From a virus: a stretch of 64,000 bases of DNA. A program made the position numbers and the translations under genes. The notes beneath the pieces were generated by a model, which made no database searches, was not told the DNA's origin, and worked only from the letters and a program-made list of their open reading frames with translations. How positions within the stretch are numbered: the first letter of the stretch is position 1; every line of letters starts with the position of its first letter. Of this stretch, positions 1-64,000 are shown one piece after another. The stretch is from IMG/VR virus record IMGVR_UViG_3300045988_110026. One strand, given 5' to 3'.

Positions 1-151
1 TTCTCTAATTTTTAAAATGTGGACTAAGTTTTTAAAGAGAATGGGAAGGGAGAACTTAGAGAAACCCTTATCAGCAAAGACGCGACCTCTGCCTATCCCG
101 GTTGCAAATGTAGTATTCACAAATTGATAATTGAATTAAAAAAGTATAATT

Positions 152-565
152 ATGGCTTGTGTTTCTAAAATAGGATCGTTGTATGAGATGGTTACGAAGA
201 ATGTTATTGTCAGTACGACAAATACAGTCTTCGGTATTAACCCACGGGCTTGGATCGCCCTTCCGTGTGAGGGTCTTATCCTTCTTAAGATAAGGCAAGT
301 AGTTCCCACAGCCGGAAGTGCTCTACCGGTACAGATTGCGGTCCCGGCAAACAGTACAGTTTCAACAGTAGGAGCCGACACCTGTTGCCCGGTTACGGGA
401 GTGAATGTCGTGAACCCTATTAACGTAGCTGTCACGGGTGCTGCTATGGTAAATGGCACAGAACGCCTTCTGTACTTCAATAAAGTTCGTGGCGTGTTAA
501 GATTAATGGATTGTTGTGTTCCGACAACAACAGCCCAGGCGTCTGAAGTTAAAGCAGGTAAATGA
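152..565 (+). CDS. hypothetical protein
   Basis: 137-aa ORF with ATG at 152. It is followed directly by a hairpin terminator (573-600). The overlapping antisense ORF 136..480 is judged a shadow. Confidence 0.5.
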   Translation: MACVSKIGSLYEMVTKNVIVSTTNTVFGINPRAWIALPCEGLILLKIRQVVPTAGSALPVQIAVPANSTVSTVGADTCCPVTGVNVVNPINVAVTGAAMVNGTERLLYFNKVRGVLRLMDCCVPTTTAQASEVKAGK

Positions 566-572
566 TTTCAGT

Positions 573-600
573 AGGGTGATGGAGATCATCACCCTATTTT
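573..600 (+). terminator. rho-independent-like hairpin (agggtgat / atcaccct, 7-nt loop) followed by ATTTT
   Basis: 8-bp perfect stem read directly; weak T-run. Confidence 0.45.
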
Positions 601-615
601 CACCTAACTAATATT

Positions 616-1110
616 TTGATCATGTTTTCAGATTTGAAGAAAGGGTTTCAGGTACATACCCTTGATACTAATACAGTACCTAAATACGAATTGGGAAAGG
701 TAGTAGCCGTATCCGAACCCAGGTATCTTCCTCCTCAGCCAGGTCAGTATCAGGCGATGCAGACCCGCGTGGTGGATCTGACGGTAGAGCTCACTGGCGA
801 AACCAAGACCTATACGGTCCCGGAATCCCAGAATGTGGCTAAGGCTATGGGCATAACATTATCTACCAGCATAGATCCGATTATGAACGAGCTGAATGCC
901 ATAAAAAGCACCAGTCAGGAAATAATAGACAGCGTAGATGCCCATCGTGCCAAGATAGAGGCTTGTGAATCTATATTAGAAGATATCAATCCGGCATTCA
1001 AGCAAACGAGAGAGCAGGATCGTAAAATAGCTGGTATAGAAAATAAGGTGAATGACCTTACTGATTCATTCGAAGATTTAAAGAAGTTAATTGTAGAACG
1101 TTTGAAATAA
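616..1110 (+). CDS. hypothetical coiled-coil protein
   Basis: ORF track starts at TTG 616. The first ATG is at 622 (MFSDLKKG...). The C-terminal half is heptad-like and Glu/Lys-rich. Confidence 0.5.
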   Translation: MIMFSDLKKGFQVHTLDTNTVPKYELGKVVAVSEPRYLPPQPGQYQAMQTRVVDLTVELTGETKTYTVPESQNVAKAMGITLSTSIDPIMNELNAIKSTSQEIIDSVDAHRAKIEACESILEDINPAFKQTREQDRKIAGIENKVNDLTDSFEDLKKLIVERLK

Positions 1111-1117
1111 GTATAAT

Positions 1118-1486
1118 ATGATAGTATATGATTTAAATTCAGGACACAGAGAATATCCTGGATATGACGAGATAGAAGACAGACGAGGTGGAGGCAGAGG
1201 CAGAAGCCGGCGTTCTGATGGGACGTACATGGGGTACGGTGGTGGTATTTACGACCATTACGGTATGCATGAGAAGATGAAGGAAATGGAAGAACGCGAA
1301 AACGAGCTGGAAGAAAGGGAAAGAAGGCTTGAAGAGCGCGAACGTCGTCATGAAATGGAGGACCGGGAATACCGGAGGATGGGTTACGAATCCTACCCGA
1401 CCGATTACTATGGAGACGACAGATACTACGGTGACGGACCTCAGATGCGTAGAGGTCGCGGACGTGGCAGAGGTCGTTCTTATTGA
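1118..1486 (+). CDS. low-complexity RGG / Arg-Glu-repeat protein
   Basis: Contains GGGRGRSRR, GRGRGRGRS and EERERRLEERERRHEMEDREYRR runs plus Tyr/Gly-rich segments. Lies in the co-directional + array 7 bp after the previous stop. Confidence 0.5.
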   Translation: MIVYDLNSGHREYPGYDEIEDRRGGGRGRSRRSDGTYMGYGGGIYDHYGMHEKMKEMEERENELEERERRLEERERRHEMEDREYRRMGYESYPTDYYGDDRYYGDGPQMRRGRGRGRGRSY

Positions 1487-1579
1487 GGAGCAGACGCAGA
1501 GGATCCAGCTTATCAGAAATATGTAGATACTTACGGCTACCATTTTTCTAATGCTCTCGCTGATGAGGCGGTAAAGAAG

Positions 1580-1873
1580 ATGGTCAACGTCGATGGATCC
1601 AAGAGGATCTGGAAGCAGCCGGAAATAAAAGATATTTTTGAAAAGTGCGGAGCGAAGAAGCCGGATAAAGCGACATGGGGCGATGTCCAATATGTCTTTG
1701 CAATGTACTATTCGGATGGTTTTCCGAAGGTCTTCAAATGTGAGAACGAGTTGGTGAAAGCTACGTTAATGTATTTGGATGATCCGGATGCTCCCGAAGG
1801 AGTAGCCTTTATAAGATGGCTTGCCGTGCAAGATTACCTCGGCGAAAAAATAAACTGGAAGGATCTGACCTGA
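1580..1873 (+). CDS. hypothetical protein
   Basis: 97-aa ORF in + array; no motif recognised. Confidence 0.45.
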   Translation: MVNVDGSKRIWKQPEIKDIFEKCGAKKPDKATWGDVQYVFAMYYSDGFPKVFKCENELVKATLMYLDDPDAPEGVAFIRWLAVQDYLGEKINWKDLT

Positions 1874-2031
1874 GATCCAGATCCAGGTCCTTCCGGTGGT
1901 GCGGGAGCCATAGTAAAAAATATGATTCCCGCATTCCCGTTTTTCCCGTTTGGAAAAAAAGGAATAAAAATATTATACCGGTCGGCGGGCAATAGAATAC
2001 CCGTGGCCGGTTTGTTTCACATAACTTTTTT

Positions 2032-2214
2032 TTGGATATGAATATAGCACACGAATCTAAATCGAATAAAACCCCATTGTATTTAATAGGAGAGTTGATT
2101 GGCGTACCGAATACGGTTATGGACTCAGCATTGCATGAACTGAAAGATAGAATAGACAAAGACCCCAAATATAAAGATGTTAAAAATTGGCTCGAATCTT
2201 TACCCAAGATCTGA
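2032..2214 (+). CDS. hypothetical small protein
   Basis: 60-aa ORF followed by hairpin terminator 2238-2272. Confidence 0.3.
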   Translation: MDMNIAHESKSNKTPLYLIGELIGVPNTVMDSALHELKDRIDKDPKYKDVKNWLESLPKI

Positions 2215-2237
2215 ACCTATTTTTTTTCAATACCAGG

Positions 2238-2272
2238 CCCGATGCGATTTTAATGTATCGGGTTTTTATTTT
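2238..2272 (+). terminator. hairpin (cccgat...atcggg) followed by TTTTTATTTT
   Basis: read directly. Confidence 0.5.
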
Positions 2273-2317
2273 AATTCATATTGTTTTATTTTAAATCTAA
2301 TTAATTCATGAATGTCG

Positions 2318-2325
2318 TACTTTTG
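2318..2325 (+). promoter_or_regulatory. Bacteroidota-type -7 promoter element TACTTTTG (TAnnTTTG)
   Basis: exact TAnnTTTG 17 bp upstream of ATG 2343. Confidence 0.4.
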
Positions 2326-2342
2326 TTGAAAAAGTATTCTAT

Positions 2343-2570
2343 ATGGAAAATAAGGAAGATTACGTTGGTTACGAAGATCAAGAACTGTGTAACCGGTATT
2401 ACAAAGAGGCTGAAGCCATGAGGCAAAAGCAGGACTGGTCTCGGCTTAGGGCTGTCCCTGCTCCGGCCAAGGGAACGCCATCGCCCGGCTGGGGTCAGCT
2501 TGGACGTGGAAATGATGTCCGTGTCAAGTATGTTAGCATCAATTCAGGATTAGGAGGAGATAGGTTATGA
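2343..2570 (+). CDS. hypothetical protein
   Basis: 75-aa ORF after promoter-like motif. Confidence 0.45.
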   Translation: MENKEDYVGYEDQELCNRYYKEAEAMRQKQDWSRLRAVPAPAKGTPSPGWGQLGRGNDVRVKYVSINSGLGGDRL

Positions 2571-2782
2571 CTGTAGAAGAATTGGCTAATAAAAGATACG
2601 GTGGCGAATTTGTTTTCATGTTTGGTCATCTTGAAGGTAGAACAAGATTCGTTTTTGAATGCTTTGATCCCAGACCTGATCACGAAGGTAAAAACACTTA
2701 TATGGTTTCCTATTTTGATAAGGGACTTCGTAGAAGAGATGTGGTAGATGTGCCATGTTATATGAATATTTTGCCAAAATAA
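2567..2782 (+). CDS. hypothetical protein
   Basis: 71-aa ORF; ATGA overlap with the upstream gene. Confidence 0.45.
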   Translation: MTVEELANKRYGGEFVFMFGHLEGRTRFVFECFDPRPDHEGKNTYMVSYFDKGLRRRDVVDVPCYMNILPK

Positions 2783-2985
2783 TGGAAACATTAATCTTAG
2801 ATGTACCTGTATTTTCCGGTAAGATTATTTCTCCTATCTGGATTAAAGCCGTAAGAGATTTTCAATCCAAATCGAAGACAGAAAGAGACTCGTATTGTTT
2901 GATTTGTGGATGTACAGGAGGGTGTAACTTGTGCGATGATATAAGTAAATATAGGATTTCAGAACAATTAAAATATTACAAATAA
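2755..2985 (+). CDS. hypothetical Cys-rich protein
   Basis: 76 aa; CLICGCTGGCNLCDD cluster. Confidence 0.4.
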   Translation: MLYEYFAKIMETLILDVPVFSGKIISPIWIKAVRDFQSKSKTERDSYCLICGCTGGCNLCDDISKYRISEQLKYYK

Positions 2986-3749
2986 TGGAATTAAAAGATT
3001 CAGTCAGGGTAATGACTAAAGAAGAGTTCGAATCAGCAATCAACGAAGATATTAAATTCGTTGAAGGAATTAAGCATTTTTTTAAACATGATGATGCTAC
3101 GAGGGTAATGGAACACGTAAAGTCCGTGTTAGAAGCATCAGTAGACTACCACTACCCGAATCATCCTGAACCTGAAGCAGAACCTGGAGACATGGGAGAG
3201 GTTTCTGATGGATACCATACTTTCAATGAATTGTATCGGTACCGCATGTTGTATAACGCCGCCTTCTTTAATCTATTAGCCAGAAACGGACAGGTTGAAG
3301 TTTGCAAATCAAGAAAGCACAGTGACGGAGAAAAATGCTTCGGTTCTGATGATTGGTTTATTGTGATGGCAATGTTACCTACTGGTCAGGTGTCTAATCA
3401 CTATGAAAGCAAGTACTGGGATTTGTTTGATGTTCCTGAAAGAGAAACCGCTTTCGAATACGACGGCCATACACCAAATGAAGCCGCCGACAGACTTGAA
3501 CAGTATCTTAATCAAAAGAAGTCAGGTTTAACATTTGAAGAAGCTTTTAAATTTCTGAAAGATGGTAATATGATTAAAAGACGTGGATGGAAAAATGAAC
3601 ATCTTGATGCTTTTAGAAGAAGTGGTGTTGGCTCAATTCATATGGAAAAGTCATTGATCATAATTATAAATGAAGAAACACGGAGGCTGACATCGTGGAA
3701 CCCAAGTATAGAAGATATATCGTCGAATGATTGGGAGATTACGAAATGA
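2985..3749 (+). CDS. protein with C-terminal DUF2829 (Tad2-like) domain
   Basis: C-terminus LTFEEAFKFLKDGNMIKRRGWKNEHL...SWNPSIEDISSNDWEI matches the DUF2829 pattern (GxxvrRxgW...W.Ps.eDllaxDWei). The N-terminal ~180 aa are unassigned. Confidence 0.55.
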   Translation: MELKDSVRVMTKEEFESAINEDIKFVEGIKHFFKHDDATRVMEHVKSVLEASVDYHYPNHPEPEAEPGDMGEVSDGYHTFNELYRYRMLYNAAFFNLLARNGQVEVCKSRKHSDGEKCFGSDDWFIVMAMLPTGQVSNHYESKYWDLFDVPERETAFEYDGHTPNEAADRLEQYLNQKKSGLTFEEAFKFLKDGNMIKRRGWKNEHLDAFRRSGVGSIHMEKSLIIIINEETRRLTSWNPSIEDISSNDWEITK

Positions 3750-4021
3750 GTTTGTTTGTGTGTTCAAAATGTGGCTGTATAGATAATACAGCCACATCAT
3801 ATTACTGGGCTCTTATAAGACCTTGTAAGAATCGTATTTACGATAAGTCGCTAAAGGGATATGAAGGCAAGCCTCTTTGTTCTGAATGTGCCGCTATTGA
3901 ATATAGTAAGGGAAGCGAAGTGATGGTAGTTCCTGGAACGTGGCATGGTAAGTTCAAGAAAGAATGGCCTACTGAAGAAGAAAAGAAACATATTGGTAAA
4001 AACGGTATTTTAAATTATTGA
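3731..4021 (+). CDS. zinc-ribbon protein
   Basis: CSKCGC...CSEC motifs. Confidence 0.5.
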   Translation: MGDYEMSLFVCSKCGCIDNTATSYYWALIRPCKNRIYDKSLKGYEGKPLCSECAAIEYSKGSEVMVVPGTWHGKFKKEWPTEEEKKHIGKNGILNY

Positions 4022-4024
4022 TTT

Positions 4025-4330
4025 ATGTGTGATAAGGAAATTGTTGTATGCGCGGCCATCTGGGTACAGGATGACAAGAAACGTCCCTATCAGCCCACCA
4101 ATATACCATCCGGCATCGTGTTCTGTGGATTGAGACACCCCTCTATACTATCTCAACTTGCGGCATACGGTATAGCCCATAAAAACCGCAGTGTGCAAGG
4201 ATTTTTGACAAGCAAGAATCGGTTTCTAACAAGAGAGGAGGCATCTGAACTTGTTAAGAGCAATAATCAGGAAATGGTAGTAGATAGGAGTGCCATTAGA
4301 GAACAATTGTATTCAGAAGATCTATATTAA
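4025..4330 (+). CDS. hypothetical protein
   Basis: 101-aa ORF in + array. Confidence 0.45.
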   Translation: MCDKEIVVCAAIWVQDDKKRPYQPTNIPSGIVFCGLRHPSILSQLAAYGIAHKNRSVQGFLTSKNRFLTREEASELVKSNNQEMVVDRSAIREQLYSEDLY

Positions 4331-4347
4331 CTAAAAAACAAAACAAC

Positions 4348-4701
4348 ATGGGGTTTAAAATCAAAAAGTCAATCACTTATGATATGATGAACAGTAGTCG
4401 GGTAGAGTACGAATTTGATAATACCAATGATTTAAATCATATCATATTTAAAGGTAATTGTAGAGAACCTTTTTCATTTAGCAGAGTACTTGTTGAAGAA
4501 TTGATTAAGACATTTGAAACCATACGGGATAGATACTCTGATAATTATGAACTTAAGGTCTATCTTTACAATTGCATAATTCAACTGAGCGTAAATCCAA
4601 AGGATCCCAGTGAATCCTTTTTTGGCGTATATGATAGAGATGAGATGAAATTGATATATAGTATAAAAAATAGTATCTTGAAAGGAATGTTTGGCATATG
4701 A
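4348..4701 (+). CDS. hypothetical protein
   Basis: 117-aa ORF. Confidence 0.45.
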   Translation: MGFKIKKSITYDMMNSSRVEYEFDNTNDLNHIIFKGNCREPFSFSRVLVEELIKTFETIRDRYSDNYELKVYLYNCIIQLSVNPKDPSESFFGVYDRDEMKLIYSIKNSILKGMFGI

Positions 4702-5018
4702 TTACTAAACAAGATATACAAGTAGCAGCATCGTATGTTTTCCGAAGCAGTTTTGTCTCGGAGGACCAGACAAGGAAAACAATGGTAAAAGCCGGCAATA
4801 ACGCTACCAAGATCCTCGTCAATACCTTTAGAGGTAAGTTGTTCAAGAAAGCTTTTGAAAGAGCCCGTAGAGGAAAGGATATCAGTTCTTTTGAAAGACA
4901 GGAAAAAGAAAGTAGTTTCAATTTTCTTTACAATCCTAATAATGGTCGTATGCAAAGCGGTCATGTAAAAATAGATGAAATTGGACTATTTAAACAAATA
5001 ATAAAGTCGGGTACGTAA
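4698..5018 (+). CDS. hypothetical protein
   Basis: 106-aa ORF; 4-bp overlap with the upstream gene. Confidence 0.45.
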   Translation: MITKQDIQVAASYVFRSSFVSEDQTRKTMVKAGNNATKILVNTFRGKLFKKAFERARRGKDISSFERQEKESSFNFLYNPNNGRMQSGHVKIDEIGLFKQIIKSGT

Positions 5019-5047
5019 GTTATCCGACTTTTTCATATATTTGTGGC

Positions 5048-5368
5048 ATGGCACGAGGTTATTATTGGATACCGCAGACAGATGAAACGTTAAATGGCAT
5101 AAGCTATTACGTGACTAAGGTAGTAGGAGATATAGTGTTTGATACTAAACGAAAAAGAATAGTGTTTCAAACTACCAGGTATTTCCCAGTAGGCTCCGTA
5201 TTCCATTTTACTCACAACTGCTTTAAATACGTCATAACCTGCCGGCTCCGTAAGCCGGGGCTTTGGTTTGAAGCCAGGAGAGAAGATTCGGGCCCTATTT
5301 GCCCTGAAGATATTGAGCGCTTTGAATCGGGAAGGTATATTCACCGAGATGGTTACATACATACATAA
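5048..5368 (+). CDS. hypothetical protein
   Basis: 106-aa ORF. Confidence 0.45.
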   Translation: MARGYYWIPQTDETLNGISYYVTKVVGDIVFDTKRKRIVFQTTRYFPVGSVFHFTHNCFKYVITCRLRKPGLWFEARREDSGPICPEDIERFESGRYIHRDGYIHT

Positions 5369-5420
5369 GTTGAACTTGACGATTTTTCGTCAGATTATAA
5401 TTTTTTTTCATATTATTTTT

Positions 5421-5458
5421 AAGCCATCAGACTGAGAAGTTAGATGGCTTTGTTTTAT
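5421..5458 (+). terminator. hairpin aagccatc...gatggctt followed by TGTTTTAT
   Basis: 8-bp perfect stem read directly. Confidence 0.5.
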
Positions 5459-5477
5459 CATATGCTTGATTTTTAAC

Positions 5478-5485
5478 TACCTTTG
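5478..5485 (+). promoter_or_regulatory. -7 promoter element TACCTTTG (TAnnTTTG)
   Basis: 24 bp upstream of ATG 5509. Confidence 0.4.
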
Positions 5486-5508
5486 TCACATAACAAAAAT
5501 GTTTCATT

Positions 5509-8500
5509 ATGGCATCAACGTGTATTATTAAAAGAGATAATAAAAAGAAAGTTGTTTCTGTCTCTACCAGATCAGGGGACAGGTCTATGTTGTTTGATAA
5601 AATAGCATCTATTCCTCTTATGGAGAACAGGGAACGGGCTACTACTGTTTTTAAAACCGTATTTTCTAATAAGTTCTTAAAGGCTTTTGGCGACTGGAGA
5701 AAGAAAGTGCCTATCAACAAAAAGGCTTATAATAAGGTAAAATCCAACATCGATCTCATTCCGGAAGCCTATAGAGAAAGGGTGCTGGATAAGGCTTCTA
5801 AGATGAGTAACCCTGTTCTTGTGTCAAAATCAGATGCACCTTATGAAATCCGAGAATCGGGCTTTGGATTTTACAGCCAAGATCTGGGTGATAATATTAT
5901 GTTGGTAGATGCTATGGTCCCGTCAAGTATTTCCGTACCGGAAGGACCTGGAATAGACGCCGGGCAGTATTTACAAGATGCTATATCTTCGGACTTCACT
6001 CCCGTATCTATGGTACAGGATAAGGGTGTTAATTATATGGTTATAAAAGACGGTCTTAAGATATTTAGCCCAGAAGAGTTACCACAGACAGATTCTAATC
6101 CTGTGGGTGTAACGTATCAGACCGGAGAGCCTCGTTTGTTTTTCATGAACGATCGTAATCAATTATTTGAAGATTACGGAGAAGCTCTTCGCTCTGGCGG
6201 GAATGATATTAGAATAGGATTCTTATCAGGCACCGTTCAAGAATCTGCCTGGGATGGCGTGGCAGACATTACTTACAAAGCTGGAAGGTATGTTCTTAAT
6301 AATCCCAAATCTTTTATACCGGTCATGACCGCTTCTGCTTCTACTTCTTTATCAACAAAAGGTGGTATAATTAACTACCTTATAAAGAAAGGTCTTTTGT
6401 CCGGATCTAAGATATTCGATCCTGAAACAAGAAGCTATTATCTTACAGGAGAAGGTCATACAGGACAAATTAGACTTTTCAATTCAGCCTTATCCTACAC
6501 CGAGCTCCGTAATCATTTTGGTTCAGATGTTTCCATGAACGACCAAGGTATGATAACCATAAGCTCGTTGGATAATAGTAAGGTAACTATGAGGCTCGCC
6601 ACCGGAGGAACGGAAAGGGTTAGCAAAGAGCAGATAAAGAACGATCTAAAGTCAGGAAGATACAATGAATTGGACGCCAAGTACGATCATTTTGATGCGC
6701 TTGTAGTTTCATTCATATTAGAAGACAACGATCTTTATGCTGATACTAAAGCTAAGATCGTATCAGATTATAGCAGGCAGGAACGTGATCAACGAAATTC
6801 TATTGTCGAGATACTGAAAACGTTGGGCGTTAGTGTCATAGGTATGACCGATTATATAGAGAAGTATCAAACCAAATACGGGCACGAACCTTCTGCTAAG
6901 GCATTGGCGGATATTGCCAATAACGTAATAGCAGTTGGTGAAGATGCTACTTTATCTGATTTAGTAGAAGAAACAGCCCACTTCCTTGTAGAGGCATACA
7001 GAGATCAGAATGCTGTTGAAGCTGTTCTGCAAGATGTAGAAGGCACAGAAGAGTGGAACCAGTATGCAGGTCAGTATTATAATACATACGGTAAAGTATA
7101 TGAAGGAGCCGAGCTTGATAATGCTGTTAGGAGGGAAATTCTTGGAAAGATCCTCGCCAGGGAGATGCAGACCGGCACAGCACAGGCGCCGGTAGAGCCC
7201 ACCTCCTTCCTGGGGCGCGTCCGGCAGCTTCTCTCTGGAATAGTAAGCTGGCTTAAATCAGCTTTATCTACTCAAAGACAAGATTTGAATAACGTTATTA
7301 AAAACATTCGTGATCTTGCCATTACTGACATAGATAAAGGATTTGACACTTCTCTGTTAAAGGATAATGACTTTACATTATACTCCCTTTCTTCTATGAA
7401 CAAGAACAAGTTTCTTGAGTCTAAGATCAGATCGCTAAGAAAAACATTAAGAGACTTACGTCAGATAAGCTCTGATAGGGCTGTAACTACGTCTATGACC
7501 CTTGCTCAGCTTAAGACCATAGAAGATAAGATAAATAAAGTAGAGACCGAGATAGACAAGAATGAGATGGCGGCTGCCATGAACAGCATGATCTCCACAG
7601 CCGAAGCTCAGGTCAGATACTTAAGCAATGTGGTGAACACCATCCTTCATGGTGATACCAAAGACGGTAAGCTTCACTTCAATACCAATGATCGAAAGAA
7701 CGTCGATATTATCAACAATCAGGTTCTTCCGATCATGAACGATCTTCGAGGATATATCCGTAACAGAAGTACCGAATTTGATGAACGTGAAAAGCAGGAT
7801 TATACAAATAGGATCAATACCGTCATTGCCGACATCAATGGTATTCAGTCTGATATTAAATCAGTACAAGACCTTGATGAAAGTACGTTGCTTGATAAGT
7901 TAATGAACGAACTTCATGTGCCGGCAGATAAGGTAAAGAGAGTAAAAGAATTTTTCGACAAGGTTCAACACGATGTTTCTTGGATAAGTAGGTGGTTTGG
8001 TATATTAGAGCATTCTTCCAGTCCGTTCAATAACGCTCTTGGAGCTATGATTGCCAAAGACAATTACAATGCGATGGTGAATGCCCAGCCCGCCATATCC
8101 GACTTCCTGGCATATGCTAAAAAGCATGGTTTTAACAAATATGAATTTGAAAAACTGCTTCAGAAAGTAGACGGCAAAACTTCTAATTACCTTCGTAGTG
8201 CTCTTGATATGGCTAAATACGATCGTAATAAGAAGCTGGCGCAGATGCGAGCGTTTGCGACTGCCATGAACATAGAGATATCAGAAGAAGAAATCAATGA
8301 TGTGGTTGACAATAACCGTAATTACGTATTTAAAAGAGAAGTAGTTGACAAGGATGGAAATACGGTTACTGAAAACGCTAAATTCAAACCATCGTCTGAT
8401 AGAGTTAATACCGATATTTTTACCATCGAGCAGGAAAAGATCTATACGGAACAGATGGAAAAGTGGGATGCTGAAAATTCGGAACTGGAATTTAGCGAAA

Positions 8501-11500
8501 GTTATGCCACAAGAATGGAATCCATATACAAAAAGGCTGAAGAAGAATTAGGGTATCCGGTTTCTCAAACAACCAAAGAATACCTTAATGCCCTATCCCG
8601 GCAAAAACAGATATTGAGGCAGCCTTTTATTGATAGCGGTGGTAATTTTGATGAGGTTGCCTATTTTAAAAGCAGCAATTACGAAGAAGAAGGACTGCTT
8701 CGTAAACAACGTAAGGAAGCAGCTTCAGAATACATATATGTAGGAACCAGGAGAGTGGAAAAAACCGGCGACCAACTTAAGATGGCCAAAGAAATACAAG
8801 CTATAAATGAAGTTTGGAGAAAGGAATCAAATAATGCCACTAATGCCGTATCAGAATCGTTTTTGCAAAAATTAAGAACGATTCAGAGCGAGTCTGGAGG
8901 AGAAGCTGCGCTGAAGACACTTATGTTGGGAGGTCACCTGTCATTCAACGATCGGTTTTGGAATGATGTAGAATCAGAACAGTCGGCACGTACCGAATCA
9001 AATAACAAGGCTTCGTATCTTAAAATGGCGCATGATATCATTAGTTCTACGACAAGTGATAGAGATGCGACTGACGTGGATTCTATTGTGAAAGATATAG
9101 AAAAAAATAAGGCTATTATCAAGGAAATAATCGGAAACAATCGCGATGTGGCTGATATCGGAGAGATTAACGAAGCGACATTTACCTCATCTGAAAGAGA
9201 TGCTTTTAGGGCTGCATCTGAAGCTATTGAAGCCGATTACGCTATCTTAATAGATTATGCTAAGATGGTGGGTCTTGAAGATATTGATAAGTACCTTACT
9301 AAAAGCAGTAAGGCTGAAAACGAAGTAAATCAGTCTTATTTAAATGCTCTTGCTGACTCCAAGGAAGTGGAATGGAAGTTCGTACAACGTCATACTACGG
9401 CGAAGAAAGCAAAAAGGATTCAGGCTTTAAGGGATAAGCTGTTTAAGGCTGCTGATAACCGATATCTGTTTACCGTATCTGAAACCAACTACCTGTCAGA
9501 AAAGCTTGGTATAAGCAAAGAATTAGACGGTAGAGATTTCAGGAATGCTGTTAATGCTAAGATGGCCAGCTTATTTTTAAATAATACAAGAGAAGAGGGC
9601 GTAGAAGAAGCTAATGCTATTGTTAATGAATTTGCCAGAAGCCAGGTTTTTTCGTACTATAAACGCATGGCGCCTACCGGATATGCAGCTATGATCGACA
9701 AAATCGGTCGAGGTGAGATAGATGTGGCGCAAATGGTTAAGGACGTACAAAACGGTACATCCACCCAAGATTATGGCATGGACATATCGTACTTGTCTTT
9801 CGACCCTGTAAGGGCATTGGTGGCTGAATCTGAAGCCGAAAATAGCGGTCGTAATCCTGATTATGTAAAAGATCATGGGTATGGTCATCGAATGCCTAAG
9901 AAAAGCCTGTATCGTGACGAATCGTATTTCAATGACTTTGGTATCAAGTATGATGCTGACGGTAATGAGGTTGCTACTAAAAACGTAGAGCAGTGGAATA
10001 TGATTCAAAAACTCAAGGAAATAAAAAGACAATCCCTTGATCTATACAAAGAGCAGAGCCCGAACCTGTATGCTATTCCACAGATATCCAAACAAGATAT
10101 AGAACGTGTAGAAGGATTGGGTATTAACTTCAAAAATACGGTTCGTAATTTTGTATCAGATCTGTGCCTGGACAGAGTAGACGATTCTCTATATGGTAAG
10201 ACCAGGCAAGGAGAAGTGTATGATCCAGAAGACAGGCTTAGGTCTATACCTAAATACTACATATATGAATTGGAGAACCAAGATGATGTATCTCACGATT
10301 TTGGCTACTCTTATTCGATGCTTATGATGCAGTCATCGTTATACAACGAAAAGCAGAAGTCTATAGAGCTCGCTCAAGGACTGGAGCAGATGTTACTAAA
10401 TAAACAATTTGAAGGTGGTAAAAAGGCTGAAGCAACCCAAGCATATCAGATGTTCAGGGACTTCTTCAATGACCATTATTATGGCATTAGAATGAACACC
10501 AAAAAACTGACGGTAAACATCGGTGGATACACAGTAGACCTTACCAGGATAATGATGGCCGTTGAAAGATTTATGTCGGTCATGAACCTGGCGCTGTCCC
10601 CGTTTGTGGCAGCTACCGGCGCCCTGACAGGTCATATCAACCTCATCATGGAATCTGCCGTAGGACAGTATATAAGCAAAGACTCCCTTAAATACGCATC
10701 GGCTGAATTTTCACGCCTTGCTCCATCTTGTATAGCAGAAACCGGAGACATAGATAGGAAAAGCAAATTATATGTCATAGGTGAGAGAATGGGGATATTC
10801 AATATCCGAAATCGTATGTATGGTGCCGGATATAATAGAGTGGCCAGGACCTTAATGCGTTCGCCTATGTATGCTTTTATGGAAATCCTGAACTACCCTC
10901 TTGATCCGCAGGTTATGATTGCTACTATGGACAATGTTCGTTATTACAAAGGTCGGTTCTACACGTTCCAAGATTTCAAGATGGAAAAAGAACGCAATAA
11001 AGAACAGAGTACCATAAAAAGAGAATGGAACGCATTAAAAGATCGTACTTTATGGAGTATGGTAGACGTCGTGGATGGGAAGGTGGTTGTAAAGCCCAGA
11101 TCGGGTGTTACTGTTGAGGAAGTTGAAACCCAGATGGCTATAACCAGAAATCAAGTTCGTAGCTTGTCGCAGATATGTAACGGATCTTTGAATGAAGAAA
11201 ACCGGACTGCCGCATCGCGCAACTGGATAGCCAGGTTCATGACCGCCCACCGAGGATGGTTGGTGCTGGCGGCTCAACGCCTGTGGAAAAGACGTGGCTT
11301 CAATTTCCAAACAATGCAAGAAGAGGAAGGGTTGTCAATTACGTTAAAGAATATGATAGCCAAAACATTTAGCCTGGCTTCCGAGTCTGGTATGAAAAAC
11401 ATCATAGATGCCTGGAACGAAAATAAAGACAATATGAATGAGGTAGAAAAAACCAATCTCAAACGTCTTAGTGTCTATGCCGGCACGTTCCTTATCATGC

Positions 11501-11931
11501 AGGCCGTATCTATGCTTCTTGCCGGATGGCGTGATGATGATGAAAACGAAGAAAGTTGGCTTACTCAATTCGGATCCTATGTCGGATTCAGAACCATAAA
11601 CGAAATAGCTTCACAGATGCCGTTTATTATGGAGCTTAATGTGGTAGATATCATTAACGACCCGTTTGTTATGGGACGGAAACTTAAGGATCTTACCGAT
11701 CTTAGGAACTACTCACTTGATAAGGTGACGTCCGGTACATACAAAGGAGAGTCTAAGTTATTTAGGCAACTCGCCAAACAGACGTTTATCAAACAATGGT
11801 ATAATATCAAGACGCCGGAAGATATAGCGCGCGCCTATAATTGGTGGCAGCAGACAAACAACAAGTCAATGATGTTCTTCATCGGCGCCACTCCTGATTC
11901 GGAAGGAGACGATGATGTTAGTTACAAATAG
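5509..11931 (+). CDS. giant 2140-aa protein; candidate virion tape-measure / ejection-type protein
   Basis: Uninterrupted 6.4-kb ORF. It has a long central coiled-coil-like Lys/Glu/Asp-rich region and C-terminal hydrophobic segments (MMAVERFMSVMNLALSPFVAATGALTGHINLIM; VYAGTFLIMQAVSMLLAGW). No polymerase, helicase or methylase motif was seen. Confidence 0.75.
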   Translation: MASTCIIKRDNKKKVVSVSTRSGDRSMLFDKIASIPLMENRERATTVFKTVFSNKFLKAFGDWRKKVPINKKAYNKVKSNIDLIPEAYRERVLDKASKMSNPVLVSKSDAPYEIRESGFGFYSQDLGDNIMLVDAMVPSSISVPEGPGIDAGQYLQDAISSDFTPVSMVQDKGVNYMVIKDGLKIFSPEELPQTDSNPVGVTYQTGEPRLFFMNDRNQLFEDYGEALRSGGNDIRIGFLSGTVQESAWDGVADITYKAGRYVLNNPKSFIPVMTASASTSLSTKGGIINYLIKKGLLSGSKIFDPETRSYYLTGEGHTGQIRLFNSALSYTELRNHFGSDVSMNDQGMITISSLDNSKVTMRLATGGTERVSKEQIKNDLKSGRYNELDAKYDHFDALVVSFILEDNDLYADTKAKIVSDYSRQERDQRNSIVEILKTLGVSVIGMTDYIEKYQTKYGHEPSAKALADIANNVIAVGEDATLSDLVEETAHFLVEAYRDQNAVEAVLQDVEGTEEWNQYAGQYYNTYGKVYEGAELDNAVRREILGKILAREMQTGTAQAPVEPTSFLGRVRQLLSGIVSWLKSALSTQRQDLNNVIKNIRDLAITDIDKGFDTSLLKDNDFTLYSLSSMNKNKFLESKIRSLRKTLRDLRQISSDRAVTTSMTLAQLKTIEDKINKVETEIDKNEMAAAMNSMISTAEAQVRYLSNVVNTILHGDTKDGKLHFNTNDRKNVDIINNQVLPIMNDLRGYIRNRSTEFDEREKQDYTNRINTVIADINGIQSDIKSVQDLDESTLLDKLMNELHVPADKVKRVKEFFDKVQHDVSWISRWFGILEHSSSPFNNALGAMIAKDNYNAMVNAQPAISDFLAYAKKHGFNKYEFEKLLQKVDGKTSNYLRSALDMAKYDRNKKLAQMRAFATAMNIEISEEEINDVVDNNRNYVFKREVVDKDGNTVTENAKFKPSSDRVNTDIFTIEQEKIYTEQMEKWDAENSELEFSESYATRMESIYKKAEEELGYPVSQTTKEYLNALSRQKQILRQPFIDSGGNFDEVAYFKSSNYEEEGLLRKQRKEAASEYIYVGTRRVEKTGDQLKMAKEIQAINEVWRKESNNATNAVSESFLQKLRTIQSESGGEAALKTLMLGGHLSFNDRFWNDVESEQSARTESNNKASYLKMAHDIISSTTSDRDATDVDSIVKDIEKNKAIIKEIIGNNRDVADIGEINEATFTSSERDAFRAASEAIEADYAILIDYAKMVGLEDIDKYLTKSSKAENEVNQSYLNALADSKEVEWKFVQRHTTAKKAKRIQALRDKLFKAADNRYLFTVSETNYLSEKLGISKELDGRDFRNAVNAKMASLFLNNTREEGVEEANAIVNEFARSQVFSYYKRMAPTGYAAMIDKIGRGEIDVAQMVKDVQNGTSTQDYGMDISYLSFDPVRALVAESEAENSGRNPDYVKDHGYGHRMPKKSLYRDESYFNDFGIKYDADGNEVATKNVEQWNMIQKLKEIKRQSLDLYKEQSPNLYAIPQISKQDIERVEGLGINFKNTVRNFVSDLCLDRVDDSLYGKTRQGEVYDPEDRLRSIPKYYIYELENQDDVSHDFGYSYSMLMMQSSLYNEKQKSIELAQGLEQMLLNKQFEGGKKAEATQAYQMFRDFFNDHYYGIRMNTKKLTVNIGGYTVDLTRIMMAVERFMSVMNLALSPFVAATGALTGHINLIMESAVGQYISKDSLKYASAEFSRLAPSCIAETGDIDRKSKLYVIGERMGIFNIRNRMYGAGYNRVARTLMRSPMYAFMEILNYPLDPQVMIATMDNVRYYKGRFYTFQDFKMEKERNKEQSTIKREWNALKDRTLWSMVDVVDGKVVVKPRSGVTVEEVETQMAITRNQVRSLSQICNGSLNEENRTAASRNWIARFMTAHRGWLVLAAQRLWKRRGFNFQTMQEEEGLSITLKNMIAKTFSLASESGMKNIIDAWNENKDNMNEVEKTNLKRLSVYAGTFLIMQAVSMLLAGWRDDDENEESWLTQFGSYVGFRTINEIASQMPFIMELNVVDIINDPFVMGRKLKDLTDLRNYSLDKVTSGTYKGESKLFRQLAKQTFIKQWYNIKTPEDIARAYNWWQQTNNKSMMFFIGATPDSEGDDDVSYK

Positions 11932-12070
11932 ACGAAGAATATCGGACTTGCATTGTTTTTGTATGATTCCAATATGCTATATTAGTATCGTCAAAGAGTA
12001 GATTGTACGTTTTTTTGTTCTTACTTGAAAGATTATGTAGGTTTAATTTTTTTTCTGAAATTGTTTTCTT

Positions 12071-12114
12071 ACCGGTTCTCAGTCAGAGATGATAGGGAAC
12101 CGGTTTCTTTTGTT
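12071..12114 (+). terminator. hairpin accggttc...gaaccggt followed by TTCTTTTGTT, at the convergent junction
   Basis: read directly; 215 bp after the giant ORF. Confidence 0.55.
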
Positions 12115-12146
12115 ATGAAAAAAAAGGTATATAATTACCTAAGTTT

Positions 12147-12635
12147 TTAAGCATTAACTTCATGACCTTCCCTATCTGTTAAAGCCAAACCAACACCTTC
12201 TATAACGTATCCTACTACAGGAGCCTTATCAAATTCTTCCTTCGTAGCCCAAGTAGCATTATCAGGCATCAGATCCTTAAATGCATCCGAAACATCACCT
12301 TGGCACCAGCAGTTATTTGATGTAACAATACCCTTCCCTTCGATATTGATATACATTTTTCTTCCACCACATCCAAGGCTATTCCATCCTCTTGGCACGT
12401 TTTCCACCATAGGCTTAAGCACCCAGCTTACACCGTCTATCCTAACCCATCCAGGATCGTCTTTGTGCTTGTCGTACAAGTTTTGCCAAAAAGAGCATTC
12501 GTAGCACCATCCCCTGTCTTCCATGACAGTTCTTATCTCACTCCTTTCAAATCCATCTGCATCCATCGTGTGCGGAGAATGAGGCTGGTGAGGGGTGCCA
12601 CATTTTGGACATACGAGTTTTAAATTATTTTTCAT
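12147..12635 (-). CDS. zinc-finger protein
   Basis: CPKCGTPH...CYECS. Confidence 0.5.
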   Translation of the reverse strand: MKNNLKLVCPKCGTPHQPHSPHTMDADGFERSEIRTVMEDRGWCYECSFWQNLYDKHKDDPGWVRIDGVSWVLKPMVENVPRGWNSLGCGGRKMYINIEGKGIVTSNNCWCQGDVSDAFKDLMPDNATWATKEEFDKAPVVGYVIEGVGLALTDREGHEVNA

Positions 12636-12636
12636 A

Positions 12637-12870
12637 TTATTTCACTTTTACGATTTTAATAGAATCTCCGATATTGTATTCTCCTTGGTATCCAACGAAT
12701 TTTATGATTCTATTATGTTTAAATATTGAAATTCTTTCGTCTTCAGCATAATACATCACACGTCCACCCTGTAAAGGACGTAGATCATATATAACCCATC
12801 CGTCATTAACCTGATGATTATTTGAACATGATGATAATACTAATGTTATCAATAAAATAAAATACTTCAT
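12637..12870 (-). CDS. putative lipoprotein
   Basis: N-terminus MKYFILLITLVLSSC: signal peptide plus lipobox Cys. Confidence 0.5.
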   Translation of the reverse strand: MKYFILLITLVLSSCSNNHQVNDGWVIYDLRPLQGGRVMYYAEDERISIFKHNRIIKFVGYQGEYNIGDSIKIVKVK

Positions 12871-12877
12871 ATTATTT

Positions 12878-13789
12878 TCAACATAAAAATTTGTAACCTG
12901 GTTTTACTGCCTCTGCTTCTTCTCTCGTATCAAACATTAAGATAGTGACAGCTCCTATGCCTTCGCAAATGTAAGACACTTTCACCCACCACCTAAAAAT
13001 ACCAGAACCGTAATCATCATAGTACGGCTCGGAAAGAATCTCTTCTACATACCCATCTAAATAATTCACGATCTCTCCTCCTTGTTTTTTAGATTCTGCC
13101 TCTTCGAGTATGCTGATCACCTTATCAACAATATCTGAATCGGATATTTTCTCAATAAAAACATCCATTGCCTTAGTTATGTCATTGGCTTCTTTTTCTT
13201 CAAGAGCTATTTCTCCACCGGTAATAGCATCAGATAATGATGTAGATAAGTGTCTTATCTTATCAATGCTCATAAACGTAAATGGATTACCACCTTGACC
13301 CCCACCCATTTCTTTCATGATCTGATATCCACCTGAGATAAGTCTGCCTGATGTCGTGGCCAAGGAGGATACGATTAGGGACAGTACCGCCGCTTCCGTC
13401 CGCTCCTCGGACACACCCCTCGACCACACGGCTGCCCTTATAGCGCCGGCCAGGTCGTCTATGTATGGCATGAGGCAATCTTCCATCGCTTGTGTTATAT
13501 CAGCTATAACCTCACTACGCTCTTTATTTATGTAGTAGATAGAAGCATTGTACCTCTTTATCTCTTTGTCCATGTCATTTAAAAGACGCTTGATATTGTG
13601 CTTATACATAGGACTGGTTTTAATTACTTCCTTTAGCTTAAGAATGTAATTATAAGCCTGGTCGTTTACGAACAACGTCATGGTCTCAACCGTTGAATGA
13701 AGCGTGTTGAGACTGTTAAGGATCTTATCGAAATTGTTTATCAAATAAGCTTTTCTGGCTTTTGCTGCATAGTTAATCATCGTATTCAA
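12878..13789 (-). CDS. hypothetical protein
   Basis: 303 aa. Confidence 0.5.
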   Translation of the reverse strand: MNTMINYAAKARKAYLINNFDKILNSLNTLHSTVETMTLFVNDQAYNYILKLKEVIKTSPMYKHNIKRLLNDMDKEIKRYNASIYYINKERSEVIADITQAMEDCLMPYIDDLAGAIRAAVWSRGVSEERTEAAVLSLIVSSLATTSGRLISGGYQIMKEMGGGQGGNPFTFMSIDKIRHLSTSLSDAITGGEIALEEKEANDITKAMDVFIEKISDSDIVDKVISILEEAESKKQGGEIVNYLDGYVEEILSEPYYDDYGSGIFRWWVKVSYICEGIGAVTILMFDTREEAEAVKPGYKFLC

Positions 13790-14315
13790 ATTTTAGATTT
13801 TCAAGTTCATGTATTTGTAACCTAAGAGACTTAATTAAATTCGTTCTCTGTTCCTCTGCATGTTTTAAAGCCTCTTCCTTGCTTTCAAAAGCACAATCCC
13901 CTATCTGATAAGGGGTGTAACGACCAGGAGTGTCGGCTAATAAAAGACCACCACAATCTTCTATTCTGGCTTTTACCTTTCTTATTTTCCCATCTTTTAG
14001 ACACATGTCTGTAACCCATACGAATTTACCATATAATTTATCATACTCTTCTGATCTCTCTTCTTGCAATTCATACCATTTCGGCTTAGGAAATCTTAAT
14101 GTGAATTTAACCTCAGTATCTTTTTCTAAGACATTAATATCGTATGCTTCCGGCCACAGCTCTTTTATGCTGTCTTCGTCTTCGGCATACGCTACAAGTG
14201 TGAATGAATCATCAGATTCACCACTACACCAATATGGATATTTTATAGGCCATTTGACTGGACGGTAGTCGTTACTACAGTCGGATTTTTTAATGTAAAA
14301 TCTTGCTCTAATCAT
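13773..14315 (-). CDS. hypothetical protein
   Basis: 180 aa. Confidence 0.5.
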   Translation of the reverse strand: MIRARFYIKKSDCSNDYRPVKWPIKYPYWCSGESDDSFTLVAYAEDEDSIKELWPEAYDINVLEKDTEVKFTLRFPKPKWYELQEERSEEYDKLYGKFVWVTDMCLKDGKIRKVKARIEDCGGLLLADTPGRYTPYQIGDCAFESKEEALKHAEEQRTNLIKSLRLQIHELENLKFEYDD

Positions 14316-14322
14316 ATCGTTA

Positions 14323-14634
14323 TTAATCTAATAATTTTTCAATTTTAATTGATTTTGATGATAGATACATATTCCATGTTCCTCTGCCTCTGTCACCTTT
14401 TTCGTTTTGTTTTTGGATTGTCAAGTACAGATCTCCGTCTTCACATACTTCAACTTTTTTCAAGAAGCCTATCATTTCATCTCCTGTTTCGTGTAAAATA
14501 CGGATCTTACCTCCTTCTTTTAACCCATAATTGGAATCAAAGTATTCTTTTTTGATTCTATCAATATTGTCTTTATGGTTTTTTATAGCATAAAGCTCTT
14601 TTCTTAATAAATAATTTAGTTGTTCTATTGTCAT
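14323..14634 (-). CDS. hypothetical protein
   Basis: 103 aa. Confidence 0.45.
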   Translation of the reverse strand: MTIEQLNYLLRKELYAIKNHKDNIDRIKKEYFDSNYGLKEGGKIRILHETGDEMIGFLKKVEVCEDGDLYLTIQKQNEKGDRGRGTWNMYLSSKSIKIEKLLD

Positions 14635-15188
14635 TTCTTTTCCTCCTTGTTTAATGGTATCAACCCTTTTCCATGCTTGTCATACCACAGCATAGCTATA
14701 CAGTTCCATGCACATTGTGCAAGATGAAAACATCCTGTATCGGAATCCACTCTTTCCCCTTTCATGTATTCCATTAGGTGTCTGGCAGCCGCAGCACGAT
14801 ACCGTTCAAACCCGTTGTCAAGGTTCTGCCATTTATTGGGTCCGTACTTCTTTGCACCAGCATGATAGACTCTTACAATATCCTCAATCTCTTTCATTGG
14901 AAGCAAATCCCATCGTAGTTTGTCGTCAATGATGTCATTTTTCACCGATTTGTTTTCTATGGGGTCTTTGGTAAGAATAATATCCATAATATCCGTTTCT
15001 ATGACGAACGTCTCCCCATTGCAACAAACCTCAGCATATTTATCATTTACTTCTATGTCTGATACTGCCTCCGCTATAGCTCCTTTGACGATTTTAAATT
15101 CGGCACTGATTATATCATCTTTTAATATGCGAAAAATAGATCCTTTTGGATAAAGGATATTTTTAGTATTATCATCCATCTTTTCCAT
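14631..15188 (-). CDS. protein with C-terminal MazG-like dATP/dGTP pyrophosphohydrolase-type domain
   Basis: C-terminal half LRWDLLPMKEIEDIVRVYHAGAKKYGPNKW...AARHLMEY...DSDTGCFHLAQCAWNCIAMLWY fits the phage all-alpha NTP-PPase signature (KYG..nW, RH, D.dsG.HlA...N.LaLl). Confidence 0.55.
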   Translation of the reverse strand: MEKMDDNTKNILYPKGSIFRILKDDIISAEFKIVKGAIAEAVSDIEVNDKYAEVCCNGETFVIETDIMDIILTKDPIENKSVKNDIIDDKLRWDLLPMKEIEDIVRVYHAGAKKYGPNKWQNLDNGFERYRAAAARHLMEYMKGERVDSDTGCFHLAQCAWNCIAMLWYDKHGKGLIPLNKEEKK

Positions 15189-15240
15189 TGCTTTATCGTT
15201 GTTTTACCTCATTTCGATAGTAATATAATCCATCTTCGTC

Positions 15241-15528
15241 TTATACCCTATCATTTCTGTTTTTCTCAAAATACTGTTTTACGGCTTCAATCGCCTTATC
15301 GTCATCAAAAGCCTCTACAAACCCCTCATAGAATCTATTTCGCTCCATAGAGAACGTATTGCTTCCATCCGGAATGGTTCTGAACACAACTACCTTCTCT
15401 CCATCTACGTTCGTTCCTATGATGTTGTTATGGAGAATAATAGAATACCGCCCAGAGTTTTTGTTCTGGACGACACTATGTTCGAGATTGTAGAGTCTAA
15501 GTAGTTCTCTTATTTCTTTTACTCCCAT
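15241..15528 (-). CDS. hypothetical protein
   Basis: 95 aa. Confidence 0.45.
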   Translation of the reverse strand: MGVKEIRELLRLYNLEHSVVQNKNSGRYSIILHNNIIGTNVDGEKVVVFRTIPDGSNTFSMERNRFYEGFVEAFDDDKAIEAVKQYFEKNRNDRV

Positions 15529-15529
15529 A

Positions 15530-16297
15530 TTATTTTACGTTTTTAGAAGTTACAGCCTCTTCTCCCCATTTCTTTACATATATAGATCTCATCATGTTCA
15601 TTAAATTAGAGAAAGAAGAGATGGTTCCCATCTCTATGCAGAATGCAAGATTAGACTGTAGGGTTTCAAGTTCTTTCAACTGCTCCTGTGTAGCCCTATT
15701 TCTTATCATGCTTTCATGCTCATTAAATACAATCCAATTTAAGCCTTTAGCCATCTTGGAGTAATCGGCATCCGGAAATCTTGATATAGCTCTTGACAAG
15801 ACATTGTATTTATCACCTGCCTCTATTCGGTTTAAGATAAGCTTATCTGTTAACCACGTAACAACCTCAGCATACAACATAGGGTTTAGTTCCATAGCTA
15901 CAAGCACCCATATATATGGATTACACATAGTTCTCCTATTCTCTCCTCTACCCATTGTCTTATAAGCTCCCATTTTTTTCATCACTTTTATAAGTGACTC
16001 TTTTTCAACAGATTGTATAAAACCAGGAAATCCTGATTCTATCTTATATCCTTGTTTTTCAAGGATATAGTAAACACGTTCCGCACTCTCCTTATTAGAT
16101 AGGATATTCTCTATTCTCTTTTCATTCCACCCCATCTCAACCCTCTTCTTCGTATAGGCTTCCTGAAGGTCTGTTAAGGACATAAACGAAGTTTTAGTGT
16201 CCTGCTTAATTATTACGCCAAATAATTCTCGGTCTTTTGATACCATTGTAACATTTGTTTTCATAAAATATAACACATAAAAAATAATACGATACAA
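15530..16297 (-). CDS. hypothetical protein
   Basis: 255 aa; the true start may be an internal Met. Confidence 0.5.
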   Translation of the reverse strand: MYRIIFYVLYFMKTNVTMVSKDRELFGVIIKQDTKTSFMSLTDLQEAYTKKRVEMGWNEKRIENILSNKESAERVYYILEKQGYKIESGFPGFIQSVEKESLIKVMKKMGAYKTMGRGENRRTMCNPYIWVLVAMELNPMLYAEVVTWLTDKLILNRIEAGDKYNVLSRAISRFPDADYSKMAKGLNWIVFNEHESMIRNRATQEQLKELETLQSNLAFCIEMGTISSFSNLMNMMRSIYVKKWGEEAVTSKNVK

Positions 16298-16361
16298 AAA
16301 TATGTATCGTATTATATCTATACAAATATATTGTGTTAAATTTTATGATTATATTTTTACG

Positions 16362-16724
16362 TTATGCGCCTATGGCTGCCTCTAAATTCCCTATAATACC
16401 AGTTTCTATGTCATTGATTTTATCATCAATGGTTGAAACCGCATTCTCTAAATCCCCTACAATACTTTCTATATCATCAACAACCGCCTCCATATTAGCT
16501 ACAGCCTCATCTGATTGATAATATCTTTCTGTATCTTGTAACGACTCCGGCATATTATCTCTTGCTTCCGTCTCTTCGTCTAAAATCATATCAACATCAT
16601 CCTTGGCTGAATCCAGATTATGCCTAACCTCTGACAGCTTTGATTTGATAAACTCAAGATCTGTTTTATGCTTTTCCAAATTGGAAATAATATCCTCTAT
16701 TTTCTTACGTCTTTTGCTGTTCAT
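16362..16724 (-). CDS. hypothetical acidic coiled-coil protein
   Basis: 120 aa. Confidence 0.45.
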   Translation of the reverse strand: MNSKRRKKIEDIISNLEKHKTDLEFIKSKLSEVRHNLDSAKDDVDMILDEETEARDNMPESLQDTERYYQSDEAVANMEAVVDDIESIVGDLENAVSTIDDKINDIETGIIGNLEAAIGA

Positions 16725-18142
16725 GCTTTTATTCTATTATAATATTCGATAATCTTTTCTTTCCTGTCTCCTGGTTTTACTGCCATATTCTCAGCCAAGA
16801 ACCTAAAATACGACACTGGTATGTCCTTGAATCTAATTCCTTCATATTTTCCAAACCACATTATTATGCTGTCAAGATCGTCTTCTCTCCTACCATCTCC
16901 ATTCACAGATTTAAGCGAGGCTGCCCGACGAAGGATCTCGTCTTTGGTAATAATATCACCCATCCTTATATTAGACAGAAGTTGATCGCCGGCAAACATA
17001 CACCAGCCCTTAGAAGGGAATTGCTCGATTGTCAGGTCTTCTATCCGACCAAAGCGTCTCATGTTGTCGCAGCAATCAACTATCAGCGCCTCTTTCTTGT
17101 CAGGATGGATGCGGACGGCGCGGCCTAATATTTGGTAATAAGTTGAATATGAGAAAGTTGGTCGACCAAACATCACACAATCAAGTTCAGGGAAATCAAA
17201 TCCGGTAGCAAGCGTTGAATAATTAAAAACCACCTTCAACTTACCTTCTTTGAAATCGGATATGATTTGCTCTCTTTTCTTTTTGGTTGTTAGCGATGTT
17301 ACGACACCGGTTATGGCTCCCATCCTGGCATTCATGAACTCTGATATTCTATTACATGATTCGATAGAATCCATGCAAACCAAAATGGCTTTACGCTCGT
17401 TCATAAGTTGAAGAAGGCGCTTGTAGATAGAGTTGTTTAAGCCGTTTCGTACAATACTTTCTTTAATAGATTCGTTGGTGTATTCGGCTCCGGTACTGTT
17501 TAACATCAGAGCCGATTCATCAAACGACCATCGTTCGTACTTAAGTGGACACCAAAACCCTTGAGAAGTTAGTTCTTGTATTTGAGTCACATGAACTATT
17601 TTCTTGAAGAAGTTATGCTCGTCTTTCGTCAGCATATTGAGCTTGCTATAGTTCCCTTCCAGCATGGAACTGTAGGTTCGGAGGCGGCAGGGAGTGGCGG
17701 TGAAGCCCAGTACCTTCGCCTCTGGAAACCCGTTCATAAACTCCATAAATTCAGAACCTTCTTCAGGAGAATATCCTGAATGACATTCGTCTATCAATAA
17801 GGTATCTATCCCTATATCCTTCAACCTCGCTACATCTTTCTTTATGCTCTTTAATGTTGCATAAGTCATAGCCGACAGCTCCTTTATACCACATGAAGCA
17901 GAATATATAGTAGGTTTAGAACCGAATGATACGGCCTTTGCATAATTCTGCTCCAGAATCTCTTTTGAGGGCTGTAATACTAATGTCGGTCTATTTATTT
18001 CATGTGCTATCTTGGATATCAGAAGGCTCTTTCCACATCCGCATGGGGCTACGATTATGCCAGGCTTCTTAGATCTTCCTGCAAGAAACTTAAGCCCGGC
18101 ATCTACTGCTTCTTTTTGGTAAGGTCTAAGTTCAAAGCCCAT
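16721..18142 (-). CDS. SF2 DNA/RNA helicase (DEAD/DEAH-like, DECH box)
   Basis: LRPYQKEAV (Q-motif-like), APCGCGKS (motif I), LLIDECH (motif II), FTATP (III), QILGRAVR (VI). Confidence 0.8.
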   Translation of the reverse strand: MGFELRPYQKEAVDAGLKFLAGRSKKPGIIVAPCGCGKSLLISKIAHEINRPTLVLQPSKEILEQNYAKAVSFGSKPTIYSASCGIKELSAMTYATLKSIKKDVARLKDIGIDTLLIDECHSGYSPEEGSEFMEFMNGFPEAKVLGFTATPCRLRTYSSMLEGNYSKLNMLTKDEHNFFKKIVHVTQIQELTSQGFWCPLKYERWSFDESALMLNSTGAEYTNESIKESIVRNGLNNSIYKRLLQLMNERKAILVCMDSIESCNRISEFMNARMGAITGVVTSLTTKKKREQIISDFKEGKLKVVFNYSTLATGFDFPELDCVMFGRPTFSYSTYYQILGRAVRIHPDKKEALIVDCCDNMRRFGRIEDLTIEQFPSKGWCMFAGDQLLSNIRMGDIITKDEILRRAASLKSVNGDGRREDDLDSIIMWFGKYEGIRFKDIPVSYFRFLAENMAVKPGDRKEKIIEYYNRIKA

Positions 18143-18518
18143 CGCAATCTATTATATTATTTTTTGAAAGTTCTATTATCGCCTCTTTCAACATCTCCCT
18201 TGCTTTATTCTCATTATCTTCAAACAGGCATACACTGCATGTAGCACCTTTGGAGGGGTAGTCTCTGTAGGCTTCTGCTCTTTCTACAACGTACTCACAA
18301 CAATAGTCGTGACTCATGTCTTTTGCTATACTTATAAAATGATCTTCTCCATCCATCAACACGCAATATTCAGCATCGTTTTCGCATGCAATAACACCTT
18401 TGTTTTTTAAAATGGATAGCACTTTGTTTCCAAAAAGTCCAATATAGACCCATATATCTTTCCCTGCATTTTTGTAAAAAATATCCATTCCTTCTTTGAT
18501 TGTGACTTTCTTTTCCAT
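18132..18518 (-). CDS. hypothetical protein
   Basis: 128 aa. Confidence 0.45.
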   Translation of the reverse strand: MEKKVTIKEGMDIFYKNAGKDIWVYIGLFGNKVLSILKNKGVIACENDAEYCVLMDGEDHFISIAKDMSHDYCCEYVVERAEAYRDYPSKGATCSVCLFEDNENKAREMLKEAIIELSKNNIIDCDGL

Positions 18519-18524
18519 AATCCC

Positions 18525-18848
18525 TTATTTTATATCAGTAATTAAAACATATATTTTAGCAATATCTTCAAGACTCACAGAAGAACGTATATATAGTTTT
18601 TCTTCGTACTCATATAGAGCGTACCCTTCTTTTACGTCTAATATCTTAATCACATGCTTGCCTCTTTCAAATGGATCCTCAAAGTAGTTCTTATGTTCGT
18701 ATCTTTGACCGACTTTTATTTTGTCAGTTTTCTTCTTCATCTTATAACGATCTACTGCTCTACCTGTTTTTATGAAAGCTGTCGTGAGTAAGTATAATAA
18801 AACTAAATACAAAAGGATCGCTACTCCACATATTAGATCTTCTTTCAT
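18525..18848 (-). CDS. hypothetical membrane protein
   Basis: N-terminal hydrophobic helix. Confidence 0.45.
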   Translation of the reverse strand: MKEDLICGVAILLYLVLLYLLTTAFIKTGRAVDRYKMKKKTDKIKVGQRYEHKNYFEDPFERGKHVIKILDVKEGYALYEYEEKLYIRSSVSLEDIAKIYVLITDIK

Positions 18849-19014
18849 TGGACTCCCTTTAAGTAGTTAAACCATATATCCTCCAGCTTCTCCTGAAGCT
18901 CAAATGCTTTCTTAAAATCCCCGCATCTTACAGCAACGTCTCTCATGTATGTCAAGTTTATAACTTCCGGATCTTGCCGGTATTTTGTTCTTAACTTTTG
19001 AACATCCTCGTATT

Positions 19015-20034
19015 TCATCGCTTTATCTTTTTAGACGGATCCCAATCTGAAGAGAAAGGGCATTCGTTTTTGTTATGTAATCCAAAGTCACAATAATAAC
19101 ACAGTGCCGACGGGCAGGGTAGCTTGTTTTGCGAAACAGGCTGGCTTAGGGTGGCACGCCGCTTGCTATACCTGGCTCCTTCTGCTCCCTGGATGTACGC
19201 TTGAAATGATTTTACACTATTATCTTCAAAATCATACATTTTAGATAAAGTGTCATTTAGCATCTCTATAGATTTTGTTTTACGTTCCTCATCCACTTTA
19301 ACCTTTTGGTATTGTCTGGTCCTGGTAAAGAAATAGATGTTCATATCTGGCAGAACTCCACCATATTTTCTATAGATGTAAAACGAATATATAGGATGCT
19401 GTAAATTCGTTTCCAACTTCTTAGAATCAAAAACCTTATTACCTGATTTCCAATCTATGACATAATGGTGAACTACGTTCTTGCTCTTTATAGCCAGATG
19501 AAGATCTACCGATCCTACTATGTACACATGTGTATGAACGTCACCATTTATATCAACAGGCTTAGGAAGACGATACGGCAGCACAAAATCTTCTTCGACT
19601 CCAATTATAGCGCCGTGTCTGATAAGTTTCTCACAGGGATTAAGATCACTATCAGCTATCATAAACCTATTGCCGTCTTTTTTGAACAGATCCACAATCC
19701 AAGCAAGAAGCTCCCCAGATTGTTTCATGGCTATCATCATATTTTCCGGTGATTGCCAAGGTATGTCTTCTTGATAGGAATAGTAACTTATCGCTTCTCC
19801 AAGGTCTTTACCAGAAGGCTGTCTTCCGTTCTTAAAGAAGTATTCCAGTGTTTTATGGATAACCGTACCATAAGATGTAGCTTCTTGTTTTTCTGTAGAC
19901 CTTTTACCCTCTACGTAAGTCTTATACCATTTCATTGGACAAGTAAGAAACGTATCTATCTGGGAATAAGATATGGCAAGACGTTTCACACCATTAAACT
20001 CCTTATATAGCAAATGTGTTTCCGGGACCATCAT
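19015..20034 (-). CDS. Cas4-like / RecB-family PD-(D/E)XK exonuclease with Fe-S Cys cluster
   Basis: N-terminal SYSQIDTFLTCPMKWY plus GTVIHKTLE; IDWKSG (D-x-K); Q..IYSFYIY (QxxxY); C-terminal CPSALCYYCDF...NECPF. Confidence 0.8.
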   Translation of the reverse strand: MMVPETHLLYKEFNGVKRLAISYSQIDTFLTCPMKWYKTYVEGKRSTEKQEATSYGTVIHKTLEYFFKNGRQPSGKDLGEAISYYSYQEDIPWQSPENMMIAMKQSGELLAWIVDLFKKDGNRFMIADSDLNPCEKLIRHGAIIGVEEDFVLPYRLPKPVDINGDVHTHVYIVGSVDLHLAIKSKNVVHHYVIDWKSGNKVFDSKKLETNLQHPIYSFYIYRKYGGVLPDMNIYFFTRTRQYQKVKVDEERKTKSIEMLNDTLSKMYDFEDNSVKSFQAYIQGAEGARYSKRRATLSQPVSQNKLPCPSALCYYCDFGLHNKNECPFSSDWDPSKKIKR

Positions 20035-20390
20035 AAGTCATTGTCTTTAAATCCTTCCGGGTAATATACGACATACTTCTTACCGTCTTCTGGTGTCATG
20101 GCAAACTGCATGTAGTTATTACGATTACGATGCTTGCCATCTAATCCTCGCTTCCAATACAGAATCCCGTCTATCTCCACATAAGACCGTCCGCGTTCGG
20201 CTCTAACTACGTCCGTGTGTAGCAGATACCCGTCGGAAGACACGATCCATACTTTATCACCTTTGTTTAAATAAGATATTCTTTTTCTTACAACAACCTT
20301 TTTCTTATTATCCAATACAAATTCCTCATCAGTCATACTCTTCATCCTCCTCTTCTTCTGTTTCAAAATCAATTCCATAACACTGATCAT
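20031..20390 (-). CDS. hypothetical protein
   Basis: 119 aa. Confidence 0.45.
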   Translation of the reverse strand: MISVMELILKQKKRRMKSMTDEEFVLDNKKKVVVRKRISYLNKGDKVWIVSSDGYLLHTDVVRAERGRSYVEIDGILYWKRGLDGKHRNRNNYMQFAMTPEDGKKYVVYYPEGFKDNDL

Positions 20391-20553
20391 AATGCTTGGT
20401 CAGTTCTTCTGGTTCTAAATCTTGTCCAAAATCCATGTTAAAAATATCGTAATTAGTAAAGCACTTAAAAGCACTGTTTCCGCCGGCAGGAAATCTATGA
20501 ATGCTGCTTTTATTTCTTCAATTAGGCCCAAGTGTAACCTTGGGCCATTGTAT

Positions 20554-22254
20554 TTATTTTTTGTCATCTCCCTTTAACTTCTTTAAAGTATCTGCAATCG
20601 GAAGCTGATCAATGACTCCCAATGCCGGAGCGACGGTCTTGACAACATTGTTAAGGAAATTACCGGTACTGTTCTGACCGCCGTCAAATACCGTGATATT
20701 TCCGAGGTTAATGTGCTCAAATGCCTTAACCTGTTCTCCGGCAATTTCTTTCCACTGATTAACCATCTTGTACTGGATGGCGATCTGAGGATTGGATTCT
20801 GCTGCTTCCACCATAGCCTTAAATCCGTCGGCTTCTGCCATCAACGATTTTTTCTTACCTTCGGCTTCTGCCTCCAGCTTCATCTGAATAGCTTTTGCCT
20901 CCGCCTCAGCTTTTGCCAAATGTGCTGCTGCCTCTGCCTCAGCCCGGCGTTTGATCTTCTCGGCTTCAGCATCAGCTTGCAAGATAGCCTCTTCCTTCTG
21001 GGTTTCAGCCGGCACAATCTTTTCAGCCTTAAGCGCAGCCTGAACTTTCTTAGCCTTAGCTTCTTCCACTTCTTTGTCGGCAAGCTCTTTTGCTGTTTTT
21101 ACAGCCGCTTCCGATTTAACTTTTTCTTCTCCGGCCTTCTTCTCTGATTGAGCTTTGATGATCTGTAGTTCTGATACTGATACAGCAACCTCCTTCTGGG
21201 CATTGTTGTATCCTATAGACGCATTTTTCTCAGCCTCAGCCTTCTTAATCTGAGCTTCAGAGTCTTGTATTGCTATAGCTGCTTCCTTGTCAGCTTCAGC
21301 CTTATTCTTTCCGACTTCTTCCATTCTTTCAGCCTCGGCTTTATTTACTTCAAGTTCTGCCTTAGATCTTGCGATCGCTGATTCCTTATCAGCCAAAGTC
21401 TTTGCAATAACCGCAGCCCTATCTCTATCGGCTTGAGCTACACCGATCTGTTTTTCTTTATCGGTTAAAGCCAAAGCTACTTCTTTTTCTTTCTTTGTTT
21501 CAGCTACTACCGTTTCCTTTTCTTTTTCAGTATAGGCAATTTGAATCTCTTGCTCTTTTTGGGTATTAGCTACAGCCGTTTCTTTTTCCTTTTGCTGTAC
21601 AGCAATCTTAATAGCACCCAGCTTTTCCTGTTCTTCGATATTAGCCTGTGCTTCGTTCAGGGCCTTACTTTCAGCTTCTTTGCCAAGATTCATGATATAG
21701 CCGGCTTCGTCTCTGATGTCACTGATGTTGATATTTAGGAGGTAAAGGCCTAACTTATTAAGTTCGTTATCAATGTTTTTTCTTGCCTTATCCAAAAACT
21801 CATCCCTGTCAGAATTAAGTTTTTCAATCGTCATTTCAGCAATGATCAAACGCATTTGGCCATAAACAATATCCGTAATAAGATTTTCAGTAGATTCAGT
21901 ATCCATCCCCAAAAGCCTTTCTGCTGCATTCTGCATAATTTCAGGATTTGTGCTGATTGCTACTGTAATAGTAGTAGGTACATCCACTCTGATATTTTGA
22001 GACGACAAAGCACCGGTGAGCCTACAATCTATTTGCATAGGCTCCATAGACAAAATATCATAGCTTTGAATAATAGGCAAGACGAATGCCGCTCCACCAT
22101 GATATAATTTCGCCGATTTCTTTTCCCCACCTGTCTTACCATAAACGACCAAGACTTGGTTAGGCTTACATCTACGATACCTTGATAAGACTCCGATGAT
22201 TGTCAAAATAATCACTACAGCTAAAATAGCTGACACGTACATGATTGTTGTCAT
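20554..22254 (-). CDS. flotillin-like SPFH/band-7 protein (FloT/YuaG-like)
   Basis: N-terminal TM helix, SPFH core (VVYGKTGG...GAAFVLPIIQ...), then ~250 aa of EA/KE-rich flotillin-type coiled-coil repeats. Confidence 0.8.
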   Translation of the reverse strand: MTTIMYVSAILAVVIILTIIGVLSRYRRCKPNQVLVVYGKTGGEKKSAKLYHGGAAFVLPIIQSYDILSMEPMQIDCRLTGALSSQNIRVDVPTTITVAISTNPEIMQNAAERLLGMDTESTENLITDIVYGQMRLIIAEMTIEKLNSDRDEFLDKARKNIDNELNKLGLYLLNINISDIRDEAGYIMNLGKEAESKALNEAQANIEEQEKLGAIKIAVQQKEKETAVANTQKEQEIQIAYTEKEKETVVAETKKEKEVALALTDKEKQIGVAQADRDRAAVIAKTLADKESAIARSKAELEVNKAEAERMEEVGKNKAEADKEAAIAIQDSEAQIKKAEAEKNASIGYNNAQKEVAVSVSELQIIKAQSEKKAGEEKVKSEAAVKTAKELADKEVEEAKAKKVQAALKAEKIVPAETQKEEAILQADAEAEKIKRRAEAEAAAHLAKAEAEAKAIQMKLEAEAEGKKKSLMAEADGFKAMVEAAESNPQIAIQYKMVNQWKEIAGEQVKAFEHINLGNITVFDGGQNSTGNFLNNVVKTVAPALGVIDQLPIADTLKKLKGDDKK

Positions 22255-22286
22255 AACTTTTAAAATTTAATTGTTGATAAAAAAAA

Positions 22287-22781
22287 TTAGATGCTTAATT
22301 CTCCTTCTTCGTATTTTATATTCACCTTGTCACCGTTTTTGTAATTTTTTCCAGACAAGCATCTTACTCTCATTTGCTCTTGTCTTCCATTTTTCGAAAT
22401 ATTTACCATATAATGATTCTTCCCTGATCTAAACACTATCTCCACCTCTCTGCCATTTAAATCTTCCGGACATTCGTACACCATTTCTTGCTTTAACTTA
22501 AGAAGTAACTTATATACATAAAACAAAACGATAAAGAAAAACGACCCTATTACGATCCCTACTAAATGGGAACCCGAAAAGTATGTGGTCCAGCTATATC
22601 CAAGAATAAAATGTGTTATGCCCTTGAATGATATGATGTCCGACAAAGACATGCTTAAATCAGAAGCGCTGTTAATGTCAATATCCGTATCCAGATCAGA
22701 TCCTAATATCGACAACAAAAACTGTATAACAAAAGCAAATGACGCTATTAAAGCCATGCATAAAATTATATCACTTCCCAT
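22287..22781 (-). CDS. NfeD-like membrane protein (YuaF/YqiJ-like)
   Basis: Hydrophobic N-terminal half plus C-terminal beta-rich OB-like segment (GREVEIVFRSGKNHYMVNI...). Sits immediately upstream of the flotillin gene, as in NfeD-SPFH operons. Confidence 0.65.
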   Translation of the reverse strand: MGSDIILCMALIASFAFVIQFLLSILGSDLDTDIDINSASDLSMSLSDIISFKGITHFILGYSWTTYFSGSHLVGIVIGSFFFIVLFYVYKLLLKLKQEMVYECPEDLNGREVEIVFRSGKNHYMVNISKNGRQEQMRVRCLSGKNYKNGDKVNIKYEEGELSI

Positions 22782-23022
22782 ACCCTTCTGTTATTATTTT
22801 GTAAACAAGATCAGTCATATCTTTGATGGTCTCCATATCATAATCAATAATAACAATATTGAATTTTTGTTCCACCATCACATCAAGCTCAATCCGATCA
22901 ATAAAATCTAATCCAAGTTCTTTAAACGACACATCTTCTTCATGAACTATATCTATTTCCGAATTAAGAAACTGAGTAATAATTATATCCTCTATTATCT
23001 TTCTGATTCTTACTTTTTCCAT
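22771..23022 (-). CDS. acyl-carrier-protein-like protein; phosphopantetheine Ser replaced by Phe
   Basis: SFKELGLDFIDRIELDVMVEQKFNIVI aligns with ACP [28 protein letters not shown]. The DSL Ser corresponds to F here. Confidence 0.6.
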   Translation of the reverse strand: MEKVRIRKIIEDIIITQFLNSEIDIVHEEDVSFKELGLDFIDRIELDVMVEQKFNIVIIDYDMETIKDMTDLVYKIITEGYGK

Positions 23023-23723
23023 TGCTTTCTAATTTTGTTAAATAAGTATGTTTTTATGTTTTTCAATCTCTCTTTGTCTGTTTCAGAACTTCCGGTAAAT
23101 AAATAATCCGGATTGCCTTTAGCCGGCGGCGTAGGCAATTTAGATACGGCAAACAACCAATCCATTTCCTTATTCTTCTTAGGCTCCAAATAAGGCTCGG
23201 TAGCGATCTTAAATTTTTCAGCTATTAAGTCAAAGAGCTTTGAATTTTTAAGGTTCATATGAACTGAAAAAGCTTGAGAAGGTGGTTTCCATATGAAGTT
23301 ACATAAGCTCATTGTATAATCTCCTGACTCTGCTATATAAGATTCCGTTACCTGAAGTATGACCTCTTTCTTGAATGAGGTGTTACCCATAAACCAACAC
23401 AATCTGGATTCTGCTTCTTTTCTGCTGACACCTATGTCTTTTGAATATGATTCGTACATTCCTATCATAATCTTCAACGTTTCCAGAACCTCGTCTGTCA
23501 TTTCCGGTGTCTCTATATAATTCACAAAAGACGTTCCCTTGTTGGTCAATCTCATCACGCCTGATTTTAATTTCTCAACCAGGCCAAGCTCTATATACCT
23601 CCCAGCATCTTCTTCCGGCATGGCTTCGATCATAACCGAATCCTTCTGTCTTATGGCAAGAAGATTGGCAAGATCATTAGGAGTCATGTCTGATGCTGCA
23701 AGTTGTCTGAAATTGATGTACAT
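23010..23723 (-). CDS. hypothetical protein
   Basis: 237 aa. Confidence 0.5.
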   Translation of the reverse strand: MYINFRQLAASDMTPNDLANLLAIRQKDSVMIEAMPEEDAGRYIELGLVEKLKSGVMRLTNKGTSFVNYIETPEMTDEVLETLKIMIGMYESYSKDIGVSRKEAESRLCWFMGNTSFKKEVILQVTESYIAESGDYTMSLCNFIWKPPSQAFSVHMNLKNSKLFDLIAEKFKIATEPYLEPKKNKEMDWLFAVSKLPTPPAKGNPDYLFTGSSETDKERLKNIKTYLFNKIRKQWKK

Positions 23724-23725
23724 TC

Positions 23726-23923
23726 TTAATCAGCTTTAATAAAAATAACATTCTTGTTATCTTGTCTATCAACATGTCCACATGGACCAATAATTATGTC
23801 TGTACATGAACAAGAATCGTAATCTTCGAATATACACCTATCGCATTTATCACCTTCCACACATTTTAATCTTACAAGTCCGGCAGTAAATACTTCTCCT
23901 ACTTTAAATTCCTTCTTTTCCAT
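23726..23923 (-). CDS. small Cys-rich protein
   Basis: 65 aa, 8 Cys. Confidence 0.4.
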   Translation of the reverse strand: MEKKEFKVGEVFTAGLVRLKCVEGDKCDRCIFEDYDSCSCTDIIIGPCGHVDRQDNKNVIFIKAD

Positions 23924-23938
23924 ATTCCCTCCTTGTTT

Positions 23939-24541
23939 TTAACTGTTGTACCCTTCTTTAATAATCGAATTTCTACCGGTAGATACCGACTGTCGAAGAT
24001 CGTCATGTACAGAATCTACCGTAGAATACTTGTTTCTGGTTGTAAAAATCACTTCCAGCATCTCCTTGTAATCACCTAAAGCTACTTCGTATCTCGGATC
24101 TACTTTGGCTTTTCTTTCGGCCTCGGCATTACTTTTAGCCAGTTCTCGGTCGAGGAGGTCTTCTTTGATTCGGTCAGCAATCATATCAAGTTCTTTTTTA
24201 ATAACTTCTCCTGCTGCCCGAAGTTGACCTTCTACGTCACCAAGCTGGTCTTGGACGGTTCCTATTTCTTTCTTTAAACGATCGTATTCGTTAATCATAC
24301 CCATATCACCTGCATATCCGGAAAAGTCCTTGATTATTCTGGTTCCTTCTTTAAGGAGCTCAATGACTCGTCTTTTACGTTCTCTGCTTATTAAAGACGG
24401 AAGACGATAATTCATATCCGCCACCGCCTTATCATGTATGGAGTTGATTAAAAACATCTCTCTTTCATCTCCTGCAAACTCAGTAAGAACCAAAAGGAAC
24501 TTACTTATCAGGTATTCGTTTTCTTCTACTGTTAGTCTCAT
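23939..24541 (-). CDS. hypothetical coiled-coil protein
   Basis: 200 aa. Confidence 0.5.
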   Translation of the reverse strand: MRLTVEENEYLISKFLLVLTEFAGDEREMFLINSIHDKAVADMNYRLPSLISRERKRRVIELLKEGTRIIKDFSGYAGDMGMINEYDRLKKEIGTVQDQLGDVEGQLRAAGEVIKKELDMIADRIKEDLLDRELAKSNAEAERKAKVDPRYEVALGDYKEMLEVIFTTRNKYSTVDSVHDDLRQSVSTGRNSIIKEGYNS

Positions 24542-24556
24542 GGTTCTTATTTTTTT

Positions 24557-25690
24557 TTAATACAATGACTGTTCTTCTCTTGTCTCTTGTTCTTGTTCCT
24601 GATTGTCCGTAACATCTTCCACAGTATAGAGCTTGGGCGGCGTCGGCGGCTGGTTGGGGTTCACGAACTTCGTCCCTCCCTCCCCGTACATCCATCCATG
24701 TCCCGGCAGTATCTCTGGGTGGATTGTATTAGTAAGCTCTTCCATACTAACTTGCCTTACCTTCAGTATATGATGAAACACCAGTCCGGCTGTCCTGAAT
24801 GATGTTTTGTTTTCAGTTTTAAACCTATCAAGAGTCTGATACCAATCTTTCCCAAATATCATATACTTATCCAGCCCGTACCTACGAGGATTGTGCAAAC
24901 CTATCATTAACGTACATAACTGACCCAGCGTATCAGACTGGTAAAAATCAGAAAGACGCGGAGGCTGTTCTTGTGGGCTTTTTATCCTTCCTTCTATCTC
25001 TCTGTTGAATTGGGATATGATGAGGAAAAATATGTTTTTATATACTAATTTAGCCTCGTTCATAACCGCCACCAAATCATCTATAGCCGACTTAGGATCT
25101 AACCCCATTCTTTTTATCAAAGCAATATGATCGACTTTAAATATTATAAGACGTTTGTCTTTGTGCTTGGTAGCTATATGATACACAGCCGCCTCAAACT
25201 CTTTTACCGTACACGGAGCATCGATGTATATTATATTATTCCTGATTTCACCTTGAAGGATTTCAAACATCCTCATCTCTTCTACTGTATTAGAATCTTG
25301 CCTTCTTAATATTTCAGGAGCTCGCTTTTTCATATCCTGGCTCATTCTGCGAAGAAGAAGATCTTGAGGATTCATTTCGAACTCGCAATTAACAAGAAAA
25401 TAATCTTCTGCTTGCGGGTTGATCATCGGATTCATCACATTTTCCAATATCTTTTGGGCCACATACGATTTACCTACAGATGGCCGGGCTCCTATGGCAA
25501 TAGCGTGCTGAGGAAAAATACCTCCAAGCAAAGCCTCATCAATATAATCGTATCCGGTTTTAGCGGGGATAAGCTCTCCCCGCCTGTATTTCAAGATATT
25601 CTCATACGCCTCTTCCATAACCTGTTTAGAGGTTTTGAATATCCTTCTTATATCTATTTTATTTTTCAGATCCTCTTGCATTTTTGTCAC
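24557..25690 (-). CDS. DnaB-family replicative helicase (RecA-fold domain)
   Basis: GYDYIDEALLGGI...IAIGARPSVGKS (H1 / Walker A), IFKVDHIALI (Walker B), ISQFNRE (SQLNR-like). Confidence 0.8.
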   Translation of the reverse strand: MTKMQEDLKNKIDIRRIFKTSKQVMEEAYENILKYRRGELIPAKTGYDYIDEALLGGIFPQHAIAIGARPSVGKSYVAQKILENVMNPMINPQAEDYFLVNCEFEMNPQDLLLRRMSQDMKKRAPEILRRQDSNTVEEMRMFEILQGEIRNNIIYIDAPCTVKEFEAAVYHIATKHKDKRLIIFKVDHIALIKRMGLDPKSAIDDLVAVMNEAKLVYKNIFFLIISQFNREIEGRIKSPQEQPPRLSDFYQSDTLGQLCTLMIGLHNPRRYGLDKYMIFGKDWYQTLDRFKTENKTSFRTAGLVFHHILKVRQVSMEELTNTIHPEILPGHGWMYGEGGTKFVNPNQPPTPPKLYTVEDVTDNQEQEQETREEQSLY

Positions 25691-25937
25691 CTTTCGTATC
25701 CGATTTGGATCCCCTATTAGCTTTTACTGATTTATACCTAAGACCGTTCTTGGTATGAGAACAATCCTTTCCTTTTCTCCAGCCCTTACCCTTCTTCTTG
25801 TCCGTTTCGTAGTTTTTACGACCAAGCTCTCGGCGTTTGGCTTTCTGTTCCGGTCTGGCATTTATCTCCTTGTCCTTTTTAGCCTTTTTCTTCCTGGCTT
25901 CGGGATGAGTCCTGTAGTACTCTGTTGATCTGCCCAT
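25659..25937 (-). CDS. highly basic Lys/Arg-rich small protein
   Basis: 92 aa, about 35% K+R; 3' end overlaps the dnaB-like start by 32 bp. Confidence 0.4.
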   Translation of the reverse strand: MGRSTEYYRTHPEARKKKAKKDKEINARPEQKAKRRELGRKNYETDKKKGKGWRKGKDCSHTKNGLRYKSVKANRGSKSDTKGDKNARGSEK

Positions 25938-25988
25938 ATGCTTATATTTTTTTGATTAATAATAGCACAAAGATAGGCAATTCGCGCC

Positions 25989-26555
25989 CTATTTCAACCT
26001 GCCGTAGCTCATATCAGGATCACACCAGACATATCCGTCTTTCTCATCATGAAGATACTCAGGACATCCTCTACATGCGCTACTGCCTGACACTATTTGA
26101 TTGTTTTTATTAGGGCACTTATCTCCAGGTTTATGCCATTCTATTCTCGAACCTGATCGTTCTTTGTTTACATGACAGAACTGAAAGATTTTTCCCATCG
26201 TCTTCTCGCCGAACATACCTATATGTGTGTATTCTTCCGGTATAGAGAGAAATTCAGATAAATCTTTATACATCCTTTTCCGTTCCTCCGGCGTAGACCA
26301 TAGTCTGTCAAGTTCGGCATGGACTCTTATCTTAAGAGATCTCAGTGATGGCCCCGCAAGCCGGCCTTTAGCTTTTCCCTTATTCGGCCCTGATTCATGA
26401 ACACCGACATAAGCGTTGCATGGTTTGCACATCATAACCATCCCTAAGCCTTTTCTGCTATATATTTTATCGGCATTTACCAGCTCAGTTTCTCTTCCGC
26501 AATAAGGACAAATTTCGCCTCTTAAAACCCGTTGTTGGCGCTCATTAAGTTCCAT
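25989..26555 (-). CDS. zinc-ribbon protein
   Basis: CPYCG...CKPCN. Confidence 0.5.
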   Translation of the reverse strand: MELNERQQRVLRGEICPYCGRETELVNADKIYSRKGLGMVMMCKPCNAYVGVHESGPNKGKAKGRLAGPSLRSLKIRVHAELDRLWSTPEERKRMYKDLSEFLSIPEEYTHIGMFGEKTMGKIFQFCHVNKERSGSRIEWHKPGDKCPNKNNQIVSGSSACRGCPEYLHDEKDGYVWCDPDMSYGRLK

Positions 26556-26797
26556 ACCCTATTCTTTTGTTTTTCTTTAAACTTTTCATACAAACTGCTT
26601 TCAGTTTCCATTTCTGAGATCTCTACCTCTACGTCCTCTCTTTTGAAAATTACTTTCTTGGCTGTCGGATACGCGCATTTAGAGATACGAATAGCATTAC
26701 GAATAGCGTAAACAAAATACGTTTCTGGTGACGATTCGATCACCACTACCTCGTTTAAAGTGTTTTTGTAATTTTCCATATTATCTGCTTGCTTCAA
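26522..26797 (-). CDS. hypothetical protein
   Basis: 91 aa. Confidence 0.4.
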   Translation of the reverse strand: MKQADNMENYKNTLNEVVVIESSPETYFVYAIRNAIRISKCAYPTAKKVIFKREDVEVEISEMETESSLYEKFKEKQKNRVWNLMSANNGF

Positions 26798-27134
26798 TTA
26801 TATAACCTGGATTATCTTCACACGCCTCTTTATATTCGATAAGAAACTTAAGAAATGAATCATAAGACCCCCATCCGTTTTCCGGCTCGTATCTCAAAAG
26901 ACTTTTTCTCTTAGAGATCATAATACATATACCTTTTGTAAGTACATTCTTCATCTCATTGGTATATATTTCTTTATACAATTCTTCTGGTCTCCAAACA
27001 TAATCGTACAGCGTTTCTTTATTTTCCGATACGAATATTCTTTGTGCCATCTTGTTCATGTTGTGGGTGATGTTTGCAACCCATTCACGATCCTCTTCTT
27101 TCTTCTTGTTCTTAATATAAACATCCAGGCTCAT
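26781..27134 (-). CDS. hypothetical protein
   Basis: 117 aa. Confidence 0.45.
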   Translation of the reverse strand: MSLDVYIKNKKKEEDREWVANITHNMNKMAQRIFVSENKETLYDYVWRPEELYKEIYTNEMKNVLTKGICIMISKRKSLLRYEPENGWGSYDSFLKFLIEYKEACEDNPGYIIEASR

Positions 27135-28125
27135 GATATTTCTCTTTTACCTTGTTATTAATTATCAAATCTGCCACATCATCTCCGTCTCCTACATTTT
27201 CAACATTTTGAAGATAGTCTGATACTTTTATCCTTGACTTCATCATCATCCCATCTATCTTTTTACTCCATGTCTCAAATGCTTGTCCTTTGTCCGGAAA
27301 AGCTACAGTCTTTCTATCTTTTAAAACATCTATCACTTCCGGCCTTAGATTCTGCAACCCTCCGGTGGCCACAAATAATTCATCTGGTTTATTCACAGCG
27401 CATATAATAGCCGTCTTTTCTGATTCCACCAGATTAACCACCTTATCCGGATACTGGCTTAGAAGATGCTCTCCGAACAGGCATTGTCTAAACAAGAAGT
27501 CTCTTGCATGCAACGAGTGATAAAACATAACATGAGGTCGTTCATTGTCACCTTCTTTTTCCTTCACTCTTTTTACATCAATCTCATTACCCTGGCTGTC
27601 GGTCTTTATATAAAAGTCCATGATTTTGCCAGTTCTACATACAAAATCCTTATCTATCTGCCAGAATATACAACACCCTTTCCATCCCCATAAGTCCATT
27701 GTTCCGACATGATATCTTCTAAACACGTCAGATACCCTTTCTTTTCCCCATAGAGACGATAAAAACCTAAACACAGTATTTCTATCATCTGGAACCACAG
27801 TCCTCTCAAACTCGCTAAAAGGTATGTAATTTACAACATCAGGATTTACAGGAGGGCGATAAGCTCTTATACACTTATTCCCAGAAATCCAAAGATCTTT
27901 GTCGCCCACATCCTTGCCGGTAGGCCGTTTGTCATAACCGCAAGTCCGTTCATGATCACATCTTCCGAACTCGTTTCCAACAACCTGACCTGTTGCCACA
28001 TCAATATAAGGAGTGAGGCACCGGCTTTTTCCGCAAGCCGGGCAGGTTAGCTTCAGTCGGCTCCTGCCCGGCCTGCGGTCAAGTTGAAACCGAGGTACGT
28101 TTTCGTATTTTCTAAAATCAAGCAT
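27112..28125 (-). CDS. DNA primase (Zn-ribbon + TOPRIM)
   Basis: CPACGKSRC...CDHERTC zinc ribbon; TOPRIM Glu (LVESEKTAIICA) and DGDD acidic motif. Confidence 0.75.
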   Translation of the reverse strand: MLDFRKYENVPRFQLDRRPGRSRLKLTCPACGKSRCLTPYIDVATGQVVGNEFGRCDHERTCGYDKRPTGKDVGDKDLWISGNKCIRAYRPPVNPDVVNYIPFSEFERTVVPDDRNTVFRFLSSLWGKERVSDVFRRYHVGTMDLWGWKGCCIFWQIDKDFVCRTGKIMDFYIKTDSQGNEIDVKRVKEKEGDNERPHVMFYHSLHARDFLFRQCLFGEHLLSQYPDKVVNLVESEKTAIICAVNKPDELFVATGGLQNLRPEVIDVLKDRKTVAFPDKGQAFETWSKKIDGMMMKSRIKVSDYLQNVENVGDGDDVADLIINNKVKEKYHEPGCLY

Positions 28126-28468
28126 TTTTAACTCCTCTCATCGCCTCTATGATTCTATCTGCTATAGTTATAGACCATGACACCACATCTGGTACATATA
28201 CTCCGCAATCTATTTCACCTTTTCTATTTTGTGCTTTAACAAACTCAATAGAATAAGCCTTGATAAGATCGAATCTACGTTGCTCCCAGTCTACATCTTT
28301 GTTTTCGTCATTTACAGGAAGGGTATCGAGATAAAAATTTAAACTCTCACTTATCACATTCCCATTATCACCATAGAACTGTATTCTGTCATGGTCGCTT
28401 CTTGTAGTTGAGCTACTGAAAGTGATTACGTCTATTATCTCTCCTGTTCTTCTAATTTTTCTTTTCAT
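28118..28468 (-). CDS. hypothetical protein
   Basis: 116 aa. Confidence 0.45.
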   Translation of the reverse strand: MKRKIRRTGEIIDVITFSSSTTRSDHDRIQFYGDNGNVISESLNFYLDTLPVNDENKDVDWEQRRFDLIKAYSIEFVKAQNRKGEIDCGVYVPDVVSWSITIADRIIEAMRGVKNA

Positions 28469-28698
28469 ACTCTTCTTGTATTTCTGACCAATATAGGCAT
28501 TATTATTTCGATGGTCTTGCCATATTTCTTATGAGATGCAAGTACACATATTGCATATTTATCTCCTATTTTCAAATCTTTCGATAATCTTAATCTCGAA
28601 CCCCTTTTGATGTTAATAAAATAATAACCAAAAGGATTGATGCATATCGGTTTTACGATTTCTATATAATCTCCTTCAGGAATAACAATATCGTTCAT
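28465..28698 (-). CDS. hypothetical protein
   Basis: 77 aa. Confidence 0.4.
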   Translation of the reverse strand: MNDIVIPEGDYIEIVKPICINPFGYYFINIKRGSRLRLSKDLKIGDKYAICVLASHKKYGKTIEIIMPILVRNTRRV

Positions 28699-30014
28699 AT
28701 TATGAATCTTTTAGACATTTCCTCTGCAATATCATACACGACCGTATGATCCTCTTCATTGTACGGCTTATTGATATTCAGCACTCCTTTTCTCACTTTG
28801 AACTTCTTATCTTTTCTAAGGTGATTCAACATACCTTGTTGGAACACGCAGTCCGCTTTCTCCATAGCAGCATTTTTATCAGACCATTCTTTTAGCGTAT
28901 AACCTTTACTGTTCGTGCTTTTTGGAGAAAAATTCATAATACGTGCATCAATTCCGTACCAGTTTTTAACCATTCTTCTTTCAGCCTCCAATTGAAAAGC
29001 GTGTTCATTTCGTATGTCACCTGATTTAAAATCTAAGATAACAATCTCTTCTTTCTCCACTTCTCTCACTTCCTTCTTCGGATCACCTTTTTTGAACTGC
29101 CCTGTGGCCCTTTGATACACGGCTCCAAAATAACCTTCTTCTTTGTATTTGAATGTCATTTCAACCATCGCATCTATCGGCGTAGCTACCAAATAGTCCT
29201 CTAATGACAATATTCTTTCAATCATCATCGGCTTAACCTTATACTCCGAACAAAACTTAGCAAACTTCATAACTCTGACAATCATATCATCAAGATCATC
29301 TATGCTACCAAAGAATTTGTCAAGATTCTTTTTTGATATTTTAAGCTTGCCTTCTTGCACTGTCTTAACTATAAAACTTCGATTTAAGACCATATCTCTA
29401 CCTGTCAAGTACAATCCGTATAGGTAGTGCATGATCGTTCCTTTATCTGCATCATATTCTGATACTTCTTCCGGATTGCGACCAATCATCCTCATCTCCT
29501 GTCTCCATTCTTGAAGAGCCGTCTTGTCATCTACGAATCCGTCTCTGATCATGGTTGTTACCGAGGCGTATATCTTGGCTGTCCCATCGTCCATCTTTCT
29601 TACATAAAAACGATTACCGTCTAATGTCAATCTTACGAATTTGGGAGTCTCGATCTTCTTTAACTCATCACAGATATAAAACGGTTCTAACGTTTCCTGA
29701 TTTTCTGTAAACGGATTCGAATCCTCTTCTCCAGGGTTAGGAGCGGCTTCCTCCGCCGGAGCTTCCGGTTCCTCCTTCTGGGCCTGCTCTGGCTCAGGCG
29801 CCGGCTCTTTAACTACTGGAACCTGTCCGCCTCTTTCTGCTATGTCTTTGTTTTTTATTAAAGACATAACTTCCTTTCTCAATTGCTCCGGTGTTTGATT
29901 AGGATCTGACACCGACATCACAACATCGTTCATTCTAAACAACGTATTTCCTTTTCCCTCCACCATAGGTACAAACCCTAAATCTGTCAATATTTTTATT
30001 TTCTGTTCTATCAT
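28695..30014 (-). CDS. PD-(D/E)XK nuclease (RecB/Cas4-like core, no Cys cluster) with N-terminal Pro/Glu-rich linker
   Basis: GTIMHYLYG (GTxxH), EEIVILDFKSGD (E..D-x-K), QLEAERRMVKNWY (QxxxY); PEPEQAQKEEPEAPAEEAAP linker. Confidence 0.55.
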   Translation of the reverse strand: MIEQKIKILTDLGFVPMVEGKGNTLFRMNDVVMSVSDPNQTPEQLRKEVMSLIKNKDIAERGGQVPVVKEPAPEPEQAQKEEPEAPAEEAAPNPGEEDSNPFTENQETLEPFYICDELKKIETPKFVRLTLDGNRFYVRKMDDGTAKIYASVTTMIRDGFVDDKTALQEWRQEMRMIGRNPEEVSEYDADKGTIMHYLYGLYLTGRDMVLNRSFIVKTVQEGKLKISKKNLDKFFGSIDDLDDMIVRVMKFAKFCSEYKVKPMMIERILSLEDYLVATPIDAMVEMTFKYKEEGYFGAVYQRATGQFKKGDPKKEVREVEKEEIVILDFKSGDIRNEHAFQLEAERRMVKNWYGIDARIMNFSPKSTNSKGYTLKEWSDKNAAMEKADCVFQQGMLNHLRKDKKFKVRKGVLNINKPYNEEDHTVVYDIAEEMSKRFII

Positions 30015-30096
30015 CGCAATTTCTCAATTAATTCCTCTTTAACATAATACAACACAGTTACAGTCTCATCAATATCTGTGGCTGCTTTCTCAAATA

Positions 30097-30618
30097 CTAT
30101 TTGGGGTTATATCTGTCAATTATTTCAATAATCAACCTACCTCTTTCTTTAATCATTCCCCTGCTTTCCATATCCAGTACCTTCTTTACCGCATATTTCC
30201 ACACAAAAGGAAATTCTGTTTCAAGTTTATCAAATTCTATCCGGTCAAGATACATGTCGAATACCGTATGCTCCGATTCATGTAGAAAAACTATATTATC
30301 TCTGCAAGTGGCAACCGACTTATATATCCTTTTCGGAAGTATGTGACATACGTTACATACTGTAGGAAAATGAATAGCCCTACCAGTCATAGACATCCGA
30401 ATACTATTTAGCTCTTCCAGCATAAGACGAAAAAACCCGGATAAATCCGGGCTCTCTAACTTTTTCTTCTTGCTGCTGTTTTTAATGGATGTAATTCTGT
30501 TTTTCTTCTTCGGAGTCAACTCTTTGCTCCTGCAAGCCTGGCATAAGCCATGACTTCTTATCATCACTTTTCGTCCGCATCGTTCGCAGACGTATAGCTT
30601 CTTTTCCTTGCTTTCCAT
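30097..30618 (-). CDS. zinc-ribbon protein
   Basis: CERCG...CQAC. Confidence 0.5.
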   Translation of the reverse strand: MESKEKKLYVCERCGRKVMIRSHGLCQACRSKELTPKKKNRITSIKNSSKKKKLESPDLSGFFRLMLEELNSIRMSMTGRAIHFPTVCNVCHILPKRIYKSVATCRDNIVFLHESEHTVFDMYLDRIEFDKLETEFPFVWKYAVKKVLDMESRGMIKERGRLIIEIIDRYNPK

Positions 30619-30803
30619 TCGAATAATAATGATATTATTGAAAAGAACAATCCCGCTGAAGCCAGTAGATAAGGTACGTTCATTAATAATTTAGATACCT
30701 CGTCTGTCTTAATCACTATCAGAAGGAAAGCGCCTGCTGAAAGCAATGATATTATCGCCACAACAAGCGCTATGTTGGAAACTACATCAGCCTTACTCTT
30801 CAC
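30564..30803 (-). CDS. small two-TM membrane protein
   Basis: 79 aa with two hydrophobic helices; overlaps the downstream gene by 55 bp. Confidence 0.4.
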   Translation of the reverse strand: MKSKADVVSNIALVVAIISLLSAGAFLLIVIKTDEVSKLLMNVPYLLASAGLFFSIISLLFEWKARKRSYTSANDADEK

Positions 30804-31263
30804 TCTTCTTCTCGCCTAATTTTTCAGCTCCCTTCTGAAGATCATATTTGAATACGTCAATGATCTTCGTTTCAGCAATAGCTTCGCAATTCCAGTCGCC
30901 TAACGTGCCCTGCATACCTTTAGTCAACACAGCTTCGGCATCCTTAGGATTGCCGGCCTGGACATACATATAGCATGGAGTTTTCTTTTCTTTACCTTTC
31001 TTTTCATCCAGTGTAATGTAATTTACCTTACACTTATACCAGTACTCAGCTTCTCCGTTGAAGAAGATTTCCGACACTTTAATAGGATTTATTTTAACAA
31101 TGTCGAACACTTGAAATAAATCCTTGAAAATCTCTAAAGATCTTGATTCTGCCTCTGTATAAGATAAGGCATCTACCAAATACTTTTCAGTTACTTTCTT
31201 TTTTTTGCCGTTCTCGATATTATCAATCTCGGCTTTTACCGTAATTTCAAACCAGCGATTCAT
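30793..31263 (-). CDS. hypothetical protein
   Basis: 156 aa. Confidence 0.5.
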   Translation of the reverse strand: MNRWFEITVKAEIDNIENGKKKKVTEKYLVDALSYTEAESRSLEIFKDLFQVFDIVKINPIKVSEIFFNGEAEYWYKCKVNYITLDEKKGKEKKTPCYMYVQAGNPKDAEAVLTKGMQGTLGDWNCEAIAETKIIDVFKYDLQKGAEKLGEKKSEE

Positions 31264-31267
31264 TGTA

Positions 31268-31582
31268 TTAATATTTAATTAGTTGATTTTTCCCTTTCTC
31301 TATACTGTTTTTAAATCTTTCAGAACACCATTGCAAAACGTCCATCATCATCATCTCATTATTAGATAAGATACCTTTTATAACTAATGCCAATTGATGT
31401 TGTGACATTCTTAGGCTCATATCAAATCTTCTTTCCTCTTCGTTTACTATCGTAGCCACGAAATACTTACACCCCTCTAAGTGCGTCAGGGCTTCAATCA
31501 TAGCTTCTTTTATCTCTTTTTCTTCCATTCTGTTTGTTTTTTTTGGACAAAGATATGTCTTTTGATAATAAAAAAGATTCAA
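31268..31582 (-). CDS. hypothetical protein
   Basis: 104 aa. Confidence 0.45.
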   Translation of the reverse strand: MNLFYYQKTYLCPKKTNRMEEKEIKEAMIEALTHLEGCKYFVATIVNEEERRFDMSLRMSQHQLALVIKGILSNNEMMMMDVLQWCSERFKNSIEKGKNQLIKY

Positions 31583-31602
31583 AATGATTTAATTTAGCTT
31601 AA

Positions 31603-32271
31603 TTACTGCTCTTTTGATTCGTTCGGCATAGGCATGTCAAACTTTTTCCTGATAAACGATTCTGTTTCTTCATTGAATGGATAGGCCTCCTTAATAAAAT
31701 TCATAGCTACTTCCATGTCACCGTCTGCTATATCTTTATACCTTTCAAAGATACCAACCAGGTCATTGTTGTATGAACGTTCTTGTTTTATATTGTACAC
31801 GTATTTCAATACCCTGTCTTTAATTTCATTGGCTTTTTTCACAGTATCATTGAAAGAATTTATACTTTCCAATTCTGGATCTTTGTTTTCCTTGTTTACC
31901 TTATCAAACTCTTCCTTGCTATATCCCGCTTCTCCTGTAATGGCTGGGCAAACACTTCCATTTATGATCCAAAACTGCTCATACGATCCTATCAGAAACT
32001 TTGATTCCATTTTAAATGCATTATATTTAATAAGCAAATTAGCCACCTCAGTTGCACCTTCTATGGTTCTAAAACCGATGCCGATATCTTTTAACATAAA
32101 TACTGGAACTCCAGTTCTTGGATACACGACTTCTTTTTTGTTCTTTATATTCCAGTTTTTAGCTTCAATTGGAATACCTTTACCAGCAAGCTCTTTGTCT
32201 ATATACAGATATATCTCTTTGCATGTCAATGACACAATCTCATCTCTGCTTAAATCAAAAACTGTTTTCAT
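31603..32271 (-). CDS. hypothetical protein
   Basis: 222 aa. Confidence 0.5.
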   Translation of the reverse strand: MKTVFDLSRDEIVSLTCKEIYLYIDKELAGKGIPIEAKNWNIKNKKEVVYPRTGVPVFMLKDIGIGFRTIEGATEVANLLIKYNAFKMESKFLIGSYEQFWIINGSVCPAITGEAGYSKEEFDKVNKENKDPELESINSFNDTVKKANEIKDRVLKYVYNIKQERSYNNDLVGIFERYKDIADGDMEVAMNFIKEAYPFNEETESFIRKKFDMPMPNESKEQ

Positions 32272-32471
32272 TTCTTTTTATTTATTAAATTAAACAATCT
32301 ACCTCTTTGTTCAGGCTCCGTATATTCCACCCATATATCGGCTGCCACATTTCTAAGAAATTCCATAAAGTCTTGATGATCCCTGTATTCAACAGAATCA
32401 ACTTTTCTCACAAAACTTAGAATTTCCTTTAACATCTTATTGTTTTCTTCAAGAAGTTCTCTGTCGGTCAT
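32268..32471 (-). CDS. hypothetical protein
   Basis: 67 aa. Confidence 0.4.
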   Translation of the reverse strand: MTDRELLEENNKMLKEILSFVRKVDSVEYRDHQDFMEFLRNVAADIWVEYTEPEQRGRLFNLINKKK

Positions 32472-32492
32472 GATCTCGTGAAAATATATTAT

Positions 32493-32828
32493 TCAACATG
32501 TAATAGGCAGTAAATTTTCGATGTAGGCCCATCTTACGATATGGAAAATTCTAACAGCTATTTTCCAATTAGAGTTATTTGGCCCACAGACAATAGGAGT
32601 TCCATCTTGTTTAATAGCAATCAACATTCCACTGTGTTGTGGTGTTTCGCTTGCATCATGCCACGCGCTGCTGATGCTCCATTCTGCACCTGCCATGAAG
32701 TCTTCATAGCAATTATCCTTGCGTAAAACATAATCGTCTGCATCCACTTCTTTGAGAACGTTTCGCCGAAAATGTGTTTTACCTATGGTATAATCTTTTG
32801 CTGCTTTTTCAATATCTTCTCGTTTCAT
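32493..32828 (-). CDS. hypothetical protein
   Basis: 111 aa. Confidence 0.45.
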   Translation of the reverse strand: MKREDIEKAAKDYTIGKTHFRRNVLKEVDADDYVLRKDNCYEDFMAGAEWSISSAWHDASETPQHSGMLIAIKQDGTPIVCGPNNSNWKIAVRIFHIVRWAYIENLLPITC

Positions 32829-32845
32829 TTCTTTTTAGTTATTCG

Positions 32846-33106
32846 TTAAATACAATTTGTTCGATATGTGTATTCATCAATCATATCATTACCGATAATC
32901 TCAGGTAGCTCAAAAAATCTTGTAACCGGACAAACATGCGCTTCAATCTCCACACAAAGACCGTCACCCGGTATATAGGCACAACCTACGTTATTATTCC
33001 AGTTTATATGCTTTTGGGCTGCTTTAGCTACTTTATCGCAAGCTGATAAGTATTCAGTATATTTACTGTTAGCTCTTTTTATTTTCCTGAATAGTATATC
33101 GTTCAT
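32846..33106 (-). CDS. hypothetical protein
   Basis: 86 aa. Confidence 0.45.
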   Translation of the reverse strand: MNDILFRKIKRANSKYTEYLSACDKVAKAAQKHINWNNNVGCAYIPGDGLCVEIEAHVCPVTRFFELPEIIGNDMIDEYTYRTNCI

Positions 33107-33120
33107 TTCTTTTTATATTA

Positions 33121-33384
33121 TTACCAATCTCCGCCATCATTCGGTATTCCATCAATGATGGTTATACTATTTTCAATGTTACTGCCTCCATATTGCGTAA
33201 ATTCCGGTGTGGGATTATAGTTTGTATCTCCATGCATCATTACATGTAATGTTCCGCTTGCTGAATATATCCATAATCGTTTCCCATCTTTCTTCCATTT
33301 TTTGGCAAGCCTCTTAAATGAATCAATTAGCTTGCATTCTTCTTCCGTGCATTCTATTCCGGCTTCTGTTCTGTATTTGCTCAT
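33121..33384 (-). CDS. hypothetical protein
   Basis: 87 aa. Confidence 0.45.
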   Translation of the reverse strand: MSKYRTEAGIECTEEECKLIDSFKRLAKKWKKDGKRLWIYSASGTLHVMMHGDTNYNPTPEFTQYGGSNIENSITIIDGIPNDGGDW

Positions 33385-33537
33385 ATCTTTTTAAAGTTTA
33401 TCTATTATTTTGTCACCCATTTCCTGCCATTCATCACTCACGCTTATAACCAATCCTATGACAGTGAGTGATAATAACAACGTAAAAATAAGCCATAACA
33501 GAAAGCAGATAAAAACACATATATACCTCATGATTTT

Positions 33538-34290
33538 TTAGTTGTTAGATAAAAGCAAAATCGGTTCATTTGACTCCGCAATTGCTTTTATTTGTTCTGG
33601 ATTGATAAAACTCTTAATTTGTTCACTTATCTTACAAATAGATTTGATCATATCAACGAATAATTTTGAGGTGCATTCGTTGCATTCCACTTCCATTACC
33701 GGCTTATATCGATTGTATGACATACCTGCTACACAATTCAGCCAGTGTGTATAAGTTCCTTTTTCTGCATTCAATCTATCGTATTCTACTTTTTTCTCTC
33801 CATTACCATATTCAATTACTCTTTTTAGAAATGGTTTTGCATAAATACTAAAACCGAAAGGTTCGGCATTTAAAGCATCTAAACGAGAAGTTCCATCTCT
33901 CCATTCTCCATTCTCATAGTTCCCTGTCCATTCCACAGAGGGGTTAGGAACAATGTCTCCGTTTTTGTCATAGGCAAATAAACAGAGAGTTTCTAACTGA
34001 TACTTAATAACAGGTACTTCTTCTACTATTTTATAGCTTAAACACCTCTCCAGGACTTTCCTGATTTGATTTTCCAGATCAGAAAGTGATGTGCTATTGA
34101 AATATCCTTCGTTGCCTAATCTGTTGACAGGTAATTTGATCTTATAAGAATGAATCTTGTCCACATCTTCTTTTGATAAAGTAGTGGTAAACACTCCTTC
34201 TTTGGTGACATTCACTTTAACAGTTACAGATAAACTGTTATTGGTATTCTTTTCCGTTATATTTAGTGTTGTTAATGCTGCCATAATCAA
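33538..34290 (-). CDS. hypothetical protein
   Basis: 250 aa. Confidence 0.5.
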   Translation of the reverse strand: MIMAALTTLNITEKNTNNSLSVTVKVNVTKEGVFTTTLSKEDVDKIHSYKIKLPVNRLGNEGYFNSTSLSDLENQIRKVLERCLSYKIVEEVPVIKYQLETLCLFAYDKNGDIVPNPSVEWTGNYENGEWRDGTSRLDALNAEPFGFSIYAKPFLKRVIEYGNGEKKVEYDRLNAEKGTYTHWLNCVAGMSYNRYKPVMEVECNECTSKLFVDMIKSICKISEQIKSFINPEQIKAIAESNEPILLLSNN

Positions 34291-34302
34291 ATCTTTTTAA
34301 AA

Positions 34303-34554
34303 TCAATTTGAATAAATATAATGCATTCCTGCTTCATATACCTTATGTATATCAGGGTCATTCTTGTCTTCCGGTTCCAATTCACTCTCTTCAAGAGTAT
34401 AATCCCATTCAGAGTTGTAGTACATATTCTCATTTGTTTTCTCCAAGGAGCAATCTTTCATCAAATTCAGATATTCTCCCCAAACTGCAACTTCCTGCTG
34501 TTGCTCTTCTTCTGTCATAAGAGATATTTTGTCTTTCAATTCTTTCCAAGTCAT
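34303..34554 (-). CDS. hypothetical acidic protein
   Basis: 83 aa. Confidence 0.4.
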   Translation of the reverse strand: MTWKELKDKISLMTEEEQQQEVAVWGEYLNLMKDCSLEKTNENMYYNSEWDYTLEESELEPEDKNDPDIHKVYEAGMHYIYSN

Positions 34555-34583
34555 AGCTTGATTTATAAAAGGTGATTACTAAT

Positions 34584-34967
34584 TTATTCCACATCAAAAA
34601 GTTGATCCAATACCAATAATTCTGCATTCATATCTTCATCTTTTTGGAAACGAACCTTTATGTTTCCGAACTTAGATGTTTTAAATAAGATGTAAGGATT
34701 CATATCTTCGGCAGTCACCGGCTTATACTCCTTAACTTCCGACATCTTGAGATACCAGTCACCTATTTTCACAAATTTGGAGAAGACAGAACACAAATGC
34801 GCTTTCACGGACAGTATTTCCCTTTTATCTTTAAAGGGTATAATTTCCTCCTTCCCTCTTATCCTGATTGATAGGAAAGGACGAATGTTGTCTGTTTCAT
34901 TTTGGAATCTGAAGCCTGTTATGGCTTGCTTTGGGATTCTTCTCCCCATTAATACAAAATAGCTCAT
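34584..34967 (-). CDS. hypothetical protein
   Basis: 127 aa. Confidence 0.45.
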   Translation of the reverse strand: MSYFVLMGRRIPKQAITGFRFQNETDNIRPFLSIRIRGKEEIIPFKDKREILSVKAHLCSVFSKFVKIGDWYLKMSEVKEYKPVTAEDMNPYILFKTSKFGNIKVRFQKDEDMNAELLVLDQLFDVE

Positions 34968-34979
34968 TGTTGAAAATAT

Positions 34980-35777
34980 TTAATTAGACATAAATATACA
35001 AGTTTTACTAAGATATCCTTCTGTCATCTCTATGAAATTCACACAATCTAATTTGCTTAACTTGTAAATCAATGCCGGATTGTGTACTATGGCTATAATT
35101 TGTATTTGTGGTTTATGGAATGACAATACATTATAAATTTGCATTATGTTATCAATATCAAGATTCCTGTCTGGCTCATCCATGAGAACCGTGTATTCAA
35201 AACTGCTTTTTGTTAATGCTATGCGGTTTCTTTTATAATACTTCAACAGGTTATCAATTCTTTTAATCCAAAACGCATTTGATTTTTTCTTGTATTCTAC
35301 AAGATCTTGTATTGGAAACGTATAATCCTTCTGACTGAACATTAAATTGAAAAGCGATTCCAATGATAACACCACTTTCTCTCCATAAGATTTTCGAATA
35401 TTATTCACATACAAATCTAAATTGCTGATGTTTTTCAATATACTATCTCGATTCATCTCCGCCGATGGCAATAAACGGAATACTTTCCCTGCATAATCGG
35501 ATGATATGTCAATCCCATCAAAAACCTTATCATCGTCATCAAATATAGGTGGAAAATCCAGTGCCTCGGTCGGCATTTCAGAGCACATGGATTTCTCGCA
35601 TAACGCATACATTGATATGATGTTAAACAAGGTTGATTTTCCGCTACCGTTTTTACCTATAATTACATTCACTCCTGGCTTGAAAATAAATTTCTTGCCA
35701 TTTTCAAATGCTTCTATATCCGAAACATATTCAAATGGAGTTTTTGTATTGTCTTTTATTTTTACCGATGTTATCAT
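34980..35777 (-). CDS. small ABC-type (AAA_21-like) ATPase
   Basis: Walker A GKNGSGKST, Walker B TVLMDEPDRNLD, H-loop-like IAIVHN; 265 aa with no other domain. Confidence 0.7.
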   Translation of the reverse strand: MITSVKIKDNTKTPFEYVSDIEAFENGKKFIFKPGVNVIIGKNGSGKSTLFNIISMYALCEKSMCSEMPTEALDFPPIFDDDDKVFDGIDISSDYAGKVFRLLPSAEMNRDSILKNISNLDLYVNNIRKSYGEKVVLSLESLFNLMFSQKDYTFPIQDLVEYKKKSNAFWIKRIDNLLKYYKRNRIALTKSSFEYTVLMDEPDRNLDIDNIMQIYNVLSFHKPQIQIIAIVHNPALIYKLSKLDCVNFIEMTEGYLSKTCIFMSN

Positions 35778-35788
35778 TGTAATTCTTT

Positions 35789-36661
35789 TTAAAAATCAAT
35801 TACCGTCCGAACCATGTCTCCGATGTGCTTGTTGCCGGTGCCCGTGAGACCACTGGAGAAGACCACGTACCACGCGACGGCCTGGCTGCTCTCAGTACTG
35901 GACCAATACCACGTCGAGGAGAGGGGAGATGCCGAAACATAAGTGAATGCTTTGTTTAGTTCGTCCATATAATGGGCCATTAAATTTAATTGACCAAGAG
36001 ATGGTATATACTCGCCATCTTCCAGCAGATTTCTCAATTTTGGATTTCTGGCTACAAGGCGTTCCGTATTGCCGCGTCCGTCAATGTCAAACAGCGCATC
36101 ACATTCACGTTCGTAATATGTCCCACTTCCGGATTCTTCACGGCTATCATCGTCAAGCAATTGTACGATATCATGTTCCGTCAGTGAGATTGCAAATGAC
36201 ATGTATCTGTGCTTCAACCCAATGTATCGTACACAATCTTTGGAGTTATCGCCGGTAAACGGCTCTACATGTCCATCTTTGTAGATTATATACAGTCCAT
36301 CAGTTGACTTTTTCTTATCCTCTTCGGATGGTACTCTGTTTTCACATGTACATTTCTCACTTTTGGATCTTACGATTATATTCAACTCATTTAATACATG
36401 ATCCCTGATGACGCTCTCGCACGCTCTTCTTACAAAATTATGATCTCTTTGTTTAAGCTCATCTGTTACCATACATCTGATCCAATGTTCTATCTGATTG
36501 TTTCCTCCGTATGTATTAAGCATACACCGTTTTACGAGTTTTTCCAATAATGGCTCTATGTTTTTGATTATATCTTCTTTGGTAAGGTGAAGTTCATTTA
36601 ATATATAGTTCCTTACTGCCTTGTATTCTTTACTTGTGCTCATAATATACCGATTTAACAT
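35789..36661 (-). CDS. protein with C-terminal DUF1566/Lcl-C-like (C-type-lectin-fold) domain
   Basis: C-terminus YWSSTESSQAVAWYVVFSSGLTGTGNKHIGDMVRTV matches the DUF1566 pattern (YWSST...AW.V.F..G.......VR.V). Confidence 0.5.
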   Translation of the reverse strand: MLNRYIMSTSKEYKAVRNYILNELHLTKEDIIKNIEPLLEKLVKRCMLNTYGGNNQIEHWIRCMVTDELKQRDHNFVRRACESVIRDHVLNELNIIVRSKSEKCTCENRVPSEEDKKKSTDGLYIIYKDGHVEPFTGDNSKDCVRYIGLKHRYMSFAISLTEHDIVQLLDDDSREESGSGTYYERECDALFDIDGRGNTERLVARNPKLRNLLEDGEYIPSLGQLNLMAHYMDELNKAFTYVSASPLSSTWYWSSTESSQAVAWYVVFSSGLTGTGNKHIGDMVRTVIDF

Positions 36662-37122
36662 TGTGAATCATATTTTCTTTCTCTCCCGCTGTCTTCCCCT
36701 ATCGGATTGTCCCATCCATATTTTACAGCCGTAGCTTTAAATAGAGGGAGTCCATAAAATGCATAATCATCCTCACTCCAGCCTTCAAGACCTTCTTCCA
36801 GAATGTAGTTCCACATCATCACACATTCAAACATCAAACTGGCTGATATTCCTCTCTGATTTAATGCCTTTTCAAAACCGAATCTTACGTCTTCTTCAAG
36901 CTGTTTCAGGACATTTTCTCTGGTAAATTCAACTACAGTACTGTTCCACTTTTCCTCGTTGTCATATTCTTCATTCGGCTCCATACCGAAATCCTTTATC
37001 ATGCTATATGGAACAAATTTAGCCAGTCTGTTAAAATCTCTACCGTCTAAACATTTTGATGTTAATTCTTTAAGTTGTTCTAATGTTTTCATAAGCAATT
37101 TTGTTTTATAGGTTAATCCCAT
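36655..37122 (-). CDS. hypothetical protein
   Basis: 155 aa; 10-bp overlap with the upstream NTase gene. Confidence 0.45.
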   Translation of the reverse strand: MGLTYKTKLLMKTLEQLKELTSKCLDGRDFNRLAKFVPYSMIKDFGMEPNEEYDNEEKWNSTVVEFTRENVLKQLEEDVRFGFEKALNQRGISASLMFECVMMWNYILEEGLEGWSEDDYAFYGLPLFKATAVKYGWDNPIGEDSGRERKYDSQC

Positions 37123-37790
37123 CCTCCAGTAGCATACAAAGATACATCTTCCTCCTCTACATTTACACCTTTAAGAGCCTGTAGAAGTTTTTTCTTTGCC
37201 TCCCGGCACATATTGTAACCATATCCTTTATACCGATATGAGCGTTCCCATGTGCTTACTGGAAAAGGAATATTTTCATCAATGACCAGTCTCTTCATAT
37301 GAAGATGTTCGAAGAATTTCTCATGGTAGAGTAGTTTGTACTCGTATGCTACTATACTTGCAGATGAGAATGGAAAATAATCATCTTCCTCTTCTTCGTA
37401 TTCCTCTTCTTCGTATTTAGGCTCCTTGTAGTAAGCCATTTTTGCCACAGTAAAGTCGAAGCTCCTGAGAATCTCTTCTGGCTTTCCGAACTCTGACTCT
37501 ATGAACTCTACCCATACCTTTTCTCCCTCTTTCTGGAATGCGCATACCTTCTCATTCCTGTACTTAAATTTCCATCCTTCTTTCTGATGTTTTTCATCAT
37601 TGAACAAATCAACAGCTTCCTGAAAATCGTCTTCGCTTTCAAAGAAAATATCAATATCTTTTACTTTTTCTCCGGAAAGGATATTCTTAAAACATCCACC
37701 AGCTATGAACCCCTTGTGACCTTCCATATATTTGTCAAGCCATCTTATTTGCCAGAAATTATCTGGAGTATCTATTATAAAATTGTTCAT
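37113..37790 (-). CDS. truncated class-II tRNA nucleotidyltransferase / poly(A)-polymerase-family head domain
   Basis: FIAGGCFKNILSGEKVKDIDIFF matches (GGxVRDxLLG....DxD); LRSFDFTVAKMAY matches (RRDFTINA); only 225 aa. Confidence 0.65.
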   Translation of the reverse strand: MNNFIIDTPDNFWQIRWLDKYMEGHKGFIAGGCFKNILSGEKVKDIDIFFESEDDFQEAVDLFNDEKHQKEGWKFKYRNEKVCAFQKEGEKVWVEFIESEFGKPEEILRSFDFTVAKMAYYKEPKYEEEEYEEEEDDYFPFSSASIVAYEYKLLYHEKFFEHLHMKRLVIDENIPFPVSTWERSYRYKGYGYNMCREAKKKLLQALKGVNVEEEDVSLYATGGWD

Positions 37791-37808
37791 ATTGTTTGTA
37801 TTTTACTG

Positions 37809-38063
37809 TCACCAAGCGAGATAAAAATTCCGCTTTACTATAACACAGTGGGTATAGTTATCCAGATCAACCCCATTTTCTTTGAATGTATCCAGAACCC
37901 TCTTTTCCACATGTTTCAATTTTACTATTATTCCCTTCCTAAACTCTTCTATTAACTTCCCGTTACATTCAATAGGCCCAATAAAACAGTATCTATTCGA
38001 AGGACTGTCTGATATACAATATGTCTGACATCCTAACATGTTGCTTAAAATTACTTCGTTCAT
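37809..38063 (-). CDS. hypothetical protein
   Basis: 84 aa. Confidence 0.4.
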   Translation of the reverse strand: MNEVILSNMLGCQTYCISDSPSNRYCFIGPIECNGKLIEEFRKGIIVKLKHVEKRVLDTFKENGVDLDNYTHCVIVKRNFYLAW

Positions 38064-38070
38064 AATTTCT

Positions 38071-38547
38071 CTATGATTTTAATATGGCGTCTACAAACTC
38101 CGTTATTTTATCAACGGATTCTTTTGATAAGGTATATCTTCCCCAATCCCATCTAAAATGTGCTTTTGGGAGATTTTTAGTAGAATATTTTTCATTTCCG
38201 TCCTTGTTAGTCCATTCGTAATTATCCTCTGGATCCGCCACTTTTATCCCCGATTTAGGTCCGTTACGAAAGCTATATAGCATTCTTATAACCGATTCAA
38301 AATCCGAACCTATATCAAATAGCATATGATACACCTTGTTTATTAAAGCCCTATCAGCTTGTTCCAAGTCTTCACCAAACAACTCTCTTACACTCCAATT
38401 TTTCATTTCTGAATAACGAATGAAATTAAGTTTCCCTTTTTCTATATTAGGATCTTTTCTTGATAATACAAGCTCCAAATCTTTCACAAATGATTCTTTT
38501 AGTTTCTGTTGTCCTAACAAGGCGGTGTATTTGCTTACTATATCCAT
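38071..38547 (-). CDS. hypothetical protein
   Basis: 158 aa. Confidence 0.45.
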   Translation of the reverse strand: MDIVSKYTALLGQQKLKESFVKDLELVLSRKDPNIEKGKLNFIRYSEMKNWSVRELFGEDLEQADRALINKVYHMLFDIGSDFESVIRMLYSFRNGPKSGIKVADPEDNYEWTNKDGNEKYSTKNLPKAHFRWDWGRYTLSKESVDKITEFVDAILKS

Positions 38548-38918
38548 TATCCAAAGTTTTTTAATATTGCTCCAAACGAATCATATTTAATCCCTAATGT
38601 ATCATGTGCCTTTTGGGATCCACATTCACATTCACCAACTCTTGCGCCGGACCCACACTCGCATAAGTCTATTCCCCAATGGTTGACGCAGTGGTTGCAG
38701 CAGCAGGACTGGTGAAGCCATGTGGCATCACCAGCATCCAAATCCAATTTTTCAAATGTTTCCCAAAACATGCTATTCGAAGCACCATTATCAAAGCTGA
38801 TAGTGACTGCGCCGCATTTACATTTTTGTATGTATTCTATTTTCATATATGTTCCATTTTCAAAATTTCTGGGGACAGATATTCTTGTAACTCCAATTTG
38901 CGTATTGGAACAAGACAA
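38547..38918 (-). CDS. Cys-rich protein
   Basis: 123 aa, many Cys/His. Confidence 0.45.
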   Translation of the reverse strand: MSCSNTQIGVTRISVPRNFENGTYMKIEYIQKCKCGAVTISFDNGASNSMFWETFEKLDLDAGDATWLHQSCCCNHCVNHWGIDLCECGSGARVGECECGSQKAHDTLGIKYDSFGAILKNFG

Positions 38919-39091
38919 TCCAGATGTTTAGCGTCCATTTCTTGCCTATTCTCATCTACCCACATTAAAGTATCTTTACTGCTACATTCCGGGCATTTGT
39001 CAGCTCCACGTGGAAGAAGCATTTGTGCTCCACATTGAGTACATCTCACCCAGTCTCCATGCTGCACCCCTTCGTATGTTCTTGTTTTCAT
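38843..39091 (-). CDS. zinc-ribbon protein (start uncertain)
   Basis: CTQCG...CPEC; overlaps the downstream gene by 76 bp. Confidence 0.35.
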   Translation of the reverse strand: MKTRTYEGVQHGDWVRCTQCGAQMLLPRGADKCPECSSKDTLMWVDENRQEMDAKHLDCLVPIRKLELQEYLSPEILKMEHI

Positions 39092-39093
39092 AT

Positions 39094-39288
39094 TTATTGT
39101 TTATCATTTATAACATTTACTTCTTCGCTCCACAAATGTCTCTTATATATCGGAGTGATGCCGATCAGAATACCACTATCTTCGCCCCAATACTGAAGTG
39201 TTTTAGGCTCAATTTTATGATGCAATTCTTGTATTCCTCCTTTGTTTCTGTCATAAGGAGAAAAATCAGATAATTTTACCGTTTTCAT
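39094..39288 (-). CDS. hypothetical protein
   Basis: 64 aa. Confidence 0.35.
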   Translation of the reverse strand: MKTVKLSDFSPYDRNKGGIQELHHKIEPKTLQYWGEDSGILIGITPIYKRHLWSEEVNVINDKQ

Positions 39289-40019
39289 TTTTCTGGATTT
39301 TCAGCAGTTCCTAAAAGATATTCATTGCCCTCAAAAGGAATGCAATAAACATACACTGTTCCATTCAAGCATTCATATTTAGTCTCCCCATCCTGATCGT
39401 CTGTAATTGTTCTTATGAATAAACTGGCCTCCCAATTATCGTCCTCATAATATTTTGCTAACACTTTGTCAAACGGCTTAAACTCATATTTCGGCTTTTC
39501 TTCAATCCCGAAGAAGCGTTTTAGATATTCTTTTGCTTTAGGATTTTTGCTTTTCTTTAACGCTTTAATCATCCTCTGTTTTTCCGAATCTGTTGCAAGT
39601 CTATAGCATTCTATTTTGTTATTACATGCAGCAAGATTATCCGATATATTAAGACCTGTTCTCGCTGCAAGACTCGCATAAAAAGATGTTAAATATTTCC
39701 CATGTATATTTAAAATAAAAATAAAACTTCCATCTTCGTTGCTTAACACCTCTCCATCTTTAAATGTAATATATTCTGGAACTTCAAGAAGGAGGCGATT
39801 TTCGCCGCTAATTGCTTTTCCTGTAGCAGAAAACCAATCTGCCGATACAGAAATCGAATGAATTACAACCAATAACGGACAAATTGACGAATTGTCTTCA
39901 TATACGATTTCTGCTCTATTTCGTCCTTTCTCTGTCACAATACGACCTGCTATTTCCCCTATGTTTATTTTTTTCGCCGTTTCTAAATCAAACGGAATTG
40001 TTGCTGTTCTCTGTTCCAT
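39285..40019 (-). CDS. hypothetical protein, tandem paralogue A
   Basis: 244 aa; shares end-to-end similarity with the adjacent 247-aa ORF (IPFDLETAKKINIGEI...YECLNGTVYVYCIPFEGNEYLLGT). Confidence 0.55.
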   Translation of the reverse strand: MEQRTATIPFDLETAKKINIGEIAGRIVTEKGRNRAEIVYEDNSSICPLLVVIHSISVSADWFSATGKAISGENRLLLEVPEYITFKDGEVLSNEDGSFIFILNIHGKYLTSFYASLAARTGLNISDNLAACNNKIECYRLATDSEKQRMIKALKKSKNPKAKEYLKRFFGIEEKPKYEFKPFDKVLAKYYEDDNWEASLFIRTITDDQDGETKYECLNGTVYVYCIPFEGNEYLLGTAENPEK

Positions 40020-40023
40020 GATC

Positions 40024-40767
40024 TTATTTGCTTTTATTAGTTCCTAAAAGATGCTCATTTCCTTGGTATGGAATACACTCTTTGTATCTCAAACCTCCCA
40101 AGCATTCATATTTGTATTCTTCTTCTCTTACTCTGGCAAATAAGTGTAGATTCCAATTTCCCAAATTGCTTGCTCTCACCAAGACTTGATCGAATGGCTT
40201 AAAATCGCATTTCTTTTCTTTAGTCAGCAAGTATTCGTACTCACTTAGATATTGTTTTATTATTCCTGCTTTTTTAAGGTTTTCTGTATTAGCAATTCTT
40301 TCAGCAAAAGATTTTTTCTCTTCCTCTGTGGCTAATCTAACATACTTGGATTTATCCTCACCACACACACTTGTCCATATTGGAACTTCTTCAGATGTAA
40401 TCTCGCCATATGCCGATATACCATATATGCATCCCATATCTCCTTCTCTATTAATAATACCATTATATATAAATGGGTTCCCAAGCGTGCTTATTAATAC
40501 ATCTCCTTTCTTAAAATACGCTCCAGCCTCTACTTCCAATTCCAGAACGTTGTTGAAAAAAGTACGACCTTCTGTATCGGCATATATAGCACTTATCCCA
40601 GATTCATCTTTTTTTACAAAAAGTAAATTATAACGATCTGCACAGTCTTTTGACTCATATACAAATTCTATTTTAATATTACCAATTAATACTGAACCTT
40701 CTATTTCTCCGCTTTTAATTTTTCTCGCCGTATTTAAATCAAACGGAACAATAATTGGATTTTCCAT
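40024..40767 (-). CDS. hypothetical protein, tandem paralogue B
   Basis: 247 aa (VPFDLNTARKIKSGEI...YECLGGLRYKECIPYQGNEHLLGT). Confidence 0.55.
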   Translation of the reverse strand: MENPIIVPFDLNTARKIKSGEIEGSVLIGNIKIEFVYESKDCADRYNLLFVKKDESGISAIYADTEGRTFFNNVLELEVEAGAYFKKGDVLISTLGNPFIYNGIINREGDMGCIYGISAYGEITSEEVPIWTSVCGEDKSKYVRLATEEEKKSFAERIANTENLKKAGIIKQYLSEYEYLLTKEKKCDFKPFDQVLVRASNLGNWNLHLFARVREEEYKYECLGGLRYKECIPYQGNEHLLGTNKSK

Positions 40768-40813
40768 ATCTTTTTATTTTTAATTATGTAATCAATAAAA
40801 CAAGATGGGTTAC

Positions 40814-41875
40814 TTAAACCCATCCCAGTTGTTTTGCTATTCTCTCCATTTCGTTATATGCTATCCTATGACATCCAGCGGTTAGCAAATCGTTTTCGTA
40901 CCGATTTAGACTCCACTGGTGACCGGTGATGTCCTCCACCAGACCGTGCCGAAACTCGGCGCCCCGGTGCATTGCCGACACAGCCCGCCACAGTTTTCTG
41001 GCTTCTGCTATTCCAATCTTTATCTGTTTACTTGTCTCAATAATATTTCCTTTTATACGAATCCAGGCGTTAGGTTTTTCACCAGGAATATAGAAAGGTG
41101 TATTCAAGAAATTGATTTCTCCTGACTTCCACTCTTCCAGTTTTTCATCAAAATCCTTGTAACGGGCTTCTTCTTCCTTTCTTAATCTCTCTAATTTTAT
41201 TCTTTCTCTTTCTTCCTCACCCTTTCTCCATCTTTCAGATCTTTCTGAATACTTAATCCATGTACCTTCCCCGCAAACTTCATCAACAATCACATTTACG
41301 GTCCCTAACACTTTTAATCCTTGATGATCCAATAAAATTTGAAAGATGCGTTTTAATTCATGTACGTGCTTACGCTTGATACTATCTCCGCTCTTGGATA
41401 ATTCATGATTGGTTCCAAGCCAATCATTAGCACTCTTTTTAAGGATACTCTTAGCAGTTCCCATGTTAAAGAACTGAATGTAATCCATCATATTCCCAAA
41501 AGCGCCCCAAATATCTGTATAAGATAATTCTGTTTTAGCTCTTTTGTATTTTTCAATAGACTTCTTAATTGATTCCAGTTTGCTGGCAACAAACCTCATA
41601 TTACCAGTATCCGATATATTATCCCCTACACTGAAAACCATTGCCCAAGTTGGTATCGCATTACGAACATAGAATTGATGTTTGCTCGTGGTAACAGAAT
41701 AATAATCTTCATTTATCAGGTATGCTTTCTTCCCTTGTTTGTTTTTTACTATTCTCCCGACTTCAAAGTGATGCCCATAAGAATAAATACTTGTACCTTC
41801 AAAGAAGAAATTGCTCCCTGATGCTGATTCTTCTTGTTCATGAGCCCACAAGTGAGCGACCATTGAATTGTTCAT
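40814..41875 (-). CDS. hypothetical protein
   Basis: 353 aa; internal Arg/Glu-rich helix. Confidence 0.5.
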   Translation of the reverse strand: MNNSMVAHLWAHEQEESASGSNFFFEGTSIYSYGHHFEVGRIVKNKQGKKAYLINEDYYSVTTSKHQFYVRNAIPTWAMVFSVGDNISDTGNMRFVASKLESIKKSIEKYKRAKTELSYTDIWGAFGNMMDYIQFFNMGTAKSILKKSANDWLGTNHELSKSGDSIKRKHVHELKRIFQILLDHQGLKVLGTVNVIVDEVCGEGTWIKYSERSERWRKGEEERERIKLERLRKEEEARYKDFDEKLEEWKSGEINFLNTPFYIPGEKPNAWIRIKGNIIETSKQIKIGIAEARKLWRAVSAMHRGAEFRHGLVEDITGHQWSLNRYENDLLTAGCHRIAYNEMERIAKQLGWV

Positions 41876-41887
41876 ATAAATATCTTT

Positions 41888-42202
41888 TTAATTGTTTAAC
41901 TTACCTTTATCATATGACATTCTCTTTTCGTATTTTTCAATACGTTCGGTTATCATATCGCAGAAGACTTGCCCCTCTTTTTCGGAACCTCTGAAGTAAC
42001 CAACCATCTTCAGAATATTTCCGTCAAATTCATGGACAAACTTGTTATAATAATGTTCACCCATAACTTTCCCGTATTTTCCCATAAACAAATCCTTGTC
42101 TAACGACTCATCCTTGAAACAACGGTTGTAATCCCATCTTACAATACGAAACAATGTTTCAAAATCCAATCTTTCCATATCCTGTATTTTATTTAAGCTC
42201 AA
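41888..42202 (-). CDS. hypothetical protein
   Basis: 104 aa. Confidence 0.45.
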   Translation of the reverse strand: MSLNKIQDMERLDFETLFRIVRWDYNRCFKDESLDKDLFMGKYGKVMGEHYYNKFVHEFDGNILKMVGYFRGSEKEGQVFCDMITERIEKYEKRMSYDKGKLNN

Positions 42203-43085
42203 ACTTAATACCTTCCGGCAACTGAGAGCGGTCTACCTTATTCACAAAATCATCAAACTCTTCCTGTGTGATTTTTTCTCCATAACCGTTCCAGTTGAAA
42301 GACAAAGTGTTCGTGTGAGAATAATATATAACATTATCGGTAGACAACCCATAATCAAACACACAGAGCATTATCTTCTTTTCTGCTTCTGCTTGTCTGA
42401 TTTTCTTATCGTATCGCTCACAAATTTCAGCACGTTTTGCCGCCATCTTTGCTTTATGGGCTTCCACTCTGCGTTTCTCTATATTTTCTGAGGAATAATG
42501 CCCGGCTTTAATACGCTCTTCAATAAGAGATCGTTCCTCGTCCGTTAGTGTTAAAACAAATCTTTCTTCTTCCGGCTTATATGGATTAACCCACTTCTTA
42601 CCACACAATTTTTCAAGTTCCGCAATAAGTTCTTCTGATTCTCTTTTCCATCTATCCACGATCCCCAGATTGAAAAGCATATACCTGAAATACAACTTAT
42701 CCTCAGAGGCTTTATATAATTCTACGCATTCTTGTTCTGATATACGCAAATACTCCATTGCCACAGACATACCGCTTCTTCTAACGTGATATATGCCATT
42801 TTCCACCGGATACATAGGAGCACCATAATGGTTACAAAGATGCAACGATATGAATTTTGCCAATTCCGGAAAATGTTTTGCAACTTCATCATGGCAGCAG
42901 CCTCCTAAGTAATCCTCATATTTTCCATGCTTGTTTTTCCAGTCAACGTCGGCTGTTATACTCCAGTCGCATATGTTATTTTTGCAGTCATCATCCAAAG
43001 AGATTCTAACTGTTATTCTATAATCTTCTTCATTTTCTGTAAAGAATTTTGTACCTGAATAAAACAGTTTGTTTGTAGTTTCCAT
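42189..43085 (-). CDS. hypothetical protein
   Basis: 298 aa. Confidence 0.5.
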   Translation of the reverse strand: METTNKLFYSGTKFFTENEEDYRITVRISLDDDCKNNICDWSITADVDWKNKHGKYEDYLGGCCHDEVAKHFPELAKFISLHLCNHYGAPMYPVENGIYHVRRSGMSVAMEYLRISEQECVELYKASEDKLYFRYMLFNLGIVDRWKRESEELIAELEKLCGKKWVNPYKPEEERFVLTLTDEERSLIEERIKAGHYSSENIEKRRVEAHKAKMAAKRAEICERYDKKIRQAEAEKKIMLCVFDYGLSTDNVIYYSHTNTLSFNWNGYGEKITQEEFDDFVNKVDRSQLPEGIKFELK

Positions 43086-43096
43086 ATTATTTCAAT

Positions 43097-43333
43097 TTAA
43101 TCATTACACTTATGAAAAATAAAATCTGCACACTCTCCGGGAAGTGTTCCTGCGTCATTACAACGGTAAAACCCTTGTGTTTCCAAATCTACATCTACCG
43201 GATAACCTTCTGCTGCTTCCAAGAAGCGTTGGATTTCCTCACATTCTTCATCCGTTAATCCAGTGTAATCATCATTGATTAACGGGCAAGCCCAATAAGA
43301 GGGCAACCTGTATCTTATTACTTTTATGCTCAT
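43097..43333 (-). CDS. hypothetical protein
   Basis: 78 aa. Confidence 0.4.
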   Translation of the reverse strand: MSIKVIRYRLPSYWACPLINDDYTGLTDEECEEIQRFLEAAEGYPVDVDLETQGFYRCNDAGTLPGECADFIFHKCND

Positions 43334-43722
43334 AGTTTTATTAATCTACAGTTACTATCTTCAAATACCGGAACCTTCCCTTGTTCTCTAAAATAAGCAG
43401 TGGCCACCTTGAAAGCATAAAGCGGATTTACTTTCTGGATTTCTTGTTGTGATTTATAGAAAGATAGCGGCTTACATACATAGAAATTTTCATTGCCAAG
43501 ACTCCCAAAAAGCCAATCCATACTGCCTTCATCACAATTAGTGCCACCCAATATTATTAAATCACATCCGGTCTTCCGGGTTCCAAGAATAAATATCTTA
43601 TTCCTGTTTTCCGGTTGCATAAATATCTCCCTGTCAATCCTAAACCAGTCATTCTGGCAACTCTCCACATCCCGGCGAACAATTTCGTCAATTTCAAGTG
43701 CGTATTCTTCTTGTGTTTTCAT
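43330..43722 (-). CDS. hypothetical protein; weak nucleoside 2-deoxyribosyltransferase / SLOG-like signature
   Basis: CDLIILGGTNCDEGSMDWLFGSLGNENFYVCKP loosely resembles the Rossmann-like D.GT..E.G.A...KPV pattern; speculative. Confidence 0.4.
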   Translation of the reverse strand: MKTQEEYALEIDEIVRRDVESCQNDWFRIDREIFMQPENRNKIFILGTRKTGCDLIILGGTNCDEGSMDWLFGSLGNENFYVCKPLSFYKSQQEIQKVNPLYAFKVATAYFREQGKVPVFEDSNCRLIKL

Positions 43723-43730
43723 AAAATATG

Positions 43731-44249
43731 TTATAAAAAATGATAAATGAATATTCCTCTTATTTTAATGACGGTTCCAGGCTTTAAACCTTGAACCCAT
43801 TCTATTAGTGTTATTGGATCTTTTACAACATATCCCGGATATGAATCAATGCAAATACGATACGCGTATCTGCAAATCCCATATTTTATTACATAAATAA
43901 GATTATGCCCATTCATATCTTTGTTAACATTCATTTTATCTACCCCATTTTGTATAGCACGCATCCATTCCTCTTTTACATCTTCTATATTACCATTATA
44001 TATAATTTCATCATCAACTTCCCCCTTTTCAAATATTTTACCAAGACAAGGGTCATTTAATAAATCCTTGATCTCACTCTTTCTGTCACATTCTCGTATT
44101 TCTTTCGTGTAATCTATAGATGTGTTATTATAGGAGATTTCCCCATCCATGTATCTCCCTGTATATTTCGACTTTTCTTCTAATTCAAATATTATTCCAT
44201 TCATAAAGCATTTTTTAAATGTAGTTATATAACTTCTGAATAAAATCAC
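43731..44249 (-). CDS. hypothetical protein
   Basis: 172 aa. Confidence 0.45.
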   Translation of the reverse strand: MILFRSYITTFKKCFMNGIIFELEEKSKYTGRYMDGEISYNNTSIDYTKEIRECDRKSEIKDLLNDPCLGKIFEKGEVDDEIIYNGNIEDVKEEWMRAIQNGVDKMNVNKDMNGHNLIYVIKYGICRYAYRICIDSYPGYVVKDPITLIEWVQGLKPGTVIKIRGIFIYHFL

Positions 44250-44580
44250 TCATGGTATTGGCATGTTCTCTAAGATCATACCAGTCCATTTCTTCAATAT
44301 CCCAAGGTCTATTCTCCTTTATATGTGGATAGAATACGTTTGTGTCCCCTATCTCCAAATTAATCAACTCATCTATTATCGATTCCGGTTTGCCAACAAT
44401 GAAATACCAATGCGTCGAAATCTCTTCTTTATCAAATTCTTCCCATTCATTATTCCAAAACTCTTTTGATGTCATGGATGGGCACTCACTCATTAACTTC
44501 TCCCAAGCCTTCTTATCTTTGTTTCTAGACCAATAGACTTCTCTGTTTTGCTCTGTAATAGGAATTTTTATTATTTTCAT
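44215..44580 (-). CDS. hypothetical protein
   Basis: 121 aa. Confidence 0.45.
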   Translation of the reverse strand: MKIIKIPITEQNREVYWSRNKDKKAWEKLMSECPSMTSKEFWNNEWEEFDKEEISTHWYFIVGKPESIIDELINLEIGDTNVFYPHIKENRPWDIEEMDWYDLREHANTMSDFIQKLYNYI

Positions 44581-44593
44581 ATCTGTATAGGTT

Positions 44594-45007
44594 TTAAAAG
44601 AAACTCCAACAAAATGTTACGATAAATCCTCCCACTCCGTATTCAGCAAGTTGCTTAAACGATTCTATCCCATTGCAATAACAAAAAACATCATCATTGT
44701 CATCATCGTTGATGCTCAATGATAGTTTTATTGTCTTTCTTTGTTCATCTCCTGTCTCTTTCCGTACAATCTGACATTCTACGTATTCAGGCTCCTTACC
44801 TGTTTTTTCTACAAATTCATGAAACCTTAAATCAATTTCATGTTTGACTCCTTCAATGTTGGATATTATCACCTCGTTTTCACAATTCGAGCAAATAGCA
44901 TGCATGAAAGATTCATCAAGATAATCTATTATTTTTCCAGTATTCGGATTTACTATGGCTTCACAGACAACATTTGTTCCACCACATCTTGTACATATAT
45001 ATCCCAT
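44594..45007 (-). CDS. zinc-ribbon protein
   Basis: CTRCGG...CSNC. Confidence 0.45.
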   Translation of the reverse strand: MGYICTRCGGTNVVCEAIVNPNTGKIIDYLDESFMHAICSNCENEVIISNIEGVKHEIDLRFHEFVEKTGKEPEYVECQIVRKETGDEQRKTIKLSLSINDDDNDDVFCYCNGIESFKQLAEYGVGGFIVTFCWSFF

Positions 45008-45151
45008 AATTATCTGTTTTTAAAATGTTCAACAATTTCATCTACTGTAGCATTACGCCACGCAGAGCAGGCCGCGTCTCCTCTGAACCGGAACTCTTCG
45101 CGCTTTACCCACCTGTCTCCTGCGGCGTCCGTCACTATCAGCCATTACAAC

Positions 45152-45952
45152 CTATTCTTCTAAGCCATTCTCTATCATGACTTCCTTTATCAATTCATCT
45201 GTCTCCTCGTAACATCCCCAGCAAGAATCAACCTCTTCCCATTCTTCGCAATCTTCATCCTCTCTTGATTCGTCTTTGTATTTCTTGGTAAATGCTACCT
45301 TCTTTTCAAGAACGTACCCTTTTACATCTCCCCACATCCACATACCTATGGATTTCACTTCATCATCAATCAATTTGTCAATTTGGGTTTTCCAATCGGA
45401 AGTATTATTACTAACCATTTTTGTGTACCTCTCCTTTGTACAGAAAGCTATACCTTTAACATAATCCCCTTGACTGTATCCTGTTGTGGACCATTCTTTG
45501 ACAAATATATCTTTGCCTAAGTCTGAAAGAATCTGAATCAATTCTTCACATCCTAAGTCTTCTATAAATTCATACGTATAATCATACGTGTAAAGATCTG
45601 ATGGAGAAATGCTAAAAATTTCTTTATAATACCACATTTTATCATGGTTATCATATCTCAGTTGATAACCGTCAATCTTGCCTTTCTTAAAATAATTCAG
45701 CAAGTCTTTCCATTTAACATATTTACTAATAAGTTTATGTAGTGCATCTATAAGCGAGTGTCGACTATCTCCGTATTTACCAAATACTTCTCTCCAATCG
45801 CACACATCTTGCAGTTGGTATGAATCGCTATATTCCCATAAGAAACATGCTGCCATATCCCAACTTTTACAAGGACATTCCATGTCAGTATCATAGTATA
45901 TTTTTATACGATAATTCCCTACTTCTTTTGTTGTAATAAGTCTGTCTTCCAT
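45152..45952 (-). CDS. hypothetical protein
   Basis: 266 aa. Confidence 0.5.
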   Translation of the reverse strand: MEDRLITTKEVGNYRIKIYYDTDMECPCKSWDMAACFLWEYSDSYQLQDVCDWREVFGKYGDSRHSLIDALHKLISKYVKWKDLLNYFKKGKIDGYQLRYDNHDKMWYYKEIFSISPSDLYTYDYTYEFIEDLGCEELIQILSDLGKDIFVKEWSTTGYSQGDYVKGIAFCTKERYTKMVSNNTSDWKTQIDKLIDDEVKSIGMWMWGDVKGYVLEKKVAFTKKYKDESREDEDCEEWEEVDSCWGCYEETDELIKEVMIENGLEE

Positions 45953-45956
45953 GTCT

Positions 45957-46241
45957 TTATATTTTACACAAAGTGAATACTATATATCTAACACCATAAC
46001 TGTTATGTTTATATGATACCGAGAAACCCTCAGAACGAGCAAAATCAATTGCCACTTGTTCATGTGCCATACGGATCGTGTTATCGTTAGGCGATACATC
46101 GGTTTCTCTAATATGCTTGTCGCAAATAAAACTTGCATATCCATACGCCTTAATTAGACGAGAGATTTTACTAATAAATTCGTCCTTACTAAATGGTATT
46201 TCTTGCGCTATTTCCATACGCAATTTTTCTGCTGCTGTCAT
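45957..46241 (-). CDS. hypothetical protein
   Basis: 94 aa. Confidence 0.4.
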   Translation of the reverse strand: MTAAEKLRMEIAQEIPFSKDEFISKISRLIKAYGYASFICDKHIRETDVSPNDNTIRMAHEQVAIDFARSEGFSVSYKHNSYGVRYIVFTLCKI

Positions 46242-46432
46242 AATATTAATTTGTTATTCTATATCAATTATTCCATACTCTGCCACTTCCAACACATCCT
46301 GCACTATTTCCGGATAGTCAGTCGTATCTAACGAAGCATCTTGAACGTATGCTTCCGCTAATTTCTTGGCTTCTTCAAACGATTCGGCTTGTATATATAA
46401 GTCAAGCGTCAATGAAAACGGGTATAACATAG

Positions 46433-46747
46433 CTAATCGGTTATTCTGTAATAATAATCAAGTTCTTCTCCCTTAAAATTGTTCATGGCATACTCGTCGG
46501 CTTCTCGCCATAACCGGTCATACAATGCAGCCAGTTTGCGATTGCTTTCATAATGTTGCCAGATTTTATGATTCAATACGAGCGTTAATTCCGTGAAAAA
46601 CTTATAATTACCTTTCCATTCACTGAATGCACGTTTGTAGGTATCTTTGACACCTGCTACACCATACTTGTCGGCTATGCTGAAATCTTCCCAAAAGGTA
46701 GTTATCAGGTCATAGCCGTTCTCCTGCATAAATTCTCGAAATGTCAT
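46433..46747 (-). CDS. hypothetical protein
   Basis: 104 aa. Confidence 0.45.
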   Translation of the reverse strand: MTFREFMQENGYDLITTFWEDFSIADKYGVAGVKDTYKRAFSEWKGNYKFFTELTLVLNHKIWQHYESNRKLAALYDRLWREADEYAMNNFKGEELDYYYRITD

Positions 46748-46781
46748 AAGCTATTATTTTAATCTTCTTTTTACATTATGC

Positions 46782-47027
46782 TTACTTTTTCCAGCACCAA
46801 AAATTCACAGCATATTTCCCAGTAGTTATAAATATCTTATCCCCTCCTATCTCCGCAAGTATGTTCTTTCCAAATATCCTTGTAAGAAGCGGTATGTACT
46901 TTGCATCTATAGGTAAATCCTGGGTTTCTTTTATAGGTCTATATGGCACAAACGCTTTGTTCTCATATACCATCTCAATATACAATCCATCCGGTGATTC
47001 AAATACGTCTTTTCTTTTCTGCCTCAT
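46782..47027 (-). CDS. hypothetical protein
   Basis: 81 aa. Confidence 0.4.
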   Translation of the reverse strand: MRQKRKDVFESPDGLYIEMVYENKAFVPYRPIKETQDLPIDAKYIPLLTRIFGKNILAEIGGDKIFITTGKYAVNFWCWKK

Positions 47028-47057
47028 CCCAGACCGTATTATCTGTTCTTTCCAAGA

Positions 47058-47537
47058 TTAAATATATGATTTTCTACGGGTCTCATTTATCTTATTAATA
47101 ACCTCTTCCTTAAATTCGTAATACTCATATATATGACCTTTGTAGTCAGCTATCATTTCTTCAATCTTACTTTCGGATGCCCATAACCCACAATACACAT
47201 AGCAATCCAGTAATCTATCTACTGAAGAAACACCGATCAACATCATCTTAGAAAATGGATTCCCTTCTTTTTCCAATTCTTCTCTTGCTCTGTCTGTCAC
47301 TGCATCCCACCATTGCCCTTCACACTTCTCTATCTCCCCGTTGTCAAGTACTATATCGAACTTTCTACCTCCGAAAGCTTCTCTTCTCTCATTTCTCTTT
47401 GCAAGGAAATCATAGAATATACCTCCTATCCTTCCAATAATGGTATCATCTCCGTACTTTGTGCTAATTTTATCAGGCATTTCGTCGAAGACAAGAAACT
47501 TCGATTTTCCTGACTCTACTAAGTATAATAGCTTCAT
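47058..47537 (-). CDS. hypothetical protein
   Basis: 159 aa. Confidence 0.45.
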   Translation of the reverse strand: MKLLYLVESGKSKFLVFDEMPDKISTKYGDDTIIGRIGGIFYDFLAKRNERREAFGGRKFDIVLDNGEIEKCEGQWWDAVTDRAREELEKEGNPFSKMMLIGVSSVDRLLDCYVYCGLWASESKIEEMIADYKGHIYEYYEFKEEVINKINETRRKSYI

Positions 47538-47548
47538 GATTTATCTCT

Positions 47549-48028
47549 TTAAATGTAAGTTATGCTGCCAACATTAATCTGCATTATATCGTTTTCCAGC
47601 GTAATGAAATTATTTTGTTTTATGGGTCCAAACATCAATCCATATACACTTACTGTATTAAACAGCCTAACAGTGTGAAAATCTTCATTTAGCTCTACCC
47701 TGTTTTTATCCCAATATCCCAAATCGTTGATAGTTGCCGGGAATCCTCCTACGTCGTTATACTTATAGTAATCGTTTTGATTAAAAATGATTCCCTTTAT
47801 TAACAGGTTCCCGATGCTTTTCATGTTGAATCCGGACAACGCGATCTGCTCTGAGATATAACTAATCAAACAGTTATGATACGTGTTTGGCTTATCTCCT
47901 CTCTCGTTAATAATTTTCTTCCATTTCTTCGTTAATGGAACCCTAATATCCATATATGTACCAAATACGACTATGTTAGGACATTCTCCTTCAAACTTCG
48001 TTAAATCTTCTACTCTCATAATTAACAA
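47549..48028 (-). CDS. hypothetical protein
   Basis: 159 aa. Confidence 0.45.
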   Translation of the reverse strand: MLIMRVEDLTKFEGECPNIVVFGTYMDIRVPLTKKWKKIINERGDKPNTYHNCLISYISEQIALSGFNMKSIGNLLIKGIIFNQNDYYKYNDVGGFPATINDLGYWDKNRVELNEDFHTVRLFNTVSVYGLMFGPIKQNNFITLENDIMQINVGSITYI

Positions 48029-48121
48029 ACATTTGTATTGTTTTCGTTGTTCACTATCTGACTAATGTACGGACCTGGCCACAGACAGCCAGGCCGACCT
48101 CATGGCAGGGCAGGCGCCGCC

Positions 48122-48310
48122 TTACTCTGGCTGTTCTACCCACTCCCTGTATCCTACATTAAAACCAATAGGATCATACCTTTTGATCATAGTGCCATAA
48201 TTCTCTCTACCGCAATACCTGTTCTTTCCTCCAATGATCCATCTCTCATCGTCTCTATCTGGAGATATTGAGTTAAGATACTTCTCATAATCTTTTCTAC
48301 TCTTTCCCAT
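48122..48310 (-). CDS. hypothetical protein
   Basis: 62 aa. Confidence 0.35.
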   Translation of the reverse strand: MGKSRKDYEKYLNSISPDRDDERWIIGGKNRYCGRENYGTMIKRYDPIGFNVGYREWVEQPE

Positions 48311-48665
48311 CTTTGTCTTGATTTAAGCAATAGTTAATAAAATAAGCAACCTGTTCATTTTCCCCTGTATTATCATAATCACCTAAAGTCATATCATCAT
48401 AATCCAGCAGAACTATACGAAAATCGTTTTTTTTGACATACACTTCCGTTAAATACATAGGAATCCCAGCAATTTCTATTATCACCGGAAACTGATCGTC
48501 AAAGTCAAATACATCATTAGTTTCTTTAAATTCTTTAAACTCTTTAAATTTTAGCTTTATAATTCCATTGTTTTCTGCTAATGCTTCTTTGATGTACTTT
48601 AATCTTTTTGCATTCAGATCAACCTCCGCTTTTTCTATTTCTTTGTACAATTCATTCAGATCCAT
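48297..48665 (-). CDS. hypothetical acidic protein
   Basis: 122 aa. Confidence 0.45.
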   Translation of the reverse strand: MDLNELYKEIEKAEVDLNAKRLKYIKEALAENNGIIKLKFKEFKEFKETNDVFDFDDQFPVIIEIAGIPMYLTEVYVKKNDFRIVLLDYDDMTLGDYDNTGENEQVAYFINYCLNQDKDGKE

Positions 48666-49167
48666 ATTCCACTATATTTATGTTGTCAAATTTTTCTTTT
48701 ATAACATCCAAGGCGCCACACTCGTTTGTTACCATAGCATACTTTCCTGGCTTCATTCTCCACAGATTGAAATACCTTGTCACATTTATAATGTTGTTAA
48801 ATAATGATATTTCGTATCTTGTATTCCCATTTACATCATGTCCAGCTTTTTTAAAATAACATAGGGTCGGCTTGTATTTGAAATAATTAAAAAGCCTATA
48901 CCATCCCTTTCCGTTACATGTTTCACGATTCCATATTCCAGTAAGCTTCCTATATCCCCTTACCGGTATTTTCTCTATTTCTTTTGGTACAATCTTGACA
49001 TACTCTCCTTCTCCGATTGGTATAGTCATATTACCTGCCTCTTCCGTGCAAAAGTATTCTATTTCAGATGCCATTCCTTTATACACATAGAACCGGTATG
49101 GGTTCCCGTCAGGGTCTACCCGATCCATATAGTATAATATCACTTTGTCTACTTTTATCTTTTTCAT
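48652..49167 (-). CDS. hypothetical protein
   Basis: 171 aa. Confidence 0.45.
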   Translation of the reverse strand: MKKIKVDKVILYYMDRVDPDGNPYRFYVYKGMASEIEYFCTEEAGNMTIPIGEGEYVKIVPKEIEKIPVRGYRKLTGIWNRETCNGKGWYRLFNYFKYKPTLCYFKKAGHDVNGNTRYEISLFNNIINVTRYFNLWRMKPGKYAMVTNECGALDVIKEKFDNINIVEYGSE

Positions 49168-49451
49168 TCCTTTATTCTCCTTATCTTTAAATCGTTATTC
49201 CCACAGTATTCCTTCAACCAACTATCCGTTAGATAACGATTAACTCTATCGTATTTCTTTTTCGGACCCTTGCTCCAGAATTTCCATTCGTTTGTGATAT
49301 TGTACCCATATTTATCAAACCAATGGATATAATACACTACGTTACCGTACAAATCCACTCTTTTTCTTTCCTGTATGACTACCTCGTAAGGCATCTTCTT
49401 GCCTCTTTTCTCCATCTTTGTCCTCCTTTCTTGAATAAAAAAAAACGGCAC
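49164..49451 (-). CDS. hypothetical protein
   Basis: 95 aa. Confidence 0.4.
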   Translation of the reverse strand: MPFFFIQERRTKMEKRGKKMPYEVVIQERKRVDLYGNVVYYIHWFDKYGYNITNEWKFWSKGPKKKYDRVNRYLTDSWLKEYCGNNDLKIRRIKE

Positions 49452-49494
49452 CTATCTTCGCAGACCAGTGCCGGTAACTAACTTACATGGAAAA

Positions 49495-49905
49495 CTATTT
49501 TACTTCAACTAATTCTACAGAGCTGTAGAATTTAGTGAAGCTACCAACAAATTCTCTTATATTTTTATATTCTTCTGGTCGTTTTCTGTTACCGTCTTTT
49601 ATGTAATTCACCCACAGTCTATCCTCTATGTTCTTAATCGCATTTTCTATCGTAAATTCGTCGCTGACACACATTAAGCACGAAGATCCGGTTTTCTTAT
49701 GTGGTTTGTACATTCTTGAAAAAGACCATATTTTTATCCTGTCGTATATATATCCGTTGTTAGGATAAACGAATCCTATTCGACTGTCACCTTCTTTGGC
49801 GTAAAACACACCTGGCTCCTTCCCGCCCTTTCTATATACTACAAATCCTTTTTCTTTTAGGATCTTAACCACTTTGTCTAATTTATTTTCCACGTTCATT
49901 TTCAT
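49495..49905 (-). CDS. hypothetical protein
   Basis: 136 aa. Confidence 0.45.
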   Translation of the reverse strand: MKMNVENKLDKVVKILKEKGFVVYRKGGKEPGVFYAKEGDSRIGFVYPNNGYIYDRIKIWSFSRMYKPHKKTGSSCLMCVSDEFTIENAIKNIEDRLWVNYIKDGNRKRPEEYKNIREFVGSFTKFYSSVELVEVK

Positions 49906-50356
49906 GCAAGTATTTAAAAACGACTCTCATTATAGTTGCGAAGTTCTCCACCTTAACCCACTCATGAGCTACTGCTCTAAGTACAGATGTTTCATATGTT
50001 GGAACATTGTCTTCTTCAATCATCTTACAAGAGGCCAGAACTCCTTCGGTCGGCTTTAGTCCGCGGTCATGCAGCTGGCAGAGACCGTCTGGCCGGCGGA
50101 ACACGCACCACCCGTCTTTCTCTGTTGGCTGGATCATCGCTATTGGTTTTTCTTTCACTGCAAGATACCCCACCATCCACATTGTCTCTTTTAGCCTGTC
50201 AGCATATCCGGCATCTATGATGGCTTCTATGTCTTTTGGCGTACCAATACAAGAAACTTTACACATGTTCTTGCATTTATCACATGTACAAGGCTGCTCC
50301 CATCTATTATGATCTATGCCAACCAACTTCTTTATCCGTTCTACTTCCTTTTTCAT
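49883..50356 (-). CDS. YkgJ/UPF0153-like Cys-cluster (Fe-S or Zn) protein
   Basis: CTCDKCKNMCK plus DGWCVFRRPDGLCQLHDRGLKP...C resemble the CxxCxxCC...dg.C.iy..RP..C pattern. Confidence 0.45.
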   Translation of the reverse strand: MKKEVERIKKLVGIDHNRWEQPCTCDKCKNMCKVSCIGTPKDIEAIIDAGYADRLKETMWMVGYLAVKEKPIAMIQPTEKDGWCVFRRPDGLCQLHDRGLKPTEGVLASCKMIEEDNVPTYETSVLRAVAHEWVKVENFATIMRVVFKYLHENERGK

Positions 50357-50357
50357 A

Positions 50358-50639
50358 TTATACTGTCTCTGTTAGTTTTTCGTAATACAATTTCATTTCC
50401 GGTGAAGCGTATTCCATGAATGCTTCGAATAAGTGGGGTACCTCTATTATCATATTCACATTACAACCTTCTACCTGTGAAAGATATTCAAGATCATTAC
50501 TGTATGAACACGTTACATGAGCTCCTACATTAAACACATGTAAATCTAATCTCGCATATTCCATACATAAATCTAACGCTTTAAACAAGCTCTCTACCTC
50601 AATCTCCTGAAATAGGTCTATAAACATCCTTAAATCCAT
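50358..50639 (-). CDS. hypothetical protein
   Basis: 93 aa. Confidence 0.4.
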   Translation of the reverse strand: MDLRMFIDLFQEIEVESLFKALDLCMEYARLDLHVFNVGAHVTCSYSNDLEYLSQVEGCNVNMIIEVPHLFEAFMEYASPEMKLYYEKLTETV

Positions 50640-51022
50640 TATTTCACCACCCTTTCCACGTGTTTAATTAATACTACCGCCATTCCCTTACCGGTTTTTA
50701 TCGCACATTCTGACCCTTTTATCCATTCTACACACCCTACATACTTTTCCGTAGCATGAAATCCGGGATTGTATTTTCCAGATGTACTAAACTCTACCGT
50801 ATCCCCTACCTTTAGATCATCAAAAGCGATAGACCATGTGGTCCAAATTCTGTCATGTCTCCCAGGCTGAATGGCTCCGATTACGCCCTTCTTACGACCG
50901 TTTTTTATTGCCCTTAGTATTATCTTTCTGTCACCTTCGATAAGGCTGCAAAAGCGCCCGTAAAAGGTCAAATCAACCTGTTTTCCTCCTATTTCTTCTC
51001 TTATTTTTGTTATTCTGTTCAT
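50639..51022 (-). CDS. hypothetical protein
   Basis: 127 aa. Confidence 0.45.
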   Translation of the reverse strand: MNRITKIREEIGGKQVDLTFYGRFCSLIEGDRKIILRAIKNGRKKGVIGAIQPGRHDRIWTTWSIAFDDLKVGDTVEFSTSGKYNPGFHATEKYVGCVEWIKGSECAIKTGKGMAVVLIKHVERVVK

Positions 51023-51266
51023 TTTCTGATTTTGTTTTATTTTTTTCTTTGTTTTTTCTATCTTCTATAGAAGATGATAATAACATTATCTTTTCTATGT
51101 TACTTTTTGACTGTAAAAAAGAATCGCATTTCATTACTACTACCACCTTCTTAAGCTCCCCATTATCGTATAGCGATACACGCATCATGTTTTGCGCCTC
51201 GTCCACTATCAGACCTGGAGTAGTCTTAACCATTTTACGTAGCTTATTATACTCCGGTCTTTCCAT
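50973..51266 (-). CDS. hypothetical protein with Lys/Asn-rich basic tail
   Basis: 97 aa; 50-bp overlap with the downstream gene. Confidence 0.35.
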   Translation of the reverse strand: MERPEYNKLRKMVKTTPGLIVDEAQNMMRVSLYDNGELKKVVVVMKCDSFLQSKSNIEKIMLLSSSIEDRKNKEKNKTKSENEQNNKNKRRNRRKTG

Positions 51267-51558
51267 TTCCTCTGTTTATTACTCTATAGTATTTATCTTT
51301 ATCTCCCTCTTCCAACTTCTCCAGATAGAAAATTCCATCATGTAAATGAGACAAACAAAACCTGTATCCATATTTCTGCACTCTTCTTACATGATCCCGC
51401 AGTCTTATTTCTTCACTTTTGTCTTGTACTTTGATCTTAATACTGTCTCCTTCTTTGATTGTGTATAAAATAGTTTGAATCTCTTCTTTTTTCATATTAT
51501 AAAATAATTTAACGGCAGCACCTATACTCACGCACCAATACTGCCTTATGTTTAACAA
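51247..51558 (-). CDS. hypothetical protein
   Basis: 103 aa. Confidence 0.4.
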   Translation of the reverse strand: MLNIRQYWCVSIGAAVKLFYNMKKEEIQTILYTIKEGDSIKIKVQDKSEEIRLRDHVRRVQKYGYRFCLSHLHDGIFYLEKLEEGDKDKYYRVINRGNGKTGV

Positions 51559-52368
51559 TTAAATACTTAACTCTTCAATGGTCAAGCCTTTTTCTTCTGC
51601 CCACTTTAACATCGTACATAATTCTGTTTCTGATTTATATTTCGGATCACGCCACGCCCATCCGTATTTATCCAAAACATAGTGATATAATTCGTCGGCT
51701 TCTGCTGTATGCACGTCATTGAATAAATACTCCGAACCTTCCGGTATAAGCATTTCTGTTGTTGCGAAATCGGAATACAACAAACATTCGTAAGCATATT
51801 CTGTTATTTCACTCCATGCTTCTCCGGCTTTAAATCCAAATTCTTTTACAAAAGCCAAAGTTAGATACATATTTAATAGTACTGCCGGATCATATCCTGA
51901 ATTTGGATTCTTTTCTATTATTTCTTTCTCAAACTCCTTTAGATTTTCGGGCCCGAAAAATATGTAGCCCTGAACTGATTTATAATTTACCTCAGCATAT
52001 CTTCTACATCTATCATCATCGATTATCTTACCAATGTTGGATAACAGCATCTGTCGCCACCCATCACAGAACTCCACCTCTACCTCCATCCAATCAGTAT
52101 CATAGTTATACTCTCTTGGGTGTCCGACTGATATCACCTTTATATCCTTTACACCATATACTAAAAGACGTTCTTTAACCTCGTCCGCCCATTTTTGCAC
52201 ATAAGGTATGAACGCATTACAATAAGAATCAAAATCAAAATTTGATTCTTCTTCATATTCCGGCATCTCATCATATTCCTGTGAAAAGAAATGACGCGGG
52301 TCTGCTACTGTTTCATAAAAACTTACGTTAATGAAACAAAATTCGTTGGTTGTTGTTTTTAATATCAT
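51559..52368 (-). CDS. hypothetical acidic protein
   Basis: 269 aa. Confidence 0.5.
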   Translation of the reverse strand: MILKTTTNEFCFINVSFYETVADPRHFFSQEYDEMPEYEEESNFDFDSYCNAFIPYVQKWADEVKERLLVYGVKDIKVISVGHPREYNYDTDWMEVEVEFCDGWRQMLLSNIGKIIDDDRCRRYAEVNYKSVQGYIFFGPENLKEFEKEIIEKNPNSGYDPAVLLNMYLTLAFVKEFGFKAGEAWSEITEYAYECLLYSDFATTEMLIPEGSEYLFNDVHTAEADELYHYVLDKYGWAWRDPKYKSETELCTMLKWAEEKGLTIEELSI

Positions 52369-52619
52369 AACTTTTTGTATTTACGTACATTTTTCTTGCC
52401 ATAGAATCTACACATGGCACGAATCTGACTATAAAATACTTTTGTCCTCCTGGCCTCAAAGTATTTAAACATTTCTTCATTCTTTGTCTCCCACACGTAA
52501 TCCGTTTGAGAACTTATGTGATTTTTATCTTTGCGTGAATAATGGTAATATGATACCACAACACGTTTCGCACCATTCTTTACAGGTACGATATTCACAT
52601 CTATGTTATTATCTGTCAT
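52365..52619 (-). CDS. hypothetical protein
   Basis: 84 aa. Confidence 0.4.
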   Translation of the reverse strand: MTDNNIDVNIVPVKNGAKRVVVSYYHYSRKDKNHISSQTDYVWETKNEEMFKYFEARRTKVFYSQIRAMCRFYGKKNVRKYKKL

Positions 52620-52653
52620 ATTATTATTGTTTTATGTATTATACAAATACAAA

Positions 52654-52681
52654 GAGCGCATACCTTCACAGGCCGGCGCTC
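52654..52681 (-). terminator. hairpin gagcgc...gcgctc; on the minus strand it is followed by TTTGTATTTG
   Basis: read directly; downstream of minus gene 52764..52973. Confidence 0.4.
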
Positions 52682-52763
52682 CTTTCAATAAAAATGAAAA
52701 AACTAACATTACATAAACATATTGTTTTCTGCTCTTTATTACAATACTTTTGTTCCGCAATTA

Positions 52764-52973
52764 TTATATCTTCCGTACTCTTTTTTTCGTATCATTCAAG
52801 ATTTCAAAAACCATCTTCTTGTGATCTTTGTTTGGTAACTTGTCTTTAACGGCCGATATTACACCCGCTATAGACGTAAAACCTGAATCTGTTATTGAAC
52901 ACAGCAATAATCCCCTTTCGTCGTCTGTGCTTATCGCTGACGCCTTTATAATATCATTCTTGTATATTCTCAT
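52764..52973 (-). CDS. hypothetical protein
   Basis: 69 aa. Confidence 0.4.
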   Translation of the reverse strand: MRIYKNDIIKASAISTDDERGLLLCSITDSGFTSIAGVISAVKDKLPNKDHKKMVFEILNDTKKRVRKI

Positions 52974-53379
52974 AATCTTTCGTTTTATTATCTACAAACT
53001 TATCCATATCGTCTCTTATTCTTTTTAGCACTCCGGCTATAATTTCCGGCATCTCTCCTTCGGTACGGTTCAGAGTTTCTATCACCCCATCAATCCTACC
53101 AATTTGACGCCATAAGAAATTGGCGTCTTTCGTATTAAATTTCCCCATCATGTTTTTACAGTAAACAACTTGCTTTTTCAAACACCAGTCTTGCGATTCT
53201 GAGAGTGAACACCGTTCGGAGTCGTTAAAAAATATACAATCTTTGCAGAACATAAGAGGGTCTTCGTCGTCACCAACCACTTTGACATCATACTCTATGC
53301 CATGCAATTTTAATCTAAATACATCTCCTACTTCTTTAGAAGACAAATCCATGTCCGGACCGAATGTTATTACTTCCAT
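52954..53379 (-). CDS. hypothetical protein
   Basis: 141 aa. Confidence 0.45.
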   Translation of the reverse strand: MEVITFGPDMDLSSKEVGDVFRLKLHGIEYDVKVVGDDEDPLMFCKDCIFFNDSERCSLSESQDWCLKKQVVYCKNMMGKFNTKDANFLWRQIGRIDGVIETLNRTEGEMPEIIAGVLKRIRDDMDKFVDNKTKDYENIQE

Positions 53380-53400
53380 ATAATTATGTTTTATTGTTTG

Positions 53401-53460
53401 TGAAATGCCCAGAATCGAACCAGGACCGACACATACATACCGGCACGCCGCGTCATCTCC
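53401..53460 (-). tRNA. tRNA-like element A (non-canonical, ~60 nt; T-arm CCTGG-TTCGATT-CTGGG)
   Basis: Minus-sense ...GGAGATG...CCTGGTTCGATTCTGGGCATTTCA-CA in a 175-bp gap. A 6/7-bp acceptor-like pairing is possible, but I could not fold D or anticodon arms by hand. No CCA. Confidence 0.35.
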
Positions 53461-53554
53461 TCTATGATACAGAAATAGACATGCCTATTCTCACGAACCG
53501 ACATGCCAAAACCCAAAAACTTAATTTGATGAATAAAATAGATTAACAAAAATA

Positions 53555-53869
53555 CTATCCTAATTCTTTTATAATATCTTTCACAATATTCAACCTTACC
53601 TCCTTCGTTTCTGGGCTAATACAACCAAACCACCCATAAAACGTTCTTGTTTCCTCTGGTTCTGTAGCCATACCTATCTTCTCCTCCAATTCCGGGAAAT
53701 ATATTCTCACCATTTCGTCTGAACGAAACTCATAAATATTTTTATGTTTTTTGAAATACATAAACACTACATTTCTTAACGCAACACATATGTATTCCCC
53801 ATCCTCTAACCTATCAATCATCTCATATACCTTTTTCCAAATGAATAATCGCTCTTCTTTTGTAAACAT
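53555..53869 (-). CDS. hypothetical protein
   Basis: 104 aa. Confidence 0.45.
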   Translation of the reverse strand: MFTKEERLFIWKKVYEMIDRLEDGEYICVALRNVVFMYFKKHKNIYEFRSDEMVRIYFPELEEKIGMATEPEETRTFYGWFGCISPETKEVRLNIVKDIIKELG

Positions 53870-53883
53870 ATCTTTCTTTATTT

Positions 53884-54225
53884 TTATGGTATTATTTGAC
53901 TGTATGCAGACTTTTCCATGTACACAACACTATGTTCCTGTCCAAGTATTTTCTTTGCTGCTTCTTTCTTTATCGCGCAATATCTCCCTGTACGATACGG
54001 ATTCTTTTGATCTGATCCATCCTCAACTTCGATAATAAAACAACCTCCGTCATCTATTATCTTTTTGCAATTGTCACATATTTCTCCCGTGCATATATGA
54101 TGCGGCGCCTGCCCTTTGATGTTATTCCCTAATAAAGCAATCCCCATCTCTTCACCGCATACTATGCATAGTTCTATGGATGGATTCAACCCATGCTCTG
54201 GATGCAATACAATACCGTCTTTCAT
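53884..54225 (-). CDS. Cys-rich zinc-binding protein
   Basis: CIVCG...CTGEICDNC. Confidence 0.45.
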   Translation of the reverse strand: MKDGIVLHPEHGLNPSIELCIVCGEEMGIALLGNNIKGQAPHHICTGEICDNCKKIIDDGGCFIIEVEDGSDQKNPYRTGRYCAIKKEAAKKILGQEHSVVYMEKSAYSQIIP

Positions 54226-54626
54226 TTTCTATCCTCCTTTATTAATTCTATTATAAACTTTTTATCTTGTTCCCACAATGGCAGCCCTTCTTTTACTGTG
54301 TATGCCACTGTTTCCCTCTCTCCTATTAATCGCACGGCAATCTCTCTTGCTTTCAAGTCATCCTCCTCATGCGATTTGTTTATTAAATCATAGGCACATG
54401 ATTCCACCTTTTGCCTTTCGATTATTATCGAACCCATTAACTCGCTTATATGCGATCCTAAAAACGATAAGACATTAATAGCTTTCCCAATATCATTTGA
54501 AATAGCACTTGCTAAATACATCTTATCCATATACTCCGGCAAAGCCTCGTATGCCGTTTCTATGTTTTTATACTGATTTTCGTTTACCTCCCTTTTAATC
54601 AGTTCTTCAAATTCTTCTTTTAACAT
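54222..54626 (-). CDS. hypothetical protein
   Basis: 134 aa. Confidence 0.45.
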   Translation of the reverse strand: MLKEEFEELIKREVNENQYKNIETAYEALPEYMDKMYLASAISNDIGKAINVLSFLGSHISELMGSIIIERQKVESCAYDLINKSHEEDDLKAREIAVRLIGERETVAYTVKEGLPLWEQDKKFIIELIKEDRK

Positions 54627-54650
54627 GTTCTTCCCTATTTTAATGTTGTG

Positions 54651-54730
54651 TGAGATCGCCGGAATCGAACCAGCCTACCGCACCATGAATCCCATAAAGC
54701 AAGTGCTCCGATCTTCGCAGATGGGAGCAC
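54651..54730 (-). tRNA. tRNA-like element B (T-arm GCTGG-TTCGATT-CCGGC) preceded by a 7-bp hairpin
   Basis: Minus-sense GTGCTCC-(14 nt)-GGAGCAC hairpin (54703-54730), then ~52 nt ending ...GCTGGTTCGATTCCGGCGATCTCA-CA. Not foldable by hand as a full tRNA. Confidence 0.35.
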
Positions 54731-54959
54731 TTTGTCTAAAGCATAAGAAAATTAATGAAGAAATTTTTCTCACTTACGCCATAGCATCTAAAATAGCTAT
54801 CAGCACTATTTCTATGACAAACATAATAGAAAATATCTTAAATGCCTTTTTCATATCGCTATCTCCTCCTTTTTTTTTTTTAGTTCCACAATAAACTGTT
54901 CCGGCTCTGCTCCGAACTACGTTCCACCTACAACCGCAGGCCTTAGCCCAAGGCGCCGC

Positions 54960-55220
54960 CTACTCCCCCTCTATGGCAGCCTGTTCGTACCTACAACACC
55001 AGTCTCCATCTATACAACTATTACTACGCGATAACAAACATTTATCCTTATAATAATCATAAAAAATACACCTCTCACAACTGTAATCCCTAATTTCTAC
55101 ACAGCTAACTACCTTAGCATATACTATACCATCACTGCCTTCTATTCCTTTCACCCCAAAAATAGAACCTTCTCCCTCCTTACTCAAATCTAAGTCAGGC
55201 GCAAAGTCATATACGTTCAT
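54960..55220 (-). CDS. hypothetical Cys-containing protein
   Basis: 86 aa. Confidence 0.45.
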   Translation of the reverse strand: MNVYDFAPDLDLSKEGEGSIFGVKGIEGSDGIVYAKVVSCVEIRDYSCERCIFYDYYKDKCLLSRSNSCIDGDWCCRYEQAAIEGE

Positions 55221-55294
55221 GTTGTTTATGTTTTAATTGTTATACATTCCGATTACTACTAATCTATAGAATATAGTTTTCAACTCTCAACCTA

Positions 55295-55462
55295 TTGAAT
55301 TTTGTAGAATAAACTCACATTATGCCGTTTTAAAGCACTGTAAGTCTTAATTTTGTAGGAAAACCCTACATAATGCTGTTTTAAAACGCTGATCTGTTGA
55401 ATTTTGTTGGCAGGAACTACATAACGCTGTTTTAAAACGCTGTAAGTCTTAATTTTGTGGGA
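55295..55462. repeat. tandem direct repeats, ~51-bp unit x ~3.3
   Basis: Units start at 55295, 55347, 55397 and 55449 (TTRAATTTTGTDG...ACATWAYGCYGTTTTAAARCRCTG...). Each holds a CGCTG-TTTTAAAA-CGCTG core. Confidence 0.7.
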
Positions 55463-55524
55463 AGGGAGTGCCCTCCCTCTCCCCCTCTCCAACTCCCGCT
55501 AATCCTCCGGCTTTCCGCATAGAA

Positions 55525-55656
55525 CCCACGCCCTACCGCCTCACTACCGGCATACGGAGAGCGCTACAAGCTTATACTCTGGCATGGAGTATGGGGGATT
55601 TGGAGATAATATCATTCCATAGAGAGAATAGAGAGCCTTCAGCCCACGCCCTACCG
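55525..55656. repeat. GC/pyrimidine-rich island with 14-bp direct repeat CCCACGCCCTACCG (55525-55538, 55643-55656)
   Basis: Local composition shifts sharply (CCCTCCCTCTCCCCCTCTCC at 55471-55490), and there is an exact 14-mer repeat 118 bp apart. Confidence 0.45.
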
Positions 55657-56154
55657 TCTGCTCCTCCTATCAAGATAGATATTCAAAACTATAATCAAAG
55701 CCAAAAACAAAAAGCAAAAGACCATCACAATATTATACTGATCTGGTCCGTACTCTAACATAGACCTTACTCCAACCGATAAAAAATACAGGTCAGCTAC
55801 TAATAAAAACCACCACATAAAATAAAAAATTTACAATAAGTATGTCCGAAAATACGGGTATTATAAAACCTAACTAATTGATAATCAAGCATACCTTATT
55901 TTTAAGAAAAATACAATAAGCCCAATTTTCAATCCATAGAGACGAAAAAGGCGGCATCCGACACCATATTTTGGGTCAGAAAACCGCCTACAGTTTCGTT
56001 TTAGACCAATTTTAACGACAATATATAGACAAAATACCGGCATTATATCCAAACAGCCTTATTTTTGTTTCGATTTGAACCAATATACGCATTCCTACCT
56101 TGTTTGTCGTCGTGTTCACTCTCAGAATATCCTACCCGTAAATAGAAAGAGTAG

Positions 56155-56197
56155 GATACAAAAATAGGGCTGCTCCGATATTCGAAACAACCCTATT
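56155..56197 (-). terminator. hairpin AATAGGG...CCCTATT, with a T-run on the minus strand
   Basis: read directly; downstream of minus gene 56203..56409. Confidence 0.45.
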
Positions 56198-56202
56198 CCT
56201 AT

Positions 56203-56409
56203 TTAAATACTGTTTATATTTTCCTTAACGTACGTTCTTGACGTATGAACTTTACGCTTGCACTTTTCTTTTCCGGTATCGGAATGATACGCCTCTTTGA
56301 GATCACGATACAACATAAATTCACGATACGCTCTTTTCCGCTTTTCTTTGGCTTCTTTCCTGGACAGACCGCGAACATCTACCATGTAAGATTTAAATTT
56401 CCTTTCCAT
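56203..56409 (-). CDS. small basic protein
   Basis: 68 aa, Lys/Arg-rich. Confidence 0.4.
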   Translation of the reverse strand: MERKFKSYMVDVRGLSRKEAKEKRKRAYREFMLYRDLKEAYHSDTGKEKCKRKVHTSRTYVKENINSI

Positions 56410-56431
56410 TTTCTTTATGCTTTAATTATGA

Positions 56432-56602
56432 TTAACCCCAGCGGTTAAGTGCTTCGATATAGAAACCTTCCGCCTCTTTGTACTCACTTTCGCTCAATGT
56501 TTCCACCGTCTCGATATAGTTACGCAATGTTATTTTTACGCAACTGTTTTTAGATTTATTGAACGCTTCAATTAAAGCGTTGATCATTGCTTTCTTTTCC
56601 AT
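56432..56602 (-). CDS. small hypothetical protein (56 aa, below ORF-track cutoff)
   Basis: Hand-translated MEKKAMINALIEAFNKSKNSCVKITLRNYIETVETLSESEYKEAEGFYIEALNRWG; sits 22 bp upstream of the next minus gene. Confidence 0.35.
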   Translation of the reverse strand: MEKKAMINALIEAFNKSKNSCVKITLRNYIETVETLSESEYKEAEGFYIEALNRWG

Positions 56603-56627
56603 GCTATTATATTATTTATAATTTAGA

Positions 56628-56688
56628 GGTTGCTCCGGAATCGAACCGGACGCGCATTCCTATCCTATAGAGATTTTATGCTACAACC
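56628..56688 (-). tRNA. tRNA-like element C (61 nt between acceptor-like halves; T-arm TCCGG-TTCGATT-CCGGA)
   Basis: Minus-sense GGTTGTAGCATAAAATCTCTATAGGATAGGAATGCGCGTCCGGTTCGATTCCGGAGCAACC-TCTA. Shares AAAATCTC with the tRNA-Cys anticodon region but appears to lack a D-arm. Confidence 0.35.
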
Positions 56689-57161
56689 AACAGCCCGTAA
56701 TTAGTACGTAGTTCTTGCGTACAGGCTCGTACTATGTTGTTATTATATTTTCCGTCCGCTACACAACTTAGCCACAAATAAAGGCGATTGTGTCCTTGCG
56801 TTTTGATACGGCACGTCCCTACATGGTAGGCTACATGCTTGTACCCTGTAATTTAATCTACAGCCTTGTTCTATTTTTCGTGTAAGCAAGTAAGACACGT
56901 TTCGATCTGGAGATAAACCTCGTACAACGGCATGTTTTCCAAACTGTAATCACATACCTAACATAAACCATACCTATTCGGATAGTCCATGCAGTAATAC
57001 CAGCCCTTTAATTGCCAACGGCAAGGGCAACGGTATATCTATCTCCAATATGTAAAATAACTCTCTGTTTTGTCAGCTTCAGTCTAAAGCATACGCGGGA
57101 CGTGCACCCACCAACAACGGCGCACAGACGCGTTTAAAGGTACGCGCCCAACCTTGTTTTT

Positions 57162-57764
57162 TCACTGCTGATTACTTTCGTGTGCTAAATACTCAGATAC
57201 GCACTTTGCAACGGTGCGGATAGAATAAGACTTAATCTTAACGGCCACATAAGTGGCTTTATATTCGTCCGTCTCTTTAACGATCCATTTTGCACTACTT
57301 TTCGTTTCCAACGTTTCCGCGGTTGCAAATCCGAAAGGCTTATACTCACCGCCATAAACTACATTATCGGAACACCAATCAGCCGTTTTTGCCTCAATTC
57401 CTTTCTCTTTATCTACTTTGCTATCCTTATATACTTTAGAGTATAGGGAAAACTTAACAAAGGTATCATCAACTTTTGGTAACATTTGGCTACACACAGC
57501 CACCAGGCGTTTTTTATCCTTGGCCAGAGATGCAACCTTTACAGCGTATTCTGCCGGTATTTCCAAGGCCTTGCAAATAGCCTTTAGATCAGCTCCATTA
57601 GCAAATAGAGCGTTGTACAGTTTAACAGCACCTACCAAATTTGCAGCATTTTCTTTGATAACGGCATTCTGTAGTTTGTTTACATTTTTTTTCGTAATCA
57701 TATCCCAATATATTTTAATTGTTAAACAAATGATATTCAAATTAATGACCCACAAAGCAGGCAA
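57162..57764 (-). CDS. hypothetical protein (start possibly at internal Met, 57701)
   Basis: 200-aa ORF; Ala/Lys-rich; follows a ~550-bp repeat-rich leader. Confidence 0.5.
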   Translation of the reverse strand: MPALWVINLNIICLTIKIYWDMITKKNVNKLQNAVIKENAANLVGAVKLYNALFANGADLKAICKALEIPAEYAVKVASLAKDKKRLVAVCSQMLPKVDDTFVKFSLYSKVYKDSKVDKEKGIEAKTADWCSDNVVYGGEYKPFGFATAETLETKSSAKWIVKETDEYKATYVAVKIKSYSIRTVAKCVSEYLAHESNQQ

Positions 57765-57927
57765 TTACAGATACATATATAGCCAGCCCAACGGGCACAC
57801 TATATAGGATCACTATGTTAACTCGTAATCTCTCTCGATCACGACGCAAATATACGACATTTATCAATATTACATATATATATGCTATATTTTTTTTGTT
57901 AACTTGTATTAATTTCGATTCTATTAT

Positions 57928-58076
57928 CTGATTATCAGTAAGTTACAAAAAACACAAGAGCAGTATTACACGCGTACATTAATATGTAGGATATATTCTT
58001 ATTTAAGTGGCTTATAATCAATAGGTTATAATAACACATTGATTATCAATAATTTAAATAAGTGATTGATAATCAG
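57928..58076. promoter_or_regulatory. cluster of TTGATWATCAA-type palindromes (57928-57938 CTGATTATCAG; 58039-58049 TTGATTATCAA; 58065-58076 TTGATAATCAG)
   Basis: Read directly. A fourth perfect copy, TTGATAATCAA, is at 55878-55888. Confidence 0.45.
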
Positions 58077-58097
58077 AGAGTTTGTGGGTTTGAGGTA

Positions 58098-58149
58098 AAA
58101 CGCGTTTCCGGTTTTCCAGCGAAGGGGGTGCGGGGGAGAAAACGCGTTT
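58098..58149. repeat. two copies of AAAACGCGTTTC(C)GG (palindromic core AAACGCGTTT) 42 bp apart
   Basis: 58098-58107 and 58140-58149. Confidence 0.45.
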
Positions 58150-58181
58150 CGGGGGCGGGAGGTTCGTGATAGGTACCCCCT

Positions 58182-58262
58182 CTCTCCCATCACATAAACC
58201 TCTTTCTCATATCTCTCCCATCACATAAACATTTCACCATTCCTCTCCCTCATCACATAAAA
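58182..58262. repeat. three phased 18-bp iteron-like direct repeats CTCTCCCATCACATAAAC (starts 58182, 58213, 58243; the third has a 1-nt insertion)
   Basis: about 31-bp periodicity, read directly. Confidence 0.55.
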
Positions 58263-58310
58263 ATATGGGGAACCTATCCAAAGTTCCCCATACTTATTTT
58301 ACGACGGTAA

Positions 58311-58703
58311 TTATTTACTTTCCCATATTAGTTTATCTTCGGCTATTCCGATCTTTACTTCCTCGCACTTTCTCCCTATCCATCCATTGAGATACGAGAA
58401 TGGTTCTGAGTTTTTTACTTCTTCTCCTAAGAAATTAAAAGCTTCAGTAGAAACATGGGATGCTTCATGGCAAACTGTTTCAAAATCAATTATTTTCTTA
58501 TTAAGAAACCATATCAAAAATCCCGTATTAGGATTTAATTTACACCCTCCGTATGGAACGGATACAGTTACAGCCTTGCTATTATCTACGTAACTAAAAT
58601 CGTTATTGAAACATTCTACCATGCCAGATACGTCTTTTCCTACGTATATCCACAGATTAAAAGGATAGACTTCCGGATAGAACTGATATAATTCACGCTT
58701 CAT
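58311..58703 (-). CDS. small HExxH-motif protein (putative zinc metallopeptidase-like)
   Basis: VCHEASHVSTEAF; 130 aa. Confidence 0.45.
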   Translation of the reverse strand: MKRELYQFYPEVYPFNLWIYVGKDVSGMVECFNNDFSYVDNSKAVTVSVPYGGCKLNPNTGFLIWFLNKKIIDFETVCHEASHVSTEAFNFLGEEVKNSEPFSYLNGWIGRKCEEVKIGIAEDKLIWESK

Positions 58704-59656
58704 TTCGATAAAAGTTTTTTACTTTCAAGGAAGTCCTTAAACTGGTCACTTGATACGTCTATAACGAATCCAGCAGCACCAGCATGTCCTCCACCACCGA
58801 ATCTCTTACTTACCTCACAGCAATCTACGCTGTCTTCTACGCATTCGTAAAGAGAGAACCTAACCTTACCACATGGCATGATACAAAATGGCATCAGAGC
58901 TTTAATTTTTCTACCGTCTAACCAGTCCGGTGTAAGAGAATCAAATACCTTAGAGCTAAATTCAGCGGTATTCATAGCCACTACCTTCACCTCGTCGACG
59001 TAAGCTTCGAACGAGTACCTACTTACCTCATCTTCGTTTTTACAAGCCATGTAATTAATTATAGCACGTCCTTCTTTAGCAAGATCATAAAAAATAAGAT
59101 CAATTTCATTGTCTTTCATGTTTTCTTTAAAGTGATCATATAAATACGACAATGCAATCAATACATTGAGTCTTATTTTTGATCTCAAGGCATACTGGAC
59201 AGCTACTACCGTATCCCAGCCTAAGCCAGATTCTTTATTCCACACATCGTAGTCTGACAGGCATCGGACGATCGCCGGCACCTTCCCCATCAGCAGGTCC
59301 GAAGCCAGTGCGCACGCACCGACACCGACCCTCCTCAACCCTGGAACTACGAACCCCCATGTCTTACTGTCCTCAATAATTCCCTTGTGGTGATCTATCC
59401 ACATCAGGCTCTTCCCTTCATCAAGCCACTTTTTGAAAACAGTTTTAGAATCGGCTCCAAAAGACACGTCAAGAACATAAACAACATCTAAGTCACGTAC
59501 TTGGTCAACAACTTTCTTAACATCATCTTCATACGAATACGGGATATAAACAACATCCTTGTTTTTACTGTTTTCGTACATGGTTGCGATGGCTGCCGAT
59601 ACAACGCCATCTAAATCCGATTTATGATAAACTATCGCTGTTTTCTTTACTTTCAT
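58700..59656 (-). CDS. DHH-DHHA1 phosphoesterase (NrnA/DhhP-like)
   Basis: HKSDLDGVVSAA (motif I DxD), WIDHHKG (DHH), C-terminal GGGHAGAAGF (DHHA1 GGGH). Confidence 0.75.
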   Translation of the reverse strand: MKVKKTAIVYHKSDLDGVVSAAIATMYENSKNKDVVYIPYSYEDDVKKVVDQVRDLDVVYVLDVSFGADSKTVFKKWLDEGKSLMWIDHHKGIIEDSKTWGFVVPGLRRVGVGACALASDLLMGKVPAIVRCLSDYDVWNKESGLGWDTVVAVQYALRSKIRLNVLIALSYLYDHFKENMKDNEIDLIFYDLAKEGRAIINYMACKNEDEVSRYSFEAYVDEVKVVAMNTAEFSSKVFDSLTPDWLDGRKIKALMPFCIMPCGKVRFSLYECVEDSVDCCEVSKRFGGGGHAGAAGFVIDVSSDQFKDFLESKKLLSK

Positions 59657-60563
59657 GATATAAGCTTGTATATTTGATACTACCGTCTTTTAATGTTTCT
59701 ATTTTTATAACATCACTATATGAATTAAAATTCTGATCTTTATCAATCCTTATATTCAGCACATCATCTACGGTTGCAGTTTTTCCATCATCGGTTTCAA
59801 TCTTATAAAAATCTTTTAAAGTGATTTTTATATTAAGACCAACCCCATATGGATTTTCAAGGATATATATATGATCGTTGTTTAGAATAACTATTCCTTC
59901 ACTTGTATGTTCTTTGGACAATACATATTCTAAATCAAGATCTTTATCCAAAAATGTAGTAATATCCATATAGTTAATACCGGAATTATAGGCACATACC
60001 TTATCCGAATCAGAGAACTGCCCTGGCAGACCACTGGCGTCCCCGACCATCAACGAACATCCCTTAAGTTGACTGAAGTTCATACCGCGCATTACCGTGT
60101 CTTTACACTTCATAAGAATATCATCAATCATGCCCGTATTAGGCTTCCTCATCGGATTTTGTTCGTCATTTGAATAACACAACCTTTTTTCATATAGGAC
60201 GCCTCTTATACCTCTCTTTACCGCCAGATCATGTACGGACCTCAGTACGTATTCTATCTTAGCTTCAATATCAGCTCCAGAAACAAACCCAGCTTCTACT
60301 CCTCCTTGATTGCTTACGATAGCAAATACCTTAACACCGTTCTCCTGCATGAGGTCAAGAGCCTTATTCACCACATCCATCTTAATCCTCATATCTGTCA
60401 AGTCTGTAGCGAACGTATTCCCAGAAGCGGTTTCTATAAGCGTTCCATCAAAATCAAACAATAATATTCGTTTGGATTTTATATCAATATCTTGTACCAT
60501 ATCATTCTCCTTTCTCAAACTTACTTTTCTTAATCTCTCTCGGAACCAGGCAGAACACACCAT
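59622..60563 (-). CDS. HAD-IIIA phosphatase of PNK-3'-phosphatase / GmhB type with extra C-terminal domain
   Basis: LLFDFDGTLIE (DxDGT), IVSNQGG, RKPNTGM, MVGDASG; about 140 aa of unassigned C-terminus. Confidence 0.7.
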   Translation of the reverse strand: MVCSAWFRERLRKVSLRKENDMVQDIDIKSKRILLFDFDGTLIETASGNTFATDLTDMRIKMDVVNKALDLMQENGVKVFAIVSNQGGVEAGFVSGADIEAKIEYVLRSVHDLAVKRGIRGVLYEKRLCYSNDEQNPMRKPNTGMIDDILMKCKDTVMRGMNFSQLKGCSLMVGDASGLPGQFSDSDKVCAYNSGINYMDITTFLDKDLDLEYVLSKEHTSEGIVILNNDHIYILENPYGVGLNIKITLKDFYKIETDDGKTATVDDVLNIRIDKDQNFNSYSDVIKIETLKDGSIKYTSLYHESKENSDSLS

Positions 60564-60924
60564 CTTCGTCCTTAACCTTCACAATATCATAAACCGCATA
60601 CTGATTATCACCGATATCCCAACCTAACGAAGACAGTACATCACGGAGGTAAATACGTCTATATTTATCACCTTGTTTATTTAATAAAAACGATCTCTCG
60701 TCTTCTACCTTAGAAGGAGCTATATACAAATTAGAATCCAACACCCCTTTAAACTCAGCTCCTTCTTCCATACCAATAATAACCGCATCTTCGATACCCA
60801 TCCATTTCAGATTGTCCACCGATATGGTCATAATCCGATCTTTGCTAATAGAAAGCTTTCTGATTTTAGCTTCTTTTGTCTTAGAACCTACATAGGTTTT
60901 ACTGCTTAAAAAGTTTATCTTCAT
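60502..60924 (-). CDS. hypothetical protein
   Basis: 140 aa; overlaps the downstream gene by 62 bp. Confidence 0.4.
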   Translation of the reverse strand: MKINFLSSKTYVGSKTKEAKIRKLSISKDRIMTISVDNLKWMGIEDAVIIGMEEGAEFKGVLDSNLYIAPSKVEDERSFLLNKQGDKYRRIYLRDVLSSLGWDIGDNQYAVYDIVKVKDEDGVFCLVPREIKKSKFEKGE

Positions 60925-60931
60925 GATATAA

Positions 60932-60989
60932 TGTTTTTAAATTGTATCGCAAATATACGCAATAATATAAACAATACAATTTAAAAACA
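60932..60989. repeat. 16-bp perfect inverted repeat TGTTTTTAAATTGTAT / ATACAATTTAAAAACA with 26-nt spacer
   Basis: read directly; sits between minus genes 61004..62209 and 60502..60924. Confidence 0.55.
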
Positions 60990-61003
60990 ATTAAAATATG
61001 ATA

Positions 61004-62209
61004 TTATAATACAGGTAATTTTTTGAACTGCTCTGGAGCCACCTCGGATATGATTCCACGGAAAGCAAGACGCGAACCGAAGTACGAACTCGCGCTCAAC
61101 GCGTTGCGAGACGCATACGCATACGCCACGCCACTACTCGTATCCGAGCCGCTATAGGAGCGCGCCAAAACAATGGAGTTGCTCGATGTCTGACTATAGT
61201 AATCTGAATAATGCATGGAATCGTTACCGCCAACATTTGTCGGCACCACATCGAAAAACGGACCGTTTTCCGCTGCGATATTCGTTATCCAGCCATTGGA
61301 AGTTCCGGCGTTCACATTGCGAGTCGATCCGTCTGGGTCGGTGATTTTCCAAACTCGGTTGTTGATTTCTACACCTTCAACCCATTCATAGATACCACCA
61401 AAAACCCCTTCCAAACCTAAGCCGCAAACGTACTTTGAACTTTCGTTTTTGGTATCCGCACCGCCGGTTGCGTTGCTGCTTCCCGTTGTTGTAGCCGGAT
61501 TATTATTTGCGCCACCTAATCCTAATACAGATTGAATATTACGTGTTTTGTACTTAGCATACAACATCATAGCAATCACGCAATGTTGTTGAAAATCTAT
61601 CATCTGAAACCCGGTACCACGCGCTTTCGCATAACCTTCAAAATCGTTGAATGATTTTGAAGTTGTAGGACTAACACCACTCCAGCTATATAATCCATTC
61701 AAAGATACATATCCTTTATATGCTCCAACAAGAGATTCCGGAACATGAATGTAAGTGCCATCGATATCATGATCAGCAAAATGATAAAGAAATCTATTAT
61801 CATCCACCTTATACCATTTATACCAAAATTCTAAGAAAACGACCATCACATCACCTTCTGGTCCGGTAAGAACAGCCGGACTGCCATCAAGATATAAGTT
61901 ACTGTCGCTATCTTTTAACCTACATACAAAAACCTCTCTTCCTCCCATAGCGCTCTTGCAAAGAACTCTATAAAATCCACTTGTAATCAACCTGTATAAA
62001 AAATCGCCATCTTCACTTATTGTTATATTAGCCGGATCTGATACAGATTTATCAAAAACTATAAAATTATCAGTAGGGAGATTACCCCCCCCCACTATTT
62101 TATTAAAAAATCTTCTTCTCATGATTGTCTTATATTTTAGGTCAAATATAGATTTTAATTTATAAACATGAATAATATGATTTTCGTGTAATAAACTTAT
62201 ATTTGTCAA
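61004..62209 (-). CDS. protein with FGE-sulfatase / C-type-lectin-fold-like C-terminal region (possible fibre or receptor-binding protein)
   Basis: GVFGGIYEWVEG and C-terminal ...SYFGSRLAFRGII resemble FGE / DUF1566-type motifs; Gly/Ser/Asn/Thr-rich central region. Confidence 0.45.
   Translation of the reverse strand: MTNISLLHENHIIHVYKLKSIFDLKYKTIMRRRFFNKIVGGGNLPTDNFIVFDKSVSDPANITISEDGDFLYRLITSGFYRVLCKSAMGGREVFVCRLKDSDSNLYLDGSPAVLTGPEGDVMVVFLEFWYKWYKVDDNRFLYHFADHDIDGTYIHVPESLVGAYKGYVSLNGLYSWSGVSPTTSKSFNDFEGYAKARGTGFQMIDFQQHCVIAMMLYAKYKTRNIQSVLGLGGANNNPATTTGSSNATGGADTKNESSKYVCGLGLEGVFGGIYEWVEGVEINNRVWKITDPDGSTRNVNAGTSNGWITNIAAENGPFFDVVPTNVGGNDSMHYSDYYSQTSSNSIVLARSYSGSDTSSGVAYAYASRNALSASSYFGSRLAFRGIISEVAPEQFKKLPVL
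62198..62205 (+). promoter_or_regulatory. -7 promoter element TATATTTG (TAnnTTTG) for the + gene at 62241
   Basis: 36 bp upstream of ATG. Confidence 0.45.
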
Positions 62210-62224
62210 GATATTAATTAACTA

Positions 62225-62232
62225 CAAAATTA
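62225..62232 (-). promoter_or_regulatory. divergent -7 element TAATTTTG (minus strand) 16 bp upstream of minus-gene start 62209
   Basis: reverse complement of CAAAATTA read directly. Confidence 0.4.
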
Positions 62233-62240
62233 TTTATGTC

Positions 62241-62897
62241 ATGGCAGAAATGAAAATAGGTTTTGTAACCTTCAATCCAGGATCAGGTGATGGTGATCAG
62301 GCGGTTACCGTATCAGGTGAAAAATACGAAGGTCGTGTACAGCGCACGCAACAAGTAGAATTTGGTGCCGAATCCGGGGGCGTTAAGAAAAGTGCTACCA
62401 TAAACCAATCTCCGGCAGCTGAGTTTGTAAAAATAGATCCTACTGCATCTGTAGGGAAAGAAGGTGGTACTGTAACAATCAACGGTACAAGTAACTCAAC
62501 TAAATTAACGTTCTCTTTAACTCCGGACGAGACTCATCCTCTGACGTTAGAAATACCTGCCAGTTATCAAGCGGCAGGCAAGGCTACCAACAACGGCGCT
62601 GTTATTGCCGACGACCCTGGTGCAACAGGATCTTTCGCTTTCAGTATCGTATTCTCCGATATTGCAGAGAACGCTGATGTAAACGATCTGGTAAATACTC
62701 TTAAGGTGACGGCCTCCGGTGGTCAGACAGCCAATACGGTTATTACCCAGACAGCAGGTGATCCGTTCTTGGAAATAGACAAGAATGTAATCAACTTGGA
62801 TGCAAACGGTACTCCTCAGACTATCAACGTTAATGCAAACATCAAGTGGACTATCACGCAAGCTGTTTCTAAGTTGGTAAGGAAAGTAATGAAATAA
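62241..62897 (+). CDS. Ig-like / BACON-like repeat protein
   Basis: Three beta-rich repeats (VTFNPGSGDGDQAVTVSG; GGTVTINGTSNSTKLTFSL; TPQTINVNANIKWTI). Lone + gene with its own promoter and terminator. Confidence 0.5.
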   Translation: MAEMKIGFVTFNPGSGDGDQAVTVSGEKYEGRVQRTQQVEFGAESGGVKKSATINQSPAAEFVKIDPTASVGKEGGTVTINGTSNSTKLTFSLTPDETHPLTLEIPASYQAAGKATNNGAVIADDPGATGSFAFSIVFSDIAENADVNDLVNTLKVTASGGQTANTVITQTAGDPFLEIDKNVINLDANGTPQTINVNANIKWTITQAVSKLVRKVMK

Positions 62898-62910
62898 CAA
62901 TCACTTACAG

Positions 62911-62948
62911 AAAAAGAAAAGGGACGTCTATTTGGCGTCCCTTTTTTC
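62911..62948. terminator. bidirectional rho-independent terminator (A-run, GGGACG...CGTCCC hairpin, T6)
   Basis: AAAAAGAAAAGGGACGTCTATTTGGCGTCCCTTTTTT. Confidence 0.6.
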
Positions 62949-63197
62949 TATGCATTGTATGTAGTATTTATCTTTTTGCCTACTGACAAAAATCTTTTTG
63001 AAAATCATCTGTTTCCTGATATGGACTCTTTTCCCGTCATCTAATTCCCTCCATATTTCATTAAAGATCAAATCTATTAATTCCATGACCTTCTTATCAG
63101 AGACAAGATTCTTTCTACCGGGACTGACCCATCCATCATCAGTCATCTTACCGGCTATCCTATTAGCTATCCTGCTTAATTCACGTGGGGTGCTCAT
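62928..63197 (-). CDS. hypothetical protein
   Basis: 89 aa; its 3' end overlaps the terminator hairpin. Confidence 0.4.
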   Translation of the reverse strand: MSTPRELSRIANRIAGKMTDDGWVSPGRKNLVSDKKVMELIDLIFNEIWRELDDGKRVHIRKQMIFKKIFVSRQKDKYYIQCIEKRDAK

Positions 63198-63886
63198 TTT
63201 AATATACCTTTAAATATTCTACCTTTTTCACACTGAAGTATGCAGTCTCTCATGGGATGATCCTGTTCATGATCGTCACACATCGGAAATTCTTTTCCAT
63301 AGGGGAAAGCAATGTGCGGGCACTGCGCCCTGAACGCATCCCAGGCCGACTTCCTCACAGCCTCAGCTCCGGCACGCACGCCTTTCTCTCTTTCCTTGGC
63401 CGGGTCAGCATACACGTTTGAAATAGCTCTTTTCTTCCAAGTAAGCATATTGTAGTAAAACTTATCCACCAGTTTCCTACCCACTACATCAAACTTCTGT
63501 CTATGAATTAAAGGTGCTACCTTAACGACGTTCTTCCTATTTTTACTAACATCGACATAAATCAGCCCGGCATAAGACGGAACTTCATTTACGTCAATCA
63601 TATTAGGCGGACAGGCGTAGTAGAAATAGTTTGGAGGATAGCTTATGACACCACCTACCTTAATAATGCCGTCCTTAAGAACTTTATGTTTTTTATCCTT
63701 TTTGAAGTCGTTAAAGAAATCTTGTTTAGACATCTTGACCTCTACTTCATAAGCGTACAATGATCTTGTTATGGCCAGGAAGTCAGATTCCCAATCATAT
63801 ATATGGAGATTGTTAATAACATACATCGGATTACTTAGCAGATCCCTATTAAGGATCTTAAGCATTTGTTGCTCTGGGTAGTTCAT
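63194..63886 (-). CDS. hypothetical protein
   Basis: 230 aa. Confidence 0.5.
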   Translation of the reverse strand: MNYPEQQMLKILNRDLLSNPMYVINNLHIYDWESDFLAITRSLYAYEVEVKMSKQDFFNDFKKDKKHKVLKDGIIKVGGVISYPPNYFYYACPPNMIDVNEVPSYAGLIYVDVSKNRKNVVKVAPLIHRQKFDVVGRKLVDKFYYNMLTWKKRAISNVYADPAKEREKGVRAGAEAVRKSAWDAFRAQCPHIAFPYGKEFPMCDDHEQDHPMRDCILQCEKGRIFKGILK

Positions 63887-63903
63887 TGTCTTACTTTTTT
63901 TAG

Positions 63904-63975
63904 AGGCTTGTGGCGGAATCGAACCGCCCTACGAGATTTTGCAGATCCCTGACTAAACCACTCATCCAACAAGCC
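63904..63975 (-). tRNA. tRNA-Cys (anticodon GCA), 72 nt, CCA not encoded
   Basis: Hand-folded. Acceptor GGCTTGT/ACAAGCC; D-arm with GG; anticodon stem GGGAT/ATCTC with loop CTGCAAA; T-arm GGCGG-TTCGATT-CCGCC; discriminator T. Confidence 0.75.
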
Positions 63976-63978
63976 ATG

Positions 63979-64000
63979 TAGCCCAACCGGGAGTCGAACC
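63979..64000 (-). tRNA. 3' part of a second tRNA, truncated by the window edge
   Basis: Minus-sense ...GG-TTCGACT-CCCGG-TTGGGCT-A: T-loop, T-stem 3' strand, acceptor 3' strand and discriminator are visible. Confidence 0.55.

Follow-up and report, generated by a model that had tools for sequence, protein, structure and literature searches.

The gene at 2985..3749 on the + strand of the window (the whole stretch of viral DNA analysed, 64,000 nucleotides, IMG/VR record IMGVR_UViG_3300045988_110026) encodes a 254-aa protein in which a WDGH domain is followed by a small Tad2-like domain, and the latter is exchanged as a cassette between near-identical phages. Three parts make up the protein, namely a helical hairpin specific to the lineage, a WDGH domain that is autonomous, and a reduced domain of the Tad2 type. 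Tentatively, and with somewhat less than even confidence, we propose that it is a modular counter-defence protein, in which the WDGH core carries an exchangeable, reduced Tad2 sponge that would capture a nucleotide immune signal.

The reading frame runs through 254 codons without interruption, from the ATG at 2985 to the TGA at 3747-3749, both in the list of open reading frames and in the raw sequence. It is a complete CDS, and its architecture is conserved on many contigs. The stop of an upstream 76-aa ORF is shared with its start codon (TAATG, 2983-2987), and its own stop is shared with the ATG of a downstream Cys-rich ORF (ATGA, 3746-3749). These overlaps at both ends make the gene part of a tightly packed operon and, as read from the sequence, couple it translationally to both neighbours. 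A Shine-Dalgarno-like purine run was not visible directly upstream of the ATG at 2985 when the raw sequence was inspected.

It is very improbable that two genes, or a frameshifted pair, have been read here as a single ORF. Some contigs do carry ORFs with WDGH only, or stand-alone ORFs of 64-90 aa for the Tad2 part (85-92% identical). However, the frame in the window is single and uninterrupted, with a linker of about 9 aa between the WDGH and Tad2 domains, 11 contigs encode an identical copy of the 254-aa protein, and more than 100 protein clusters (90% identity) show the full-length architecture, the contigs being up to 165 kb long. A nonsense mutation accounts for the sole split form with WDGH only that was examined. 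A mis-joined N-terminal ORF, against which the preliminary description had cautioned, was rejected on these grounds, and its view that an unusually long protein has a C-terminal Tad2/DUF2829 domain by true fusion was borne out.

The C-terminal ~70 residues had been assigned to the DUF2829/Tad2 type, and the assignment held, the profile match being well above threshold. Residues 183-252 (3531..3740) match PF11195 ('Thoeris anti-defense 2-like domain', formerly DUF2829) with E=2.3e-11 and 44.5 bits (cut-off 25), over profile positions 2-72 of 73, and in the PDB they match by sequence the solved Tad2 of SPO1 and of a Myroides prophage (ModTad2). In the full-length AlphaFold model (mean pLDDT 78) the Tad2-like domain has values of about 75-86. 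Foldseek comparison of this model with SPO1 Tad2 and ModTad2 gave target-normalised TM-scores of 0.74-0.82, with a probability of 1.00 and E of about 2e-4; the range was obtained with 8sme, 8wje and 8v3e, and the structures matched by the domain were altogether 8sme, 8smf, 8smg, 8wje, 8v3e and 9eib. The long-insertion proteins HgmTad2 and SptTad2 were a poorer structural match to the model. The profile match and the fold (helix alpha1, antiparallel sheet, helix alpha3 and final strand) are shared with the Tad2 proteins SPO1 gp34.65, ModTad2, HgmTad2 (AcrIIA7) and SptTad2. By profile and model, residues 183-252 thus form a genuine Tad2-like (DUF2829) domain, the match being far beyond chance. 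Whereas known Tad2 proteins stand alone and have 88-105 aa, the domain is fused here behind about 180 residues.

To compare the ligand pockets, the protein was aligned with four characterised Tad2 proteins, and contacts were taken from the papers on SPO1 Tad2 and HgmTad2. SPO1 Tad2 contacts its ligand through W25, N26, W73, S76, T78, D79 and others, W25, W73 and D79 being the main contacts (bioRxiv 10.1101/2023.05.01.538930); the contacts in HgmTad2 are W21, N22, G23, W87, S90, T92 and D93 (bioRxiv 10.1101/2023.11.15.567273). The pattern W-N-G ... W..S.(T/S)D is common to all four aligned proteins. In the alignment, W202-K203-N204 (codons at 3588..3596) fall in the beta1-beta2 pocket loop at the place of W25-N26-G27 of SPO1, and W238-N-P-S241-I-E243-D244 (codons at 3696..3716) correspond to the segment with W73, S76, T78 and D79. 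The pocket of the 254-aa protein thus reads W202-K203-N204 ... W238..S241.E243-D244 and keeps four of the seven residues (W202, W238, S241 and D244); N26 is replaced by K203, G27 by N204 and T78 by E243. The phosphate-binding Asn-Gly pair and the adenine-contacting Thr/Ser are lost, and the two Trp and the Asp which make most of the contacts are kept. W202, W238 and D244 are invariant in 47 of 47 fusion proteins aligned, and D249 and W250 are likewise invariant across all Tad2 forms aligned. A C-terminal (D/E)DW motif is also shared with Tad2, along with the equivalents of W25, W73, S76 and D79.

SPO1 Tad2 has an insertion of 24 aa between beta2 and beta5, and HgmTad2 one of 41 aa; here it is reduced to about 10 aa, and its remnant (aa 212-221) is modelled by AlphaFold as a low-confidence loop with pLDDT below 50. 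Helix alpha2, which is the V-dimer interface, lies in this insertion, and the CDN pocket of HgmTad2 is built by it (bioRxiv 10.1101/2023.11.15.567273). Characterised Tad2 proteins have insertions of 24-41 aa; the present protein has neither the alpha2 dimer interface nor a CDN sub-site of the HgmTad2 type. The elements of the canonical pocket (beta1-beta2 loop, core strand, loop before alpha3, and alpha3) are still there. On alignment and model the domain is a stripped-down, derived 'mini-Tad2'. The pocket comparison, which had been recommended at the outset, therefore gave a divided answer, with W202, W238, S241 and D244 kept and the equivalents of N26, G27 and T78 lost together with the insertion. 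Since three of seven pocket residues and the insertion are gone, gcADPR sequestration is not simply to be assumed; a ligand site in the mini-Tad2 is plausible from the residues kept, though it would be other than the textbook gcADPR site. Searching a large protein database with the Tad2 part alone returned four short fragments from the same phage group, which were uninformative on its origin.

The first ~180 residues had been described as a novel N-terminal domain matching nothing. This was mistaken for the greater part of the region, as residues 71-173 (3195..3503) are a WDGH domain, matching PF25311 with E=7.4e-37 and 126 bits (cut-off 27) over profile positions 1-96 of 97, and additionally the PHROG families 3392, 3769 and 21846. 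The conserved motifs of the family, SDGYHTF.ELY, KS..H.DG, GQ.SNHYE and WDGH, are all found in the protein, the last as Y159-D-G-H162 in this protein and its clade. Near-invariant polar residues of the family are S74, D75, H78, T79, E82, R87, N91, N96, K108, S109, H112, Q135, S137, N138, H139, E141, D160 and H162, four of them histidines (H78, H112, H139 and H162). The protein is a full-length, high-scoring member, in which all near-invariant residues are kept except for the W to Y change in the motif. This pattern of invariant residues suggests a site of catalysis or of tight ligand binding more than a scaffold. A model of the domain alone, made from 148 sequences (pLDDT 94, pTM 0.83), predicts an alpha+beta sandwich, in which a short strand, a long helix, a meander of four to five strands, a short helix and a C-terminal helix follow each other.

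Neither a structural nor a sequence relative of WDGH with known function was found in the PDB, in BFVD or by hhalign against Tad2. The WDGH profile found nothing among PDB sequences, and the BFVD matches were uncharacterised 'WDGH domain-containing' phage proteins only. A diverged Tad2 repeat was considered as the origin of WDGH and rejected, hhalign giving a probability of 0.7% against the Tad2 alignment. Literature searches for WDGH, PF25311 and csAssE yielded nothing relevant. As the family has no assigned function, membership does not tell the mechanism.

Residues 1-66 (2985..3182) are the sole part of the 254-aa protein without a family match in Pfam, NCBIfam or PADLOC. They are modelled by AlphaFold as a two-helix hairpin (helices at 12-32 and 36-56). 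Among close relatives this extension is 67-100% identical; in relatives elsewhere unrelated N-terminal modules take its place, within the fusion group Bro-N and several unnamed beta-rich domains. From these comparisons the hairpin is specific to this lineage. The whole protein had no match in PADLOC or NCBIfam, and PHROGs puts its two halves into separate families.

Over its first 12 kb the window has 95% identity with csAssE-Sib, a 151-kb human-gut phage (OR575929.1), in which the homologue of the gene is annotated solely as 'protein of unknown function (DUF2829)'. DNA identity between the two is at least 95% up to about 3495, falls to 10-81% (mostly below 70%, in 21-column windows) from about 3500 to 3730, and is at least 86% from about 3735 onwards. 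The segment 3500..3730 is the sole strongly divergent one in this comparison, and dS is 1.7 in the Tad2 cassette as against 0.26 in WDGH. The confinement of the drop and the difference in dS indicate that the Tad2 domain alone has been replaced, and on the sequence comparison the replacement is precise at the domain boundary. A second mosaic, P0024, has identities to the protein of 100% (N-terminal region), 96% (WDGH) and only 34% (Tad2). Altogether three cassette types are found among relatives whose WDGH domains are at least 90% identical. Besides the present one these are the P0024 type and the csAssE-Sib type. Their mutual identity is 33-60%; each is a mini form and keeps both Trp as well as the Asp. 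Such swapping of a Tad2 module between near-identical phages is as expected for an arms-race part. The three types on a nearly identical backbone also make a natural allelic series for mapping ligand specificity, and from them one sees how far the ligand-binding core of Tad2 can shrink.

Pairwise Nei-Gojobori estimates of dN/dS, which rest on very few substitutions and are rough, were 0.16-0.33 for the mini-Tad2 cassette within one allele, 0.04-0.14 for WDGH and 0.16-0.57 for the N-terminal hairpin. By these values the cassette is still under purifying selection. They bear on a reading in which the mini-Tad2 is a degenerating relic without ligand binding, the protein being functionally WDGH with a vestigial tail. 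Loss of the N26, G27 and T78 equivalents and of the whole insertion would fit such decay, as would the strong variation of these three positions among the cassette types. In P0027 (locus L002; a 90%-identity cluster of 77 member sequences) the fourth Tad2-domain codon is TAA, with further disruption downstream, so the domain can be lost, and other close relatives show the WDGH domain only. Yet the dN/dS of the cassette is well below 1, W202, W238, D244, D249 and W250 are invariant in all forms, the frame is intact in most relatives, and the cassette is swapped whole, without erosion. We therefore consider a relic quite unlikely.

The fusion is by no means confined to this lineage. In a search of 5.8 billion proteins both Pfam domains were present in about 100 of the best 120 clusters, some of them with thousands of member sequences, so the WDGH-Tad2 fusion is common in gut metagenomes, where such proteins are already automatically annotated with both domains. 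The C-terminal part varies in the fusion group, between the mini form of the present protein and fully canonical Tad2; more distant WDGH fusions carry a canonical Tad2 with seven of seven pocket residues, a long insertion and a match to SptTad2 of E=2e-16. In six clusters (P0106-P0109, P0114 and P0115) WDGH is followed by PF21825 (Sequestin) and then by a canonical Tad2, and is thus joined to two validated sponge families.

Fusions of this kind have a published counterpart. Tad2-Acb4 and Tad2-Sequestin fusions are working double sponges, Acb4-Tad2 blocking both Thoeris and CBASS; Sequestin (PF21825), discovered through its fusion to Tad2 and Acb4, was shown to act as a sponge for 3'cADPR (Tal et al., bioRxiv 10.1101/2025.07.12.664507). 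Tad2 family members have diversified to bind gcADPR, His-ADPR, N7-cADPR, cCMP/cUMP and CDNs (including bioRxiv 10.1101/2023.11.15.567273). Like the Acb4-Tad2 of Pasteurella phage Pm86, Tad2-Sequestin and Sequestin-Acb4 of Tal et al., the 254-aa protein joins Tad2 to a second small phage domain. In those fusions every domain comes from a validated sponge family, whereas here this applies to the Tad2-like half only, WDGH having no characterised member. The earlier suggestion of a sponge with a second activity thus gains a precedent, and the supposed novelty of the partner falls, WDGH being already in Pfam. Both domains were catalogued before and multi-domain Tad2 fusions are a published concept. 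WDGH is not mentioned by Tal et al., and its signature strings are not in their supplementary tables (bioRxiv 10.1101/2025.07.12.664507); Acb5A is a different protein, of 72 aa. The DUF2829 papers found by literature search do not discuss a WDGH-Tad2 fusion, and WDGH-Tad2, WDGH-Sequestin-Tad2, the mini-Tad2 form and the cassette exchange were not found in the published literature searched.

WDGH itself is a large family. At E of 1e-3 or better 3,724 representatives (50% clustering) match the protein. Among 147 proteins scanned (the protein itself and the 146 top-scoring 50%-identity representatives), the WDGH domain was present in all, with a domain identity of typically 60-70%, and a Tad2 domain in only five; most of the family thus differs from the present protein in having no Tad2. 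Sequenced phages with the domain number 197. Listeria A511 and P100 are among them, as are many Bacillus phages, P22-like Salmonella phages, and phages of streptococci and lactococci; in essentially every annotated phage record listed the domain protein is labelled hypothetical. Examples are Orf186 of Salmonella phages ST64T, ST160 and L, gp21 of Listeria phage A511 and gp128 of P100; in ST160 the Orf186 gene is inserted between the coat gene and gp4. A further 43 loci, 50-75% identical, are in bacterial and archaeal genomes (prophages, or phage contigs binned with genomes) of Bacteroidota, Vibrio, Nocardia, Streptomyces, Bifidobacterium and others. Many of them are stand-alone ORFs of about 112-135 aa, which makes WDGH an autonomous unit. 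At none of the 43 loci was a Tad2 domain found within 6 kb of the WDGH gene. The low share of Tad2 in both sets indicates that WDGH function is not generally tied to Tad2.

This distribution bears on a different reading, in which WDGH is the real effector and acts outside the interception of immune signals, for instance in host takeover or in nucleotide or DNA metabolism. The Tad2-like cassette would then be an accessory serving oligomerisation or ligand sensing, which tunes or localises WDGH. Conservation is far stronger in WDGH than in the Tad2 part, as the dN/dS of WDGH and its 50-75% identity across phyla indicate; WDGH is often alone, at 112-135 aa, lies between the coat gene and gp4 in P22-like phages, and is joined to many unrelated modules (Bro-N, GNAT, sigma-70 region 4, Myb and YccV-like). 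The lack of Tad2 near stand-alone WDGH genes is in line with such a role. On the other side, fusions to two independent validated sponges, Tad2 and Sequestin, point by the published logic to the same pathway, and an invariant Trp/Trp/Asp in every cassette suggests a maintained ligand site, beyond a scaffold. This reading, with WDGH as effector and the cassette as accessory, is possible, though we hold it to be less probable than not.

The counter-defence reading proposed at the beginning would work as follows. Tad2 itself is a homotetramer that has two ligand pockets between protomers, sequesters a signal derived from TIR enzymes and inhibits Thoeris. Mini-Tad2 domains of several subunits may pair via helix alpha1 and form inter-subunit pockets lined by W202, W238, S241 and D244. 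In such pockets an immune signal that is derived from ADP-ribose or related, and is produced by TIR-type enzymes of the host, would be trapped, and the effector would be kept from firing. From WDGH would come a second activity, under strong constraint, perhaps the binding or cleavage of a further signal or metabolite. In view of the K203, N204 and E243 replacements and the missing insertion, the ligand is probably not bound exactly as 1''-3' gcADPR is by SPO1 Tad2, and the second (CDN) site, built by the insertion in HgmTad2, should be absent. Oligomerisation, ligand binding, any activity of WDGH and the anti-defence role are inferred in this model, which is favoured by the domain scores, the Tad2 fold, the invariant W202, W238 and D244 and the fusions to canonical Tad2 and to Sequestin. 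The validated sponge fusions, the diversity of Tad2 ligands, purifying selection, the cassette swap and the surrounding block of accessory genes point the same way. Against it stand the three changed pocket residues, the reduced insertion, the nonsense allele P0027 and the rarity of Tad2 among WDGH proteins. The want of a WDGH relative of known function and of any PADLOC or NCBIfam match also counts against it, as do dN/dS values drawn from few substitutions.

A bolder reading, which we regard as doubtful, takes WDGH to be a hitherto unrecognised, very widespread phage family that manipulates host immune signalling, as a signal-destroying enzyme or a new kind of sponge. WDGH is present in thousands of phage and prophage protein clusters, including those of Salmonella P22-like phages and of Listeria A511 and P100. 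In gut phages it might, no less speculatively, be the constant core of a 'Swiss-army' inhibitor with which mini-Tad2, canonical Tad2 and Sequestin cassettes recombine. By the criterion of fusion to a known sponge, as applied to Sequestin, WDGH is a concrete and cheaply testable candidate for a new anti-defence activity, being abundant in human-gut viromes and found in cultivable model phages. If neither domain acts on immune signals, the protein would caution against taking every DUF2829 match as a Thoeris inhibitor.

The genes around the 254-aa ORF are small and overlapping and form an accessory block of unknown function. A check of these neighbours as a possible anti-defence island gave DUF7841, T4_Y16D-like and unknown PHROG families only, none of them diagnostic. 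The operon consists of small + strand genes, spans 152..5368 and ends in a gene for a 2140-aa virion structural protein.

Association of WDGH with sponge domains was found to extend to a second sponge family. In several relatives of the 254-aa protein (the protein clusters P0106-P0109, P0114 and P0115), WDGH, PF21825 and a canonical long-insertion Tad2 domain are carried in one protein; in P0107, they occupy aa 67-167, 177-238 and 250-345 respectively. PF21825, the crAss001_48-related family, is the 'Sequestin' sponge (Tal et al. 2025, bioRxiv 10.1101/2025.07.12.664507). Thus, in these triple fusions, WDGH is physically joined to two validated sponge families.

The Tad2 part can also be lost. 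In the relative P0027, the fourth codon of the Tad2-like domain is changed from GAA to a TAA stop (L002:3456-3788, a Logan SRR19039983 contig from a closely related phage). The cassette is otherwise of the type seen in the gut phage csAssE-Sib and departs from that type ~110 nt past the TAA. The truncated form is 184 aa long, and its 90%-identity cluster comprises 77 member sequences. In a further relative, P0061 (304 aa), WDGH is followed by RRXRR (PF14239), which takes the position of Tad2, and in another, P0080 (382 aa), an IS605 OrfB-type HTH lies N-terminal to WDGH-Tad2. These two proteins suggest that the domain boundaries of the WDGH-Tad2 locus serve as insertion points for mobile-element genes.

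In the window, the 254-aa gene is flanked on both sides by small Cys-rich ORFs on the + strand. The upstream ORF (2755..2985), which contains CLICGCTGGCNLC, overlaps it by 1 nt; the downstream ORF (3746..4021), with CSKCGC...CSEC and a phrog_11861 match, overlaps it by 4 nt. Both look like zinc-ribbon proteins. The neighbouring 101-aa ORF (4025..4330, +) matches phrog_839 and gave no Pfam match at E <=0.01 in our own scan; its homologue at the related locus L050 has a precomputed match to PF26092 (T4_Y16D). Directly downstream of this small-gene block lies a giant 2140-aa ORF (5509..11931, +). It matches, at E=1e-75, the 'virion structural protein' family phrog_37651, and its csAssE-Sib counterpart carries a structural-protein annotation. 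Further upstream, a 97-aa ORF (1580..1873, +; Pfam DUF7841, E=4e-9) is conserved ahead of the WDGH-Tad2 gene in the related contigs L047 and L050. A 122-aa low-complexity ORF (1118..1486, +) abounding in Arg/Gly and Glu/Arg repeats (…RRGGGRGRSRR…EERERRLEERERRHE…RGRGRGRGRSY) is likewise conserved: related contigs (L002) have it among their called genes.

WDGH genes also occur in other phages. In Salmonella phage ST160 (NC_014900.1 30080-30640; locus L003), the WDGH gene is located between those for coat protein gp5 and head-tail adaptor gp4. Orf186 of ST64T, ST160 and L is the WDGH protein of P22-like phages, placed between gp5 and gp4 as a moron-like insert, and it offers a tractable model for probing WDGH function. 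A stand-alone 116-aa WDGH ORF was observed on a contig (L026, JAFRFB010000006.1) binned to an archaeal methanogen MAG, Methanobrevibacter sp.; this contig could be a binning error, or else an archaeal virus or prophage.

Follow-up and report, generated by a model that had tools for sequence, protein, structure and literature searches.

Gene content of the locus

The window analysed here is a stretch of 64,000 nt from an IMG/VR virus record (IMGVR_UViG_3300045988_110026). It carries three consecutive minus-strand ORFs, as the first-pass annotation of this DNA had reported, encoding an ACP-like protein, a short NfeD-like protein and a flotillin (Table 1). The ACP-like gene overlaps the 164-aa gene by 11 nt, the spacing from the 164-aa gene to the flotillin gene is 32 nt, and the flotillin stop is overlapped by 14 nt by a small ORF with a hydrophobic segment at its C-terminal end. 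We considered this small ORF, annotated as a hypothetical protein in the phage csAssE-Sib, as a conserved third member beside the NfeD-like and flotillin genes and rejected it, as it was not detected in bacterial loci.

Table 1. Features of the locus, with positions numbered from the first letter of the window
Feature	Position	Strand	Size or content	Basis
ACP-like gene	22771-23022	-	83 aa	ORF list
Short NfeD-like partner gene	22287-22781	-	164 aa	ORF list
Flotillin gene	20554-22254	-	566 aa	ORF list
Flotillin coil region (aa ~206-475)	20830-21639	-	~24 hendecad (11-residue) repeats	
Small phage-specific ORF	20415-20567	-	50 aa	ORF list, hydropathy
Deletion interval in L171/L172	20815-22446			blastn-mapped junctions
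Second deletion allele, L173	20829-22408			blastn-mapped junctions

The window matches the complete phage genome csAssE-Sib (OR575929.1) at 97.3% identity. The corresponding genes are labelled there, in order, 'acyl carrier protein', 'transmembrane protein' and 'flotillin family protein', and the flotillin call itself is not new, as both GenBank and JGI already name the gene so. A scan of IMG/VR gave 162 relatives, and the same ordered trio was present on 79 of the 80 contigs fetched, the remaining contig being cut by its end. The match to a complete phage genome and the trio on the IMG/VR contigs led us to reject a bacterial or chimeric assembly at this locus, a possibility which the first-pass annotation had raised against itself. 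In the csAssE-Sib reference genome a tail protein with a BACON domain and a muzzle protein are annotated, and the nearest relatives of the phage helicase belong to phages of Bacteroidota. The phage is a csAssE-Sib-like phage of about 150 kb, prevalent in the human gut and with crAss-like features, and judging from its genes its host is probably a member of the Bacteroidaceae such as Bacteroides. Our literature search returned no paper joining crAss-like phages with flotillin, or naming csAssE-Sib. The 'Perkons' paper deals with integration into the floA gene of a host and not with a flotillin encoded by a phage.

Counts in a scan for sigma-70 promoters and terminators, which does not cover Bacteroidota promoters, equalled the shuffled expectation, so no operon boundaries can be drawn. 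The scaffold might, as the first-pass annotation suggested, organise replication or assembly at the membrane, but the placement of its genes amid replication genes reflects only a long array of co-directional genes.

The flotillin

The 566-aa protein matches Pfam Band_7 (PF01145) over residues 30-211 with 90 bits (cut-off 23.6, E 2.5e-25) and Pfam Flot (PF15975) over residues 450-559 with 37.9 bits (cut-off 27, E 2.2e-9), both above the gathering score. Residues 1-28 are hydrophobic, as expected of an N-terminal membrane anchor, and E, A, K and Q make up 62% of residues 212-449. Among PDB entries the best matches are human flotillin-2 (4.9e-23) and human flotillin-1 (1.5e-18). The earlier description of a flotillin with a transmembrane segment, an SPFH domain and a long E/A-rich coil was borne out, and on these profile matches we regard the assignment as a true flotillin as solid. 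The score against the NCBIfam FloT equivalog model NF058507 was 146.4 bits, below the cut-off of 700, which points to a protein related to FloT and not a FloT equivalog; no PHROGs family matches the window flotillin. An AF2 model of the monomer, built from a shallow alignment of 14 sequences, reached a pLDDT of 56 and was used for secondary structure alone, which agrees, with helices over residues 180-504.

The coil region is built of hendecads, with autocorrelation z values of 8.6, 7.5 and 8.8 at lags of 11, 22 and 33 residues. In-frame indels occur in 40 flotillin variants whose termini are intact, nearly all of them within aa ~200-472; 16 of the indels delete exactly 11 aa, and five more are larger multiples of 11.

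The NfeD-like partner

The layout of the 164-aa protein comprises three predicted TM helices (residues 2-25, 52-69 and 72-96 by structure model and hydropathy) and an acidic loop of sequence DLDTDIDIN, with an OB-type beta-barrel at the C-terminal end (aa ~110-164). The predicted fold of the barrel resembles solved NfeD domains; a Foldseek search of the PDB with the protein returned generic OB folds alone, with E>0.01. Nothing significant was found in Pfam, NCBIfam or PHROGs, and Pfam NfeD (PF01957) gave zero matches to the window protein even at E<=10. Sub-threshold matches to PF01957, all below 29.1 bits, appeared for some distant family members, two of 66 and three of eight bacterial partners, and a viral homologue with 34% identity to the protein carries the name 'NfeD-like C-terminal domain-containing protein'. 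Neither Pfam nor the model shows a ClpP-class serine protease domain in the 164-aa protein, which would make it the short form of NfeD and not the long one.

The first-pass annotation had called this protein NfeD-like and had named a failure of profile searches to recover the domain as counting against its reading. Pfam NfeD is indeed silent, but the fold model, the weak but convergent transitive profile links and the synteny described below support the call. We give little credence to the alternative that the protein has no kinship with NfeD and is some other small membrane protein whose barrel is a generic OB type and which simply travels with flotillin genes.

The ACP-like neighbour

The third claim, of an ACP homologue, holds. 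The 83-aa protein matches PHROG 5934 (ACP) at 5.4e-7 and ACPs of the PDB down to 3.8e-5, with D-F-I aligned to D-S-L, but its score against Pfam PP-binding is 18.2 bits, under the cut-off of 20.8, and its NCBIfam ACP matches (~2e-5) are all far under the cut-offs of those models. By these profile matches we take it to be an ACP homologue. The motif in the window, LGLDFID, has Phe at the position of Ser40, the phosphopantetheine serine of the DSL motif, and as judged from this residue the copy in this genome cannot be holo-ACP. Of 81 related loci, 80 have a TCT Ser codon at this site and one gave no match to the motif, and non-Ser alleles with F, Y or P are recurrent. An ACP annotation in this phage group hence calls for a check of the active serine. 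A long shot, which rests on the toxicity of apo-ACP in E. coli, is that the Ser-less allele might mimic apo-ACP and in this way disturb lipid synthesis in the host.

The ACP-like gene has a within-population dN/dS of 0.33, about ten times less constrained than the two genes downstream of it, and between phage lineages that share an 83%-identical flotillin the ACP is only 37% identical. An ACP gene was missing within 4 kb of the NfeD-like and flotillin pair in 80/80 bacterial loci. Nor was one found beside the pair in two diverged loci, L088, where a DHH protein lies upstream instead, and L082, whose upstream gene runs on the other strand. No Pfam family of PPTase, ketosynthase or acyltransferase was detected among the 98 further ORFs of the window. 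The trio is conserved in close relatives and in the more distant lineage L084, but not in L088 or L082. The proposal of a three-gene module is not supported, in view of the missing ACP, its weaker constraint and the lost serine. The ACP-like gene is a mere neighbour in this phage clade, outside the conserved pair.

The pair in bacteria and its origin

Bacterial loci (n=80) were gathered by a search with a five-member flotillin alignment. The partner gene lies directly upstream of the flotillin gene on the same strand in all of them, in line with the suggestion that the phage gene order mirrors bacterial operons, and the order is also held in L082, L084, L088 and L174. The nearest bacterial flotillins are those of Bacteroides and Leyella, with 62-66% identity over the full length, and in a quick neighbour-joining tree, drawn without support values, three phage lineages nest inside the Bacteroidaceae flotillin clade. 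As the pair is universal in the bacterial loci and the phage copies fall inside the Bacteroidaceae, the two genes were probably taken up together from a member of this family. The phage NfeD-like protein is just 32-38% identical to Bacteroidaceae partners, which suggests either that the capture is ancient or that the role of the partner has changed. Most likely, on the sequence comparisons, the pair was captured as one unit from a Bacteroidaceae host and then maintained by strong purifying selection.

The closest relatives found are the chromosomal operons of Bacteroides and Leyella (B. thetaiotaomicron, B. xylanisolvens, B. salyersiae; L090-L101). They have in common with the phage the same partner family immediately upstream and the same hendecad coil, the 11-residue periodicity being present in the bacterial flotillin relatives as well. 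The setting in a replication-gene array and the downstream 50-aa ORF are found in the phage only, and the bacterial flanking genes are unrelated to the phage context. Two other close systems are B. subtilis yuaF-floT (yuaG), with a short NfeD2 and the flotillin FloT, and, by description, E. coli yqiJ-yqiK. Unlike yuaF-floT, the window pair is phage-borne, its flotillin is not a FloT equivalog and its partner is unseen by Pfam NfeD. No downstream gene like yuaI, which we take to be the third gene of the yuaF-floT operon, was seen at the phage locus.

SPFH-domain ORFs in phage genomes have been noted since 2006 (PMC1524935), and the T4-like phages 44RR, Aeh1 and RB43 are other phages that encode SPFH proteins. 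Vibrio phage KIT04 has a flotillin family protein with a small TM protein ahead of it that lacks the barrel domain, and MT835492 has a phage flotillin without a partner gene. Both flotillins branch far from the window phage in the neighbour-joining tree, and we regard the other phage SPFH and flotillin genes as independent acquisitions. Among the few phage flotillin loci examined, the complete pair was seen solely in the present group. The phage does carry a flotillin/NfeD-like pair as claimed, with a true flotillin behind an NfeD-like partner, also on its complete-phage relative.

Selection and natural deletions

Between the two phage lineages dN/dS was unusable owing to saturation at synonymous positions (dS>2 or undefined), and the within-population comparison was taken instead. 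This gave 0.03 for the flotillin, 0.06 for the NfeD-like gene and 0.05 for the adjacent exonuclease. Across these lineages the flotillin is 83% identical and thereby exceeds both DnaB and the exonuclease in conservation.

Two deletion alleles (Table 1) remove the C-terminal part of the NfeD-like protein and most of the flotillin. The contigs that carry them are 32-76 kb long with flanking synteny intact, and short microhomology is found at the junctions; additional fusion proteins with other junctions are also present. The small downstream ORF is intact in L171/L172 and split over two frames in L173. The deletion variants are singletons or small clusters, compared with 2,433 sequences in one intact-flotillin cluster. 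Natural deletions of the pair on long contigs indicate that it is dispensable, and from its sequence record we consider the pair a useful yet dispensable accessory module. The Ser-type ACP was kept in the deletion variants checked, hence ACP allele and flotillin status are uncoupled.

Discussion

We favour, with a probability of roughly 60%, the reading that the NfeD-like and flotillin genes are a two-gene scaffold operon of host origin, captured from the Bacteroidaceae and kept under selection, which would aid the phage and be non-essential to it. The mechanism that we propose is drawn from the known behaviour of SPFH/NfeD complexes. SPFH genes often share operons with NfeD genes, the QmcA-YbbJ cage is made up of 26 heterodimers, and FloA-NfeD of S. 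aureus stabilises unfolded proteins under stress (PMC13086221); human flotillin is reported to form a 44-mer dome (PMC13000311). Solved complexes of this kind are QmcA-YbbJ of E. coli (8z5g), the human flotillin-1/2 dome (9bq2, 9l3g) and HflK/C-FtsH, and QmcA is a weak PDB match to the phage flotillin (7e-4). The SPFH domain and the long helical wall suggest that the phage protein may share their principle of assembly into a cage or dome.

Expression of the pair probably goes together with that of the replication genes around it. By way of its long helices the flotillin may assemble into a large oligomeric cage or dome that sits on the host inner membrane from the cytoplasmic side, and the TM helices of the NfeD-like protein would insert into the enclosed membrane patch while its barrel binds the flotillin. 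The phage could in this way supplement or replace the host flotillin system, and membrane organisation, fluidity and membrane-protein complexes would be kept working so that productive infection is sustained. What bacterial flotillins do physiologically is itself debated, and P. aeruginosa deleted for its SPFH genes reportedly showed no pronounced phenotype (PMC13086221).

The strongest competitor, which we find unlikely, is that the pair serves in conflict, by superinfection exclusion, by blunting membrane-targeting Abi effectors, or by control of an FtsH-type protease in the manner of HflK/C. The pair is accessory and lineage-specific, with a flotillin match in just 9 of 50,697 GenBank phage records, and none of the related Cellulophaga or crAss-like phages listed for the helicase is within those nine. 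Recurrent loss together with length polymorphism of the cage-wall helix is typical of conflict genes, a gene with a Tad2-like anti-defence domain elsewhere in the window shows that the phage has counter-defence cargo, and HflK/C is an established modulator of FtsH and lambda lysogeny (Kihara et al., as reported in PMC13086221). Against this, a PADLOC search with six proteins from the locus gave no defence-system match, the SPFH protein belongs to the flotillin type and not to that of HflK/C, and the hendecad indels also fit plain repeat slippage. The very strong purifying selection and high conservation are also unlike those of fast-evolving conflict genes.

A more specific reading of the pair, in our view rather a long shot, is a phage-specific membrane compartment in Bacteroides that co-assembles with or replaces the 66%-identical host flotillin. 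Its cage dimensions would be set in 11-residue steps by the hendecad indels, and it would serve a step specific to crAss-like phages, such as membrane-anchored replication, virion assembly or prolonged non-lytic carriage.

The independent deletion alleles with otherwise intact synteny would also suit a neutral passenger, brought in by illegitimate recombination and simply awaiting loss. We hold this to be highly unlikely, since the dN/dS values of the pair are similar to or below that of the adjacent exonuclease, the pair persists in three or more diverged lineages, phage or phage-like, whose synonymous divergence is saturated, and the deletion variants are rare. That all three genes act as one functional module, with for example acyl-ACP feeding lipids to a replication or assembly microdomain, is scarcely credible on the evidence given for the ACP-like gene and its uncoupling from flotillin status, even though the genes are contiguous with ends overlapping or nearly so, keep their order in close relatives and L084, and sit among replication genes.

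For the bacterial systems, the present work defines a widespread partner family of ~160-220 aa, missed by Pfam and NCBIfam, which is present with this flotillin type at every bacterial locus sampled (80, mostly Bacteroidota). The function of bacterial flotillin and NfeD is disputed, partly through weak knock-out phenotypes. In one of the phage lineages assembled most often from the human gut, the complete pair experiences selection no weaker than that on the replication genes, and natural deletion mutants are already in circulation. They amount to a natural experiment on the contribution of a flotillin scaffold during viral takeover of a cell.

Identity of the phage and layout of the locus

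Over 8 kb spanning the locus, the sequence shares 97.3% identity with csAssE-Sib (OR575929.1), a complete 151-kb genome from the human gut, whose record labels the three genes 'acyl carrier protein', 'transmembrane protein' and 'flotillin family protein'; its annotations also include a muzzle protein and a tail protein with a BACON domain. Further products of the window are helicases, primase, nucleases, a tail protein and a virion structural protein of 2140 aa. As its DnaB-like helicase is closest to Cellulophaga phages phi17:2 and phi4:1, then to crAss-like phages, we infer from these matches a crAss-like phage of Bacteroidota. Our IMG/VR scan returned 162 contigs with a flotillin relative; we fetched 80, of which nearly all show 98% identity or more and many measure 140-155 kb. 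In 79 of these the same ordered trio was found, the remaining one being cut by the contig end. Together with the csAssE-Sib match this excludes a bacterial or chimeric assembly, a caveat of the first-pass annotation. The lineage is very common, with 2,433 sequences in a single flotillin cluster at 90% identity and one variant of ACP present on at least 1,000 contigs.

The three minus-strand ORFs proposed earlier match the ORF list exactly and are part of a long co-directional array, where the 83-aa gene shares 11 nt with the 164-aa gene and a gap of 32 nt separates the latter from flotillin. A scan for sigma-70 promoters and terminators gave sites no commoner than in shuffled sequence, and the limits of the transcription units can therefore not be drawn. 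The 50-aa ORF is annotated in csAssE-Sib and found in deletion variants, and none was detected beside bacterial flotillin operons. Elsewhere in the window, the plus-strand block holds a candidate anti-defence gene with a WDGH domain (7.4e-37) and, at its C-terminus, a Thoeris anti-defense 2-like domain (PF11195, 2.3e-11), and a tRNA gene lies at the window end; tRNA-Tyr, tRNA-Lys and two TnpB-type genes are annotated elsewhere in the csAssE-Sib reference.

Features of the locus and window. dN/dS values are means of the window against 80 close relatives, comparisons that each include the window and are not independent.
Feature	Window position	Strand	dN/dS	Remark
254-aa WDGH/PF11195 protein	2985-3749	+		
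50-aa ORF	20415-20567	-		hydrophobic segment C-terminal; 14-nt overlap with flotillin at its stop codon
Flotillin, 566 aa	20554-22254	-	0.03	ORF list
Helical region of flotillin, aa ~206-475	20830-21639			~24 hendecads
Deletion allele, interval lost	20815-22446			
Deletion allele, interval lost	20829-22408			
NfeD-like gene, 164 aa	22287-22781	-	0.06	ORF list
ACP-like gene, 83 aa	22771-23022	-	0.33	ORF list
ACP-like codon 40	22903-22905	-		Ser to Phe
Upstream 237-aa gene			0.04	
Exonuclease			0.05	
tRNA-Cys (GCA)	63903-63975	-		

The flotillin and its hendecad array

The flotillin assignment is confirmed: two Pfam models score above their gathering cut-offs, Band_7 over residues 30-211 (E 2.5e-25) and Flot over residues 450-559 (E 2.2e-9), and the top solved relatives are human flotillin-2 (4.9e-23) and flotillin-1 (1.5e-18). 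E. coli QmcA matched weakly in the PDB comparison, and the FloT equivalog model is related with a score far under its cut-off. Residues 1-28 are hydrophobic and E, A, K and Q make up 62% of residues 212-449. The 'EA-repeat coiled coil' of the first-pass annotation is indeed an EA-rich helical region, but is more exactly described as a hendecad array, with autocorrelation at lags 11, 22 and 33 (z = 8.6, 7.5 and 8.8). The 11-residue periodicity is common to the bacterial relatives and the flotillin of Vibrio phage KIT04, none of which gave a heptad signal. An unreliable AF2 monomer (shallow alignment, pLDDT 56) predicts a helix at 2-24, then an alpha/beta domain (26-177) followed by long helices (180-504), a secondary structure agreeing with the sequence-based architecture.

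Almost all in-frame indels of close relatives fall within the hendecad region. Of 40, 21 have a length divisible by 11 residues: 16 measure 11 and the others 22, 33, 33, 88 and 99. Among variants with full termini, length runs from 408 to 573 aa, and the putative cage-wall helix thus changes in quantised steps.

An NfeD-like partner

Pfam NfeD gave no match to the 164-aa protein even at E<=10, and NCBIfam and PHROGs gave nothing. The NfeD assignment thus failed by direct search, an outcome that the first-pass annotation had set as refuting, but was supported by transitive profile links, a barrel model and a named viral match. An exhaustive HMMER search collected 198 cluster representatives, mostly of 150-200 aa; PF01957 is matched by two of 66 full-length members (best 6e-5), and more distant bacterial partners reach 3e-5 to 9e-5, still under threshold. 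Against PDB, the family profile aligns with B. subtilis YuaF over the whole of its soluble domain (E 0.032), and hhalign of the two gave E 5.6e-5 with a probability of 66%. The AF2 model from a 66-sequence alignment is confident (pLDDT 89) and has three helices in the membrane, an acidic loop that is disordered, and a beta-barrel at the C-terminus. The predicted structures of viral proteins gave a full-length match of 34% identity that bears the name 'NfeD-like C-terminal domain-containing protein'. Profiles and model together support an NfeD-like protein. Five of eight tested bacterial partners gave no NfeD match at all and the other three fell under the gathering score. Pfam does not recognise this family of ~160-220 aa, an annotation gap.

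The conserved unit is a pair

The strongest evidence comes from synteny. Scanning for flotillin relatives with one genome per species gave 80 bacterial loci, mostly Bacteroidota with other phyla. A member of the 164-aa family lies directly upstream of flotillin on the same strand in all 80, bearing out the suggested likeness to bacterial NfeD-then-flotillin operons, while an ACP homologue occurs within 4 kb in none. The two genes are arranged likewise in L174, a chromosomal locus with housekeeping genes on its flanks, and in the diverged loci L082 and L088. The conserved unit is therefore the pair: the phage-borne flotillin and NfeD-like partner of the first-pass annotation stand, and the three-gene module is not supported.

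The third gene is an ACP homologue (PHROG 5934, 5.4e-7; PDB ACPs down to 3.8e-5), as had been claimed, but it falls slightly under the Pfam threshold and its phosphopantetheine serine is Phe in the window (LGLDFIDRIEL aligned to LGADSLDLVEL); judged from its sequence, this protein cannot act as a carrier. The site is TCT (Ser) in 80 of 81 related loci, the motif not being found in the last, and Ser in all large ACP clusters. Among 116 homologues 83 aa long (of the 120 closest, a sample biased towards the query) codon 40 is S in 83, F in 27, Y in 3 and P in 3; the three replacements are each one nucleotide from TCT and recur on several backgrounds. Variation concentrates in helix II (positions 40-48). 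No PPTase, fatty-acid or polyketide enzyme families were found among the 98 other window ORFs. Deletion variants checked keep a Ser-type ACP, so the ACP allele is uncoupled from flotillin status. We conclude that the gene is an unrelated neighbour under relaxed constraint.

Selection, natural deletions and origin

The pair is under strong purifying selection. Against the L084 phage lineage synonymous sites are saturated, and protein identity is 83% for flotillin, 79% for DnaB and exonuclease, 62% for the NfeD-like and 37% for the ACP-like protein. The pair is also dispensable: several metagenome proteins carry the first half of the 164-aa protein fused in frame to the C-terminus of flotillin at differing junctions (P0021, P0027, P0028, P0031, P0033), and other deletion alleles are out of frame (P0009, P0013). 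Two such alleles, lacking the NfeD-like C-terminus and most of flotillin, were verified with intact flanks on contigs of 32-76 kb (L171, L172, L173). The junctions show short microhomology, and the variants are rare relative to the intact form.

The closest bacterial flotillins, from Bacteroides species and Leyella stercorea, are 62-66% identical over full length, against 44-48% for other Bacteroidales and 35-39% for other phyla. In a quick neighbour-joining tree three phage or phage-like lineages (the window, L084 and, at 69% identity, L088) fall inside the Bacteroidaceae group, and a Bacteroidaceae origin of the pair is likely. The partner is 32-38% identical to Bacteroidaceae partners; thus either the capture lies some way back or the rate of evolution is much higher in the partner. 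At Bacteroides loci L090-L100 flotillin is 94-97% identical between the species compared and flanking genes differ in most, placing the pair in variable chromosomal contexts; the cassette may be mobile within Bacteroides.

Flotillin genes are rare among sequenced phages, any match being found in nine of 50,697 records. The flotillins of KIT04 (L086, 2180-3850) and of the 121-kb faecal phage MT835492 (L087, 2929-4482) branch elsewhere in the tree, as independent acquisitions; the former is preceded by an 82-aa TM protein without the barrel domain, the latter has no partner gene.

Possible function

SPFH genes commonly share an operon with NfeD genes, 26 QmcA-YbbJ heterodimers make up a cage, and in S. 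aureus FloA-NfeD keeps unfolded proteins stable under stress (PMC13086221); human flotillin is a 44-mer dome (PMC13000311). By analogy with these assemblies we infer that the phage pair probably builds a flotillin cage on the inner membrane of the host, the TM helices of the partner lying inside the enclosed membrane patch. Such a cage would supplement or replace the host's flotillins and, much as auxiliary genes do, maintain membrane function in the infected cell. In B. subtilis the yuaF-floT operon is part of the envelope-stress sigma-W regulon, itself induced by phage infection, which would fit membrane maintenance. The pair could instead serve superinfection exclusion, counter-defence or protease control, though PADLOC gave no support for a defence role of the locus.

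Annotation of the three genes in public records is already known, as are phage SPFH genes, with ORFs in T4-like phages on record since 2006 (PMC1524935); no discussion of a crAss-like flotillin operon was found in the literature searched. New here are the NfeD-like identity for the 'transmembrane protein', its presence beside this type of flotillin in every bacterial genome sampled and the likely Bacteroidaceae origin, along with the ACP allele without serine, the quantised hendecad length polymorphism, and natural knock-out alleles beside strong purifying selection.

Follow-up and report, generated by a model that had tools for sequence, protein, structure and literature searches.

Serine-less alleles of an orphan acyl carrier protein gene in a crAss-like gut phage

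The acyl carrier protein gene and its surroundings

The window, the whole 64,000-nucleotide stretch of viral DNA analyzed here, carries on its minus strand the gene for an 83-aa phage acyl carrier protein (ACP; 22771..23022), in the form of an allele in which the serine that would receive the phosphopantetheine group is a phenylalanine (S40F). The open reading frame begins with an ATG and encodes 83 residues (MEKVRIRK...GLDFIDRIELDVMVEQKF...). Its assignment draws on the reading frame itself, on ACP profiles, on an AF2 model with its Foldseek matches, and on an annotated orthologue. This orthologue belongs to csAssE-Sib (OR575929.1, 151 kb, human gut), to which the region is 97% identical; it is already annotated as 'acyl carrier protein' (WOZ57347.1). 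csAssE-Sib is crAss-like by its ring and muzzle proteins and its DGR, and the phage in the window is of the same type, a crAss-like phage of ~150 kb with Bacteroides or Phocaeicola as its likely host. The gene order runs from a DnaB-like helicase through 200-aa, 65-aa and 237-aa proteins to the ACP, followed by a 164-aa membrane protein, a flotillin, ORFs of 50 and 119 aa, and a PD-(D/E)XK nuclease. The neighbors of the ACP are thus replication genes and a captured flotillin pair, with no genomic link to a PPTase or to acyl-processing enzymes; PPTase, fatty-acid (FAS) and polyketide (PKS) genes are likewise absent from the annotation of the whole 151-kb csAssE-Sib genome.

Directly upstream lies the gene for the 237-aa protein (23010..23723, minus strand), the last 13 nt of which overlap the ACP start, and which accompanies every ACP allele class described below. 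This protein was considered as a PPTase or a partner of the ACP and rejected for both roles, having neither a profile match nor co-variation with the ACP. Pfam and PHROG gave no match, matches in the PDB were at chance level (E of at least 0.18), and no residue co-varied with the ACP class or its serine state apart from the last one, which falls inside the swapped segment. PADLOC returned a weak LmuC match for it (E = 0.011), and the same search for defence and anti-defence genes found nothing for the ACP, the 164-aa membrane protein, or the flotillin. A literature search yielded no paper on csAssE-Sib or on the function of any phage ACP; crAss-like phages and ACPs are reportedly mentioned together in work on freshwater jumbo phages, and a search for crAssphage and flotillin returned an unrelated review only.

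On the downstream side, the 164-aa membrane protein (22287..22781, minus strand) overlaps the ACP stop by 11 nt and is followed by the 566-aa flotillin (20554..22254, minus strand), which contains SPFH/Band 7 and Flot domains (Pfam Band_7, 2.5e-25; Flot, 2.2e-9). The label 'NfeD-like' for the membrane protein refers only to its position upstream of a flotillin, since Pfam NfeD matches neither the phage protein nor its bacterial counterpart. The phage flotillin shares 62–67% aa identity with chromosomal flotillins of Bacteroides, Phocaeicola and other Bacteroidales, and the 164-aa protein is 32–40% identical to a 165-aa protein encoded just upstream of the Bacteroides and Phocaeicola flotillin. 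Judging by these relationships, the pair was captured from Bacteroides/Phocaeicola, separately from the ACP. No ACP-like ORF was found near the pair in any of 31 bacterial loci; in the one locus viewed in full, the upstream neighbor is a 249-aa ORF on the opposite strand, unrelated to ACP and taken from its sequence to be a TruA-like pseudouridine synthase.

Within the phage population the flotillin is a presence/absence polymorphism. It is intact in 76 of the ~110 loci that bear the attachment serine and missing or split in the rest, or ~30% of related loci, and in 23 of those ~110 it is recorded as absent while the ACP is intact. A tie between serine loss and flotillin loss, hinted at by a proline allele of the ACP, disappeared once these 23 serine-bearing, flotillin-less loci were counted. 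These observations bear on the proposal in the preliminary description that the ACP-like protein serves as a structural adaptor of the NfeD-like/flotillin membrane scaffold. Contiguity of the three genes and the overlap of the ACP and NfeD-like reading frames would suit such an adaptor; however, overlaps of a few bases are found throughout the block, so the overlap is functionally uninformative. Moreover, the Bacteroides/Phocaeicola source loci have no ACP-like ORF, the ACP stays intact in at least 23 serine-bearing loci devoid of flotillin, and conversely the serine-less phenylalanine and tyrosine alleles, the window's included, retain an intact pair. With a pair that was acquired without an ACP and is often deleted, an adaptor role is very improbable.

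Fold and attachment site of the window protein

The similarity of the window protein to ACPs is, at the level of sequence, well beyond chance. NCBIfam ACP models match residues 8–76 with E = 1.9e-5 to 4e-5, and PHROG 5934, 'acyl carrier protein', matches with E = 5.4e-7. A phmmer search of the PDB gave 104 matches with E <= 1; the 60 that were listed are ACPs without exception, with the P. falciparum ACP 3gzl (E = 3.8e-5) as the best of them. The bit scores of this allele lie below curated thresholds: ~24 bits for the NCBIfam models, the cut-offs of which are 66–106, and 18.2 bits for Pfam PP-binding (PF00550), the gathering score of which is 20.8. Serine-bearing sister alleles exceed this gathering score (P0047, 26.7 bits; P0189, 34.7 bits). 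The family itself is tiny, a homologue search of 1.84 billion representatives having returned 46 matches, mostly fragments, together with weak matches to ordinary ACPs; a further homologue search, with P0166, another orphan phage ACP, returned only two proteins.

The HMMER alignment to 3gzl is ungapped and sets 'LGLDFIDRIEL' of the window protein over 'LGADSLDLVEL', which places Phe40 exactly at the serine of the DSL motif. The replacement of DSL by DFI asserted in the preliminary description therefore stands. AF2, run on a 26-sequence alignment, produced a model with pLDDT 87.5 and pTM 0.78 in which helix II begins at residue 40; from the single sequence it gave pLDDT 40, an unusable result. 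In a Foldseek search of the PDB with this model, 50 of 50 among the matches listed are ACPs with probability 1.00, and the top match, 4dxe_I, superimposes with TM 0.78/0.84 and an rmsd of 1.6 Å. The window protein is thus predicted to adopt the small helical-bundle fold of an ACP, and profiles, AF2 and Foldseek together bear out the earlier reading of the gene as an ACP homologue along its whole length.

Helix II, the recognition helix of ACPs, spans residues 40–54 in the AF2 secondary structure (22861..22905, minus strand). It combines most of the variable codons of the gene (40, 41, 43, 47, and 48) with the conserved acidic residues D42, E45 and E51. Including D39, which precedes the helix, four acidic residues are present in the window protein, which we take from the alignment to be the equivalents of E. 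coli D35, D38, E41 and E47. Across all allele classes, E51 never varies, and D39 and E45 hardly do. The acidic recognition helix II by which an ACP is identified is therefore present in the window protein. Its attachment residue is what sets it apart: by ACP chemistry, a phenylalanine at this site leaves the protein apo-locked, incapable of phosphopantetheinylation and of acyl carriage, and the preliminary description was right to say so of this copy.

Codon 40 across the phage population

Codon 40, the position of the phosphopantetheine-attachment serine according to the sequence, the HMMER alignment, and codon counts, is TTT in the window (22903..22905, minus strand). How representative this is was determined by scanning two collections, IMG/VR and metagenomes, with a DNA pattern that left codon 40 unconstrained. 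In IMG/VR the codon is TCT in 117 of 118 cases and TAT in the remaining one; in the metagenomes it is TCT in 69 of 72, with one instance each of TTT, CCT, and TAT. Pooled, 186 of 190 genomes carry the serine codon TCT, as opposed to one TTT, one CCT, and two TAT. Serine-less alleles thus make up about 2% of the 83-aa allele class, and serine is kept in about 98%. The usual motif is DS(I/V/L)D, and the csAssE-Sib orthologue has serine at position 40. Among the 120 closest proteins (at least 92% identity), the 116 that are 83 aa long have S in 83, F in 27, Y in 3, and P in 3, and the remaining four have Ser; this list over-represents phenylalanine because it is ranked by similarity to a phenylalanine-bearing query, and the variants in it that were found on the largest numbers of contigs all have Ser. 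Close orthologues are therefore overwhelmingly serine-bearing, and the lineage of serine-less ACPs implied by the preliminary description gives way to a rare allele.

This distribution carries an implication for function. Retention of serine in ~98% of the 83-aa class indicates that the cofactor matters for the main function of the protein, and that the phenylalanine allele may be impaired. It also accords with an explanation in which nothing further is required: the ACP would be a dispensable accessory gene, S40F would inactivate it, and the allele would persist by drift or hitch-hiking with no function of its own. Serine in 186 of 190 genomes is what one expects at mutation–selection balance, where nonserine alleles are rare. 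Such a tolerated loss of function is a possibility that we take seriously and lean against, in light of the evidence that follows.

The origin of the window allele can be traced closely. A 1437-nt stretch from the 237-aa gene through the ACP to the membrane-protein gene has, apart from codon 40, one base that distinguishes the window from the serine-bearing locus L002; the nearest other nonserine allele is 40 differences away. The single additional difference can be inferred to be at codon 41, ATT (Ile) in the window (22900..22902, minus strand) and GTT (Val) in L002. Two sister proteins, P0002 (F40 V41) and P0001 (F40 I41), suggest the order in which the changes arose, S40F first and V41I afterwards. 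The window allele is a rare and recent one, the product of a single C-to-T transition that converted TCT (Ser40) to TTT (Phe).

Two trivial sources of such a change, an error of sequencing or assembly and targeted hypermutation by the phage DGR, have a negligible chance of accounting for it. A protein identical in all 83 residues recurs in other public assemblies (four index blocks, with three contigs inspected), and its presence there shows that the window allele is not a sequencing error, the alternative that the preliminary description had allowed for. Further alleles with phenylalanine, tyrosine or proline come from dozens of independent samples. As for the DGR, csAssE-Sib does carry one, and codon 40 does vary among genomes; yet the window contains no template repeat and no second copy of the ACP gene, and the substitution spectrum shows no adenine specificity (G>A 18, A>G 13, T>C 13). 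On the strength of the missing template repeat and the mixed spectrum, DGR-driven hypermutation was ruled out as the source of the variation.

Serine has been lost at this position more than once. The nonserine alleles sit on differing haplotypes, most of them nearer to a serine haplotype than to any other nonserine group. Those with phenylalanine comprise the window, L093/L094 (three differences from the serine-bearing L076), clade L087–L092, and clade L100–L103; proline occurs in L096/097/099, and tyrosine in L104–L106 and in L037. Tyrosine variants also occur within the phenylalanine clades, on the same backgrounds. These haplotypes represent at least six, and probably eight or more, independent losses of serine to phenylalanine, tyrosine or proline; most of these loci were fetched for being nonserine, so that the count of events is valid while their share of the locus set is not a frequency. 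Some of the alleles are old and widespread and have persisted and spread. Phenylalanine allele P0007 is represented by 18 contigs of unrelated studies, and differences inside its clade number up to 24; proline allele P0034 appears in 26 index blocks.

These recurrent losses speak to the tolerated loss of function in both directions. Phenylalanine and proline are the two transition products of TCT, and the replacement spectrum therefore partly fits mutation bias, as simple inactivation would have it. The region is also prone to deletion, as the fate of the flotillin illustrates, and rare variants that truncate the ACP or fuse it to its neighbors exist (ACP::NfeD-like and ACP::flotillin products), from which it follows that deletions can take part of the ACP and that the gene can be lost. 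Against this stands the integrity of the ACP reading frame, which reaches its full length of 83, 84 or 86 aa in every one of 142 loci in spite of the frequent loss of flotillin. Neutral loss would have yielded nonsense and frameshift alleles in preference to changes at one codon, and the serine-less clades, old and geographically widespread as they are, contain no stop codons.

A more divergent set of alleles occupies exactly the same slot. This 84-aa class is found in phages whose flanking proteins are 97–100% identical to those of the window; at the nucleotide level, the flanks are 94–100% identical to the window and the ACP only 53–57%. One member, P0153, is 39% identical to the window ACP and has DYL in place of DSL, and its family of ~20 variants of 84–87 aa has tyrosine or phenylalanine at the attachment position in all full-length variants listed. 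The class is conserved within itself and abundant (P0175 in 111 blocks, P0167 in 82 blocks), which implies that a serine-less ACP-like protein is maintained in the phage and weighs against a purely degenerative origin of such alleles. The aromatic substitution is fixed solely in this separate class, and not in the 83-aa class. None of 12 loci with this class has the membrane protein/flotillin pair after the ACP, the pair-less haplotype representing one evolutionary event and not twelve. Taken by itself, this single event would allow for a connection between serine and pair, as an adaptor might require; equally, it leaves a serine-less class that never has the scaffold it was supposed to adapt. 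A third class, P0189, is an 86-aa mosaic of the 83-aa and 84-aa classes with an intact DSL motif, and it keeps both the serine and the flotillin pair.

The ACP gene is also hypervariable in sequence. Within the 83-aa class, piN/piS of the ACP is 0.45, compared with 0.005–0.07 in six of seven neighbors (the 200-aa, 237-aa, membrane-protein, flotillin, nuclease, and helicase genes); the exception, with 0.9, is a small Cys-rich ORF. Constraint on the ACP is thus about ten-fold weaker than on most neighbors, a further point in keeping with a dispensable gene that tolerates inactivation. Among the IMG/VR loci, parsimony assigns the ACP 1.42 nonsynonymous changes per synonymous one, as opposed to 0.25 and 0.31 for its two neighbors, in counts that are inflated by recombination. 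These changes are concentrated at codons 23, 32, 41, 43, 47, 48, 63, and 65 (IMG/VR loci), and column variability combined with parsimony designates codons 40, 41, 43, 47, 48, 63, and 65 as hot. By our own alignment, most of these presumably correspond to S36, L37, T39, V43, M44, A59, and K61 of E. coli AcpP, positions that we take to lie on the surface near the prosthetic group and in the cleft between helices II and III. Such a pattern suggests diversifying selection on the ACP. With a whole-gene pairwise dN/dS of 0.2–0.5, not above 1, and parsimony counts raised by recombination, positive selection is not demonstrated. In any event, an otherwise nearly invariant block of replication genes contains, with the ACP gene, an accessory island that evolves fast.

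A possible cofactor-independent role

A reading that would accommodate both the prevalence of serine and its repeated loss assigns two modes to the protein. The serine allele would depend on the host AcpS for conversion to holo-ACP, the phage having no annotated PPTase or fatty-acid enzyme, and would act on host acyl-ACP pathways. The phenylalanine allele would retain its fold and, on helix II, the acidic face (D39, D42, E45, and E51). Whatever ACP-client protein the phage ACP engages might thereby still have in it a binding partner or a competitor. Its aromatic side chain may take the place of the pantetheine arm, by analogy with Phe113 of the Plasmodium mitochondrial ACP (mACP). Serine loss would then be a recurrent, tolerated, and sometimes fixed outcome in the ACP island. 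The repeated loss of serine, together with the existence of a serine-less allele class, indicates that the protein is probably functional in the absence of the cofactor as well. Whether the window allele in particular is an apo-locked variant that retains a cofactor-independent binding role is a more specific question; this we infer to be the likeliest explanation, with a confidence that stands at about the halfway mark.

What such binding might achieve was anticipated in part by the suggestion, in the preliminary description, of a decoy or inhibitor of ACP-client enzymes. Such a role would be in keeping with a helix II that has stayed acidic, with recurrent serine losses in which aromatic residues are among the replacements, and with amino-acid variation that is concentrated near the attachment site. 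A stronger version casts the protein as an ACP mimic in an arms race: helix II would bind a host ACP-client, the patch around the attachment site would diversify under host pressure, and the phenylalanine and tyrosine alleles would be adaptive dead-end inhibitors, repeatedly selected in some hosts and fixed in the 84-aa class. This stronger version is unlikely, if worth keeping in mind; were it true, it would describe the first viral cofactor-free ACP decoy, in parallel with the Plasmodium mACP. Candidate targets of a mimic of this kind include a lipid or lipid-A/capsule enzyme, AcpS, and a defence component.

Annotated phage ACPs and the serine-less ACP of Plasmodium are already known. What is new lies at the level of the population: within one abundant gut phage, the attachment site shows an allelic series, and one class of alleles is fixed without serine. 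Phages commonly carry orphan ACP genes, and the literature search found a role for none of them. A natural series of serine, phenylalanine, tyrosine and proline alleles, complemented by a divergent serine-less class in nearly identical genomes, makes it directly testable whether such a protein serves as a carrier or binds other proteins. Should the serine-less forms prove functional, viruses would have a counterpart of the cofactor-free Plasmodium ACP, and one that might be turned against ACP-dependent enzymes of Bacteroides; if not, the window allele would be an ordinary rare missense allele of an accessory gene.

The phage protein has in common with the bacterial type II ACPs, represented by AcpP, the S. 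aureus ACP (4dxe), and the apicoplast ACP of P. falciparum (3gzl), its length, the helical-bundle fold (TM 0.78–0.84), the LGxD-x-(I/L)D motif that opens helix II, the acidic helix II, and the EqkF motif. It departs from them in that the window allele has phenylalanine for the attachment serine, and in that the phage ACP is an orphan in a replication block with no annotated PPTase or acyl-processing enzyme (csAssE-Sib). Identity to solved ACPs is ~25–30%, and scores fall under the curated cut-offs of Pfam and NCBIfam. Related in kind are the other orphan phage ACPs (PHROG 5934; WOZ57347.1; and, in BFVD, those of Motura, phiCbK, PhiW-14, and crAss-like viruses), standalone proteins of ~80 aa encoded among early or replication genes. 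Like the window gene, they have no obvious biosynthetic partner; the window copy differs from them by its missing attachment serine.

Precedents for ACP function in the absence of the prosthetic group come from outside phages. In E. coli, apo-ACP supports the synthesis of membrane-derived oligosaccharides, and excess apo-ACP inhibits growth. Client enzymes can thus be bound or affected by an ACP devoid of its prosthetic group, but this is a housekeeping ACP of the host with no link to the phage protein. A direct parallel is the mitochondrial ACP of P. falciparum, which has undergone a serine-to-phenylalanine change, is free of Ppant, and binds Isd11–Nfs1 (PMC8547962). Its Phe113 is needed for Isd11 binding, such that the phenylalanine helps to bind the partner where an acyl-pantetheine would otherwise do so (PMC8547962). 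The residue change and its position are the same as in the window allele, and the aromatic residue is fixed, as in the phage 84-aa class. The two proteins differ in their evolutionary setting: in Plasmodium the change has become fixed and is matched by a co-adapted partner, the LYR protein Isd11, whereas the phage phenylalanine is a rare (~2%) allele of a gene that normally encodes serine.

Captured membrane genes and ACP deletion fusions

On sequence grounds, Bacteroides/Phocaeicola is the source of the captured flotillin gene (window 20554-22254, minus strand) and of the membrane protein gene immediately upstream of it (22287-22781, minus strand), whose products share 62-67% and 32-40% amino-acid identity, respectively, with proteins of these bacteria. 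Across related phage genomes, both genes exhibit presence/absence polymorphism, and in approximately 30% of these genomes the flotillin gene is deleted or frameshifted. Deletion also reaches the acyl carrier protein (ACP) homologue. Six related proteins (P0121, P0124, P0127, P0133, P0134, and P0139) are deletion products in which the N-terminal part of the ACP is joined to the C-terminus of another protein, namely the membrane protein, flotillin, or the product of a small ORF at window 20415-20567. Several of these junctions fall at, or directly past, the DS(I/L) motif, which in ACPs holds the phosphopantetheine-attachment serine.

Variation beside the ACP gene

A second hypervariable islet is formed by a small Cys-rich ORF (window 23726-23923, minus strand), which encodes 65 aa here and 65-69 aa among relatives. 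In binned comparisons of related loci with the window, its nucleotide identity drops to 60-82%, compared to 95-100% in the flanks, and its piN/piS is 0.9. Closer to the ACP, two single codons stand out. By parsimony, codon 29 of the 237-aa protein (23010-23723, minus strand), at which S, T, and A alternate, underwent 18-21 non-synonymous and no synonymous changes, while codon 153 of the membrane protein underwent 9-13 and none. Changes at both codons may reflect either recombination shuffling or site-specific selection.

TnpB-type and tRNA genes

In one related genome, the genes for the DnaB-like helicase and the 200-aa protein are separated by an insertion, an IS605 OrfB/TnpB-type gene (L369 239-1429); the crAss-like phage csAssE-Sib has two TnpB genes, elsewhere in its genome. 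The sole tRNA found in the window is tRNA-Cys (63903-63975, minus strand), and the tRNA cluster of csAssE-Sib also includes a tRNA-Cys.

Other orphan phage ACPs

P0166, another orphan ACP (L177 and L178 6001-6249), retains the serine and is surrounded by early genes of unknown function in an unrelated temperate phage bearing an integrase and a thymidylate synthase. Standalone ACPs devoid of partners are recurrent among phages.

Follow-up and report, generated by a model that had tools for sequence, protein, structure and literature searches.

A short, probably stand-alone nucleotidyltransferase of the Gad2 family in a phage related to csAssE-Sib

Introduction

What would a phage do with a nucleotidyltransferase (NTase) that looks like the catalytic head of a CCA-adding enzyme but has only about half the length of one? 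The question is raised by an ORF of 225 aa in a viral sequence of 64,000 nucleotides (IMG/VR record IMGVR_UViG_3300045988_110026), the whole of which was analysed and is called here the window. An earlier note, made from the sequence alone, took the ORF for a truncated head of a class-II tRNA nucleotidyltransferase or poly(A) polymerase, which the overlapping gene of 155 aa might complete as a split enzyme and which would add CCA to the tRNAs of the phage. The three ORFs concerned are the following.

37113..37790, minus strand: the NTase gene, 225 aa, complete; a short NTase-only member of the Gad2 family (Pfam PF26128, PHROG 4400)
36655..37092, minus strand: the downstream gene, probably of 145 aa from Met11, with an all-helical domain (PHROG 5706); the longest ORF (155 aa) extends to 37122
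37809..38063, minus strand: an ORF of 84 aa in the NTase frame, with TGA..TAA between the two; lineage-specific

A complete gene with many phage homologs

A word-indexed search (E <= 1e-3) retrieved 1,131 homologs of the NTase and an exhaustive one 1,056 representative clusters, 124 of them at E <= 1e-30, so that the ORF is a real gene, far beyond what could be expected by chance. The complete members of this family (>1,000 clusters) are almost all 190-230 aa long. The 225 aa found here are thus the normal length of the family, and neither a truncation to half of the canonical size nor a fragment of a longer gene describes the protein. The short proteins are found in phages of Bacillota and Bacteroidota, and such half-size, NTase-only relatives occur in gut, dairy and marine phages. 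Among deposited phages the carriers include those of Streptococcus, Bacillus, Maribacter, Bacteroides and Listeria, together with others; most of the deposited matches correspond to S. thermophilus phages of 31-40 kb. The window region has a DNA identity of 94% with csAssE-Sib (OR575929), a human-gut phage of 151 kb. In this phage the NTase is annotated as 'polyA polymerase / CCA-adding enzyme' and is located in an extended leftward series of small genes, hypothetical for the most part, that follows the primase/helicase and replication genes on the downstream side. In the phage of the window, too, the surroundings are a long run of small early genes beyond the primase/helicase. NCBIfam had no match for the NTase or for the 155-aa and 84-aa ORFs, PADLOC gave nothing convincing for the NTase, and a literature search retrieved nothing on PF26128 or on phage PF01743 proteins. 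A gene of 219 aa beside DnaB on one contig (L008) was suspected to be the NTase and turned out to be a different gene.

The genomic neighbourhood is different in each of the other phages. In S. thermophilus phage 9872 the gene is flanked by RecT/nuclease and SSB, and in Bacteroides phage BF503P2 by the genes for dUTPase and dCMP hydroxymethylase. In Thomasclavelia phage TR-TP2 ThyX lies a few genes upstream of it, and in Lactobacillus phage Lbab1 it immediately follows the genes for a nicotinamide riboside transporter and an NMN adenylyltransferase. Its surroundings in the phages Listeria P35, Bacillus Basilisk and Maribacter Colly are small genes of unknown function. No neighbour gene is conserved across the NTase lineages. 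The family is tied neither to tRNA genes nor to a fixed neighbour; its members are located with early, replication, nucleotide-metabolism and accessory genes, as is usual for an early accessory gene. In Lbab1 the two NAD-salvage genes are suggestive of a counter-defence region, as a weak case of guilt by association.

Catalytic motifs and fold

The features recognised within the protein are listed below.

37641..37712, minus strand: motif A, residues 27-50, GFIAGGCFKNILSGEKVKDIDIFF, with the helix-turn GG and the metal-binding D45 and D47
37506..37508, minus strand: E95, the probable third catalytic carboxylate, in the strand WVEFIES; invariant in 57 sequences
37431..37469, minus strand: motif-B-like segment, residues 108-120, LRSFDFTVAKMAY, with D-F-T kept and the RRD arginines absent
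37368..37421, minus strand: acidic hairpin loop of variable length, residues ~124-141, with pLDDT ~53 and varying across homologs
37170..37343, minus strand: neck-like C-terminal region, residues 150-207, YH.kFFEHL..KRLViD..iPFPvST.ER.YRY.gYGY..CRE.K.KLL

The ORF contains both the motif-A-like string GGCFKNILSGEKVKDIDIFF and the motif-B-like SFDFTVAKM, which had been read as versions of GGxxRDxLLG...DxD and RRDFTINA. This reading was confirmed by hhalign, since the family profile, compared with five class-II head plus neck sequences, aligned at both motifs and at the third carboxylate (local E = 1.4e-4). Motif A aligns to the class-II GGxVRDxLLGxxxxDxD and to IAGG..NDLDVYF of Gad2, and the motif-B segment to the class-II RRDFTINA and to FDFTV of Gad2, while E95 was placed on the conserved Glu of the class-II 'hEhxTxR'. 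In the 57 sequences (40-99% identity) G31, G32, K35, N36, D45, D47 and F50 of motif A are invariant, as are F111, D112 and F113 of motif B, with T114 nearly so. The invariance of G31, G32, D45, D47 and E95, together with the profile alignment, indicates that the NTase is probably a catalytically active, Pol-beta-type enzyme of the class-II lineage.

The predicted fold corresponds to the head and neck regions of tRNA nucleotidyltransferases and poly(A) polymerases of class II, with motif A (GG and DxD) and the third carboxylate, and it has neither the body and tail domains nor the C-terminal half of Gad2. The nearest solved folds are those of CCA-adding, CC-adding and A-adding enzymes. Lineage, fold and catalytic set are therefore the part of the proposed class-II head that stands; its identity as a CCA enzyme, which would involve the RRD arginines and the body and tail domains, does not. 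Actually, the two arginines of the R-R-D of motif B are missing, the aligned segment x-F-D-F-T having a variable residue and the invariant Phe111 at their positions. In class-II enzymes these arginines contribute to the recognition of the ribose (2'-OH). In a global hhalign alignment, of a probability of only 13%, F176-P177-V-S-T180 is found at the E-D-x-x-R of motif D and R..R-[FY] is kept downstream, while in an alternative register E182-R183-x-x-R186 would take the position of the templating E-D-x-x-R. This low-probability alignment suggests that motif D has no base-templating E-D-x-x-R. Body and tail domains, involved in binding the tRNA elbow, were not found in the NTase, and the neighbouring ORFs supply none; class-II enzymes need both domains for tRNA binding.

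The class-II enzymes proper (PF01743; for example 3h37, 1miv, 4wby and 3aql) thus differ from the NTase in these domains as well as in motif B and apparently in motif D. The similarity to them is also low at the sequence level. Pfam PolyA_pol (PF01743) gave 14.5 bits against a gathering threshold of 23 (E = 0.047) and over residues 28-89 only, and neither a single-sequence nor a profile search of PDB sequences with the NTase matched a class-II enzyme. The S. pneumoniae protein NP_344798.1 (2la3), a stand-alone 'CCA-adding enzyme head domain' of 191 aa, is structurally farther from the NTase than the full-length CCA enzymes (13% identity) and was not detected by the profile search of PDB sequences either. 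Likewise, the eukaryotic TENT5/FAM46 non-canonical poly(A) polymerases (6jyj) share with it 9% identity and a likeness at the level of the fold only.

The Glu-rich stretch that had been described as a tail is not at the end of the protein. It is an internal, variable loop of low pLDDT (~125-140) followed by ~85 residues that are among the best conserved of the protein (FFEHL..KRLV.D..IPFP.STWER.YRY.GYG..CRE.K.KLL). The loop contains an exact tandem duplication of 15 bp (37386..37415) that gives YEEEE twice, and this accounts for the forms of 225 and 220 aa.

Independence from the neighbouring ORFs

The longest ORF of the downstream gene (155 aa, 36655..37122, minus strand) does overlap the NTase ORF by 10 nt, as previously noticed. 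However, all the homologs of this protein outside the csAssE lineage start at Met11 (MKTLEQL), and in csAssE-Sib the annotated gene is of 145 aa and begins ~20 nt past the NTase stop. The overlap is thus probably an artefact of taking the longest ORF.

In a split enzyme, the 225-aa head and the product of the 155-aa ORF would assemble as a CCA-type enzyme of two subunits. The two genes have no conserved co-occurrence or adjacency. Among deposited phages, homologs of the 155-aa protein are found in phages of Klebsiella, Serratia, Caulobacter, Erwinia and Aeromonas, none of which carries the NTase, and the NTase-bearing phages of Streptococcus, Bacillus, Maribacter, Bacteroides, Listeria and other hosts do not have the 155-aa protein, so that the lists of organisms are nearly disjoint. 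In all the loci fetched, the adjacency is confined to the csAssE lineage; metagenomic contigs with a homolog of the 155-aa protein contain no NTase within 5 kb of it, and in one close relative (L019) the 155-aa gene has been deleted and the NTase kept. Given the disjoint sets of phages, the adjacency in csAssE only and the loss in that relative, we reject the split enzyme as extremely improbable; the neighbour is an unrelated helical protein found independently in other phages. In Bacteroides phage BF503P2, the gene before the NTase was also tested as a relative of the 155-aa ORF and is unrelated.

On the other side of the NTase, the 84-aa ORF has no family matches and among deposited phages is restricted to the lineage of csAssE-Sib. 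Some close relatives carry a fusion of this ORF with the NTase, which gives a protein of 311 aa. Recoding of stop codons was considered as the source of these longer forms and discarded; at the place of TGA CAG TAA in the window, the fused relatives have the sense codons CAA CGG CAA.

Relationship to Gad2

Gad2 (Gabija anti-defence 2) was described as a protein of 400 aa in the Bacillus phage SPbetaL7, which becomes fully sensitive to Gabija when the gene is deleted (bioRxiv 10.1101/2023.05.01.538930). [quoted passage not shown] The mechanism of Gad2 is still listed as unknown in a 2026 review (PMC12904381).

Pfam already places the NTase family within the Gad2 family. A precomputed match to PF26128, which gene tables name 'Gad2' (match E <= 1e-5), is present in a protein of 225 aa that is 99% identical to the one in the window (P0001), in 118 of the 120 listed homologs, and in all 120 listed homologs of the Streptococcus branch. 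We compared the NTase directly with the verified Gad2 of B. laterosporus (sequence from Suppl. Table 10 of bioRxiv 10.1101/2023.05.01.538930). BLASTP aligned it to Gad2 residues 22-177 (E = 9e-11, ~21% identity), and hhalign with the family profile aligned residues 24-187 with a probability of 98% (E = 1.6e-13). Furthermore, Gad2 matches PHROG 4400 at E = 5e-29, and PHROGs 18122, 27100, 16176 and 1614 are matched by both proteins, although the window NTase belongs to PHROG 4400 and Gad2 to 18122. In the combined alignment they share IAGG..[KN]D.D.[FY]F, FDF[TS][IV], H.[DK][FY][FL].H, [KR][RQ]L and [FY]P..[ST]..R..[RK]Y...GY. Both Gad2 and the short family are confined to phages and prophages and labelled PF26128. 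As judged by these alignments, the protein is homologous to the NTase domain of Gad2, for which the neutralisation of Gabija (GajAB) was shown genetically.

The main difference between them is the architecture. Gad2, with 394-400 aa (~400 aa), consists of an N-terminal NTase and a C-terminal domain of ~200 aa, whereas the window protein (225 aa) ends after the NTase domain. The C-terminal half of Gad2 was not found by BLASTP against the neighbouring ORFs nor by a six-frame search of the window. When the 155-aa, 84-aa and 290-aa products and other neighbours were considered as a detached version of it, BLASTP and hhalign revealed no similarity. These ~200 residues, absent here, might confer the specificity for Gabija. 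There are also differences in the NTase domain itself: Glu95, invariant in the short family, is a Gln in both characterised Gad2 proteins, and the acidic variable loop is absent from Gad2. Both differences suggest that the short and long subfamilies may differ in chemistry.

tRNA genes of the window

The proposed role in tRNA maturation was derived from the statement that all the tRNA and tRNA-like genes of the window lack a 3' CCA. ARAGORN called one tRNA-Cys (63903..63975, minus strand) in which a CCA is indeed not encoded, and a second tRNA, represented by its 3' part, is cut by the window end, so that 'all' amounts to one complete tRNA and a fragment at the edge. In the window no Rfam family reached the gathering threshold, and the tRNA-Cys was missed as well. 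The rationale does not extend to the family. Two complete genomes that contain the NTase, those of Streptococcus phage 9872 (33 kb) and Listeria phage P35 (36 kb), have no tRNA genes, and for this reason the maturation of phage tRNAs cannot be the family-wide function of the NTase. A lineage-specific use on tRNA may exist in the phage of the window, which does bear tRNA genes.

Possible function

We can assign the family and the fold of the NTase with high confidence. The reading that we prefer goes further, i.e. that it is a complete, stand-alone and phage-specific enzyme of the Gad2 family, probably active, with an early role in counter-defence or host takeover, and as a whole we regard it as reasonably probable. 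Taken separately, the counter-defence role, suggested by analogy with Gad2, is evenly balanced, and Gabija specifically as the target is a tentative proposal that may well prove wrong. As for the reaction, the NTase would move a nucleotide from an NTP or dNTP onto an acceptor hydroxyl without a template. A nucleic-acid 3' end is the most plausible acceptor, and the nucleotide-binding pocket is presumably different from that of CCA-adding enzymes. In the infection this activity would serve early counter-defence or host takeover, the leading candidate targets being nuclease systems of the Gabija type that sense DNA ends. Gabija has been described as sensing DNA ends (PMC12904381), which makes the modification of such ends an attractive hypothesis. 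An RNA or tRNA substrate is also possible, since the nearest folds are RNA 3'-end enzymes and this phage has tRNA genes without CCA.

The tRNA version of that possibility would be a minimal 3'-end enzyme that adds or repairs CCA, or the terminal A only, on the CCA-less tRNAs of the phage or on host tRNAs that defence nucleases have damaged. Besides the closest solved folds and the tRNA-Cys without CCA, in an array that continues past the window end, it has in its favour the annotation of the csAssE-Sib and TR-TP2 homologs as poly(A) polymerase or CCA enzyme and the known occurrence of CCA-adding enzymes in the RNA-repair equipment of jumbo phages (PMC7824862). Nevertheless, we consider it improbable. 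The protein has no body or tail domains, nor do neighbouring ORFs provide them; motif B is without its two arginines and motif D apparently without E-D-x-x-R; PolyA_pol stays below gathering and the profile search of PDB retrieved no CCA enzyme. In addition, the family is common in phages of 31-37 kb, with 9872 and P35 as examples without tRNA genes, bacteria are expected to encode their own CCA-adding enzyme, and the sole characterised relative acts against Gabija and not on tRNA. A non-canonical RNA tailing of the poly(A) or TENT-like kind, by which untemplated tails on host or phage RNAs would alter their stability early in infection, is somewhat less improbable but still rather unlikely, with the ribose-recognising arginines of motif B missing and neighbourhoods made of DNA replication, recombination and nucleotide metabolism genes rather than RNA processing ones. 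This alternative overlaps with the preferred reading, as tailing itself could be the counter-defence chemistry. Finally, membership in the Pol-beta superfamily and the toxicity of some relatives when overexpressed might evoke a toxin of the MNT/AbiEii/MenT type or a CD-NTase that makes a nucleotide second messenger; the closest fold and profile match is not in any of these families, and we find this explanation hardly credible.

Within the preferred reading, that of a stand-alone Gad2-family enzyme, a more specific model can be formulated. The short Gad2-like proteins may represent the minimal catalytic core of Gad2, which would have taken untemplated 3'-end tailing from the class-II lineage, lost the discrimination of ribose and base, and come to modify DNA or RNA ends in such a way that end-sensing nuclease-helicase defences, for example Gabija, are not triggered or cannot act. 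By analogy with Gad2 this is conceivable, and we put it forward as a speculation that is unlikely to be right in all its parts.

Implications

Gabija is reported in >15% of sequenced prokaryotic genomes (PMC10781630). Gad2 is one of the few inhibitors of this system known, and its NTase domain can now be placed structurally in the lineage of class-II CCA-adding enzymes and poly(A) polymerases. The labels 'polyA polymerase' and 'CCA tRNA nucleotidyltransferase' used in at least two phage records (csAssE-Sib and TR-TP2) are unsupported, because the tRNA-binding domains and the motif B arginines are absent, the templating residues of motif D appear to be missing as well, and some carriers have no tRNA genes. 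What is new here is the recognition of the short, NTase-only form as the common form of the Gad2 family, which offers a small and tractable protein with which to find out what is modified by the enzyme. If the model of a minimal core were true, it would give the mechanism of Gad2 and show that this mechanism needs no more than the NTase core.

Fusion of the 84-aa ORF to the nucleotidyltransferase in some relatives

The nucleotidyltransferase (NTase), a short member of the family of the Gabija anti-defence protein Gad2, contains or is flanked by the following features of the same strand.

Features in and around the NTase gene
37791..38063, minus strand: 84-aa ORF and junction, upstream of the NTase (counterparts at L018:2501-3436, L019:2228-2535 and L001:10589-10862 in homologous loci)
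37386..37415, minus strand: exact 15-bp tandem duplication, TACGAAGAAGAGGAA x2, within the acidic loop of the NTase, encoding YEEEE-YEEEE
36655..37092, minus strand: 145/155-aa helical protein, PHROG 5706, with homologs in Klebsiella, Erwinia, Serratia and Caulobacter phages (H43-H81)
35789..36661, minus strand: ORF of 290 aa that follows the 155-aa gene, with a weak C-terminal PF07603 match
34980..35777, minus strand: 265-aa ATPase of the ABC/SMC type, two genes downstream from the NTase, with PADLOC P-loop matches

The 84-aa ORF and the NTase share one reading frame in all four relatives examined. The junction reads TGG TGA CAG TAA in the window, TAA CAG TAA in the close relative csAssE-Sib and TAA TAG TAA in L019. 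One sub-lineage, represented by more than 10 protein clusters (P0002 and P0009 among them), has CAA CGG CAA at this point, so that the two ORFs are read as a single fusion protein of 311 aa. P0012 (292 aa) is a second in-frame variant of the junction. Both the shared frame and the fusions indicate that the 84-aa protein may be a functional companion of the NTase. Outside the csAssE-Sib lineage no homologs of this protein were detectable.

Variation within and around the NTase

The acidic loop that contains the duplication is found in all members of the short family with variable length, whereas Gad2 is devoid of it. Larger rearrangements were found among metagenomic relatives in the form of deletion chimeras. 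In P0018 (340 aa) the N-terminus of the 244-aa ORF (39285..40019 in the window) is joined onto the NTase, while P0024 (393 aa; L019:2501-3682) combines the NTase with the C-terminus of the 290-aa ORF, the 155-aa gene being thereby lost. The presence of these chimeras suggests that the NTase region is a recombination-prone accessory region.

The head and neck halves of the NTase lie on separate ORFs, of 108 and 111 aa, in at least one S. thermophilus phage. The BFVD matches A0A286QMX1 and A0A286QMX6 (PHROG 24565) represent this two-ORF form in Streptococcus phage P0095, which could be either a natural split or a pseudogene.

Neighbouring genes

The 145/155-aa protein is unusually conserved, with ~60% identity between the gut phage of the window and ~160-kb Klebsiella, Erwinia and Escherichia phages and ~40 invariant positions (e.g. 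YGLPLFKATA.KYG..N.IG); its structural matches included none that was informative. The 290-aa ORF, annotated as a DUF3988 protein in csAssE-Sib, matched the Lcl C-terminal domain below the gathering score (E = 3.5e-4). With PADLOC, the N-terminal P-loop of the 265-aa ATPase matched the defence-system ATPases mad3 (E = 2.8e-16), AriA, LmuB, PtuA and GajA, but the protein is far shorter than any of them.

At the end of the window a tRNA-Cys was predicted by ARAGORN, although a search of the whole window with Rfam at the gathering score found no family, tRNA included.

63903..64000, minus strand: tRNA-Cys and adjoining partial tRNA

The latter is the 3' half of a second tRNA (63977..64000) separated from tRNA-Cys by a 1-nt spacer, and therefore a tightly packed tRNA array extends past the window end.

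In Lactobacillus phage Lbab1, gp180-gp182 (L020:9874-12588) are a nicotinamide riboside transporter, a nicotinamide-nucleotide adenylyltransferase and then the NTase homolog. NAD+ salvage pairs of this kind are used by phages against NAD-depleting defences. These neighbours hint that the NTase homolog of Lbab1 may belong to an anti-defence gene cluster.
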